A stretch of DNA of 64,000 nucleotides. Source: Tubulanus polymorphus (Eukaryota > Animalia > Nemertea). Position numbers and translations under genes: made by a program. Of the stretch, positions 1-64,000 are shown piece by piece (the stretch's first letter is position 1; each line of letters starts with the position of its first letter). Below the pieces are notes generated by a model that worked only from the letters and a program-made list of their open reading frames with translations, searched no databases and had not been told where the DNA came from. Location of the stretch: NCBI RefSeq assembly GCF_964204645.1, contig NC_134031.1, positions 13,999,807 through 14,063,806 of the forward strand, read 5' to 3'.

Positions 1-412
1 GAAAATGCAAAAACTCTCGGATTATTTACACGCGGAAAACGACCAAAAAAATTAAAAAAAACGAACATTACCGATCTTAGCCCCTTATAGTTATTTTCAA
101 AGTTAGATGTATTAATTAGGCTTTAAACAACATAAACTCCCATCAGTCGCTTGCCGGTTCAGGCTGGATGGATGATTGTTCCGACGAACCGGAACCGACA
201 TTTTCAATTATGTACTTCGATTTAAAAAAAATGATGTAACCTCGACCGACGACAACTCAACTACATTTTGTACTTCGATTTCCGATTTCAAAAACAAACC
301 CCCTGTTTCGCTCCCGGCAGGTGTGGTGGGTATGTAAGGGACGCCAAATCAAACGAAATTTAATCGCAAAAGTTTTTACAATTACCAGTCAAATAAATAA
401 GAGATTAAGATC
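1..412 (+). mobile_element. 3' UTR end of a Keno-like retrotransposon copy (continues left of the window), joined without poly(A) to U2 nt ~22
   Basis: Near-identical (a few differences) to 20644-21054; ends AATAAATAAGAGATTAAGATC and runs directly into AAAGTGTAGTATC of U2. Confidence 0.93.
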
Positions 413-575
413 AAAGTGTAGTATCTGTTCTTATCAGCTTAATATCTGATACGCTCCCCATAGGGGAGCTTCGATATTAAACTGATTTTTGGCACTAGGT
501 GAAGAGTCAGGGGCTTGCTCCGCCTTCGCCACGAGTTGGCCTGGTATTGCAGTACCTCCAGGATCGGCTCACTCC
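406..575 (+). pseudogene. RNU2: 3' part (nt ~22-190) of a U2 snRNA gene disrupted by the retrotransposon
   Basis: Identical to intact U2 copies from nt 22; the 5' end is replaced by retroelement 3' UTR. Confidence 0.9.
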
Positions 576-1988
576 CTCTGGGAGTTCAATATCAAATAAA
601 GATAGTTGAGCCTAGGTCTATCCTCGCTTACCAGGTTCTGTTTGGCTCACGCCAACACGAGCTCTGTCTGTAGGCCTAAGATTTTTTTGGGTGCACGGGT
701 GGCCGCTTAGCGGCCACCAGCGATTAGCCAATCGCACGCGTGAAAAACAACGTATCTGATTGGCTTAAATACTTATAAATCTCTGGCGATGTAATAGGCC
801 GATGAATGGTTTGCGGCCAGGGTTTGTGTGGGCGTGAGCTTCGGCTTCAGTTCCAGAGAAGATCTAGACCATTAACAAACTGACCTTGACCTGGGCTCCG
901 GCGTAATGTCGAAGTACATAATACGTAGAATATGCGTTGCGTAATTACGAATCAATGACGGAAGTTGAATTCCGTCGTCTGTCGTCGATTTATTCGCTTC
1001 ATTGGACTGTGAGTATATATTTACCATCCATGAATACTTTCGATCCATCAATCATCGCCCAATCGGGATCTCCGAATCAGTTGAAATACTTTCCGTCTTA
1101 AGTTTTAGCAACCAACGCTGAATTTCACGGCAAGTCATCTTATCCGGAGGCAAAGAAATCGAAGCTAGCAACCGCATTACTGAGTAACATAGCAACTTTT
1201 TTCGGTGATATCATAGCAACCGGTGGCATGATAAGGGTTCGAGTCCCGATTTATTGCGCTGTCATATCGGGCCACAGCGTATTCAAACCGTGTGCCTAAT
1301 AAATATCGAGTATCGACCTACGTTTATCCATATACGCGAGAAAGATTCACCCTGACTGCAAACTAGTAAAGGGCCTAGAGTTGAGTAGGCTTCGCCGAGA
1401 CCGGGAAGCGCGTAGCGCAGGACCCCAAAAATAGTACCTAGATCAATGGAACCAGCCACAGGTAGGGCAGTGAAACGGTAGGCTAATTCAACAAATAGGA
1501 GAGTCGACGGAAAACTGATGTATGTGCGAAATCCGTGGATCCTGAGAGGCAAATCGATGAAAAAATAGAGGATTCCTTGGAACTATTTTGCTTGAAGTTA
1601 GAATACGGCGCCATACCAAACGTGGCAGTTCGGGGATTCCCTGCAATATCCGTACGACACCGGGGCGGTACCAATTCAAATTCAAATCATCCCGTTCCGC
1701 CTTTTTCCTTTCTAGACGACTATCATTTCAAAAGTTTGGATGGGCATGTGGAGAACGAAACTCACTTCTACGTAAAGTGAAGATGTTGGCGGCGGACAGC
1801 GAACGCATCCCGCAAATTGTGCGAACCACGTGTCGTAGCCTACCGACATCGTAGCGGTTACGCTTTTGGGTTGGTTCACTGAGCGTTTCACAAGTGTTTT
1901 TATCGCGACTAAAGTGTAGGATATTATCGATATTATGAATATTCGTAGGTAGTAGCAAATTTTCCGGGCATAATGAAGTTCACAATTT

Positions 1989-1996
1989 ATTTGCAT
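1989..1996 (+). promoter_or_regulatory. Octamer ATTTGCAT (snRNA distal sequence element), repeated every 1804 bp
   Basis: Perfect octamer at -200 from U2 +1 (2189), the canonical DSE position. Confidence 0.75.
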
Positions 1997-2123
1997 AATT
2001 TTAGATCCATCGTAGTGGCTCGAAATTAATACCGGAATATATGAAATCAATTCAATTTTCATTTGAATGCCCTATCGAAAATTAAAATCATTCAAAAAGG
2101 TATAGCGCGTACATTTTTATATG

Positions 2124-2145
2124 TCTCACACAGTTGATGTAAATA
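2124..2145 (+). promoter_or_regulatory. PSE-like proximal sequence element, repeated in each unit
   Basis: TCTCACACAGTTGATGTAAATA at about -65 to -44; TCAC core and position as in metazoan snRNA PSEs. Confidence 0.6.
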
Positions 2146-2188
2146 ACGGTTGTTCGACATATATATTGAATTGCGTTCATTCAACGGT

Positions 2189-2379
2189 ATCGCTTCTCGG
2201 CCTATTGGCTAAGATCAAAGTGTAGTATCTGTTCTTATCAGCTTAATATCTGATACGCTCCCCATAGGGGAGCTTCGATATTAAACTGATTTTTGGCACT
2301 AGGTGAAGAGTCAGGGGCTTGCTCCGCCTTCGCCACGAGTTGGCCTGGTATTGCAGTACCTCCAGGATCGGCTCACTCC
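2189..2379 (+). ncRNA. RNU2: U2 spliceosomal snRNA
   Basis: ATCGCTTCTCGGCC start, branch-point recognition GTAGTA, Sm site ATTTTTG, loop IV ATTGCAGT. Confidence 0.98.
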
Positions 2380-2387
2380 CTCTGGGA

Positions 2388-2406
2388 GTTCAATATCAAA
2401 TGAAGA
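2388..2406 (+). terminator. snRNA 3' box (3'-end processing signal), repeated in each unit
   Basis: GTTCAATATCAAATRAAGA about 9 nt after the U2 end; resembles the GTT..AAA..AGA 3' box. Confidence 0.6.
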
Positions 2407-3992
2407 TAGTTGAGCCTAGGTCTATCCTCGCTTACCAGGTTCTGTTTGGCTCACGCCAACACGAGCTCTGTCTGTAGGCCTAAGATTTTTTTGGGTGCAC
2501 GGGTGGCCGCTTAGCGGCCACCAGCGATTAGCCAATCGCACGCGTGAAAAACAACGTATCTGATTGGCTTAAATACTTATAAATCTCTGGCGATGTAATA
2601 GGCCGATGAATGGTTTGCGGCCAGGGTTTGTGTGGGCGTGAGCTTCGGCTTCAGTTCCAGAGAAGATCTAGACCATTAACAAACTGACCTTGACCTGGGC
2701 TCCGGCGTAATGTCGAAGTACATAATACGTAGAATATGCGTTGCGTAATTACGAATCAATGACGGAAGTTGAATTCCGTCGTCTGTCGTCGATTTATTCG
2801 CTTCATTGGACTGTGAGTATATATTTACCATCCATGAATACTTTCGATCCATCAATCATCGCCCAATCGGGATCTCCGAATCAGTTGAAATACTTTCCGT
2901 CTTAAGTTTTAGCAACCAACGCTGAATTTCACGGCAAGTCATCTTATCCGGAGGCAAAGAAATCGAAGCTAGCAACCGCATTACTGAGTAACATAGCAAC
3001 TTTTTTCGGTGATATCATAGCAACCGGTGGCATGATAAGGGTTCGAGTCCCGATTTATTGCGCTGTCATATCGGGCCACAGCGTATTCAAACCGTGTGCC
3101 TAATAAATATCGAGTATCGACCTACGTTTATCCATATACGCGAGAAAGATTCACCCTGACTGCAAACTAGTAAAGGGCCTAGAGTTGAGTAGGCTTCGCC
3201 GAGACCGGGAAGCGCGTAGCGCAGGACCCCAAAAATAGTACCTAGATCAATGGAACCAGCCACAGGTAGGGCAGTGAAACGGTAGGCTAATTCAACAAAT
3301 AGGAGAGTCGACGGAAAACTGATGTATGTGCGAAATCCGTGGATCCTGAGAGGCAAATCGATGAAAAAATAGAGGATTCCTTGGAACTATTTTGCTTGAA
3401 GTTAGAATACGGCGCCATACCAAACGTGGCAGTTCGGGGATTCCCTGCAATATCCGTACGACACCGGGGCGGTACCAATTCAAATTCAAATCATCCCGTT
3501 CCGCCTTTTTCCTTTCTAGACGACTATCATTTCAAAAGTTTGGATGGGCATGTGGAGAACGAAACTCACTTCTACGTAAAGTGAAGATGTTGGCGGCGGA
3601 CAGCGAACGCATCCCGCAAATTGTGCGAACCACGTGTCGTAGCCTACCGACATCGTAGCGGTTACGCTTTTGGGTTGGTTCACTGAGCGTTTCACAAGTG
3701 TTTTTATCGCGACTAAAGTGTAGGATATTATCGATATTATGAATATTCGTAGGTAGTAGCAAATTTTCCGGGCATAATGAAGTTCACAATTTATTTGCAT
3801 AATTTTAGATCCATCGTAGTGGCTCGAAATTAATACCGGAATATATGAAATCAATTCAATTTTCATTTGAATGCCCTATCGAAAATTAAAATCATTCAAA
3901 AAGGTATAGCGCGTACATTTTTATATGTCTCACACAGTTGATGTAAATAACGGTTGTTCGACATATATATTGAATTGCGTTCATTCAACGGT

Positions 3993-4183
3993 ATCGCTTC
4001 TCGGCCTATTGGCTAAGATCAAAGTGTAGTATCTGTTCTTATCAGCTTAATATCTGATACGCTCCCCATAGGGGAGCTTCGATATTAAACTGATTTTTGG
4101 CACTAGGTGAAGAGTCAGGGGCTTGCTCCGCCTTCGCCACGAGTTGGCCTGGTATTGCAGTACCTCCAGGATCGGCTCACTCC
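3993..4183 (+). ncRNA. RNU2: U2 snRNA
   Basis: Identical to 2189-2379. Confidence 0.98.
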
Positions 4184-5796
4184 CTCTGGGAGTTCAATAT
4201 CAAATGAAGATAGTTGAGCCTAGGTCTATCCTCGCTTACCAGGTTCTGTTTGGCTCACGCCAACACGAGCTCTGTCTGTAGGCCTAAGATTTTTTTGGGT
4301 GCACGGGTGGCCGCTTAGCGGCCACCAGCGATTAGCCAATCGCACGCGTGAAAAACAACGTATCTGATTGGCTTAAATACTTATAAATCTCTGGCGATGT
4401 AATAGGCCGATGAATGGTTTGCGGCCAGGGTTTGTGTGGGCGTGAGCTTCGGCTTCAGTTCCAGAGAAGATCTAGACCATTAACAAACTGACCTTGACCT
4501 GGGCTCCGGCGTAATGTCGAAGTACATAATACGTAGAATATGCGTTGCGTAATTACGAATCAATGACGGAAGTTGAATTCCGTCGTCTGTCGTCGATTTA
4601 TTCGCTTCATTGGACTGTGAGTATATATTTACCATCCATGAATACTTTCGATCCATCAATCATCGCCCAATCGGGATCTCCGAATCAGTTGAAATACTTT
4701 CCGTCTTAAGTTTTAGCAACCAACGCTGAATTTCACGGCAAGTCATCTTATCCGGAGGCAAAGAAATCGAAGCTAGCAACCGCATTACTGAGTAACATAG
4801 CAACTTTTTTCGGTGATATCATAGCAACCGGTGGCATGATAAGGGTTCGAGTCCCGATTTATTGCGCTGTCATATCGGGCCACAGCGTATTCAAACCGTG
4901 TGCCTAATAAATATCGAGTATCGACCTACGTTTATCCATATACGCGAGAAAGATTCACCCTGACTGCAAACTAGTAAAGGGCCTAGAGTTGAGTAGGCTT
5001 CGCCGAGACCGGGAAGCGCGTAGCGCAGGACCCCAAAAATAGTACCTAGATCAATGGAACCAGCCACAGGTAGGGCAGTGAAACGGTAGGCTAATTCAAC
5101 AAATAGGAGAGTCGACGGAAAACTGATGTATGTGCGAAATCCGTGGATCCTGAGAGGCAAATCGATGAAAAAATAGAGGATTCCTTGGAACTATTTTGCT
5201 TGAAGTTAGAATACGGCGCCATACCAAACGTGGCAGTTCGGGGATTCCCTGCAATATCCGTACGACACCGGGGCGGTACCAATTCAAATTCAAATCATCC
5301 CGTTCCGCCTTTTTCCTTTCTAGACGACTATCATTTCAAAAGTTTGGATGGGCATGTGGAGAACGAAACTCACTTCTACGTAAAGTGAAGATGTTGGCGG
5401 CGGACAGCGAACGCATCCCGCAAATTGTGCGAACCACGTGTCGTAGCCTACCGACATCGTAGCGGTTACGCTTTTGGGTTGGTTCACTGAGCGTTTCACA
5501 AGTGTTTTTATCGCGACTAAAGTGTAGGATATTATCGATATTATGAATATTCGTAGGTAGTAGCAAATTTTCCGGGCATAATGAAGTTCACAATTTATTT
5601 GCATAATTTTAGATCCATCGTAGTGGCTCGAAATTAATACCGGAATATATGAAATCAATTCAATTTTCATTTGAATGCCCTATCGAAAATTAAAATCATT
5701 CAAAAAGGTATAGCGCGTACATTTTTATATGTCTCACACAGTTGATGTAAATAACGGTTGTTCGACATATATATTGAATTGCGTTCATTCAACGGT

Positions 5797-5987
5797 ATCG
5801 CTTCTCGGCCTATTGGCTAAGATCAAAGTGTAGTATCTGTTCTTATCAGCTTAATATCTGATACGCTCCCCATAGGGGAGCTTCGATATTAAACTGATTT
5901 TTGGCACTAGGTGAAGAGTCAGGGGCTTGCTCCGCCTTCGCCACGAGTTGGCCTGGTATTGCAGTACCTCCAGGATCGGCTCACTCC
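5797..5987 (+). ncRNA. RNU2: U2 snRNA
   Basis: Identical copy. Confidence 0.98.
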
Positions 5988-7600
5988 CTCTGGGAGTTCA
6001 ATATCAAATGAAGATAGTTGAGCCTAGGTCTATCCTCGCTTACCAGGTTCTGTTTGGCTCACGCCAACACGAGCTCTGTCTGTAGGCCTAAGATTTTTTT
6101 GGGTGCACGGGTGGCCGCTTAGCGGCCACCAGCGATTAGCCAATCGCACGCGTGAAAAACAACGTATCTGATTGGCTTAAATACTTATAAATCTCTGGCG
6201 ATGTAATAGGCCGATGAATGGTTTGCGGCCAGGGTTTGTGTGGGCGTGAGCTTCGGCTTCAGTTCCAGAGAAGATCTAGACCATTAACAAACTGACCTTG
6301 ACCTGGGCTCCGGCGTAATGTCGAAGTACATAATACGTAGAATATGCGTTGCGTAATTACGAATCAATGACGGAAGTTGAATTCCGTCGTCTGTCGTCGA
6401 TTTATTCGCTTCATTGGACTGTGAGTATATATTTACCATCCATGAATACTTTCGATCCATCAATCATCGCCCAATCGGGATCTCCGAATCAGTTGAAATA
6501 CTTTCCGTCTTAAGTTTTAGCAACCAACGCTGAATTTCACGGCAAGTCATCTTATCCGGAGGCAAAGAAATCGAAGCTAGCAACCGCATTACTGAGTAAC
6601 ATAGCAACTTTTTTCGGTGATATCATAGCAACCGGTGGCATGATAAGGGTTCGAGTCCCGATTTATTGCGCTGTCATATCGGGCCACAGCGTATTCAAAC
6701 CGTGTGCCTAATAAATATCGAGTATCGACCTACGTTTATCCATATACGCGAGAAAGATTCACCCTGACTGCAAACTAGTAAAGGGCCTAGAGTTGAGTAG
6801 GCTTCGCCGAGACCGGGAAGCGCGTAGCGCAGGACCCCAAAAATAGTACCTAGATCAATGGAACCAGCCACAGGTAGGGCAGTGAAACGGTAGGCTAATT
6901 CAACAAATAGGAGAGTCGACGGAAAACTGATGTATGTGCGAAATCCGTGGATCCTGAGAGGCAAATCGATGAAAAAATAGAGGATTCCTTGGAACTATTT
7001 TGCTTGAAGTTAGAATACGGCGCCATACCAAACGTGGCAGTTCGGGGATTCCCTGCAATATCCGTACGACACCGGGGCGGTACCAATTCAAATTCAAATC
7101 ATCCCGTTCCGCCTTTTTCCTTTCTAGACGACTATCATTTCAAAAGTTTGGATGGGCATGTGGAGAACGAAACTCACTTCTACGTAAAGTGAAGATGTTG
7201 GCGGCGGACAGCGAACGCATCCCGCAAATTGTGCGAACCACGTGTCGTAGCCTACCGACATCGTAGCGGTTACGCTTTTGGGTTGGTTCACTGAGCGTTT
7301 CACAAGTGTTTTTATCGCGACTAAAGTGTAGGATATTATCGATATTATGAATATTCGTAGGTAGTAGCAAATTTTCCGGGCATAATGAAGTTCACAATTT
7401 ATTTGCATAATTTTAGATCCATCGTAGTGGCTCGAAATTAATACCGGAATATATGAAATCAATTCAATTTTCATTTGAATGCCCTATCGAAAATTAAAAT
7501 CATTCAAAAAGGTATAGCGCGTACATTTTTATATGTCTCACACAGTTGATGTAAATAACGGTTGTTCGACATATATATTGAATTGCGTTCATTCAACGGT

Positions 7601-7791
7601 ATCGCTTCTCGGCCTATTGGCTAAGATCAAAGTGTAGTATCTGTTCTTATCAGCTTAATATCTGATACGCTCCCCATAGGGGAGCTTCGATATTAAACTG
7701 ATTTTTGGCACTAGGTGAAGAGTCAGGGGCTTGCTCCGCCTTCGCCACGAGTTGGCCTGGTATTGCAGTACCTCCAGGATCGGCTCACTCC
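7601..7791 (+). ncRNA. RNU2: U2 snRNA
   Basis: Identical copy. Confidence 0.98.
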
Positions 7792-9404
7792 CTCTGGGAG
7801 TTCAATATCAAATAAAGATAGTTGAGCCTAGGTCTATCCTCGCTTACCAGGTTCTGTTTGGCTCACGCCAACACGAGCTCTGTCTGTAGGCCTAAGATTT
7901 TTTTGGGTGCACGGGTGGCCGCTTAGCGGCCACCAGCGATTAGCCAATCGCACGCGTGAAAAACAACGTATCTGATTGGCTTAAATACTTATAAATCTCT
8001 GGCGATGTAATAGGCCGATGAATGGTTTGCGGCCAGGGTTTGTGTGGGCGTGAGCTTCGGCTTCAGTTCCAGAGAAGATCTAGACCATTAACAAACTGAC
8101 CTTGACCTGGGCTCCGGCGTAATGTCGAAGTACATAATACGTAGAATATGCGTTGCGTAATTACGAATCAATGACGGAAGTTGAATTCCGTCGTCTGTCG
8201 TCGATTTATTCGCTTCATTGGACTGTGAGTATATATTTACCATCCATGAATACTTTCGATCCATCAATCATCGCCCAATCGGGATCTCCGAATCAGTTGA
8301 AATACTTTCCGTCTTAAGTTTTAGCAACCAACGCTGAATTTCACGGCAAGTCATCTTATCCGGAGGCAAAGAAATCGAAGCTAGCAACCGCATTACTGAG
8401 TAACATAGCAACTTTTTTCGGTGATATCATAGCAACCGGTGGCATGATAAGGGTTCGAGTCCCGATTTATTGCGCTGTCATATCGGGCCACAGCGTATTC
8501 AAACCGTGTGCCTAATAAATATCGAGTATCGACCTACGTTTATCCATATACGCGAGAAAGATTCACCCTGACTGCAAACTAGTAAAGGGCCTAGAGTTGA
8601 GTAGGCTTCGCCGAGACCGGGAAGCGCGTAGCGCAGGACCCCAAAAATAGTACCTAGATCAATGGAACCAGCCACAGGTAGGGCAGTGAAACGGTAGGCT
8701 AATTCAACAAATAGGAGAGTCGACGGAAAACTGATGTATGTGCGAAATCCGTGGATCCTGAGAGGCAAATCGATGAAAAAATAGAGGATTCCTTGGAACT
8801 ATTTTGCTTAAAGTTAGAATACGGCGCCATACCAAACGTGGCAGTTCGGGGATTCCCTGCAATATCCGTACGACACCGGGGCGGTACCAATTCAAATTCA
8901 AATCATCCCGTTCCGCCTTTTTCCTTTCTAGACGACTATCATTTCAAAAGTTTGGATGGGCATGTGGAGAACGAAACTCACTTCTACGTAAAGTGAAGAT
9001 GTTGGCGGCGGACAGCGAACGCATCCCGCAAATTGTGCGAACCACGTGTCGTAGCCTACCGACATCGTAGCGGTTACGCTTTTGGGTTGGTTCACTGAGC
9101 GTTTCACAAGTGTTTTTATCGCGACTAAAGTGTAGGATATTATCGATATTATGAATATTCGTAGGTAGTAGCAAATTTTCCGGGCATAATGAAGTTCACA
9201 ATTTATTTGCATAATTTTAGATCCATCGTAGTGGCTCGAAATTAATACCGGAATATATGAAATCAATTCAATTTTCATTTGAATGCCCTATCGAAAATTA
9301 AAATCATTCAAAAAGGTATAGCGCGTACATTTTTATATGTCTCACACAGTTGATGTAAATAACGGTTGTTCGACATATATATTGAATTGCGTTCATTCAA
9401 CGGT

Positions 9405-9595
9405 ATCGCTTCTCGGCCTATTGGCTAAGATCAAAGTGTAGTATCTGTTCTTATCAGCTTAATATCTGATACGCTCCCCATAGGGGAGCTTCGATATTAA
9501 ACTGATTTTTGGCACTAGGTGAAGAGTCAGGGGCTTGCTCCGCCTTCGCCACGAGTTGGCCTGGTATTGCAGTACCTCCAGGATCGGCTCACTCC
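9405..9595 (+). ncRNA. RNU2: U2 snRNA
   Basis: Identical copy. Confidence 0.98.
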
Positions 9596-11208
9596 CTCTG
9601 GGAGTTCAATATCAAATAAAGATAGTTGAGCCTAGGTCTATCCTCGCTTACCAGGTTCTGTTTGGCTCACGCCAACACGAGCTCTGTCTGTAGGCCTAAG
9701 ATTTTTTTGGGTGCACGGGTGGCCGCTTAGCGGCCACCAGCGATTAGCCAATCGCACGCGTGAAAAACAACGTATCTGATTGGCTTAAATACTTATAAAT
9801 CTCTGGCGATGTAATAGGCCGATGAATGGTTTGCGGCCAGGGTTTGTGTGGGCGTGAGCTTCGGCTTCAGTTCCAGAGAAGATCTAGACCATTAACAAAC
9901 TGACCTTGACCTGGGCTCCGGCGTAATGTCGAAGTACATAATACGTAGAATATGCGTTGCGTAATTACGAATCAATGACGGAAGTTGAATTCCGTCGTCT
10001 GTCGTCGATTTATTCGCTTCATTGGACTGTGAGTATATATTTACCATCCATGAATACTTTCGATCCATCAATCATCGCCCAATCGGGATCTCCGAATCAG
10101 TTGAAATACTTTCCGTCTTAAGTTTTAGCAACCAACGCTGAATTTCACGGCAAGTCATCTTATCCGGAGGCAAAGAAATCGAAGCTAGCAACCGCATTAC
10201 TGAGTAACATAGCAACTTTTTTCGGTGATATCATAGCAACCGGTGGCATGATAAGGGTTCGAGTCCCGATTTATTGCGCTGTCATATCGGGCCACAGCGT
10301 ATTCAAACCGTGTGCCTAATAAATATCGAGTATCGACCTACGTTTATCCATATACGCGAGAAAGATTCACCCTGACTGCAAACTAGTAAAGGGCCTAGAG
10401 TTGAGTAGGCTTCGCCGAGACCGGGAAGCGCGTAGCGCAGGACCCCAAAAATAGTACCTAGATCAATGGAACCAGCCACAGGTAGGGCAGTGAAACGGTA
10501 GGCTAATTCAACAAATAGGAGAGTCGACGGAAAACTGATGTATGTGCGAAATCCGTGGATCCTGAGAGGCAAATCGATGAAAAAATAGAGGATTCCTTGG
10601 AACTATTTTGCTTGAAGTTAGAATACGGCGCCATACCAAACGTGGCAGTTCGGGGATTCCCTGCAATATCCGTACGACACCGGGGCGGTACCAATTCAAA
10701 TTCAAATCATCCCGTTCCGCCTTTTTCCTTTCTAGACGACTATCATTTCAAAAGTTTGGATGGGCATGTGGAGAACGAAACTCACTTCTACGTAAAGTGA
10801 AGATGTTGGCGGCGGACAGCGAACGCATCCCGCAAATTGTGCGAACCACGTGTCGTAGCCTACCGACATCGTAGCGGTTACGCTTTTGGGTTGGTTCACT
10901 GAGCGTTTCACAAGTGTTTTTATCGCGACTAAAGTGTAGGATATTATCGATATTATGAATATTCGTAGGTAGTAGCAAATTTTCCGGGCATAATGAAGTT
11001 CACAATTTATTTGCATAATTTTAGATCCATCGTAGTGGCTCGAAATTAATACCGGAATATATGAAATCAATTCAATTTTCATTTGAATGCCCTATCGAAA
11101 ATTAAAATCATTCAAAAAGGTATAGCGCGTACATTTTTATATGTCTCACACAGTTGATGTAAATAACGGTTGTTCGACATATATATTGAATTGCGTTCAT
11201 TCAACGGT

Positions 11209-11399
11209 ATCGCTTCTCGGCCTATTGGCTAAGATCAAAGTGTAGTATCTGTTCTTATCAGCTTAATATCTGATACGCTCCCCATAGGGGAGCTTCGATA
11301 TTAAACTGATTTTTGGCACTAGGTGAAGAGTCAGGGGCTTGCTCCGCCTTCGCCACGAGTTGGCCTGGTATTGCAGTACCTCCAGGATCGGCTCACTCC
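11209..11399 (+). ncRNA. RNU2: U2 snRNA
   Basis: Identical copy. Confidence 0.98.
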
Positions 11400-13012
11400 C
11401 TCTGGGAGTTCAATATCAAATAAAGATAGTTGAGCCTAGGTCTATCCTCGCTTACCAGGTTCTGTTTGGCTCACGCCAACACGAGCTCTGTCTGTAGGCC
11501 TAAGATTTTTTTGGGTGCACGGGTGGCCGCTTAGCGGCCACCAGCGATTAGCCAATCGCACGCGTGAAAAACAACGTATCTGATTGGCTTAAATACTTAT
11601 AAATCTCTGGCGATGTAATAGGCCGATGAATGGTTTGCGGCCAGGGTTTGTGTGGGCGTGAGCTTCGGCTTCAGTTCCAGAGAAGATCTAGACCATTAAC
11701 AAACTGACCTTGACCTGGGCTCCGGCGTAATGTCGAAGTACATAATACGTAGAATATGCGTTGCGTAATTACGAATCAATGACGGAAGTTGAATTCCGTC
11801 GTCTGTCGTCGATTTATTCGCTTCATTGGACTGTGAGTATATATTTACCATCCATGAATACTTTCGATCCATCAATCATCGCCCAATCGGGATCTCCGAA
11901 TCAGTTGAAATACTTTCCGTCTTAAGTTTTAGCAACCAACGCTGAATTTCACGGCAAGTCATCTTATCCGGAGGCAAAGAAATCGAAGCTAGCAACCGCA
12001 TTACTGAGTAACATAGCAACTTTTTTCGGTGATATCATAGCAACCGGTGGCATGATAAGGGTTCGAGTCCCGATTTATTGCGCTGTCATATCGGGCCACA
12101 GCGTATTCAAACCGTGTGCCTAATAAATATCGAGTATCGACCTACGTTTATCCATATACGCGAGAAAGATTCACCCTGACTGCAAACTAGTAAAGGGCCT
12201 AGAGTTGAGTAGGCTTCGCCGAGACCGGGAAGCGCGTAGCGCAGGACCCCAAAAATAGTACCTAGATCAATGGAACCAGCCACAGGTAGGGCAGTGAAAC
12301 GGTAGGCTAATTCAACAAATAGGAGAGTCGACGGAAAACTGATGTATGTGCGAAATCCGTGGATCCTGAGAGGCAAATCGATGAAAAAATAGAGGATTCC
12401 TTGGAACTATTTTGCTTGAAGTTAGAATACGGCGCCATACCAAACGTGGCAGTTCGGGGATTCCCTGCAATATCCGTACGACACCGGGGCGGTACCAATT
12501 CAAATTCAAATCATCCCGTTCCGCCTTTTTCCTTTCTAGACGACTATCATTTCAAAAGTTTGGATGGGCATGTGGAGAACGAAACTCACTTCTACGTAAA
12601 GTGAAGATGTTGGCGGCGGACAGCGAACGCATCCCGCAAATTGTGCGAACCACGTGTCGTAGCCTACCGACATCGTAGCGGTTACGCTTTTGGGTTGGTT
12701 CACTGAGCGTTTCACAAGTGTTTTTATCGCGACTAAAGTGTAGGATATTATCGATATTATGAATATTCGTAGGTAGTAGCAAATTTTCCGGGCATAATGA
12801 AGTTCACAATTTATTTGCATAATTTTAGATCCATCGTAGTGGCTCGAAATTAATACCGGAATATATGAAATCAATTCAATTTTCATTTGAATGCCCTATC
12901 GAAAATTAAAATCATTCAAAAAGGTATAGCGCGTACATTTTTATATGTCTCACACAGTTGATGTAAATAACGGTTGTTCGACATATATATTGAATTGCGT
13001 TCATTCAACGGT

Positions 13013-13203
13013 ATCGCTTCTCGGCCTATTGGCTAAGATCAAAGTGTAGTATCTGTTCTTATCAGCTTAATATCTGATACGCTCCCCATAGGGGAGCTTC
13101 GATATTAAACTGATTTTTGGCACTAGGTGAAGAGTCAGGGGCTTGCTCCGCCTTCGCCACGAGTTGGCCTGGTATTGCAGTACCTCCAGGATCGGCTCAC
13201 TCC
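13013..13203 (+). ncRNA. RNU2: U2 snRNA
   Basis: Identical copy. Confidence 0.98.
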
Positions 13204-14816
13204 CTCTGGGAGTTCAATATCAAATGAAGATAGTTGAGCCTAGGTCTATCCTCGCTTACCAGGTTCTGTTTGGCTCACGCCAACACGAGCTCTGTCTGTA
13301 GGCCTAAGATTTTTTTGGGTGCACGGGTGGCCGCTTAGCGGCCACCAGCGATTAGCCAATCGCACGCGTGAAAAACAACGTATCTGATTGGCTTAAATAC
13401 TTATAAATCTCTGGCGATGTAATAGGCCGATGAATGGTTTGCGGCCAGGGTTTGTGTGGGCGTGAGCTTCGGCTTCAGTTCCAGAGAAGATCTAGACCAT
13501 TAACAAACTGACCTTGACCTGGGCTCCGGCGTAATGTCGAAGTACATAATACGTAGAATATGCGTTGCGTAATTACGAATCAATGACGGAAGTTGAATTC
13601 CGTCGTCTGTCGTCGATTTATTCGCTTCATTGGACTGTGAGTATATATTTACCATCCATGAATACTTTCGATCCATCAATCATCGCCCAATCGGGATCTC
13701 CGAATCAGTTGAAATACTTTCCGTCTTAAGTTTTAGCAACCAACGCTGAATTTCACGGCAAGTCATCTTATCCGGAGGCAAAGAAATCGAAGCTAGCAAC
13801 CGCATTACTGAGTAACATAGCAACTTTTTTCGGTGATATCATAGCAACCGGTGGCATGATAAGGGTTCGAGTCCCGATTTATTGCGCTGTCATATCGGGC
13901 CACAGCGTATTCAAACCGTGTGCCTAATAAATATCGAGTATCGACCTACGTTTATCCATATACGCGAGAAAGATTCACCCTGACTGCAAACTAGTAAAGG
14001 GCCTAGAGTTGAGTAGGCTTCGCCGAGACCGGGAAGCGCGTAGCGCAGGACCCCAAAAATAGTACCTAGATCAATGGAACCAGCCACAGGTAGGGCAGTG
14101 AAACGGTAGGCTAATTCAACAAATAGGAGAGTCGACGGAAAACTGATGTATGTGCGAAATCCGTGGATCCTGAGAGGCAAATCGATGAAAAAATAGAGGA
14201 TTCCTTGGAACTATTTTGCTTAAAGTTAGAATACGGCGCCATACCAAACGTGGCAGTTCGGGGATTCCCTGCAATATCCGTACGACACCGGGGCGGTACC
14301 AATTCAAATTCAAATCATCCCGTTCCGCCTTTTTCCTTTCTAGACGACTATCATTTCAAAAGTTTGGATGGGCATGTGGAGAACGAAACTCACTTCTACG
14401 TAAAGTGAAGATGTTGGCGGCGGACAGCGAACGCATCCCGCAAATTGTGCGAACCACGTGTCGTAGCCTACCGACATCGTAGCGGTTACGCTTTTGGGTT
14501 GGTTCACTGAGCGTTTCACAAGTGTTTTTATCGCGACTAAAGTGTAGGATATTATCGATATTATGAATATTCGTAGGTAGTAGCAAATTTTCCGGGCATA
14601 ATGAAGTTCACAATTTATTTGCATAATTTTAGATCCATCGTAGTGGCTCGAAATTAATACCGGAATATATGAAATCAATTCAATTTTCATTTGAATGCCC
14701 TATCGAAAATTAAAATCATTCAAAAAGGTATAGCGCGTACATTTTTATATGTCTCACACAGTTGATGTAAATAACGGTTGTTCGACATATATATTGAATT
14801 GCGTTCATTCAACGGT

Positions 14817-14853
14817 ATCGCTTCTCGGCCTATTGGCTAAGATCAAAGTGTAG
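14817..14853 (+). pseudogene. RNU2: U2 nt 1-37 (5' part of interrupted U2 gene), including left TSD 14839-14853
   Basis: U2 sequence stops after ...AAGATCAAAGTGTAG and retroelement sequence begins. Confidence 0.95.
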
Positions 14854-14939
14854 ACGTCGTTGAATGCAGACGTGTTTGCGGCGCTCTCCAGCAATTTCAT
14901 TCATTCGATCGATATTACGAAGAATTCTTAAACCAGAAA

Positions 14940-15980
14940 ATGGATATGGAACTACAATCAGCTAAGAATTTCCGATATAACATGGATGTAGCTCAGGATC
15001 TACAGAACTTTCTGCTAGTACCGAAGATTAGAGTGCAACTTCGAAAATTGGATATGCCGGAAATTTGTGAGATTTTTGGGAACGACCCGACTTGCCGCTC
15101 CTGTATCGAAAAAGTTATCGACTTCAACTTTAACAACGTTGGCGTGTTTTGCACATCGAAAGAAACATACAAAATTTTACGAAAACACGTGATTTCATAT
15201 CGTGGCGCGTCGCTTAAATTCAGGAGTGCGACCGATACCCCCACAATCGTCAGGGTGGAGGGAATTCCGGCTAACTGCCCGCATGCAGTTGTAAACAAAG
15301 TTTTTGAACCATACGGCGAAATCGTAACCGGCTCATACCATCCGACAATCGGCAAAACTGATTTTCGAAATGGAGAAAAGAGAGTTTTGGAGATCGTTCT
15401 GAAATCCCCGATACAAAGGAACTTGACCCTCAGCAGTAAATCGTACGGTATGTTGCTTATACGGGCATACTACGCTGGACAGCCGGATCATTGTGCGATA
15501 TGCAATGATTTCGATCATACATGGGTTACATGTAGCATTTCGTGTACCCATCCAACGCACGAACCCCATAAATGCCGTCAGCTTGGGTATAGACATCGCG
15601 TCCAGCAAGCGGTGTTCAGCCAAGAGAACCCGACGCCGGCGGAGGCTCCAACAGAACAACACCAGGGACATAACCAGGAAACGGCAGCTGAACCAATTAA
15701 CTTGGTAACAGAATCGTCAACTTCAGGAGCTCGAACTGCGGTGAACGAAACAACCGACAAAAGAAAGACGTCACCCTCGGCAGCATCGAAGACCAGCACA
15801 GTTCCAGCGGGAAAGAAGAGGCCGTCTTCGCCAACAGAGCTGCCGGCGACGCCAACAAAGACGACGAAAACAGTACCCGACCAAGATGCGACCCTCGACA
15901 AACCACCTTCTGGTGAAAAAACTACGAAGAAAAAAGATGCAAACAAAGTGAAATCAAGACCGAAATCATTGAAATACTGA
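14940..15980 (+). CDS. ORF1 nucleic-acid-binding protein (RRM-like + CX2CX4HX4C zinc knuckle, low-complexity basic tail), 346 aa
   Basis: TIVRVEGIP..VFEPYGEIV RRM-like motif; CAICNDFDHTWVTC knuckle; lies upstream of ORF2. Confidence 0.9.
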   Translation: MDMELQSAKNFRYNMDVAQDLQNFLLVPKIRVQLRKLDMPEICEIFGNDPTCRSCIEKVIDFNFNNVGVFCTSKETYKILRKHVISYRGASLKFRSATDTPTIVRVEGIPANCPHAVVNKVFEPYGEIVTGSYHPTIGKTDFRNGEKRVLEIVLKSPIQRNLTLSSKSYGMLLIRAYYAGQPDHCAICNDFDHTWVTCSISCTHPTHEPHKCRQLGYRHRVQQAVFSQENPTPAEAPTEQHQGHNQETAAEPINLVTESSTSGARTAVNETTDKRKTSPSAASKTSTVPAGKKRPSSPTELPATPTKTTKTVPDQDATLDKPPSGEKTTKKKDANKVKSRPKSLKY

Positions 15981-16024
15981 GGTAATGTATACATTCTTTC
16001 AAACTTTTAAGTAGGTTTAATAAT

Positions 16025-19000
16025 ATGGCGAATAATGAGAAAATTAAATTTCTATCTTTAAACTGCAATGGTTTAGTATTTTCTAACTCTAGAACCAATG
16101 CACTTTTTGAGAAAATTAAAAACTGCGAAATTTTCCTACTTCAAGAGACTCATATATCTACTGATTTTGAACAGCATAAAATCTTTAAACCTCTTCAGAA
16201 ATATTTTGAAATCTTTTATAATATTTATGCTAATGAAAGGAAGAATGGAGTGGTCATTGGGATAAAAAGATCTTTAGATTATTCCGTCATTAAAAAGAAC
16301 AATGACAATATGGGCAGGTTAATCGCTCTCAAATTAACACTTTTTGGCAAAATTATTAGCTTGGTCAGTATTTATGCTCCAAACAAAGATCGCAACAGAA
16401 AAACTTTCTTACAAGATATAGGGAACTATTTGGATGTACAACCTAATGAAGACTTGATAATTGCGGGGGATTTTAATTGTATAGAAAGTCCATTAGATCG
16501 AGTTTCACCACTAGTTAATGTAAACATACAAAATGGCTCAGAACAATTAGCAAATTTATGTCAGCAATTTAGACTGGCAGATGCCTATAGACTTAAACAC
16601 CCTAATAGACCAGCCTTCTCCAGAATAACAAAACGAAACAATAATGTTATCAAAACCCGGATCGACCGCTTTTATGTATCGGACACTTTACAGCCAGACA
16701 TAGAGCACGTGAAACATGTCAACTCTATTCACTCCGATCACAGGATCGTCGAGTTAACAATCAACACTTCTCAAGACAAACGTGGCAAGGGATATTGGCA
16801 TCTCAATAAAGAACTACTTAAGAACCCTAATTACATCACTATGATGACAGACTTTTGGACACAATGGCAAAATCACAAACAGTTTTACGATTCGATCATA
16901 GACTGGTGGGAGGAGAGCAAAGTTCAAATAAAACAAAGATCTATGAAATTCTCTTCCGAACTCAGGAAAATTAAAAACAACCTTAAGAAATCTTTAGAGT
17001 CTCAACTATTTGTCCTTGAGAAACTTTCAGACTTAGGGATAACCGCTAATCAAAACCAAATTGACTATTTGACCAAACGTATCCGCGACTTTGAAATTGA
17101 AAACGCAAAAAGCGCTATGGTAAGATCTAAAATCGAATGGAGAGAATTTGGAGAAACAACGAGTACATTTTTCGCAAACTTTGAAAAACAACGCGCTAAA
17201 GCGAATCATATTAAGACTCTTAAAAACGACTTTGGTGAAATAAAAACCAATCAAAAAGATATTGAAAAAATTCAACTGAAATATTACAAAGATTTATATA
17301 GACGAGAGGAAACGGATCAAGATGCTCAAAATTTCTTTCTAGCTAATTTACCCCAAATTTCGGATCAGAACAAACTTCGGCACGATTCCCAAATAAACAT
17401 GGACGAATTGAATAGTTCGGTAAAGTCTTTTCAAAATAATAAATCTCCTGGAATGGATGGCATACCTATTGAGTTTTATAAAGAATTTTGGCACATTCTT
17501 CAAGATGACTTTCTACAATTAGTACATGCATGTATACAAGAAAATAGACTTTCAAAATCAATGCAGACAGGTATTATATCTTTAATCCATAAGAAAAATG
17601 ACAAAACAGATCTGAAAAATTGGAGACCGATCTCCTTATTATGTACGGATTACAAAATTTTAACAAAAGTTCTCGCAAACAGACTAATTAACTGTCTACC
17701 AGACATAATTCACCCCGACCAAACCTGTAGCGTAAAGGGCCGTCGAATTCAAGATAACTGTCATATAATTAGAGATTTAATTGACTACGTAAATCACGAC
17801 AATTTAGATGCATTTTTGGTGACAATTGATCAAATGAAAGCTTTCGATCGCGTCGACTGGCAGTATATGTTTAAAACTTTGGAATCTTTCGGCTTCGGAG
17901 AAAATCTAATTCAGTATATAAAAACTTGCTATTCGAATCCAAAATCCAAAATCAAAAGCAACGGTTTCTTAACTAAGCCATTTTCTTTAGAAAGAGGCGT
18001 TAGACAAGGGTGTCCCATGAGCGCGATACTCTATATAATAGCGGCTGAACCACTAGCAATCAAAATACGCGAAAATAACAACATTAAAGGAGTGAAATTA
18101 CCAGACGACACAGACATTAAAATCAAACAATACGCTGATGACACTACACTATGTCTAACCGACTTAGAATCATTGAATCAGGTCTTTACAACTGTGACTC
18201 TTTTTGAACGAGCATCGGGCGCAAAAATTAATATAGATAAAACTGAATGTATGTGGATTGGAGCTTGGAAAAACAGGAACGATAAGCCTTTAGACTTGAA
18301 TTGGAAACGATCTATGAAAATTTGTGGCATTCATTTCGGCAATGAAAATACGGATGATTTAAATTGGCATCACAAAATTAATAAGGTTCAAAATGTAATC
18401 AATCTTTGGCGACAAACGAAATTATCTCTGCACGGTAAAAAAGTTGTTATCAACTCATTCATATTGCCGATCTTGTGGTATACTTCTGAAGTATTTCCGA
18501 TTCCGGATAGATATATTCGAATTTTTGAGCAAAAAATTATCAATTTCTTGTGGGACTATAAAAAGCATCTCGTCGGCAAAGACATAGTACACAGGAAAAT
18601 GGAGCACGGAGGTTTAGACATACATAACATAAAATATAGACAACAAACACAGGCAATTAAGACGATAATTAGTCACGCGACAAAACCGACGCACTGGAAC
18701 CCGCTAATCAATTACAACTTGCAAAGATTTCTCGGCCCAGGCTGGAATATTCGAAACATACTTCACAATGAACTACCTAAAAAGTTAATTACTCACGACT
18801 TCTATAGACATCTACTAAAATCATGGACAGCATTTCAAAAAGACTTATTTCCTACCGAAACAATCGCGGAAATTCTACAAAAACCCATCTTCAACAATCC
18901 TGAGATTAAACTTTCCAAGACAATTAATTTCAAAGAGTATATAGACAACGGGATAACCAATCTACAACACATTTTCGATAACAGCGGTAATCTGAAACCC

Positions 19001-19837
19001 CTGCGAGAAACTCCTCTAAATGACGGATTAAAACATACAGCTATATGCAACGCGATACCGCAGCACTGGAAATTTATTCTATCAGATCAAAATCTCGATT
19101 TCGATGAACTGCCCAAAATATATGTCCAATTTGAAAATATCGACTGTGATATTGAAAAAATTGCTTCTTGTCAAATTTATAGAATTCTATTGACTAAAAA
19201 TCTGAATAATAATGTACCTATCGGGCAAACGAAAATTACTGAATTGTTGAATACCGAATTAAACTGGCCGGATATTTGGAATGAAACTTATAACAAATTC
19301 ATTGATAGGCGTTTTAGTGATATTCATTGGAAATTATTACATAATACTCTCGCGACGGCCTCAAAATTAGTACTTTGGCGAATTAAAACTGATCCTAACT
19401 GTAAAATTTGCGGACGCGCGGCTACAAATGATCACGTGGTATACTCATGCACAGAAGCGCGACAACTATATTCACACATACAGACAATTTTTGAACGCAT
19501 TATAGGAACGCCTATACGAATCACTCAAGATATCATATACACCGGTGTAACAAAAACAATGCAAAAGAATTTCCACAAACGCACGCTCGCAAACTACCTT
19601 CTATTCCTCGCACAATTTATTTTGTACAAAAATCACTACAATTTAGAACAAGGCACTGGCCGCATCAACACAATTATTTACTTCAAAAACTCTCTTATAG
19701 ATCGCTTGAACCAAGAAATAATACTTCAACGACATCTCCACATTTGGAGTCATAATGACGTCCTTATACGCCTCGATGAAAATGGACAAAGTGTAGTAAA
19801 TAAAATTGCGATTGATACTATCGACACTGTTCTCTAA
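16025..19837 (+). CDS. ORF2: AP-endonuclease + reverse transcriptase + C-terminal CCHC, 1270 aa
   Basis: LQETH, GDFN, RIDRF, SDH (APE); KSPGMDG, WRPISLL, KAFD, GVRQGCPMS, YADD (RT); CKIC..H..C. Confidence 0.97.
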   Translation: MANNEKIKFLSLNCNGLVFSNSRTNALFEKIKNCEIFLLQETHISTDFEQHKIFKPLQKYFEIFYNIYANERKNGVVIGIKRSLDYSVIKKNNDNMGRLIALKLTLFGKIISLVSIYAPNKDRNRKTFLQDIGNYLDVQPNEDLIIAGDFNCIESPLDRVSPLVNVNIQNGSEQLANLCQQFRLADAYRLKHPNRPAFSRITKRNNNVIKTRIDRFYVSDTLQPDIEHVKHVNSIHSDHRIVELTINTSQDKRGKGYWHLNKELLKNPNYITMMTDFWTQWQNHKQFYDSIIDWWEESKVQIKQRSMKFSSELRKIKNNLKKSLESQLFVLEKLSDLGITANQNQIDYLTKRIRDFEIENAKSAMVRSKIEWREFGETTSTFFANFEKQRAKANHIKTLKNDFGEIKTNQKDIEKIQLKYYKDLYRREETDQDAQNFFLANLPQISDQNKLRHDSQINMDELNSSVKSFQNNKSPGMDGIPIEFYKEFWHILQDDFLQLVHACIQENRLSKSMQTGIISLIHKKNDKTDLKNWRPISLLCTDYKILTKVLANRLINCLPDIIHPDQTCSVKGRRIQDNCHIIRDLIDYVNHDNLDAFLVTIDQMKAFDRVDWQYMFKTLESFGFGENLIQYIKTCYSNPKSKIKSNGFLTKPFSLERGVRQGCPMSAILYIIAAEPLAIKIRENNNIKGVKLPDDTDIKIKQYADDTTLCLTDLESLNQVFTTVTLFERASGAKINIDKTECMWIGAWKNRNDKPLDLNWKRSMKICGIHFGNENTDDLNWHHKINKVQNVINLWRQTKLSLHGKKVVINSFILPILWYTSEVFPIPDRYIRIFEQKIINFLWDYKKHLVGKDIVHRKMEHGGLDIHNIKYRQQTQAIKTIISHATKPTHWNPLINYNLQRFLGPGWNIRNILHNELPKKLITHDFYRHLLKSWTAFQKDLFPTETIAEILQKPIFNNPEIKLSKTINFKEYIDNGITNLQHIFDNSGNLKPLRETPLNDGLKHTAICNAIPQHWKFILSDQNLDFDELPKIYVQFENIDCDIEKIASCQIYRILLTKNLNNNVPIGQTKITELLNTELNWPDIWNETYNKFIDRRFSDIHWKLLHNTLATASKLVLWRIKTDPNCKICGRAATNDHVVYSCTEARQLYSHIQTIFERIIGTPIRITQDIIYTGVTKTMQKNFHKRTLANYLLFLAQFILYKNHYNLEQGTGRINTIIYFKNSLIDRLNQEIILQRHLHIWSHNDVLIRLDENGQSVVNKIAIDTIDTVL

Positions 19838-21077
19838 TTACGTGCCTTCATTAGTTTCGAACCTACATATCCTAAATATGACAATCGAGGTGTGTTTTGA
19901 TTTGGAATGAACAGGGATGACGGTCTATCAATGCGCATAGAACTGTCTGACCACTTTTGTTCTATATCATCACATACGCATAGTTTAATTGAGTCTGGTG
20001 TTTGGACTGTAAACTCAGCCCCATTGCCGCGATAGCTGGAAAGCTGCCTCCTTTTCGGCTTCAGGATAGCAAGCTCAGTCTATTTGCGCGCGGTGGCGGC
20101 TGGAAAGTTGCCTCTGGACATCGGTCTCATCAAAAACTAAAAAACCTGACTGTGACATTTGATTCAGCGCACTTGCCGCCTCGGTGACTCATCGACGGTC
20201 TTTCATTACGCATAGAACTGTCGGCCAGCTATTGAAGCGGCGCGTGTCTAAGATCAAAACTGTAAATAAAACCCAAAATAGACTGTATCAAATAATTGTA
20301 TGTACAAATACTCGCGTGCCTGTGTCGCTTTCCTGTTGACGGTCTATCAATGCGCATAGCACTGTCCGTTGGGCCGCGACGCATCCACGCACCTGTCTAT
20401 GCACTGTAAATAGAAACACAAAACTGCCCCCGTATGAAACTTATACTTTCAGGCAAATTCAGCACCAGACGTGAAGTACCAACTGCGCACCCCTTGACGG
20501 AGAAACCCATCCTCATTGGAGCTGCATCTTCGGATACCAGGACCGTACTCTCATCTGGATAATTTGCGTTCAAAATGTGCTACTTTAAACTAATCAACAT
20601 GCAGGGCGGACAACATAGAGGAATTTACACCAATATTTACTCGGAAAATGCAAAAACTCTCGGATTATTTACACGCGGAAAACGACCAAAAAAATAAAAA
20701 AAAACGAACATTACCGATCTTAGCCCCTTATAGTTATTTTCAAATTTAGATGTATTAATTAGGCTTTAAACAACATAAACTCCCATCAGTCGCTTGCCGG
20801 TTCAGGCTGGATGGATGATTGTTCCGACGAACCGGAACCGACATTTTCAATTATGTACTTCGATTTAAAAAAATGATGTAACCGCGACCGACGACAACTC
20901 AACTACATTTTGTACTTCGATTTCCGATTTCAAAAACAAACCCCCTGTTTCGCTCCCGGCAGGTGTGGTGGGTATGTAAGGGTCGCCAAATCAAACGAAA
21001 TTTAATCGCAAAAGTTTTTACAATTACCAGTCAAATAAATAAGAGATTAAGATCAAAAAAAAAAAAAAAAAAAAAAA

Positions 21078-21246
21078 AAGATCAAAGTGTAGTATCTGTT
21101 TTTTATCAGCTTAATATCTGATACGCTCCCCATAGGGGAGCTTCGATATTAAACTGATTTTTGGCACTAGGTGAAGAGTCAGGGGCTTGCTCCGCCTTCG
21201 CCACGAGTTGGCCTGGTATTGCAGTACCTCCAGGATCGGCTCACTC
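21078..21246 (+). pseudogene. RNU2: 3' part of the interrupted U2 gene (right TSD + nt 38-190); diverged spacer continues to about 21720
   Basis: U2 resumes after the poly(A); one C>T change; spacer homology breaks off near 21720. Confidence 0.92.
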
Positions 21247-21726
21247 CCTCTGGGAGTTCAATATCAAATAAAGATAGTTGAGCCTATGTCTATCCTCGCT
21301 TACCAGGTTCTGTTTGTCTCCCGTCGAAATGCTCACGCCAACACGAGCTCTGTCTGTAGGCCTAAGATTTTTAGAGCGCACGGGTGGCCGCTTAGCGGCC
21401 ACCTGCACTTAGCCAATAGCACGCGTGAAAAACAACCTATCTGATTGGCTTAAATACTTATAAATCTATGACAATGCAATAGGCCGATGAATGGTTTGCA
21501 GCCAGGGTTTGTGTGGGCGTGAGCTTCGGCTTTAGTTCCAGAGAAGATCTAGACCATTAACAAACTGACCTTGACCTGGGCTCCGGCGTAACGTCGAAGT
21601 ACATAATACGTAGAATATGCATATGTGTTATGCATATGTAGTGCCAATTACGAATCAATGACGGAAGTTGAATTCCGTCGTCTGTCGTCGATTTATTCTT
21701 TTCATTGGACTATGAATATATATATA

Positions 21727-22140
21727 GAAAATACAATCGCGGAAGACAGGAGGATGGTCAGTGGGTGTTCGGTGGAATCGAACGTGGAAATAATGCAAAC
21801 GGGATGCGGAAACGTTGGTACCGATAATCGAGAAGTGAATTTTACCGGGAACCACGATAATGAGCGATTGATGGAAAGCATATTCTAGTTTGGGAGAGCG
21901 CGGATATAATCACTTGACGGTTAATCATAATGTCACTTTTGTTGATCCAGAAACTAATGCATGTACAAATTTGATCGAGAATCAGTGGCTTCATGCAAAA
22001 AAACTTTCCGAAATATGGAACAGTGAAAGAACATTTTGACTCTTATCTTGGCCAATACTTGTTGTGGCGATGTCGAGTAGGAACTTCGGATCCATTCCTC
22101 TCATTCTTGAATGACGTGAAAACAATTTATAATGCAAATG
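21727..22140 (+). pseudogene. Merlin / IS1595-like (ISXO2) transposase fragment
   Basis: Hand translation gives QWVFGGIER, LPGTTIMSD*WKAY, HLTVNH..FVDP, TNLIENQW; contains stops and frameshifts. Confidence 0.75.
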
Positions 22141-22153
22141 AAATGACAATACC

Positions 22154-22555
22154 TATGGTGGCTGATTAGGGCCAAGTTAAAAAAAAAATTCCGTGCAATG
22201 CATAAAATATATTGCTTCGTTTCTGCGTCCGTTTTTGCGCCGCGCAAAAACGAAATTTACCGCGCAGAAACGCGCCTAAACGAGCGCAGAAACGAAGTTC
22301 GTTTCTGCGCCCGTTTTGGCGCATTGATTTCTCGTTTTTGCGCCGCGCAAAAACGAACTTCGTTTTTGCGTCCGTTTTTGAGCGGCGCAAAAACGAAATT
22401 TACCGCGCAGAAACGCGCTAAAACGAGCGCAGAAACGAACTTCGTTTCTCTGCCCGTTTTTGCGCGTTTTAGCGCAGAAACGAAGCAATATATTTTTTTG
22501 CATGGTATATTGCACGGAATTTTTTTTTCTAACTTGGCCCTAATCAGCCACCATA
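22154..22555. mobile_element. Palindromic MITE with 6-bp TSD AATACC (hAT-like)
   Basis: TIR TATGGTGGCTGATTAGGGCCAAGTT..; AATACC on both flanks; internal GCGCAGAAACG repeats in both orientations. Confidence 0.85.
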
Positions 22556-23189
22556 AATACCACATTGGCGGACAAATGAAAATTGATTATATTAATGTAA
22601 TAAAAAAGTCCGTGTTAATCAAAATCTGAAATATTAAAGAATTGTAGTGTGTTATGGTTGAAATAAAGAGTACACATGACGATAGTTCCTAAAAATGGTA
22701 TTCATTTTTTTTTCTGTGAGAAATGATAGACACTTAACGTATCGGTGGAAAGTGATGGTAACATATACAAAACACCCCGTCAGGTCGATTCCTGGAAACA
22801 GCGAATCTGTTTAAAGAAATACAAAACGAGTGTCCGAAACATGTACATAAACGAAGAGATTGGACATAAACAAAAATTCATTAATACATTGATTGAATTT
22901 ACTTTCGGGATAATAATTTACATTATTCAAGTTGAATACATAAATCAAGTTGTATGTAACGATATAAAGCAATATAAAACCCTAGACACATTTGTGTATA
23001 ACCTGATCAATATATGGGATTCGACCTTATTATCATATGCCGTACGAATCACGGCAATATCGTAGTAGGACTCAATGCACAACATGCTGTATATTCGACG
23101 TGAACCGAATCACTGTATACGGTGTGTATTGATATGAACCGAATCACTTCAAACGGTGCACCTACACATGTGTGCTATGTATAGTAAAG

Positions 23190-25792
23190 TCAAGCCCACT
23201 TAGTAGTAAGGCATATGGAGATCTACTCATTCGGGCTTACTATACCGGACAGCCAGAACATTGCGCGATTTGTAATGACTTCAATCATACTTGGGTGACT
23301 TGCGATATTACGTGCACACATCCGACGCACGAACCTAATAAATGCCGACAATTGGAATATCGGCATCGTATCGAACAAGTGAGATACTGCCAGGAAAACC
23401 CGACACCAGCAGAATTCCAGGCTGATGACAGCCAGCGAGATGGGACACCACGATGTAGTTACAGATGAACCTATAAACTTGGTAACTGATTCAACATCTG
23501 ATCCTGAGGTTCATCCGACCAGACAGACGACTACTGGCAACGGAAAGACGTCCCCGTCGACAAAATCGAAGGACGGTGGGGATTCAACTTCAAAAAAGAG
23601 ACCACCATCGCCGACAGAGACACCGGCGACACCGACGAAGACCAACTAAGACGTCGAGAAAAGCATCGGAAAGAGACGAGAGTGTCGACAAATCACCAGT
23701 GTGTAAGGAAAAACATCCTCCGAACGAAGCGAAGAAAAGAGACAACAACAAAGCGAACCCTAAACCGAAACCATCGAAATACTAGGTGACGTATTCATTC
23801 CTTCAAATATTTTGTGCAGGCTAAATCTAAAATGGCGAATAATGAGAAGATTAGATTTTTATCGTTAAATTGCAACGGATTGGTATTTTCAAATTCTAAA
23901 ACCAATGCGCTCTTTGAGAAAATTAAAAACTGTGATATTTTCCTACTTCAAGAAACCCATATCTCGACTGACTTTGAACAGCATAAAATCTTTAGACCTT
24001 TTCAGAAAAATTTTGAAATTTTGTATTATATTTGTGCCAATGACAGGAAAAATGGGGTCGTAATTGGAATCGAAAGATCTTTAGATTATTCCATCATGAA
24101 TAAGAACAATGACAATATGGGCAGGTTAATCACTCTTAAGTTAACACTATTCGGCAAAACTATCAGCATTGTCAGCATCAATGCTCCAACAAAGATCGCA
24201 GCAGAAAAATATTTTTATAAGATTTAGGGAACTATTTGGATGTACACTTGTGAAGACTTGACAATTGCGGGGGATTTTAATTGTATAGAGAGTCCATTAG
24301 AACGAGTTTCGCCACTAGTTAATGTAAACATAATAAACGGCTCAGAACAATTAGCAAATTTATGTCAGCAATTTAGACTGTCAGATGCCTACTGACTTAA
24401 ACACCATAATAAACCAGCTTTCTCAGGAATAACAAAACGAAACAATAATGTTATCAAAACCAGAATAGACCGCTTTTATGTATCGGACAGTTTACAGCAA
24501 GACATAGAGCACGTCAAACATGTCAACTCCATTCACTCCGATCACAGAATCGTCGAGTTAACAATCAACACTTCTCAAGACAAACGTGGCAAGGGATATT
24601 GGCATCTCAACAAAGAACTTCTTAAAAACCCTAATTACATCACTATGATAACAGACTTTTGGACACAATGGCAAAATCACAAACAGTTTTATGACTCGAT
24701 CATTGATTGGTGGGAAGTGGGTAAAATCCAAATAAAACAAAGATCTATGAAATTCTCTTCAGAACTCAGGAAAGTTAAAGACAACCTTAAGAAATCTTTA
24801 CAGTCTCAACTATTTGCCCTTGAGAAACTTTCTGACTTAGGAGTTACCAGTAATCAAAACCAAATTGATTATTTGACCAAACGTATCCGCGATTTTGAAA
24901 TTAAAAACGCAAAAAGCGCTATGATAATGATAATATGATCTAAAATCGAATGGAGAGAATTTGGAGAAACAACGAGTACATATTTCGCAAAAACAACGCG
25001 CTAAAGCGAATCATATTAAGACTCTTAAAAATGACTTGGGTGAAAATAAAACCGGTCAAAAAGATATTGGAAAAAGTTCAACGGAAATATTACAAAGATT
25101 TATATAGACGAGAGGAAACGGATCAAGAAGCTCAAAGTTTCTTCCTAGCTAATTTACCCCAAATTTCGGATCAGAATAAATTTAGGCAAGATTCCCAAAT
25201 AAACATGGACGAATTGAATAGTTCGGTAAAGTCTTTTCAAAATAATAAATCTCCTGGTATCGATGGCATACCTATTGAATTTTATTAAGAATTTTGGCAC
25301 ATTCTCCAAGATGACTTTCTACAATTAGTACAGGCGTGTAAACAAGAAAATAGACTTTCTAAATCAATGCAGACAGGTATTATATCATTAATTCATAAGA
25401 AAAATGACAAAACGGATCTGAAAAATTGGAGACCGATCTCCTTATTATGTACAGATTACAAAATTTTCACAAAAGTTCTCGCAAACCGACTAATTAACTG
25501 TCTACCAGACATAATGGTTCAGGCTGGATGGATGATTGTTCCGATGTTCCGGAACCGACATTTCCAATTATGTACTTCGATTTAAAAAATTATGTAACCT
25601 CGACCGACGACAACTCAACTACATTTTGTACTTCGATTTCCGATTTCAAAATCAAATTCCTGCTTCGTCCTCGGCAGGTGTGGTGGGTATGAAAGGGACA
25701 CCAAATCAAACGAAATTTAATCGCAAAAGTTTTAACAATTACCAGTCAAATAAATAAGTGATTAAGATTAAAAAAAACAAAAACAAAAACAA
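23190..25792 (+). mobile_element. Degenerate Keno-like copy 2 (5'-truncated ORF1, broken ORF2, ~3-kb internal deletion, degenerate A-tail)
   Basis: Homology to intact ORF1/ORF2; jumps to the 3'-UTR end at ~25515; tail A8(CA5)n followed by AAGATCAAAGTGTAG. Confidence 0.9.
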
Positions 25793-25807
25793 AAGATCAA
25801 AGTGTAG

Positions 25808-27492
<1,685 letters not shown>

Positions 27493-27715
27493 TATAATAT
27501 GCTCACCATCCGTTGTGCGGGCTTGCTGCAAATATATAGATATGGGGTACAAGCCGGGGCTCTGTACCAAGCACGTACTAATCGGACAGAATTTTTGTTT
27601 TTGTTTTTTTTGTTACTTCACCACCGAAGGTTGTCATTACACGACCTAACTTCCATCCAACCAAAGCTACACTGAATAACTTCCGCATACTCGCAGCGCC
27701 GCATGGTAAGAATAG
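27493..27715. mobile_element. Short non-autonomous element with asymmetric imperfect TIRs (copy A)
   Basis: Starts TATAATATGCTCACCATCCGTTGTGCG; ends CGCAGCGCCGCATGGTAAGAATAG. Confidence 0.7.
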
Positions 27716-27984
27716 TATAATATTCTCACAATCCGTTGTGCGGGCATGCTGCAGTTATATAGATATGGGATACAAGCCGGGGCTGCCATTCTTACCACAC
27801 CAAATAGCCTTAACTCTCCTAATCCCCAAACAATCCCCCAAATCCAACTCTCATACCCCAAACCCGACCCCAACCTTCAAAACAAATCCAGCCTACCTCC
27901 AACCTACCTCCAAATGTAAAGAGAGGCAATTAAGGGTGGTAGTTACCCTACGAATCCAGCTGTTGGCCGAACCTTTTTTTTTCT

Positions 27985-30690
27985 AAGTTTAGTTTAGTTT
28001 CGTTTATTGCTCCATATAAAATGAATATAATGAGCACACATAGTACATATGAATAGTGAAAATACAATTACAGTGACAAGATGGTAGCATACAAAATACA
28101 GACATTTACCTACGTACACAAACCCGTCCAGCTATACATGTTACATATTAATATTGATAAGTGGTTTCACAAAACACCAGTTGGTCTAATATAGACTGAT
28201 AACCCGTATACACATTTCTTGACACTGAAAATTGTTTGCAAAGCTTTGTCTGTTTAAAAAGTAGCCAGGGAAATATCGTTGTCTAATTTGGTCATAAAAG
28301 TCGCACTGGAAAATAAAATGATACTCGTCACCCAGTTTGTTTCTATTACATTAGGTGCAAATTCGATCTTCCCGGTTATTTTGTCATAGCGACCAATTTC
28401 GATTGGGAGCTTAAGGTTTGAATATATAAATTTACGGATTGGAATGAAATTTCGTGTAGATAAAAAAGAAAAATACTCGGCCCCAATCTAGTTTAATATT
28501 CCTATATATCGACCATTTGAATGAGTTGTTATTGGTTTGCCATTTTTGAATAAATCATAAATTGGACTTGCAGTCTTGCTTAATTATTTGACCAAGGTAT
28601 TTGACACTTGGGAAATTTTGATAGAACCAGAATTCACCCCAAAGCCGCAATTTTTGCGAATAGATTTGGCAAAAGTCATCCATTTAGAATTCATATTATT
28701 TAATAAAATGTTAATGTTATTTGATAAAACTTGATACAGTTTACCAAAACACCGTCTCTTGTCTTGCGACTAGATTGCCCCAGAATGTATTAACCTGACC
28801 TTGATAATTATTTCAAAGGGGAAACAACCTAGTCATACCATTTGGAATTGACCGCTTGAGTTTGAGTATATACTTGCAAAAAAGGGGATGAACTCCTTCA
28901 ATACATTGTACATCCTCGAAAACCCAAACCTCAGCCCAAAAAGTTAGAATTGGTGCAAACATAGAGTCAAATAACTTAGGAGCTACATCCAGATCCAGTA
29001 ACTGTTCTTTCACCTTTTTAAGTACAAAAATAGACTTTCCTTGGCATGTTCACACATACTTTCCTTACACTTACTAAACGACCCAGTGTAGTTAAATATT
29101 ATCCCCACGTATCGAAAATCTTAACTGTTTCTATTTCATTTCCGTCTATGTAAAAAGTTGGGTAACGCTTTGAGCTTCTTTCCGAATATCATCACTTTCG
29201 TTTTATCGGTAATGATAATTAGTTTCCACAATTTACAATAACTAGCCGTTACATCAAGCATCTGCTGCAGATTAGCTGCACTTTCAGCTATCAAAATAGT
29301 ATCGTCTGCATACAATAATGCTAAGAGAGCCGGAGCCACATATCATTTAAAGGGAAATTAATAGATGAGTAACTATTTCGATCCATGTATTCTTCGAGGT
29401 CATTGACACATATGTAGAAAAGCACCTCCATACAGTGTCGAATGCCTTAATATAGTCAATAAATTCACAGTAAAACTTTCTATTGTCTTTCAAGAAAAGG
29501 TCCACAATTGTTTTAAAGAAATATGGTCGTTGATACTATACTTTTACTAGTTCTGATACTATGCTTCTTCCGGAAGCCCGCTTGGTTCTGGTTCAGGGGT
29601 TTTTTGCTTCAGTCTATACCTTTATTCAAGTCATCGACAAATAGGTTATCAACGAAGTTTCTACATTAGATATATTTTGTTCTTCTGAACAACTCTCATC
29701 TATATTGTCATTTAGGTGACTAAAATGATGGAAGAGATCTTCCAGAGAAGCTTTACAGTCAGAACTACTCGGTATTTTGAAATATTTAGAAATAATATTT
29801 TGTGTTCTTATTTTCCATTGATCTCGGTGTCTGGTTATGTAATTTTGCCAGTTCTAGTTTCCTCTGTTTTAGTGATCGTTTATACTCTTTAGAGGCATCA
29901 TTAACATTAATACGATTATTATAAGTTTTGCTAAATCGATAGCGTCGTTTCGCTCTACTTAAGTTGCTCTGATTCAGTTTTACATTTGCATTATAGAATA
30001 CCGAGTCCTTGCTTTGTGTACTTCTTGACCCTTGTTGTTGACTTTAAATCTACCCATTGACGCTTCAGTTGCTTCGACCAAGTGTTCACATAACCGCTCA
30101 TTCGCAACGTTACAGTCAATTTTATTCAGTAATATATCTGATATTATATCATCTAAGATTTCTGAGGAAAAGATTCTCAAATTGCCTGTTTCACGGGATT
30201 CCACTTTAACTTCTCTTTATTCCTTTTATTGTTGAAACGAGGGGAAACATTACATTCGATACGGTCCAATGTATTCAGAACACACTTAATTGGGCAGTGC
30301 ACATCCGAAAACATGTGGTTAAACTCTTTGACTTCGAACTCGGCACACTTAAGGATGTAGGGCGAGACAATGAAGTAATCTATGACGCGCTGGCTATTCC
30401 CTTTAAGACATGTGTAAGCACCGACATCTCTATCCTTACCAATTCTGCCATTTGCAATAAGTAACCCATGAGTTTTGCAGAAATCAGACAGGCGATAACC
30501 CCAATAATGAACGTGTTATCTTTTTGAGACGCTCAAGCAGAATATCCGCTTTCAATTTAGAAATATCTACATTGGATTCGTTAAAGAAGTCCTCAGCTTC
30601 AAACCTTTCAACGTAGAAAGCAAAGTCTTGCATTTCTTTGGTGTGCGCATTTAGATCTCCACAAATACAAATATGACACTCCGTTTTGTG
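27985..30690 (-). pseudogene. Degenerate non-LTR retrotransposon (RTE-X/CR1-group-like)
   Basis: LLYADDT, CGDLNAHT (APE), LPIEIGR and DEYHF..C motifs; (AAACT)n tail at ~27985. Confidence 0.75.
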
Positions 30691-32134
30691 GAAACAATAA
30701 ACCATTTTACAGTTGCTAGCCGCCATTTTGTTAGGGTACTTTTGTCCCGATTTGTTGGGTTATTCTTTTCTCCTTTTCAAAAACTATTTGTGATGCGTGT
30801 TTTATCATATTTCATCTACCCCTGGATGGATTTTGACAGTTGTAGCAACATTAAAACCGTGTGAATTTCTAGTTTTCAGTTATGTAGAATTAATTTCTCA
30901 AACTTCCAACAATGCGACATGAGTGCGATATAAAAATCGGTGGTCAGTTTTTTGCCACGCGCGTAAAAATTCAGGGTACTCAACTTTGAAGTTCATTATT
31001 TTCAGAAATAATTTTCTGAAAAATTCAAACATTTCAGGATTTGTGCGCATGAACGCCCCCTTTTAAATGAAGTTTAAAAATTCAAGATATCTTGCCATTC
31101 TACAGCCAATTAACTGCAGCGCGTCTCTTGTCATTCAGAGTTACGGCGCTGATGCGGGATCATTCCGATGCGGGAATTCGAGTTTATGGGCGTCAATTTT
31201 TAATTTCACTATATTTTTCATATCTGTTTCTACGGAAAATGACTTAAATTGTTGGCATTTTTTTAATGTTTTTAATTCGTACGGGATGGATCTCGAAGAC
31301 ATTAAACACGCCAACGTTGGGTTTTGAAAAATTATCTGGCCGAACGAGGCATAAGTACGCAAGGCACGAAAGATGTTTTGATATCGCGGTCGGTAAGTGC
31401 TTGGGAAGAGAAAATCCCGATTAAAACCACAGAAGAGAGAAAAGTTAAGCTTGAAAATGAATACGATTCACGTCTGAAATCTGCACATTTGCGAAGTGAT
31501 CTACTTGCCTTGAGTGGGTGGAGAAGGGACGTAGAACTGTGGCCAAAAAACTTTCATATGGGGAAGATATTTTGTTATATCATAAGCGAGAAAGAACATG
31601 GAGCTGACTACATCGGCAGATATAAAGTAGTAGTATTGAGGGTGAAGTATTTAGTCTGAATATCAGAAGAACGCAGGTGATAAGGTGTGACGTCTTATTC
31701 CGCAAGAAGTGTCTGGATTGCATTCGACAACGAAAGCAACAATTTGAGTTCTTAGTGCACATGTACTGCCGGATTCAGTAAAACCTGCAACGATGTCATC
31801 GCAGTATTGTATAAAGTACAACATGCTATTGAAAAGGAACTAAATAGTAAGATATGTACTAAGTTGGCCTGTCAATGGAACCGATCGTCGACAAAGAATA
31901 TTACGCCAAAACGAATTTCTGAAATTACAATTAGGAAAGATGAGCACCGAACGAAAAGATATTCCTTAAACCCTATGTCATTTGATCCAAGACCAAAGAA
32001 CTACAAGGTAAAAGCTTAAAATTTGTTCAAATGTTGATATTCATTGAATCAATCAAATGCAATACCGAATATTCTTGTCAGGGATGTCAGTGCACCTTCT
32101 ATTTTAAAGCGTTCAGGCTACAATCTGAACGCTC

Positions 32135-32647
32135 TTACTTACTGTCTGTCACACCTACTCTCCGTCCGACGTTTAGGTCCGTAATTTCGTTAATAATCGG
32201 TTTATCTACCTTTATTACGCATCAATTTGTTGAGTGAGGAATTTGCATTCAGAAATAAACAACAATTTTCACTTAAGTTGTTTTTGTTTTCATTTATGAG
32301 CGATAGTTTACTCAGCATACGCTCGCGTAATGCTGAAAAATCCGCTCCGCGGACGCTCGGAAACGTTACAGTGACGTCATCTCCTGCTCATTAGCATATC
32401 AAAATACAGTAGGTGGCGCCACGTGACGGGCCATAAAAGCCGTTTTTCAGCATTACGCGAACATATGCTAGGTAAACTATCGCTGATAGAAGAAAACACA
32501 AACAAATTTATGCCAGTTCATGATTTCTTTCTGAATGCAAATTCCTTACTGAACGAATTGATGCATAATATTTACAGATCAACCGATTATTAACGAAATT
32601 ACGGACCAAAACGTCGCACGAAGAGCATGTGTGAAAGACAGTAGGTA
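32135..32647. mobile_element. Palindromic MITE
   Basis: ~200-bp imperfect inverted arms (GTCCGTAATTTCGTTAATAATCGGTT / AACCGATTATTAACGAAATTACGGAC). Confidence 0.75.
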
Positions 32648-34497
32648 GCTGATTCACTGGCACAACGTTTCGGGGATATGCACCTCATTTGTCCGAGATC
32701 TGTAGCCCTAACTGGAATAAAGGCTCAAACAAATGACCATGTCAGCAGGAGTTTGCTCCCAAAAAATATAAATCATGCAGTACGGGAGCTTATTGCAAGA
32801 GGAATTCCAGAAACATACGTGCTGGACTCGTTCGACTTCAGCGATACACGGCTACATTATGTAGAACAATTTACGAGAACTGGAACATTCTGCATTCGCA
32901 GGTTTAATCCATGTTATTATCCGTATTTAATTAATTGATTGATTTGATTTGAATTACGTTATCAACACCACGCCTTCCTGGTACCTTACTACTGGATATC
33001 TGGTGCTTTTATTCTAATTTGTTAAATAGATCAGCATCAGTCACCCTATTGGAAAGATCAAAGACTTGGCCGAATTACGGCATCGATATGCCATGCTGTA
33101 TGCTCGAAATCAGAACGATTTAGAAGAAATAAAAGGCCCGTGAAAACGACACGAATGCTGTCGCAAATCGTTTTTGGTGCCAATGATCTCTGTGATATCC
33201 CAGCTATTAAGCATGGTCGGAAAAATGAAGAAAAAGCAAGGCATGAATTCTTAAAAAAACATTTGTACTAAACACGAAAGCTACAAATTACAACGGACTG
33301 GTTTGATAGTGAGTTAAATTTCAGTAATTATCCGCCCATCTTATGAAAACAAGAGCCCCAAGGGGCACAATGGCCAGCCTGTCAGATTTGCTTTTTATAA
33401 ATGATGTAATCTGTGGGTTATATTTATCAATATACACTCCCTGCTCAATATCATTTACATAGTAAAATCGTGTGTTAACACAGACAGCAGGAACGAATGT
33501 AATATAGAAATACTAAGTTATTGTATTGTTCAACGCCCCCTGGTGGCCATAAAAAAACCAATGAGCTTGAAACTCACCTCGATCATAGAACATGTCATGA
33601 GCTACAACTTTCCAATTGATTATAGTAGCAAAATATGCTTAAGTATCAATTATGATGTGGAAAAACTTTTTTTCCACCTACGAATGAGTACTGATGACCC
33701 CAAGATGGCTGCCAAGTGCGTCATAATTGCCTGGTCAAAAATACCCTCTCGGATATAAAAGATCCCTTTCCAAAGAATACCCATTACAAATTGCAATGAA
33801 ACATGGCGCACCATTAGAAAGCTACAGTACTCAGAATTCAGGCCAAAATTGACATTTTTGGGAACAAAAAAGGTCACAGTACGGCCATCTTGAGTCCGAT
33901 CGACTCAATTTTTCTCATGCCGATGGGCCCTTGGGGGATACAAATATAAACGAATGATCAAGGTTATTGATAAAAGTGTCTTCAAAATTTCCCTCGAAAA
34001 CTTCAAAAATGTGTAAAAAGTGCTGATTTTGGCGAACAACAATGGCTGCCAGTCGGCCATCTTGAATCAGACAGGGCCAGTTTTTGGCCTGAAGATGTGT
34101 CTAGGGTAGATACACGTATAAGGCCCGGCGCACACCTTTGCGATTGATCGTATGATCGCTTCATCGCATCGTTTTATCGCATCATCGTAAAGGTGTGCTA
34201 TGGCCGCCGGAGCCGATTTCATCGCATCATCGCTTCATCGCAACAAACCAAACGTGTTTGATATTTTCGCATGCGATTTTTCCGTGCGATAAAAATCGTA
34301 AAGGTCTGCGGGCTACGCTGCCGATGTTCTGAACGAAAAATTTTAGTAGCCAATCAGAATTAAGGATGAAGCAGTCACATGATGCTCAAAATGGCGGCTC
34401 CTAACCGACCGGAGCCGTGCGGAACCGGTCGGCCATTTGAATTTGAATTTGAATTTTGTTCCGCACGGTTTGAAGTAGGGGGTAACGAAAATTCAAA

Positions 34498-36888
34498 ATG
34501 GCTGAAGCGTGGACAGAGCAACGCGAGCTGGATTTGATTGTTTTTTGGGAGGCTTATCCTTGCCTTTATGATCATACCTCACCAGAATACAGTAAGCGCG
34601 AGGCCAGAGTAGCTGCCCTCGACTCCATATCTACTGCCATAGGCATACCAGGTAATTCTTTTTTAACCAAACCGATACAAATTCAATTCAATGTACGTTT
34701 ATTGACTGACGCCGACGGTTGAATTTATAAAATGCAGAGCAAAATCCCTGGGTTAGTATCTAGCTAGAGGGTCCGGTTTAAACATCCTCCCTCTGCAGAC
34801 TCGAACCTGATGGCATCGCTACACTCAGCCACGCACGAACCCCTGCATCAGTAGACCGGGTGCGCAGGTACATGCGCAGCTTTCCGAACGAAAACTGGCG
34901 GCACCAATCAGATTGCTCGTTGTATAATCGTTGAGGCAAATTTCAAGGAAGAACTATAAGTGGGAAAACCTGGAATTTGTATGGAATTAAAATGACTCAA
35001 GAATGAGGCCTAACCACTTTTAGACATTTAGAAGTATCTGCAAATAAACTATGCTATTCATTTTCAGTAAATAAAATCAAGACTAGAATGACTAGCCTGA
35101 GAACTCAGTACACGAAAACTCAGAATGCACCGCCGTCAGGCAGCAGAAGAAAAACCCCCTCAAAAAAGGATGTTTGGGTAGCTGACAAGATGCAGTTCTT
35201 AAAGCCTTTCATTACTGTGCGGGGAACATTGTCCAGCCTTGATGTAAGTATTGCGAACAAAACAAGTAAGATAATTTCAGTTTATTTTATGTATCGGTAC
35301 ATATTATCTCGTTATGCATAATACTGTACGATTAATGATTAATTGTTTGAAATATGAGATTAATAACTGTTAGAAAATAGCATATATATTGCATATGTAC
35401 AGGTTTGATTATATTGATATTTCTAAATACATTTAAGATAAGCTATGCTACTTTTTTACTAGCGAATCATATCATTTTGCCATGCTCCAGCAGAATTAAG
35501 ATAGGTTTTTATAGCTTCTCTTTGGTCTTTAGCTTCCTGGCGGGCATTTCGACTGTGAGTTGTTGCCAGGGGCTGAAGTCCAGTATCCAATCGCCAGTTA
35601 CCCTGAACTAAATTGTGGGCGTTGTCCTCGCGGTCAACAAAATTAGAAGACGCATAATTTGTTGACTCTTCGTCGATTAAAAAGTTATGTAGAACGCAGG
35701 CAGCTAGTATTATGAAATCTACACAATCAGGTTCCACGGCAATGGTAGTCAGAAATACCCTAAATCTGTTGGCTAGAATGCCGAACGCATTCTCAACTAC
35801 ACGTCGTGCACGTGATAATCGGTAGTTGAAAATTTTGATATCATCCATCAAGTTTCGATGTGGAAACGGTTTCATCAGATCCTTTCGTAGGGGGAACGCA
35901 TCGTCACCAATAATGTGATGGTGACATTCTTCACCGCTCGGGAAACAGCCAGGCTCTGGAAAATTTATGTTGTTTGTGTCCATTGCCGCCTTCAAACTTG
36001 ACTGATTAAACACCCCAGCATCACCACATCGTCCTGCAGCCCCAACATCAACATAGATAAATCTGTAATCCGCATCCACTAGTGCTAATAAGATTACGCT
36101 GAAAAAGTGTTTGTAGTTATAGTATGAAGATCCACTGTTGTCAGGCTGCCTTATACTTATGTGCTTTCCGTCAAGAGCTCCAACACAGAATGGATAATTC
36201 CATTTATCTTGAAATTTCTTCGCAATCTCAGTCCATTCTTCTCTAGTATTAGGCGTCTGAAAAACAAAATTATTTTTTCTATTAACAGGATTCAAGAAAT
36301 CAAGAGATGGATGTTGCAGACAGAGAGATGAATGACAATAGTGACGACGGCGATGTAGATGATGTTGCGGATGAAACTGATTTCACTCATCCTAATACCC
36401 CTGCTACTAGTACCCGGGGAGTAGAGGCTACAGTTTCACTCAATGAAGTGCCAGAATCAACACCAACATCGACTAAACGACCTTTTGAAACGAAACGCCC
36501 CCTTAGTGCTAAGCAAATTAAAAAGAAACGTGATGAATGTGAGCTGGAGCTCCTGAAATCTTTATCAAATGACATGAAGTCAGAAAATGAAGGTGTCAAC
36601 AAAAGAAAAACTGAAGAAGATGACATTTCAGCTTTTTCCAAATACGTTCATGCAACCATGAAGGAAATTGACAAACACACTAAGACAATAGTGAAACATG
36701 AAATTCAGAGTGTACTCTACAAGGCAGAAATGAACCAGCTACCAGGCCAACAGCAACAGAACAGTCATCAGCAACAAAACTGTCAGCCATTACAACAGCA
36801 ACACAACAACCATCAGTATCGAAATTCCGAGCCAGAACCTATATATGGTAGCTTTATGCATATGCTAAATGCTCATAACTCATACTGA
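34498..36888 (+). CDS. Harbinger MADF/Myb-like DNA-binding protein, join(34498..34651,35068..35243,36289..36888), 309 aa
   Basis: W..E...LI..WEAYPCLYD...Y MADF motif; GT-AG introns with matching phases; BESS-like C-terminal motif. Confidence 0.85.
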
Positions 36889-39506
36889 ACTTTTGTTATA
36901 AATGCCAAATTCGTATTATCTGTCCGGCGTTAATGTTAATTTATATAGTTACAAGTTATAGTTTTTATATTTTTACAATTTAGATTTGTATTCTAAATTC
37001 TGAGATTTTCTACAATTAAAGCTGAGAATTACCTTCAAATACCTATCTCTCATGGTTTTAACTATGGCAACAGTGGTATCTTTGATGATTTCGGAAACTG
37101 TTCGCTCACCAACTCTGTACACAAATGATAAATCCCTGAAAGAAGCGCCTGAAATGTAGAAAAATTAATTTTAGACCTTTTTTTACATAATTGAAGCTTT
37201 GTCTTAGTTTCATAGAATATCATAGTTTCCGCGACTAGGATTTTCACTTTCATGGCCTGAGTTGGAGCTCAAACAAATACTTTTTTTTTATTTCATGGCA
37301 GTTCATTATTATAGATTGTTAAGTGTACCATAGCTAAATGATAAACATGAGCCCTAGCTGTCTTGCCAGAACATGATAGGCCTATTAACCTATTAGTGTT
37401 CAACACTATGTAGTGTCTATTACTCCTCAGAAAAAAATCCTCATAGTTCATCTCAAGCCGTTTTTCCTATACATGTCAGTGTTTTCAATAAGAAATTAAC
37501 AAGTCGGGTCCCTTGTGAAAAACAGGAGGGTCCCATAATATGTCACAGTCCCTGAAACGAAAGCGGTTTGGAAAAAACAGGCGGGTCCTTTACAAATGAC
37601 AGACGGGTCTGAGACCTGGCTCTTATTGAAAACACTGCATGTATTACCAATACCCCCTATCAGTTTGTGTTATTTTGCAGTCAACACAATAAGTACTTTC
37701 AATATACCTATAAGATTTGATTAGGTATGACCTTTTGACCCCCAAAATCTATCATGACCTGCTTGAAAGAGGGTAGTCTATGGCGAAGGTTTTGGTTTTG
37801 AATTGTCCTTAAGTTTGATTTGAAAAGTTTTATCAAGTAGGCAACCAAAAATGTTTGAAATCAGAAAAAAAACAGCGAGGGCAGCCAACCAGTGCATTCA
37901 GGTAGTGAAACAGCAGAGCGAGAGATCCTTGCCTTGTTCTTCGATATAAAACATAAAAATTGAAGACTTTCTTCAGAGTCAATAACTGTCAATTTTATTT
38001 AGCAGAGACATAAATGCATTCAGGTTCAGATACAGTAATTCAGATATACGGTAAAACAGAATTTTTGTACAAAACTGGTAGGAAACTAATTAAGATTACA
38101 ATCTGTTCTGAGTGATACAAAACTTTCAAAATGTTACCATTTTAGAGAAAACAGATACAGTCCTAAAACACGCTTGACCATGGCGGAGGGCTATTCGATT
38201 ATGCGATCTGTAGAGACCCGACATGTGGCCATTTCTGGAGAATCCGGTTAGCGATGTTGATGATAGTCTCACGGCTCAGATTATGCGAGGTTCCCAGTAT
38301 GCACAGACTGGCCATATGGTTTTCATGATCTGTTGTAACGGTTACAACATTGCTCGGTTCTGTCATGTTCATAATATCCCAAACACTCGAGAATTTCAAA
38401 TAGAAAGATGTCGATCTCAGTACGAATTTTCGACTTCATGGATATTTTAGTCTGATTGCAGTTATATGATTCGTATCTGAAACGAAACAAAAGTGTGTAC
38501 ATTTACAAAATAACTTTCCTTTGTATGCATCAAGTGACCATCTAATCATCTTTTAACCCAGACATTAATCAGCTTTAAGGCTATTATGATTAGTGTAATG
38601 AATGAAATTATTTTTTAGTTTAAGGCTAATTTGAAACCAAAATGATAATATTATTATAGTTTTCATGTACATTTCTTATTCTCCTCTGTAGGTTACTTCT
38701 TGTAAGCTGTACACTAGTGTGCTGCTGAATTTATTAAGTCTTTTTCATAGATCTTTAGGGAGCATCTCAAAATATACTATACACATTGGATTAAGAGATT
38801 ATCGTTTTTACAGTACCTACAACTCTGATACGAGCCCCTGTGAAGGAACGCACCTTTCAAAAGAATCTTCTTGTCTGTAGATAGACAACTGTTGAGACTA
38901 ATCTTCTTGTCAGCTGGATGATTCAAGTCTTCACTAGCTATCACTAGCCACTCCACACCACTGTCCACGAGTAGCATACCTACTAAATTTCTGCCAGCAA
39001 ATGCACTGGTACAGTGGCGCCATCTATCCACCAAAGAGACTTTGCACTTGGGTTCGATTCCCGCTGAAACCGTTTTCGTGGCGCAGACGAGCAAGGGGTG
39101 GTTTGAGGAGTAATAGACACAGGGCAGCTTGAGGGCTAGAAGTTCTATATGTTAATTTGTTTTTTTACCCACCTGTTGCCAGAAATCGCAAGGTCAATGA
39201 CAGTCTTGTGTTTGGACTGATAGGAGACCTCATAAACGTCTCCTCTTTCGTGATATGAGGCCCAACGATCTCCAAAAGCTTCGCATAGGTGCCCGGGGAC
39301 ATCCGCAAATATCTCCTAAAGCTCTCCGGATCTTCTAACTGCAGTTCCAGCTGCAAATTCGGAACTGCCCCCAACCTTTCCCGCCTCTGTATCCACGACC
39401 GTGCCCAGTGTGTTCTATTGGCCTGTTGGCACCTTTGTCGCTGTCTACGTAATCTTCTTAACAAAATTAAAATGAAGATCGTTCTTCTCAAATTATACGA
39501 AGCCAT
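35459..39506 (-). CDS. Harbinger DDE transposase, complement(join(35459..36256,37033..37148,39173..39506)), 415 aa
   Basis: GALDGKH, IIGDDAFP, RRVVENAFG catalytic motifs; middle exon found by hand (GASFRDLSFVYRVGERTVSEII..); phases match. Confidence 0.9.
37477..37637. mobile_element. 161-bp MITE with 5-bp TSD CATGT in a Harbinger intron
   Basis: TIR CAGTGTTTTCAATAAGA; CATGT on both sides. Confidence 0.8.
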
Positions 39507-42231
39507 TTTTTCAGTCGTATGGCTTTTATCAGTCACGTGATTGAATCCAACTCAAGGCCCTCATAAAAATCGCAAAGGTATGCGGGGATGATGCGATTTT
39601 CATCGTGTCATCGTATCATCGCATGCGATCATACGATGACACGATGATCGCAAAGGTGTGCGCCCAGCTTAAAACAAATATCAAGACATTACCTTGAAGC
39701 GTCTTCAAAACTTTGGAACTCTCACGAACTATCTAGATGGTTATCTCTCGACCTCAATAGCTTCAAGACCCATCTCAAAACAACTTTGTTCCATGCAGCA
39801 TACCATTAACTCTCGGAAAGCGAATTGTATTTAACATTTTTTGGCAGAATAAAATTTGATTGAATTTGCAATTCGGGCACATGGCTAATTAGCATATCAA
39901 GGTCATACACCCGATTTGGCAAAACCTTTTTTTCGCGAACCTTGCGCAATTGTCAAGGATGAATTTTCTGTAGAGCAAATAAAAATTCCTCCCAAACACC
40001 AAATCAACTAAAGATTTCATAGAAATCGATCTTGAAATACAATTTTAAATCTTAAAATAAAACCCGGAAGTAAAACAGTAGACGATACCGCGGATTCACG
40101 TGAACACCTGATTTCTGTAAACGAAATGTTGGTTGTGACAAAATTGTTCAGACGGTTTTAGGTGGTAATAAGTACGGAAACGTAACGACCATGGTCGACT
40201 TATTCGATGAAATCAGGCCTATGTGATATCCAAATTTTGACTTTTTTATTCTCCAGACCTCCCTGATATAGAAATAAAAAAGTTTGGTGGTACGAAAGTG
40301 CAATCACAGCGCCGACGGGGACAGAGCCGTGTCAGAGATCGGCGGAGTGAAAATTGAGGTGGACCAACACGAAGAAGTAGGCTATTGCGCTACTTGAATC
40401 ACGAAAACTCCTGGCGCGGCCCCGACGCTTTTCGTTGATTAAGTAATACAAATATCATGCAATGGGTTTTCACAATCTACCGCTGGTATTTACCGGATTT
40501 CAATATCACTCCAAAATTCAAAGAAACCTCGAAATATCGAACCGGAACACTTCCGGTAGATATCCGCGGCTGCCCAACCGGGAAACTTATTTGTTTCAAT
40601 AGATATTGATAGGATCCATCATCTTCACCCGTCAAGGGATTCGAACCCACTAAGCTAAAGCCATGCCAGAATCGGGTCGGGCCAATCACAGCGCTTGTAA
40701 CAAACCACATTAGGCTTCTGTGGAATTTCCCAGTAAATGGGCCAATCAGCGAAAACGTAGCGAACGCGGAAGTATTGTCGCGTGTTGATACATGACGTCA
40801 TGCGCAAAAGCGCCAGTAATGAAATCGCGATAATTCACGTGAACAGCTGCTGATATTTTCAGATAAACCAATCACAGGGAAGACAAAACTTCCTGATTGG
40901 CTGATGAAAATTGAAATTTTCCCGATTTAACTTTCGTGAAAAATGCAGAAAACATTTTTATGAGACCCTATTTCAAAATTCTGCTCGCTACGATTCCGAG
41001 AATGGATTACGCTTAAATACGTGATTTGTTCGAATATGCCCTCACTTGGCAAGCAAAAGAGCCTTTTGTGTGAAAACCATGTCATTTAAATTCGCTCCAT
41101 TTGTATAGTAATAGGCTCAGCCTACGGCTGGCCTAAAAATCGTTTAAATTCACCTAATATTGATATGAATGTTTGATTAATTTATTTTCAAAGGTACACA
41201 GAGAGAGCTCGTCTTTATCGGTGCAATTCCAGATAACAAACTAACTTGCAAGTGTTGCAAATCGCCGGCACTGGTCGAATATAAATGTCCATATTCGATA
41301 TATCTTAAGGAGATCTATAAAGAGTATCAACGACTCGAATATCTCGAAATGCGAGAAGGCCTTATACACCTTAAGAAGTCGCACGGATATTACGCACAAG
41401 TAAAATGCCAATTTGCTTGCTCAAAGCTTGATAAGTGCTACTTCGTAGTGTGGACAGGATTTGTCAAACAACCCATTTTCGTGGAAGAGGTAGAACTTTT
41501 TTCTCACGTCATAACTCTTCGATTTTTATCGAATAAGACAATCTCTAATATGCCAAAAATTAATTTCATTCATTTTTATTTGTAGATTCTGTTTGATCCT
41601 GTGTACTGGGAAAGACAGGTGGAGCATCTCAAGTACTTCTACCAGGAACTAGTGATACTAGTAATTACTGGACGCGAGGGTATCCACTTTTGTCCCTTAT
41701 GCGATAATCCTTGTCTTGAAAGATGGGAGATAGTTTCGACCGATGACAATTCAATCCAATGCATAAACTGTGATCAGTGGTTCCATTGCATTTAATCCCT
41801 TATTTTCTATATCCTCTCACAATAGAAGATTATCCTTACAAAATCTATATCAGCGGTCAACAGAAAAGGCAGGACTGAATGCTCTTGACCGAACCGCACT
41901 AACTCTTACAAACTTAGCATAATAGAGCCGACCGAGGGTAAATAAGACTAACTAAGACCTCCAGGCTATATACCATCACGCAACAGACCTAGGGCAAACT
42001 AAAATAGAACTAGATTCCAAATCTACTTCCGAACTGATTCTACACTCTTAACTTCTATGATCAAAACAACTCATCAATCACAAATAAATCTCGACTGTAT
42101 TTCTATTTCATTTTCCTCATATCTTTTTTTTTGCTTATTCTCTTTTTAACTCTCATTCTCAAGTTCTCTTATCTTCTATTACTCAACATTGAAAATCATC
42201 ATTCTCCGTTAAATTTCAATCTCCGGTCGAA

Positions 42232-43798
42232 AAGATAGTGTATAATCGATTAACCGAATATTGTAACAAGTTTCATATCATTCAACCAAACCAGTTCGGC
42301 TTTCGAAAGAACCATTCAACTGCCATGGCCTTAACATTGATAACTGATGAAATTTCACAAAATTTAGAAGAAAACAAATCAACTATTGGGGTATTCTTAG
42401 ATTTATCAAAAGCCTTTGACACCGTTGATCACGAAATCTTATTAAGAAAATTATGTTTTTATGGAATAAGAGGCATCTCTAACAACTGGTTTGAAGACTA
42501 TTTGAAGAATAGAAAACAATTTGTTCAAATTCAAAATTATAAATCCTCGTTATGTACCGTTAAAACTGGAGTACCCCAAGGCTCAATTTTAGGTCCCTTG
42601 CTTTTTTTATTATATGTAAACGACTGTATTAAATTTTCTAATGTGTTAAAACTTATATTGTTTGCCGATGACACAAATGCCTTTTATAGTGACATTAATT
42701 TAGACAGATTAGTACGTACAGTAAACATTGAATTATCAAAATTGTATACCTGGTTTCAAACAAACAAGATGTCATTAAATGTAAAGAAGACGTCATTTAT
42801 GGTGTTCGGTAAACTATTGAAACATAACTTGAGAATATCAATTAACAATATAGAGATCAAACAAGTCAATGTCACAAATTTTCTTGGAGTTTTTATTGAC
42901 AGAAATCTAACCTGGGACGATCAAATAAAATCAGTTGAAAAAAAAGTTTCTCGAAGCATTGGTATAATAAATAGAGTAAGACATAAGCTGCCAGTGAGTT
43001 CTCTTCGTACCCTTTATTTGTCGCTTATTGATCCTTACCTCCAGTATTGTAACTTAGTTTGGGGACGAAATTTTGAAAATAAACTTCAGCCATTAATTGT
43101 ATTGCAAAAAAGAGCTATCAGGCTAATTTCTAATTCCTATTATTTGGCGCACACTGACCCTTTATTCAAAGCTTTTAATATCCTCAAGCTCAAAGATATT
43201 AATAAACTTCAGCTAGGTACTTTTATCTACAGATCTGTCCACTCCGAATTACCGAAATCATTCGAAAATTATTGGAACCAAAATTTTCAAATCCACAGTC
43301 ACAATACTCGGCGACGTCAAGATTTACAAACACTTTCTTTCAATAGTCTAAGAAGAAAATTTTCAGTAAAAGTATCCGGCCCTTTACTTTGGAATAACAT
43401 CAGTGAAAATCTAAAAAAACATGGAAAATTCTAAACTGTTCCTAAGAAATTATAGAAAGCAACTTTGTGCTTGATTTTATCATACAGTTATTCGAACTAA
43501 AATTATTGTTTTTGGAATATTTCAGAAAATAACTGGCTTATTAAATGATTATATCTTAATCAAGCTGTTATCATAGTTAACTTTGATTGCATTTTGTGTG
43601 TTAAGGGTTGACTGTGAGCATATTATTTTCTTTATTGCATTTCTCTTTTTTCTTTTCTCTTTTGAGGGACCTGTTTTATACAAACTATTCCTTAGTTTCT
43701 ACAGGCCCCTCCAGGTCTAATTTACTGTATTTTGTATTATGCTTTGTACACTATGCTGTAAATTATATTTGAAAAATAAAGTGTTCAAATCAAATCAA
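42232..43798 (+). mobile_element. 5'-truncated CR1/L2-group (Crack/Daphne-like) LINE; RT ORF 42238-43434
   Basis: FLDLSKAFDTVDH, GVPQGSILGP, LFADDT; AATAAA followed by (TCAAA)n tail. Confidence 0.85.
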
Positions 43799-44232
43799 GT
43801 CTACTACCAAGTTGACCCACGACGTTTGACCAAAACATCAGATTCAAGCCTCCGGTTTGCTAGTCAGGCAAACTCACGGCTTTTGACCAAAACGCCAGGC
43901 TTTAGCCTCTCGGTTTGCTGGTCAGGCAAACTCAACGACGATACCCAGAACGTCAGGCTACAAATACATATTTCACAAGCCTACGTGGATCCACTACGAG
44001 AGTAAACTCACGACTTTTGACCAAAACGAAACAGGCTTGGCCTCCGGTTTGCTGGTCAGGCAAACTCAGCGACGATTCCCAGAACGTCAGGCTAAAAAAA
44101 CTTAGAAATTCGCCACATACATTACACACACGCACACTCGGCCAACGTGAAAGAGACACGTCCTGCGGCTTTGAGAACCAAAGCCACACTGAACAACTTC
44201 CGCAGACTCGCAGCGCCGCATGGTGAGAATAG

Positions 44233-45170
44233 GTCGTAGATTTTAACTTCAACACTGTTGGAACAGTTTAAAATCTTTAAAAAAGCACGAAGTTCCGCAT
44301 CGTGGTTCGGTTCTTTAATTCAGGAGCGCAAAGGAAACACCGACCATAGTCAGAGTTGAAGGAATACCTGCGAACTGCCCACATGCAGTCGTTAACAAGG
44401 TATTTGAAACGTATGGAGAAATTATTACAGGTTCATATCACCCGACAATCGGGAAAACAAACTTTCGAAACGGGGAAAAACACGTTCTGGAGATTGTCCG
44501 CAAATCTCCGAAAGCAAGAAACATGACCTTGTCCAGCAAAGCTTATGGATTGTTGCTAATTAGAGCCTACTATACAGGACAGCCAGAACATTGTGCGATC
44601 TGCAATGATTTCAACCACACGTGGGTAACTTGTGCTATTTCGTGTACCCATCCAACGCACGAACCGCATAGATGCCGACAGTTAGAGTATAGGCATCGTA
44701 TTCAACAGCTACAATACAGCCAGCAGAACCCAACACCAGCAGAAGTGCCGACTGGTAACACACCACACCACCGACACCACCAGGAAGCTGCGGAAGATGC
44801 TGGTGAACCAATCAACCTGGCTACAGATTTGTCGTCCGTTCCTGAGGTTCACCCGACGGAGCAGATAATAACCAACAGCAGGAAAACGCCTCCGCCGACA
44901 ACATCCACCGGTACGGCTTCAAAGACGACGAAGAGACCTTCATCGCCGACAGAACCCCCGGCGACACCGACCAAGACGTCAAGAAAGACAGTTGAAGAAG
45001 AAACGAGTGTCGAGAAACCTGTGATCAAGGAAAAAGCTCCACCGAATGAAACGAAAAAGAGAGAAAACAACAGGGTGAATCCGAAACAAAAACCATACTA
45101 GGTAATGTATACCTTCCCCCAAACATTTGTTTAATTTAACATGGCGAATAACGAGAAAATTAGATTTTTT
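44233..45170 (+). pseudogene. Continuation of Keno-like copy 3: rest of ORF1 and first codons of ORF2
   Basis: LLIRAYYTGQPEHCAICNDFNHTWVTC; MANNEKIRF at 45141, then truncated. Confidence 0.88.
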
Positions 45171-48100
45171 GACGCCTTATAAAACGTTACCATCATGAAA
45201 CCAAAACGTTACCATCATGAAACCTAAACAATGTTAACCATTCAGCGTCATTTTACAAACGACAACCGTAAATCGATGTGCAAAACGTCACAGGTCTATG
45301 CGTACACATACAAGCTATTTGGTAAAATATTATTGACAAAGATGTAGAATGGCTTCCTGTGATTATATAATGACCTCTATTTGAACGTCGAAATGTTATA
45401 TTGCATTGAATATCATTAGAAGACGTATTGTTATAGTAAAGGATGTATGATTATATCAGGAGCGGCAGGTATATATAGAAATGATAAGTAAATCGGATTA
45501 ATCGGTTGAATGGCGGATGTATACACGATTTGGAGTTCTGATATAAAAGTCAGACCCTGACATGGGGATTCTGGTGGAATGACGAAGCTATATACGATAT
45601 GTGTAGGGCCGGCGTGAATTTCATCGGCGGCTACAAGCGGTCTATATAAAAACGTGTAAACATATAATTTCAATATTCAAATATTTTAGAAAATATGTTC
45701 GATATTAGGGGTATGCAGGTTTCAAGAGATTAGCAATTTATAATTGCATAGCTAACGCAGTCTCAAATGTTTTGTGACTTTCTCAAAATGTATCAAAAAT
45801 TTAACTAATTTTTAGTTCATAAGTCCTCAAATATTCATAAATGAACAGTTAAAAATTGTTGAAACATGTCGACTCTGCCGTAAAATCAACCTATTAACAG
45901 TCCGGAATTTGGGATAATATCGGGCTTTAGAGAACATAATGCCCCCGAGGTCTTCACATTTACAGAAAAGATTACGTAAGTGATTCACGCGCAGCTCGCG
46001 ATAGGCGCACAATAGAAATCTGAGCCGCGCGTTCTTTGAGTGTCACCAATTAAGAGGACCGCTATTGTGAAAATTGACTGCGGGAGGAATATTCCTCCCA
46101 ATGTCAATCGATGGAAACTTGACCATGGGGTCCGATATTCAAAGAATTGACTTTGGGAGGAATATTCCTCCCAAGGTCAAACGAAGAGAATTTGACCTTC
46201 AGGTCTGATATTCAAAGTATCGACGTCGGGAGGATTGTTCCTCCCTATGTCAAACCATGGACGTATAATCTAGTTTATACGTCCATGGTCAAACGAAGGA
46301 AAATGGACCTGGTCTGATATTCGAAATATTGTCATTTGTCAACTGAAGGAAAACGAACCCGAGTCTTAGATTTAAAGTATATTGATTTAGGGAGGAATTT
46401 TTCCTCCCACCACTAAATGCTGTAACCTGAAATTTTAGAAAGATAGGTGTTTTGGGTGTAATTAGTTTTTTTAAAGCCATAAAGCCGGTAGATTTATGAA
46501 TTTCGAGTGATACGATACACAGTGTTCGAGGTAATGAGACGGTATGAGACATAGGCCTACATACAATTTTAGAAAACTAAATAGATTTTGTATTTTCTTT
46601 GTCTAACAGTAAATTGCTATAACCTTGTTGACAATCAACTGTAATCAGATTGTAATCAGGCCCTTCTCGATAAACATGTAGAGGGGAAATCGTAATTAAA
46701 ACACGTGCATAACATAGAAATTAAGTTCTGATTATACAGGGAATATATTAGGACGGCTTACAAATTTTCAATAGACTGCGATAAATCTAAATAGCTTAAT
46801 AGGGCACGAGTTTAGCTAATTTACGGGTTTAAAGGTTCATTTTCAGAGTCAATGGACGTAATTTGATAAATGCATTCTTTAAATGGAAATCCTATAGTAA
46901 TCGATACAAATCATTTATATTAAGTGTTTTGTGTTAATTAAGAATGGTCATTCAAGGATTAAAGATCGTTATGAAGCTGATACATTTCATTCGTGTGGAT
47001 TCTTCTCTCATCACTAGTGTTAATAGGAGATTCGCGTGTCACGCATGATAAAAAAAAATTATTCGAGTCGTATTTCTTTCATTTACGGTCGCAAATTAGC
47101 CATCGTCCTAGTGAGCATTATTCTCATTTATACGTAAAAGTGTATTCGGTATGAGGGTTTGTTTCTTTCTTCACTCCTTTATATACAATTCAGAAATAGG
47201 AGTTGATAAGGAGGTTTTTACTCCTAACCGAACTCAGTTCCCATTCAGTTCAGTTCAAGTTTATATGCATGGAGATCTATGAAATAAGGGAAAATACAAT
47301 CCAGCCTACTAGCCACTGAACGTTAGCTCCCAGAAAACGTCAGGAATTTGCAGAGAGAAAACATTATGTTACAAAAATACAAAAATATCGGATAAAATTC
47401 ATTCTAAACATGCGTTACTAAGCCCAGAACTCCAGATATCGGGATGTTATGTCTAAGGCAGATTTCTCCCTTTGTGACACAACCATTTAATTACTCATGT
47501 GACCATTATGTTTAAACACCTCTCACAATCAAGCTTAAGATTAAGTGGCCTGCGGTATGAATGATTTAGTATTGATTCATATAGGAAGCATTATAGTCTT
47601 TACATTGAAATTAGTTGATAGAATGCATCTTACTTTTTCTCGACTTAAAAATTATTATTTGATCAACATACCACGGATTCGGAAACTAGTTGATTAAAAG
47701 CACAAACGCATATAGTCGCTATCCTGGTAATTAAATCGACTTAAAAATCGATTGATTGTTATTGAAATGATGAAAGTTGAAAAAGAAAATCAACATTTTT
47801 ATGAGATATATGTTTCGTTGTTCGTGATATTCAGCATACACCAATGTCCAGTAAAATTTAACAATTCAAAGTTACTACAAAACTTGCAAATTCTAATGTT
47901 TATTTAGCGGCAATTTTCCCCCTGCCATTTTTCCAACGTTTATCCAAAGATTGAAATACTTCAATAATACTAAACTAATACTAAAAGTTATCGCACTGGT
48001 AAAATAATATTTCAAATTTCAAACAGTATTTCAAAGATATTTCAAATAAAAAGTTTCAATAATTTATCGCATCGCACAGCAAAATCCGTGAAATACATTT

Positions 48101-50802
48101 TTGATTTACGGGTGCCTCATAGGCCTGTCATCGCTTGTACAATGAATTCTCTTTAATTGAGCAATATTTACTTAGGACTTAATCACTGACTTTCTATAGA
48201 TAATGAGCTATACAAAGCCTAAACCGATAAAATTCAGTGGCTTGTTATTGTCAGCTTGCTTGTATACCAAGCTTCGCTAACATAAACGATGATGTTGCCC
48301 TTTTAACTGAAATCTTGACGTATCAAACCATAAATAAATAAAACTGCAAAAATTGCTTCAATCGTTTTTACGCATGAGGAATCGATCTTGATTTGAAAGG
48401 CACTTGTTGACGTGTGCGGAAAAATTGAAAATTTTCACAGAAATCCTTTAAAACGATTCCTGTTATTTTGGACTTAATTTTGCAATACAAACGAATACAT
48501 ACCAGCGGCAGCAAATCATAAGCTCTTTAATGGGTCTTCTTAAGGGATTTTTACCGGGGAATTTCGACCATTACCGTGTAGACGAGCCGGTAACAAAAAC
48601 CTTTGGAAACAACAAATTATTCGCTTGTATGAATTTACGCCACTTTTGATAGGATTGCCTAATCAAATATTTCAATCATGAAGATGGCGAGTTGACTGAG
48701 CCCGAGGCGCAAGTCGATAGTAGTTATATAAAAACAACAAACATAATGTATTTTCCTTAAAAGTGTTTCATCAATAGAGATTTAATACAACTTGTCAACA
48801 GTTCAATTTCTATAATGCGATGACCTATGTATGAAAATATGTTTTCTGTTTGTTTTACGCGTGATCCAGGGGGATAATACCTTCGCCCAAACGTTCTACA
48901 CACACATGATACAGTTGAATCCGAAATATATCCAGGCCTAGAGTTCATGCTGAAGGATGAAGACTAAGAATATCTTAGCAATATAATTTTTAGAAAGAGA
49001 TTTTTGTCCACTGAAGTTTAGAATAGCACGCCGGACTCTTTGTTAGGATCGACCACAGTTCTATAGTGAATTGATTACAAGTAGTTAATTAAGCAAAACA
49101 AAGTAAATTGTTCATTACAGTGCATTGCTAAGGGTTAATTGTAAAAAAACCCAGAATGTTGGAAAAATGGCCAAGGAAAAATGGCCAGGAAAGAATGGCC
49201 AAGGAAAAAATGGCCAAGGTAATTTGTCTAGGAAAAAATGGCCACGGAAAAAAAGGCCAAGCAAAATTTATGAGAACTACTGCCAATGTTAATAAAACAT
49301 AAAGCTTTCAATATAATGACATCACATATTTTTCCTGGGTCTTAAAACAATTGAAATCGGTATTAATGAGTTCAGAAATGTGATGAACTTACATTTCATT
49401 TCATTGCATCAAGAACTATCATGCAAGTGGTCAATGAATAAACTTACTAGTGATTAACTTAAACTTAATAAAATAACTAAGTCAATAATTCAAAACATCT
49501 AAGTAAAATCCCCTCGGTAAAAATCCCCAATTCTTCAAATTAGGTAATCCCCTCCCTTTGAAGGGATTATAAGTAGATACAATCTTAAGGTCAATTAATT
49601 CGTATTATTGATACACGTATATCCAATTTATTCATATTTTACTGTCGAACACCGTAAGGATATCAATATGCCCATACAAACTATGCTATTTAAATTAAAA
49701 CATACTACAAATTAACCTTTCATTGATACTAAATTAGTACATATACATGTAGTTATTGCACAGCTTAGTGAAGGGGTTCATCGCGCATTTCAAATATATT
49801 ACACTAGCTTGAATCTAAAATATTTAATATCAAAAGTACGTTATTTCTAATAATTCATGGCATCGCACAGCTGAAATTCAAAAATATTCCAGTTCGAATC
49901 TTAAGATATTACAAATAAAAGTTTATTACTCTTATTAATTCTTACAATTTATTTTATCCGTAAGAATTTATCGCAACGAAAGATTTCATTTAAAAGTTCA
50001 AACATATTTCAGTCTCATTGCAAATTCGAGAAACATCGTGCTTTGACATGTTCTTGACAATCACCAAGTATGAATATTTAGGGGATTTTTACCTAGGGTA
50101 TGTTTACCCAGGGTTTAGATTTTTTAGATTTCTACATAGGAAATCTTTACCAGGTGATCTTTTTTGAACGGATGAAGGTATTTTGAAGGAGATATTCTGG
50201 GGGATTTTTAATTGTCATATCTAGCTACAGTAGATACTTTGATTATTCGCTACGTTACTTATTACATATCACACAAATCCGCGTATACGCTAGAATCAAT
50301 ACTGTTAGCAAAAATCACTAAGAATCGCAATTTGCTCATTTTGTAATATTTATGAAATCGTCCAATTTTATTGCAGAGATTCCCCGATATATCACGAGTA
50401 ATGAAACAGATATCACGTTTAAACGTAGATTTTTCTTTTATTTTGAAATCCATAGAGCAAACATTGGAACCTAATGTTATTGAACATAAAGCTCCCAACC
50501 CTCCCTGCATTTATACATCGAGAAATCCAACTCGACTATAATAGGCTTTTTATCATGGTGTAATATAGCTTGTGCAACAGGACGTCACTGATTCATTACG
50601 TTAATTGTGAGGTGTTTATACATAATAGTTTCGTGAACAATTCATATGGTGGGATCATAATCGGGAAAGATCTGCCTTAAAGAATTCATCGCCTTAGGGA
50701 GTTTGAGCTTCTCGATAAAATTCCCCAAAAATAATTCAAAATCGCCCTATCCAATATCTAAAGGCCATTCAAAGCAATATATTTTGTCAATTCTTTTTGA
50801 AT

Positions 50803-52559
50803 AAACCATTTTACAGTTGCTAGCCGCCATTTTGTTAGGGTACTTTTGTCCCGTATTGTTGAGTCATTTTTTTCTCTTTTTAATAAACTATCCGTGATGT
50901 GTGTTGTATCATATTTCATCTGTCCATGGATGGATTTTGACAGTTTCAGCAACATTCAAACCGCGTAAATCTCTAGTTTTCAGTTATGTAAAAATCATTT
51001 TTCAAATTTGCAACAATGCGACATGAGAGAGATATAAAAATTGGCGGTCAGTTTTTGCCGTGCGCATAGAAATCAAGGGTACTAAACTTTGAAGTTCGTT
51101 ATTTTCAGAAATAATTTTCTAAAAAATCCAAGCATTTCAAGAACTGTGCGCATAAATGCCCCCTTTCATGTGAACTTTGAAATTTTAAGATATCTTGCCT
51201 AGTTTTTTTCCTATGGCTCTTTAACTGCAGCGCGTGTATTGTCATTCCGAGATTCGGCGCTGTTTTCTTTGCGTGTATTTCAGTATATGGGTGTTATTTT
51301 TTTCATTTTTACTACACTTGTCTCTACGGAAAATGGTTTTAATTGTTGGTACGAGTATCAGGTTTAAATATTACGGCATTAATACTGTATTCCGTTCTCC
51401 GGCGCTAGTTCGTAATGGCTGTATTGGTAGTCGCTTTTACAGCAGGCAGAGGCTTACGTACATGCACCCAAGAAAACCCAAAATATCACTCTTTTGTTGT
51501 AAATGCAATGCACATACTTCTTGCGTTTTTGTGATGGTAGATGTCACTTTGACTTTTTATCACCTGTGTCTGACATTAGGACTTGATACTTGATATTTCA
51601 CCACCAAAGCAAGAAAACGTTTTCCTATATTTTCTTCCCAATCTAATCAATCTTGTGTGTACTTAATATAAAGTATTCATAGAAAGTAGCTGAATATTTG
51701 CCCCACCCCATTTGTCCTGCTTTTTGACCACTTCTCCATCCGTCTAATTTCAGTAGATTTTTATGTAAATTTATTAATAGACTACTTATTTAGATGGTCA
51801 TCATACTCGATTTTGAGTGTTATATTTCTTTTCTTCTTCCATCTCAATATAGGCCAATATATTCTCTTCCCGCGCGCAACTTCGAATACGTGATCAAAAT
51901 GCCGCTCAGTCTCGCTGCTAAAACTGGACAAAAAACCCTTAAACTCCAACATCTCTAATGTCTTCGATCTATTATATTGCATAAATGACGTAATATTAAA
52001 ACCTGATACTCGTACCAACAATTAAAACCATTTTCCGTAGAGACAAGTGTAGTGAAAATGAAGAAATAACACCCATATACTGAAATACACGCAAAGAAAA
52101 CAGCGCCGAATCTCGGAATGACAATACACGCGCTGCAGTTAAAGAGCCATAGGAAAAAAACTAGGCAAGTTATCTTAAAATTTCAAAGTTCACATGAAAG
52201 AGGGCATTTATGCGCACAGTTCTTGAAATGCTTGGATTTTTCAGAAAATTATTTCTGAAAATAACGAACTTCAAAGTTTAGTACCCTTGATTTCTATGCG
52301 CACGGCAAAAACTGACCGCCAATTTTTATATCGCTCTCACGTCGCATTGTTGCAAATTTAAAAAATGATTTTTACATAACTGAAAACTAGAGATTTATGC
52401 GTTTGAATGTTGCTGAAACTGTCAAAATCCATCCATGGACAGATGAAATATGATACAACACACATCACGGATAGTTTTTAAAAAAGAGAAAAAAATGACC
52501 CAACAATACGGGACAAAAGTACCCTAACAAAATGGCGGCTAGCAACTGTAAAATGGTTT
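50803..52559. mobile_element. Foldback MITE, ~580-bp TIRs, AT on both flanks (ISL2EU-like)
   Basis: AT|AAACCATTTTACAGTTGCTAGCCGCC ... GGCGGCTAGCAACTGTAAAATGGTTT|AT. Confidence 0.85.
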
Positions 52560-52891
52560 ATTTATCCATAATCAATAACATATTCTTAATAGTAATGATT
52601 TTATTATAAGGAATCTGATCTAATATATTTCTAGTTGTAAAACGTAGCTGTCGGATTTACGAGCAATTATCACATTAATGAGATGATCGCTCGTAGGTCG
52701 GATGGATGGACATATTAGTGTGTACCGGTTTACAGTGTCTTAAATCAAAGATTCCATTTGATATCTGTCGTATTTCTATGAAAGAGTACAAACAGAAATA
52801 TAAACCCTATACAGGGTACAAATCAGAAGTTAAAACTGCTAATTTGCAAACATAAAGGGAAAGATTTCTCTCAACAATCATGACCCACATA

Positions 52892-53170
52892 AGCCGCGAT
52901 CACACGGAGACGATTTGGCCCGGGCCAAATTAGCACCGATCAGGCTCGGGCCAAATTTGGTAATTAGAGAGTGCGTTCACACGTAAACCATTCACTCGAT
53001 ACTAAACAATGCTCAAACAAAGCGAAGAGGATCATTTACGGTTGCTAGTTGCAATTCAAACGCAGTCATTTGTCTGGGCCAAACAGGCTCGGGCCCATTG
53101 GCACCCGTGTGAACAGTTGGTCCGGCCCAAATTTGGCCCTGGCCTAAAAAATACACGTGTGATCGCGGCT
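52892..53170. mobile_element. PIF/Harbinger-type MITE, 3-bp TSD ATA
   Basis: 15-bp TIR AGCCGCGATCACACG. Confidence 0.75.
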
Positions 53171-55201
53171 ATAGAGACGATTTGTCGGGGCTAAATTGGC
53201 TCGAATCAGGTCCGACTTAAATTTTACGCATGGCTTACCAAAGAGCGCGCAGATTTTCATGTTCAAATTCATTTGACATTCAAATTCAAACCCATTCATT
53301 CGTTACTAAACAATGCTTAAACCATGGAATCTAAAACGAGTCCATACTTAAACCAAGCGAAGTGACTGACTTCCAGAACCAGTTTAAATCAACACGCTTA
53401 ATTTGACTCAGGTCTGGTCCGTCGTTTTTGGTCGGGCGATTAGGCACGGGTCCATTTTGCACCCATTACTGTTTTTTTTCGCCAGATCTCTCCGTCCCTA
53501 CACCTTTTAACTTGATTTTTATCATCCACGTATTTAAATTTCGATTCTTTCAGCTTGTGTTAATTTTATACTCATGCAAAGCACACTGATTACAATTTGC
53601 AGCAGTGCGCTATATAATGAAATAAGTAATATTGATTGTTAATATCAATATTAAGTGTGAATTTGCAGTTGAAAAATAATTGATTTGATTAACAGTATAA
53701 TTTGATCTAGACCTCCCAGCGTCAATCAATGAAGAAAAAATTTAACTAGTCAAAGACTCAAGATCAAGTAAAGAAAAAGGAAGATGCATTCTAACAACTG
53801 ATTGCGATGTGAAGACTATATAAGCCTTATTATTAGAACCTGCACTACAGCTATTCAACTTTCTATAAATCATTCGTCGCAGACCCTCAAATACCGTGTA
53901 CATTATCACTCAAATTGCCTAAATATGTCTGGTGTCGTCGCTATAGTAAACTACTTATTAAAACAATTATTACACCAATATAATTAATATAAACACCTAT
54001 CATTCTAAAAGCTCAGGTTTTAGCGTTTAGTCGTTTGGAAGAACATTCATCCCAAAGTCTATATTTCGAATAACAGACCAGGTCCAGTTTCCTTCGTTTG
54101 ACATTCGGAGGAACATTCCTCCCGAAGTCGATACTTTGAATATCAGACCTGAAGGTCAAATTCTCTTCGTTTGACCTTGGGAGGAATATTCCTCCCAAAG
54201 TCAATTCTTTGAATATCGGACCCCATGGTCAAGTTTCCATCGATTGACATTGGAAGGAATATTCCTCCCGCAGTCAATTTTCACAATATCGGTCCTCTTA
54301 ATTGGTGACACTCAAAGAACGCGCGGCTCAGATTTCTATTGTGCGCCTATCGCGAGCTGCGCGTGAATCACTTACGTAATCTTTTCTGTAAATGTGAAGA
54401 CCTCGGGGGCATTATGTTCTCTAAAGCCCAATATTATCCCAAATTCCGGACTGTTAATAGGTTGATTTTACAGCAGAGTCGACATGTTTCAACAATTTTT
54501 AACTGTTCATTTATGAATATTTGAGGACTTATGAACTAAAAATTAGTTAAATTTTTGATACATTTTGAGAAAGTCACAAAACATTTGAGACTGCGTTAGC
54601 TGTCATATACGGCTCCGCGTCCACTGATGGAATGTGTATTAGGTGACAATTCAATTCAATTTATTATTGATCCTTATTACATTGAAATTCCCAAATTCAA
54701 TAAAGTTACAAATTTTAAAATAAGAAAATACAAGACACAAGTCAAGGATATCGAGTGACAGCCAAACCGGGCCCCGGGGACCGGGTCAGCTGGCTACACG
54801 ATATGCTGATGAAGCAGACATCAGAAGAGCTCTTTCTTCAACCATGGAGGCAATGAAGTTGCAGACCAGCTTAGAGGCACAAGTGAATCGAAGTCGGTCG
54901 CAAGTTGACAATTTTTTTTTTTAATTAGGCCAGTCAGTAATAGGGAATATGGGGGTTCATACCAAAGGTCGAAGGGTCGAGCTCACTCTCCCCTTCAACC
55001 TTTGATATGAACCCCCATATTCCCTATAACTTATAATAATTTCATATAAGTGAACATTATTTAAATGAATTTCATATATTTTAAAATCATTTATATGTTA
55101 ATTACAAAAGTGTGAGTAAAGTGTGAGTAATAATGCATATTTTAACAGATTTCGAATAAAAATATAAGTAAAATAAATGGATAATTAAAAGAATATAAAA
55201 G

Positions 55202-55775
55202 TGGAGAGAATTTGGAGAAACAACAAGTACATTTTTCGCAAACTTTGAAAAACAACGCGCAAAAGCGAATCATATTAAGACTCTTAAAAACGACTTTGGT
55301 AAAATAAAAACCAATCAAAAAGATATTGAAAAAATTCAACTGAAATATTACAAACATTTATATAGACGAGAGGAAACGGATCAAGATGCTCAAAATTTCT
55401 TCCTAGCTAATTTACCCCAAATTTCGGATCAGAATAAACTTCGGCACGATTCCAAAATAAACATGGACGAATTGAATTGTTCGGTAAAATCTTTTCAAAA
55501 TAATAAATCTCCTGGAATGGATGGCATACCTATTGAGTTTTATAAAGAATTTTGGCACATTCTCCTAGATGACTTTCTACAATTAGTACATGCATGTATA
55601 CAAGAAAATAGACGTTCAAAATCAATGCAGAGAGGTTTTATATCTTTAATCGATTTCCGATTTCATAATCAAACCCCCTTTTTCGTTCCCGGGTATGTAA
55701 GCGTAACCAAATCAAACTAAATTTAATCGCAAAAGTTTTAACAATTACCAGTCAAATAAATAAGAGATTAAGATC
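55202..55775 (+). mobile_element. Keno-like ORF2 fragment fused by deletion to the 3' terminus; tail-less junction to U2
   Basis: High similarity to 17138-17588, then 3'-UTR end, then TAAGATCAAAGTGCAG. Confidence 0.88.
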
Positions 55776-56786
55776 AAAGTGCAGCATCTGTTCTCATCAG
55801 CTTAATATCTGATACGCTCCCCATAGGGGAGCTTCGATATTAAACTGATTTTTTGTACTAACTGAAGATTCAGGGGCTTGCTCCACCTTCGCCACGAGTT
55901 GGCCTGGTATTGCAGTACCTCAAGGATCGGCTCACTCCCTCTGGAGTTCAATGTCAAATAAAGATAGTTGAGCCTATGTCTATCCTCGCTTACCAGGTTT
56001 TGTTTGTCTCCCGCCGCAATGCTCACGCCAACACGAGCTCTGTCTGTAGGCCCAAGATTTTTTGGGCGCACGAGTGGCCGCTCTGCGGCCACCTGCACTT
56101 AGCCAATCGCACGCGTGAAAAACAACGTAGGATCTCCGAATCAGTTGTAATACTTTCCGTCTTAAGTTTTAGCAACCAACTCTGGATTTCACGGCAAGTC
56201 ATCTATCCGGAGGCAAAGAAATCGAAGCTAGCAACCGCGTTACTGAGTAAAATAGCAACTTTTTCGGTGATATCATAGCAACCGGTGGCACGATAAGTGT
56301 TCGAATCCCGATTCATTGCGCTGTCATATCGGGCCACAGCGTGTTCAAACCGTGTGCCTAATAGATATCGAGTATCGACCTACGTTTATCCATAAGATTC
56401 ACCCTGACTGCAAACTAGTAAACGGTACCAATTCAAATTCAAATTATTCCGCTCCGCCTTTATCCTTTCTAGACTATCATTTCAAAAGTTTGGATGGGCA
56501 TGTGGAGAACGAAACTCACTTCTACGTGAAGTGAAGATGTTGGCGGGGGACAGCGATCGCATCCCGCAACTGCGAACCACGTGTCGTAGCCTATCGACAT
56601 CGTAGCGGTAACGCTTTTGGGTTGGTTCACTGAGTGTTTCACATGTGTTTTTATCGCGACTAAAGTGTATGTTATTATCGATATTATGAATATTAGTAGC
56701 AAATTTTCCGGGAATAATGAAGTTCACATTTTATTTGCAAAAATTTAGATCCATCGTAGTGGCTCGAAATTAATACCGGAATATAT
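55769..56786 (+). pseudogene. RNU2: Orphan degenerate U2 gene (55769-~55938) with internally deleted spacer
   Basis: U2 with substitutions, including branch-site GTGCAGCA; spacer homologous with two ~300-bp deletions. Confidence 0.9.
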
Positions 56787-57879
56787 ACAGATATATCGGA
56801 AATTTTGATTTGAATTGACTTCGTTTTTCGGTTTTGTCACGACAAATCGCCTACTACTATTGAAATAATATATTTGTCATGACAATTCAATAGAAGCTAG
56901 GACATTTCAATTTATATCAATATGATGTCATTCCTCATCGCTTATCAACAAATTTCCACCCAATTTTGGCCCCACAATATCAAAAATTATACTTAAAAAA
57001 ATGTTCATGTCCTAAATTATGAGTTTTGATCTCCAATATTCTGATAATTTATATGTACTAACTGAACAACTAATAGTAAAAAACACATTTAGTTCGTCAA
57101 AAAGCTAAAGTTCTTGGATCATACTCTGGAATCAAACGTCAAAAATACGAGGCCAAATCTTGGAGAAACTAGTCTTCTTTATCGCTGATACAACTGGCTC
57201 AATCCACCTAATCGTATGATCAATAACATACACAAGGATCATTCATATGAATTAAAATATTGTCCATCAAATGAGATTTTGATGAGATTTGCTTTCAACA
57301 ATCTTTCCCCATACAACAAGACTTCAGCTGTGCTTGCGTCCTAATAATCTGGACCTACTGTAATACAACAGTTCTATTTAGTCTATTCTGTATAAGAGAC
57401 ATAATTTTCTACCTACATTTTTGCTTTCATCTTAAATATCTGCAATCATCCCCAAAAGGTATACATGCGTATATTGTATGAATACATCAACCACTTTTTT
57501 ATTTATGATTTTCTGGTACAATGTCATCTGCCGAAGGATATGTCATGCTGAAAGCCCCACGAAAAATTCTATTTCCAATCGAAAATATTTCAACTGTTTT
57601 CTGCAAACTACCCGAGACACATATAGTGACACAGTTTTCTTCCTGGAAGAACCATTCCAAACTATAAAATCAACAGAATTGAAGAAGACGCCAGTTAAAT
57701 TAGACAATATTACTATGAAGCCTGGGTATAGAAATATGCACTTTTGTCGAAAATGAGTTAGATATTCCATGAAAATCGGCCTCTTACAAAGTTTCATTGG
57801 TGCTAATTTGGTATGGATCGGACCGCTAATTACTAAATTAATCAGCCTAATTAATTGTTGAATATGGCCTTCTTCCTTA

Positions 57880-60800
57880 TTTGCTTTTTGGCGACCCGTC
57901 TCGACAGTTCGCCAAAAATATGCTCTATGACCGCTTGATACATGTTTTTTTTGCGAACCGTCGAATATCATACAATGTATCAATTTTTACTGTTGTGACC
58001 AAGCGCATTGTCCAAATAAGGTTGTATTTTTCAATACCAGCCTAAGACCCCCTCTCCCAGAGTATAAAAAGGGTCGAATCTACCTAACCTCATCACTCTT
58101 CATCGAGGTTTCAAAATCTTTACAATATTACTTCAAAAGCGAATCTCACCATGGACGTTCTTGTACCCTGGGAAGCAGATGACGTTGAAAATGTGGTGTC
58201 ACGAAAACAGCTTAAAGTGATTGGTGGTGGACGCTTGAAAGTTGACTCAAGAGTGAAGATATGGTGGGGACCTGAAAGAAAATGTTACTCCGGACGAGTC
58301 ATAGACACTGAACGTGTGAAGAAAAATGGTGACGAAAATGTTCCTCTCGCAGACATCACATCTGGTCTGAACAACGAACCTGATGAAAACATTACAGTAC
58401 TTTCTCCTGGTCTAGAATTGACACTCGAAACCAGCCACCCAAAAATAGACGTTTTCTTGCTTCAGCTGTTGAAAACCTCAACTCATTGTCATTTTTAAAC
58501 TACTCGGCGATGACAAAGAAGACGAAGATAACGTTGCGACATTGGCTGACATACCCACACAAGAAAAAGCATTACAAAGAGCCATAATGACTGCAAGAAC
58601 GATAGCCAACAATAGCGATAGAGATTCCGACAGCATTGATGATAAAACAGTTGATCCTGATTATGTTCCATACCCTGAAGATCATCATTTGAATTGTTGC
58701 GTATGTAATGGTGATATATCGGCTGCCTGCCACTCGTGCTTGAGTCTATTGCAAAGATCACTTCGATGCAGAATGCGATTTTTGTAAGAATATTGGTGGT
58801 GATGCTTCAACTCCTAACAACGTGGTAGCCTCATCAGAAAGCTTTGTAGTCGAGGGTGAAGTTCAACACTCGCTCAGCTCAGATCTCCTGACCAAGAAGA
58901 TATCAAAACGTCAGCAAGTGAAAGAAGCGCGTCTAAGGGGAAATTCTTTCCAGTCGGAGAAATCTGGCAAACAGTATGAAGATAGACACGAGAAAAACCA
59001 CGGTGCAACAGCAGATACTGTTCGACAAAAAGCTTTGGCTGTGAGTTGTTCTCCAAAGAAAGACGAACCGATATTTTACGTGGCTTCTACAACCTACAAT
59101 CGTTTCTACAACAACAATAATGACTGTCCAGGGATCTGAGCTCCACTACATCAGTGGTCAACAAAGAAAAAAGCAGAAAATGCCGCACCATTTCCTATTT
59201 TCTGCTGGTCGACAACTATGGAGATACCGCTCAAGTCTGTCGTATCCTCTTCCTTAATACACTGCGCGTAACCGATCGCCAAGTGAGAACTGTGGTCAGC
59301 AAAATTACAGGGACAGGAACGATATTACCAGAATGTCGCGGGGGCCGCCCATTAAGTCAGCAATTGAGGGATATCAAAGTAAGAAGTCTGGTCGACACCC
59401 ACATCAGACAGTTTCCAGTTGTTGAATCACACTATAGTCGTGCAGATACTAATTTTCAGTACCTGTCTTCTGATCTCACCCTCACGAAGATGCATAAGAT
59501 GTATCTCAAAGAACACAGTGGAGCGGACGCAGTAACTTTATCATTCTACTACAAGCGATTCAAGGGGATGAAGTTGAAATTCTATCGACCTAAGAAAGCG
59601 TGTGTGGAATTTGTGAAGGTTTCAGGCTGTCTAATGAGAGCGAGAAAGCAAAACTTGAAAGCGTCTACAGACAGCTTATAATGGAAAGAGATGAGATCCG
59701 GAAGATCAAGGCATCCTCAAAGAGCAAAGTGCCGAAAATGAGATCGTTGCCTGTTTTTGACCTCCAGCAAGTCATCTTTCTGCCACGTAGTAACCGAGGA
59801 GAACTCTTCTACAAAAGACGATTATCTGCTTACAATTTCTCAGTCTACGACGTGAAGAAAAGGCAAGCCCACTGCTTTCAGTGGAACGAATCAATAGCGA
59901 ATGAAATATCTTCGAACCTGGCAAAATTTCTAAAACTCGTGGACGAAGAGGGCAATGAGAAAGTGTATCTATTCTGTGACGGTTGTGGTGGCCAGAATAA
60001 GAACTCGATCTTCTGCGCTATGCTTATCGATGTACTCGCAAAATCGACCCATCTGAAAGAGGTAAATGTATTGTACTTCGAAACAAATCACGGTCAGTCC
60101 GAAGGAGATGCAGTTCACAGTCTCGTGGAGAGGGCATTGAACGCAGTAGGGGAAATGTACGTACCTTCCCAACTCTCTACTCTCGTCTGAATGTCAGCAC
60201 CAAAACCATATGTAGTTTATCATATATGTACGAGCGATATCATGGACTATAAGTCGTTAAGTAACTAGATGGGCTTGCTTCGCTGTCGGATCGCGGAAGA
60301 TGGAACTGAAATTCGTTGGCCCGAACCTCGTCATTTACAGATACGAAAAAGCGCGTCGCCTTCAATATTCTTTAAGCTTTCTCACCTTGAAGACAGGTTC
60401 TCCGAAATAAGAATACCATAAACAACGTCATGGCGTTGTACAAGAACTATCCGCCGCATACGATCGACCTCCAGCAATTGCAGTAGAAAAATATAACAAT
60501 TTGCTATCGTTATGTAATGGACAGAAACCTGTGATCAAGAATCCAGAATACCAGAACTTTTATAAATCGCTTTTGCATTAACCGACGATGAACATCAATG
60601 ACGTCATATAAAAGGAAAAATTGCAGAAAAATCTAATTTGAGATCGTTGTTAGAAAAATCGGATCCATAGAGCATGAAACAAAGAATAATCAATTATAAC
60701 ACTACATAAGAGTGCGTCGAATATGGGAAATCGATTAAATTAATACACCACGAACCGTCGAATGTGCGTTCGATATGGATAATCGAGTGAATCAAATTTT

Positions 60801-61098
60801 TGGTGAACCGTCGAATATGCGTCGAGTATGGTAATCTCATGTAAAATGTTTTTTTGGGTCCCGTCAAATATGACGACCTCTTTTACAATTAAAAAAAATG
60901 GTAAATATCAGTCATTTTCGGTATTAGCTTGTTTAATACGCTAATAAGGTACCTAAATCAGCTTTCTGTAACATAAAAGCAGAGATAAATGAATCTGATA
61001 ATCAAAACGAGAGTGACAAAAAAGTTCGAATTTTCAAATTGATTTTACTCAGTTTCAACAAAATTGCATATTCGACGGTTCGCCAGAAAGCCAGCAAT
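57880..61098 (+). mobile_element. Degenerate Sola1-like DDD DNA transposon (frameshifted transposase ~58151-60580)
   Basis: FDLQQV, FYKRRLS.YNF, DGCGGQNKN, HGQSEGDAVHS motifs; subterminal GAACCGTCGAATA repeats inverted at the ends. Confidence 0.65.
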
Positions 61099-61099
61099 A

Positions 61100-62737
61100 T
61101 AGTACGACCGACCAGATGTTTGTACTTAATGGTGTTATAAACCATATCGTCTATATTAAACATCAGAAGCTTTTTGCAGCATTTTTGGATTTCTACAAAG
61201 AATTTGACCTTGTCGACCAAAAAAAACTGCTCCAACAACTCTTGTCTAATGGAATTGAGGGGAAGCTTCTACGTATTATCAAATCTATGTATTCCTTTAT
61301 TAAATCATGTGTTAAGTCGAATAACTCGTACTCTGATTATTTTCAATGTAACATAGGAGTTCGCCAAGACGAATGTCACTCGCCTTTATTATTTACTCTA
61401 TTTATACATGCTATGGAGGAATGTATTAGATGAAATAACTATGACGGTGTTGATGTAGGTTTGTTAAAAGTAATGATACTTATCTACGCAGACGATACTG
61501 TCATACTAGCCGAAACAGAGGCAAGTCTGCAGGTAGCACTTAATAATGTATCTGACTATTGTGAAAACAGAGGCTTAAAGATAAGTAATGATAAGACTAA
61601 AATCATCATTTTCCGTAAAACTGCCAATGTAAGGGCCCCTATTTTCTTCATAAACGGGCGTGCCATTGAATGCGACAATAGGTTCAAATATTTGTCTTAT
61701 GTTTCATTTTAATGGAAAGTACAATGCTGCTGTTGACACTATAGCCGAAAAAGGAAGTGCAGCTTACCATGCTTTTCTGAAGCACTCCCAGCATTTCCCA
61801 CACATGAACCCAGAATTGTTATTAAATTTTCAATAGTCTCGTTTTATCAGTCCAGAGTTATGGGCGTGAAATATGGGGTTTTAAAAACAAACGAAGTTAG
61901 AGAGAATTGTGTTGAAGTTTACAAATCCATCATGGGGGTAAAACAAACTACCCCTGACTGTTTTTTCTATGGTGAGCTCGGTATTTTCCCCTTAATTATC
62001 CAGAAAAAGGTGCAGATTCGAAAGTATTGGGCCAAGGTACTAAAATCCAGGCCAAACAAGCTTATGCGAAAGTTATATGAAGTTATGCTTGCTGATATAT
62101 ACAGTCACCCACGGGTGACGAACTGGGCTTCACAAGTACGCGATCTATCAAATAACCTAGGCTATGGACAAATATGGCATGATCAGAGTATAGAAAATGA
62201 AAAATGGTTTTTCCGCTCCATTGAGCAGCTACTGAAATATCAATTTACCCAGGAATGGCATAACTGGTTAAGTAATTCCAATAAAGCCAAATTTTATCGA
62301 AGTTTCAAATCATCAATTATGTACGAGCCGTATCTAAATGTAAGAAAAAACATCCGGATATCAGTGGCCAGATTTAGGTGCTCCAATCATAATTTCCGTG
62401 TTGAATCTGGTCGTTGGCTACATCCTGTCTTGCCCTACCGTGAAAGAATATGCCAATACTGTGATCTAAATGCTGTTGAAAACGAATATCATGTACTAAT
62501 AATCTGCCCCTTGTATAGGGACGAAAGAACGAGACACATCCCACAAAATGTTTTGTGCAACCCTAATTCTTATAAAACTGTTCGTTTTCTGAAAAACTCA
62601 TGTTATATGAATGACCTCCATTTGTTTCTTTTAAAACTCAAAATTAAGCGTGAGTTAGTCAATCTATAGTTTCAATCTCCCCCTTTCCAATTAAAGAAAT
62701 GTTTCTTTGACAATAAAGTTTATTATTATTATTATTA
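61100..62737 (+). pseudogene. 5'-truncated degenerate LINE (RTE-X/CR1-group-like) with (TTA)n tail
   Basis: GVRQ, IYADDT, RFRCSNH..ESGRW..CQYC..ENEYHVLIIC; AATAAA followed by TTA repeats. Confidence 0.8.
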
Positions 62738-63079
62738 AAATATGTTATTTTTAATAAAAAAAATGGTATGAGTGTGATTTGAATATACATTTATGAAATA
62801 AAATTATAATCTGAAATATTATATAATCTAAATGGTATGAGAGTAATGATTAAAATATGCTACTTTTAAAGAAAAATTGTATGTGTATAAAAATGATATT
62901 TATATATCATATTTTATGAAATTAAAAATAAACATAATATCTAAATTCTGTATTAAATATAGTAGAAAATTTCCATATTAAAATTAAACTTTTTCAAAAA
63001 GATAAAACCCACTATCTACAGATTAAAAGAATTTAAAAACAAGAATTTATTAATTCGACCAATCTAAAATATATAAAAT

Positions 63080-63121
63080 ACACGACGTTTCGATCTCACC
63101 CTAGCGATCATCGTCAGGTGT
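63080..63121 (-). ncRNA. Minimal type I hammerhead ribozyme (Penelope-like element type)
   Basis: Reverse complement reads ACAC CUGACGA U GAUC-loop-GAUC GAAAC GUC GUGU. Confidence 0.7.
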
Positions 63122-63229
63122 GAGATATAGACTAAAAACAGGGGTATATATACAGAGGAGAACAGGTTAATTGAGTAAATTGGTGAGTCCGTAAATAATT
63201 AGTGTTTGGCAAGGCATGAAGCAAGGCAT

Positions 63230-63820
63230 AAAACAAAGAATACCATTATTAAAGACAGAAAAACAGCTGTTCTTAAGGTTCATGCCCTCTTACAGATGTT
63301 AAAAGTTAACAATTTACTCATACATAGTAGTTACATAGCATGCGATTGAACATCAGTTAACTGTTCTTTATAGCCTGACGCAGGTCATCACCTGTGAAAA
63401 CCTGTCAATATTTTCCTCAATAAATCTTTTTCTATCAACAAATGAGGACCGGTGACCCAAGATGGCTGCCATTTGCGTCACGCATGGCGGATCAAAGAAT
63501 CTGTGCGATATGTTTAAGAGCCTTTCTCAAAGTATAACCATTACGAATCTCAATGAAAAGTGGCAAACCATTTTCGGAATTAAGAATGACCTTTTTCAGC
63601 ACAAAAAGGTTACACGACGGCCATCTTGTGTCAGATCGTCCCAATTCTTCTTATGCTGGTGCACCATGGGGGGAAACAAACATACGTGAAAGATCAAGAT
63701 AATTGATTAAAGGGTCTTCAAAACTTCCCAAAATAACTGGAATCAGTCTGCGGACGAACAAAAGATCGAAAGTAAACGCAATAGCCCACAGGGACTCCAG
63801 TTCCAAGTGGGGTTAAAAAA
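63230..63820 (-). mobile_element. Diverged relative of the Helentron-like element at 33350
   Basis: Shared internal motifs CCAAGATGGCTGCC and ACGGCCATCTTG; terminal hairpin-like sequence followed by an A-run. Confidence 0.45.
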
Positions 63821-64000
63821 GCCTCTATAGTCAGAAGAAAATTAATGACTTCCCAATAATGTGCTTCAAATAGCCACATACTAGTAAGTGATTTGTTGAG
63901 ACATTTGCAGATGTAGATGGAAGTCTACGTCTTTTAGACGCATGCTGGGGAGATCATTGTCCAAATTACAGGGGCTCGTATCAGAGTTGTAGGTGATGTA

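Follow-up and report, generated by a model that had tools for sequence, protein, structure and literature searches.

A target-matching 3′ tail and a cluster of U2-like words in a LINE inserted into U2 snRNA genes of Tubulanus polymorphus

A LINE that interrupts a U2 snRNA gene in the 64,000-nucleotide stretch of DNA analysed here (the window) ends, just before its poly(A), in a short tail that matches the U2 target. As read from the insertion junctions, this tail on balance probably base-pairs with the nicked target to start reverse transcription, in either a poly(A) mode or a tail mode. Site-specific LINEs are already known to use tails that match their target; the unusual feature of this element is the clustering of several matches on U2 nt 19–39, and not any single word among them. 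Shuffles and a simulation of neutral divergence confirm that the cluster is non-random (P ~1e-3 to 1e-5).

The element and its U2 array

The element, family A, is a young, low-copy, two-ORF LINE with APE and RT, Tx1-like in type. Its parts and the other copies in the window are as follows, U2 being numbered on the intact copy at 13013–13205:

14817–14853, + strand: 5′ part (nt 1–37) of the interrupted U2 snRNA gene, the 5′ flank of the insertion
14841–14853, + strand: 5′ copy of the target-site duplication (TSD), the last 13 nt of that flank
14854–21079, + strand: full-length family A LINE (short 5′ UTR, ORF1, ORF2, 3′ UTR, A25)
14940–15980, + strand: ORF1, a separate ORF of 346 aa
16025–19837, + strand: ORF2
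19838–21054, + strand: 3′ UTR
20915–20985, + strand: best-conserved module of the 3′ UTR
21034–21039, + strand: AATAAA signal (a direct reading), 15 nt 5′ of the C-A where the tail stops and the poly(A) begins
21047–21054, + strand: RNA-encoded 3′ tail TTAAGATC, the terminal word
21048–21057, + strand: terminal word as matched to U2, TAAGATCAAA, exactly nt 22–31
21055–21079, + strand: run of 25 A
21080–21249, + strand: 3′ copy of the TSD (21080–21092), then the rest of the interrupted U2 gene
1–415, + strand: 3′ part of a 5′-truncated family A copy with a seamless U2 junction and no poly(A)
23226–25807, + strand: internally deleted sister copy (84–92% identity), whose tail TTAAGATT and A-rich stretch are followed by the U2 duplication (25795–25807)
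55202–55778, + strand: deleted family A copy joined seamlessly to a degenerate U2 gene

The layout is that of the Tx1 clade, with two ORFs and an ORF2 that carries an N-terminal APE, an RT and a C-terminal zinc knuckle (Pfam: Exo_endo_phos at residues 10–239, RVT_1 at 522–770, zf-RVT at 1080–1148); the Pfam search of ORF1 gave no domain match. The TSD of the full-length copy (TSDs were assigned by hand) is GATCAAAGTGTAG, corresponding to U2 nt 25–37, or to nt 23–37 if the A run is counted; the bottom strand is nicked at about nt 22/23, the top strand at 37/38. All four U2 insertions sit in a single array, which thus holds 4 of the roughly 8–9 clear family-A-type tails found, and stacking and tandem insertion at the U2 site are real in this array: the 5′ end of another element follows in tandem, from 25808, directly after the sister copy, and the copy at 1–415 has its own 5′ end upstream of the window, where it adjoins a different LINE.

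The tail and its target

The tail stands before the poly(A) in the full-length copy (21047–21079), in the sister copy (25762–25794) and in some 20 dispersed copies of two sister families, B and C. U2 nt 22–31 are reproduced by TAAGATC plus A, and the identity begins at the nick (nt 22/23), not before it; unique sequence contributes only 21048–21054 of the terminal word, the last three A of which open the run of 25. Two of the four U2 insertions are seamless and without poly(A) (junctions at 405–416 and 55768–55778). In these copies the junction runs across nt 22–31, and in the poly(A)-bearing U2 copies the 3′ flank starts at nt 23–25. Outside U2, family A tails occur in at least five copies (L035, L036, L038, L045 and L067); at three of these insertions the TSD overlaps the tail by 6–8 nt (TAAGATCAC at L036, TTAAGAGAAA at L035 and TAAAGATCCCGA at L067), and at L038 only GA is held in common with the tail. 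Family A sites have little in common upstream of the nick, their similarity lying on the primer side over 2–10 nt; the nick motif GYT^AA is common to families A, B and C. The priming role that the initial annotation had proposed for the terminal word is thus backed by junction anatomy, that is by the seamless half of the U2 copies and the three tail-overlapping TSDs elsewhere, and the same anatomy supports a putative annealing of tail to primer as described for R1Bm and SART1Bm; as expected of LINEs of that type, the RNA 3′ end of family A equals the primer-side target, and the end of the element overlaps the TSD. Two other patterns were set aside: a recurrent 16-mer resembling the 5′ junction (CAAAGTATCGACGTCG) belongs to an unrelated repeat, as do 14 loci that fit the tail-upstream pattern with three mismatches.

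In the mechanism proposed here, the endonuclease would have a loose nick motif on the bottom strand, YT^AA/AG, which in U2 is GGCT^AAG, cut between nt 22 and 23, and the family A RNA would carry UUAAGAUC at its end, ahead of the poly(A). The 3′ end thereby released on the bottom strand (...TTTGATCTT) may then pair with the poly(A), leaving junctions that keep it; alternatively, the primer may slide six letters in and pair with the tail AAGAUCAAA, leaving seamless junctions. U2 would be hit repeatedly because its nt 23–31 are a perfect 9-nt match to the tail right after a good nick motif. Since the last letters of a seamless daughter are target DNA, identity of tail and target from the nick onward may moreover be self-reinforcing.

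Recognition by protein of a TAAGATC-like DNA motif would yield identical junctions, and an unlikely alternative is that protein alone chooses the site, be it through the endonuclease, another ORF2 domain or a cue of promoter position, while priming with short overlap or without a seam passively copies target letters into the tail. That tail-to-U2 identity begins exactly at the nick and that one nick motif serves families A, B and C are both in line with such imprinting. So is family D, a LINE 35% identical in ORF2 that ends in a plain poly(A) tail and uses the same U2 nick as family A; site choice therefore does not depend on the tail, and position or endonuclease specificity can pick the U2 site without tail homology. 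However, the primer-side similarity of family A sites (2–10 nt) is what annealing predicts, and the sister families argue that the tail is not a passive imprint. Families B and C are dispersed outside U2 and carry the same tail, which is thus ancestral; at insertions of B (L010, L012) and of C (L083, L086), poly(A) served for priming, at T^AA sites without a tail-like target, and since these families keep the tail at many non-U2 sites despite such priming, it is inherited through the RNA and not rewritten at each insertion. Taken with family D, this makes the tail neither a U2-specific adaptation nor necessary for picking the site.

Beyond the tail itself, the likeness of the B/C tail to U2 over nt 13–31 is marginal (P 0.02–0.05). 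The module at 20915–20985 is 85–91% identical to families B and C, against 76–79% overall, and is extremely abundant in DNA contigs; it is a candidate RT-recognition module common to other repeats. The stretch was present in no RNA run, and the read contigs obtained were all of DNA. The closest ORF2 homologue from another species is 37% identical, so that UTRs are not comparable across species, and the contig of the P0001 relative ends in poly(A) without a flank. The second-best homologue (33% identity) is located in a 5S rRNA gene; Tx1-clade elements sit in 5S rRNA genes.

Words matching U2 inside the element

Besides the terminal word, three internal words match U2, and one of them has a predicted pairing partner:

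19787–19798, + strand: word 1, CAAAGTGTAGTA, exactly U2 nt 28–39, in ORF2 codons 1255–1258 (Q S V V)
20248–20258, + strand: word 2, CTAAGATCAAA, exactly U2 nt 21–31
20716–20725, + strand: antisense word, GATCTTAGCC, the reverse complement of U2 nt 19–28
20158–20164, + strand: segment predicted to pair with the 3′ half of word 2 (probability ~0.7)

The three sense words had been claimed as copies of U2 and are exact at every position; the antisense word is a newly found fourth match. Together the four cover U2 nt 19–39, that is the duplicated segment plus 2–4 nt per side. TCGGCC and TATTG do precede word 2 (20221–20226 and 20230–20234) and AATAAA does follow it (20265–20270), as had been reported; this is one of three such signals, located at 19799, 20265 and 21034. 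An extended likeness to U2 upstream of the word was not recovered by local alignment (best 13/14, nt 18–31), and this upstream region is partly inherited from an internal repeat unit.

Chance was modelled in two ways. In dinucleotide shuffles compared with U2 nt 15–45, sense matches of at least 10 nt averaged 0.018 per 1.27 kb against 3 observed, a count reached in 0/5000 shuffles; over the whole 6.2-kb element the shuffle mean was 0.11 against the same 3, and for matches of at least 11 nt it was 0.003–0.004 per 1.3 kb against 2 observed. The significance of three words in the last 1.27 kb thus survives the shuffle check proposed in the initial annotation, whose own estimate for each word, a few percent or less, proves about right or conservative. 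In simulated neutral divergence from sister-family sequences, counting internal 10-mers on either strand, P was ~0.05 for at least one, ~1e-3 for at least two and <=5e-5 for at least three. Comparison with the whole of U2 returned one unrelated 11-mer in ORF1 (15355–15365 = U2 nt 95–105), so single words of such length do arise by chance.

The history of the internal words differs from that of the tail. Word 1 is specific to family A, relatives matching it at 8/12 letters; its codons are collinear with those of families B and C, with no indel, and the contig of a sister variant carries G19796A within it, one change in 12 nt against 11/179 in the background, about the same rate. Word 2 is likewise specific to family A and can equally be read as the tail plus A, copied over 11 nt; in a genome search it was covered by only three identical copies, the next relatives being 71–72% identical there, and three family A copies covering the internal words are too few to measure constraint. 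The antisense word has its first six letters conserved in the sister families. Among the controls, namely families D, B and C and the 5S rRNA-targeting relative, none has internal target words, and the recurrence of words 1 and 2 in relatives, to which the initial annotation had looked, is absent. The 3′ UTR of family A holds three copies of an internal repeat unit. The unit with word 2 runs on past the word (CTGTAAATA... is common to the next unit), so that small changes made in place set word 2 apart from its paralogue TGTCTATGCA; a segment of ~100 nt containing it is missing from family C. The notion that the RNA carries three working copies of its target does not stand as it was put: the matches are there, with the terminal word being the ordinary tail, word 2 a duplicate of the tail, and word 1 unsupported by the only variant available.

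All RNA structures considered are predictions. Pairing of the tail with the antisense word has a predicted probability of 0.81 in family A, and a homologous tail helix is predicted at 0.7–0.95 in four of seven B/C copies, which suggests that the core of the antisense word is a conserved pairing partner of the tail. The predicted helix between 20158–20164 and word 2 includes one base pair that covaries when families A and B are compared. In fold energy the region does no better than shuffles (z = -0.63), and the predicted accessibility of the words is only average. Under tail priming, the antisense word would be mainly an intramolecular partner of the tail, and word 2 a second tail-like motif able to vie with the tail for it. 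For word 1, coincidence within the lineage is the most likely account, and a role as auxiliary annealing site the most that might be claimed; the neutral simulation, in which three lineage-specific internal words are very unlikely, makes coincidence uncomfortable.

In a decidedly unlikely explanation, the tail and words 1 and 2 (sense, nt 21–39) together with the antisense word (nt 19–28) would hold both strands of the staggered cut (nt 23–37) and so supplement a loose endonuclease with recognition by RNA. All four words do fall on U2 nt 19–39, the internal ones are limited to the U2-associated lineage, and three such words have P <=5e-5 under neutral divergence; word 1 and the bottom-strand flap are predicted to form a duplex of -18.5 kcal/mol, and internal target-like motifs in the 3′ UTR of SART1Bm can start reverse transcription (PMC7265360, citing Anzai 2005). 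Against this, family D reaches the same nick although it has none of the words, word 1 is mutated in the sister variant at about the background rate, word 2 is as much tail-like as target-like, the antisense core is an ancestral partner of the tail, and accessibility is predicted to be average. Nor does the assembly contain priming products of the internal words, either word 2 joined to U2 or U2 following word 1; hits on C33 and C9 belong to an unrelated repeat, and at C6:951377 a 5′ fragment of U2 runs into unrelated sequence. The specific arrangement in which dispersed RNA guides (tail, tail-like copy, ORF2 12-mer and antisense word) pair both strands of the 15-bp staggered U2 cut is given little credence.

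The initial annotation's other suggestion, that the internal words are fossil 3′ ends of a stepwise-lengthened element, is highly improbable, as is a variant of it in which they are scars of fused, stacked partial insertions: real stacking at the U2 site, the three repeat units and the word 2 segment missing from family C speak for such an origin, but word 1 lies in collinear ORF2 codons, the repeat unit of word 2 extends past the word, the 1.2-kb UTR architecture is older than the A/B/C split, and no older relatives ending at word 1 or word 2 were found in the assembly.

Relation to known elements and significance

The U2-specific LINEs Keno, of the Tx1 clade, and Utopia lie, like family A, in tandem U2 snRNA genes, in sense orientation and within the conserved 5′ region; Keno shares the APE+RT type of ORF2, Utopia being of the RLE type, and tandem insertions such as those around family A have been reported for Utopia (PMC4640811, PMC4494074). 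However, in both of these U2 nt 39 opens the 3′ flank (PMC4640811), whereas that of family A starts at nt 23–25 or is seamless across nt 22–31, with only its top-strand break at 37/38, and family A, with its copies elsewhere, is not strictly U2-specific. The Keno affiliation first assumed is thus not borne out by the site. In R1Bm and SART1Bm, target-specific APE LINEs of Bombyx mori, annealing between the nicked bottom strand and target-like sequence at or near the RNA 3′ end is believed to fix where reverse transcription starts (PMC7265360); their motifs are of 3–4 nt or come from read-through target sequence, in comparison with a tail of 7 nt plus A and internal words of 10–12 nt in family A, which has one of its matches inside ORF2. 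Human L1 has a similarly loose TT^AA-type nick at T-tracts, and pairing of the primer 3′ end with the RNA 3′ end decides productive priming (PMC3649969); L1 pairs only with poly(A), whereas family A would also pair with its unique tail, giving poly(A)-free junctions and a bias to tail-like sites. In R2, too, a template that carries downstream target sequence can pair there with the primer, but R2Bm requires no such pairing, its protein reading the DNA site (PMC11194090), and R2 is 28S-specific with an RLE endonuclease in place of the APE of family A.

The site at about nt 22/23 is a second landing site for retrotransposons in U2, distinct from that of Keno and Utopia and common to at least two unrelated LINE families. 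If guidance by several RNA segments were true, part of the target choice would be programmed by RNA and could in principle be reprogrammed, a property not known to have been demonstrated for an APE-type LINE. If pairing of the tail biases where the element lands, the family offers a natural set of seamless U2 junctions, poly(A)-bearing U2 junctions and tail-like non-U2 junctions; these three types bear on the respective shares of RNA and protein in the site choice of LINEs, a matter of consequence for current efforts at targeted insertion with LINE machinery.

U2 array, family A and its relatives

U2 snRNA genes are arrayed in tandem in the window, with a unit of 1804 bp; here Rfam recovers seven U2 matches at an equal 187 bits and one at 147.5 bits. 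A 6.2-kb element (14854-21079) interrupts one unit behind U2 nt 37. It is the two-ORF, APE-type Tx1-like LINE that defines family A; its target-site duplication is GATCAAAGTGTAG (U2 nt 25-37, or nt 23-37 counting two A within the poly(A)). Family A is young and rare: three further copies lie inside U2 genes within the window, and the rest of the 268-Mb assembly holds one 98% copy, which lies on a small contig, along with a few short fragments.

Array and family-A features in the window
1-415, family-A copy, 5'-truncated, in a U2 gene
14854-21079, family-A element, comprising:
ORF1, 346 aa, no match in a Pfam search
ORF2, 1270 aa, APE endonuclease, reverse transcriptase and C-terminal zf-RVT domains
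3' UTR, 1.2 kb, terminating in 25 A
21074-21249, weaker U2 copy (Rfam)
23226-25772, sister copy, internally deleted, in a U2 gene, with another element's 5' end next to it in tandem
55202-55778, family-A copy, deleted, in a U2 gene
55745-55940, weaker U2 copy (Rfam)

At 25773-25830, the A-rich tail of the sister copy is followed by a U2 duplication and by the 5' end of the second element (AGACGTCG...), a head-to-tail tandem; an (ACAG)n-like run comes after that 5' end. The stretch 44270-45167 does not lie in a U2 gene; at 69% identity to the element's ORF1 part, it is what remains of a more distant relative. The 3' UTR also contains a 70-nt module (20915-20985) at a contig depth of ~2e5 in DNA runs; many DNA contigs depart from it after ~20982 into A-rich ends, and a SINE or LINE family that is very abundant in the T. 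polymorphus genome probably shares the module.

The dispersed sister families B and C are far larger than family A, to which they are 79% and 76% identical, respectively, over the last 1.4 kb; their flanks differ in every copy and none lies in U2. Outside the T. polymorphus genome, the best ORF2 match reaches 37% identity. The second-best homologue (L062:5080-5200, public metagenome assembly; 33%) has its end, a short run of A, within a 5S rRNA gene and appears to be a 5S-targeting relative. Small RNA genes are common targets in the Tx1 group (PMC4494074), and a relative in a 5S rRNA gene would fit the membership of family A in this group.

While Keno and Utopia insertions are followed by U2 from nt 39 (PMC4640811), this position being the start of their 3' flank, only the top-strand break of family A falls there; by site, family A is thus not Keno, to whose relatives the initial annotation refers. 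A solitary U2 5' fragment elsewhere (L064; G000:C6:951250-951520, minus strand) runs to ~nt 39 and then into unrelated sequence; it may represent another element's 5' junction, at a Keno-like position. All families share a loose top-strand nick motif, G-Y-T^A-A, whose U2 version is GGCT^AAG. Both readable family-C insertions (L083, L086) have the identical target context CGGTT^AAC with duplications of 14-16 bp, which hints at a sharper nick motif in that family.

Target-like words within the element

Words matching the U2 target
19787-19798, sense, word 1, U2 nt 28-39
20248-20258, sense, word 2, U2 nt 21-31
20716-20725, antisense word, GATCTTAGCC, reverse complement of U2 nt 19-28
21048-21057, sense, terminal word, U2 nt 22-31

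The three sense words, already reported in the initial annotation, are exact U2 matches at these coordinates, and the same word scan finds the antisense one. In dinucleotide-preserving shuffles scored for sense matches of at least 10 nt to U2 nt 15-45, the mean is 0.018 for the last 1.27 kb and 0.11 for the whole element, against three observed. Neutral in-silico evolution of sister-family sequences to 12% or 22% divergence produces one internal 10-mer (either strand) in ~5% of runs, two in ~0.1% and three in at most 1/20,000. Neither base composition nor ancestral partial matches thus explain the cluster, which is real and statistically unusual. Comparison with the whole of U2 also yields an A/T-rich ORF1 11-mer, AAACTGATTTT (15355-15365; U2 nt 95-105), distant from the target site; it is taken as a chance match, showing that isolated words can arise by chance.

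Word 1 consists of four ORF2 codons, 13 codons upstream of the stop; its counterparts are CTAAATACAGTA in family B and CTGAACGTAGTA or CTGAATGCAGTA in family C, without indels, and the A lineage completed the match to U2 through two non-synonymous changes. There is nothing here to indicate constraint: a sister variant in same-species DNA contigs has 11 differences over 179 nt, and the one inside the word (G19796A) is the background rate. As the predicted duplex with the bottom-strand flap is strong (-18.5 kcal/mol), a role as auxiliary anchor is conceivable; coincidence is the leading reading.

Word 2 lies in a ~100-nt segment, present in families A and B and absent from C, that is a copy of a UTR internal repeat unit. 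Given the homologous letters in B (TTTTTGATCATGC) and in the paralogous unit of A (TGTCTATGCA), it formed in place via small changes. The repeat unit extends beyond the word, which is therefore not a former element end; the suggestion that the internal words are fossil 3' ends is thus not supported, word 1 likewise showing no indels. Over its 11 nt, word 2 equals the tail (the RNA-encoded 3' end before the poly(A), 21047-21054) plus A, and the match to U2 is equally good. For its 3' half, folding predicts a partner at 20158-64, and one pair covaries between A and B (A-U vs U-A). All three genomic copies of the region are identical over 181 nt, the next relatives being 71-72% identical.

The first six letters of the antisense word (GATCTT) are kept in B and C, and the next four (AGCC) occur only in A. 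Partition-function folding predicts that 20716-23 pairs with the tail at 21047-54 with a probability of 0.81 in family A; of seven B and C copies, four show the homologous helix at 0.7-0.95. The fold energy of the region is no better than that of shuffles. Given this conservation and the predicted helix, the antisense word is most readily taken as an intramolecular partner of the tail, from whose resemblance to U2 its own largely derives. Word 2 could compete with the tail for this partner (-10.7 vs -12.6 kcal/mol). On this reading, the antisense word is one of a small network of motifs, tail and anti-tail, and so, probably, is word 2.

Extra annealing sites are an improbable role for the words: the assembly contains no word 2-U2 junction and no case of a U2 5' part following word 1; the other LINE at the U2 site, the 5S-targeting relative and families B and C have no internal words that match their own targets; and the words are predicted to be of average accessibility. 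A slim chance is retained because, by the simulation, the internal words are unlikely to have all arisen through neutral change alone.

The tail and priming

The tail TTAAGATC directly precedes the poly(A) in the 14854-21079 copy, in the sister copy and in ~20 B and C copies; since the latter lie at unrelated loci, it is encoded in the RNA and predates the U2-associated lineage. The C-A at its end has an AATAAA 15 nt upstream. Two of the four U2 insertions lack poly(A) and the tail continues directly into U2 (...TTAAGATCAAAGTGTAG...), as pairing of the nicked bottom strand with RNA AAGAUCAAA would predict. The clearest sequence evidence on the role of the tail comes from the four family-A insertions outside U2 with both junctions readable.

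Target-site duplications of family-A insertions outside U2
L036, TAAGATCAC, begins with tail letters
L035, TTAAGAGAAA, begins with tail letters
L067, TAAAGATCCCGA, begins with tail letters
L038, GACTGGCTGGTAT, overlaps the tail by GA only

In three of the four, tail and duplication overlap by 6-8 nt, far beyond chance. In two B and two C copies, priming was on poly(A), at T^AA sites whose target is not tail-like. In the favoured reading, the nick is made by a loose endonuclease, and pairing of primer and tail would then give preference to sites that continue like the tail, as U2 nt 23-31 does perfectly. In seamless events, the target DNA would supply the daughter's last letters, so that identity from the nick onward would be self-maintaining.

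A different Tx1-like LINE lies immediately upstream of window position 1 (L003:1-1496). Over the last 340 aa of ORF2, the C-terminal third, it is 35% identical to family A; its terminal run of ~45 A is followed by GATCAAAG and then the truncated family-A copy, so that one U2 nick carries a stack of two unrelated LINE families. As this LINE used the same nick without tail homology, the tail is not necessary for the choice of the U2 site, for which protein recognition of a TAAGATC-like motif is possible.

The RNA priming envisaged in the initial annotation is supported by the junctions for the terminal word, which is the family's ordinary tail. Tail-type priming is already known from R1Bm and SART1Bm (PMC7265360) and, with poly(A), from L1 (PMC3649969); a known priming mechanism is here seen in a new U2 site variant.
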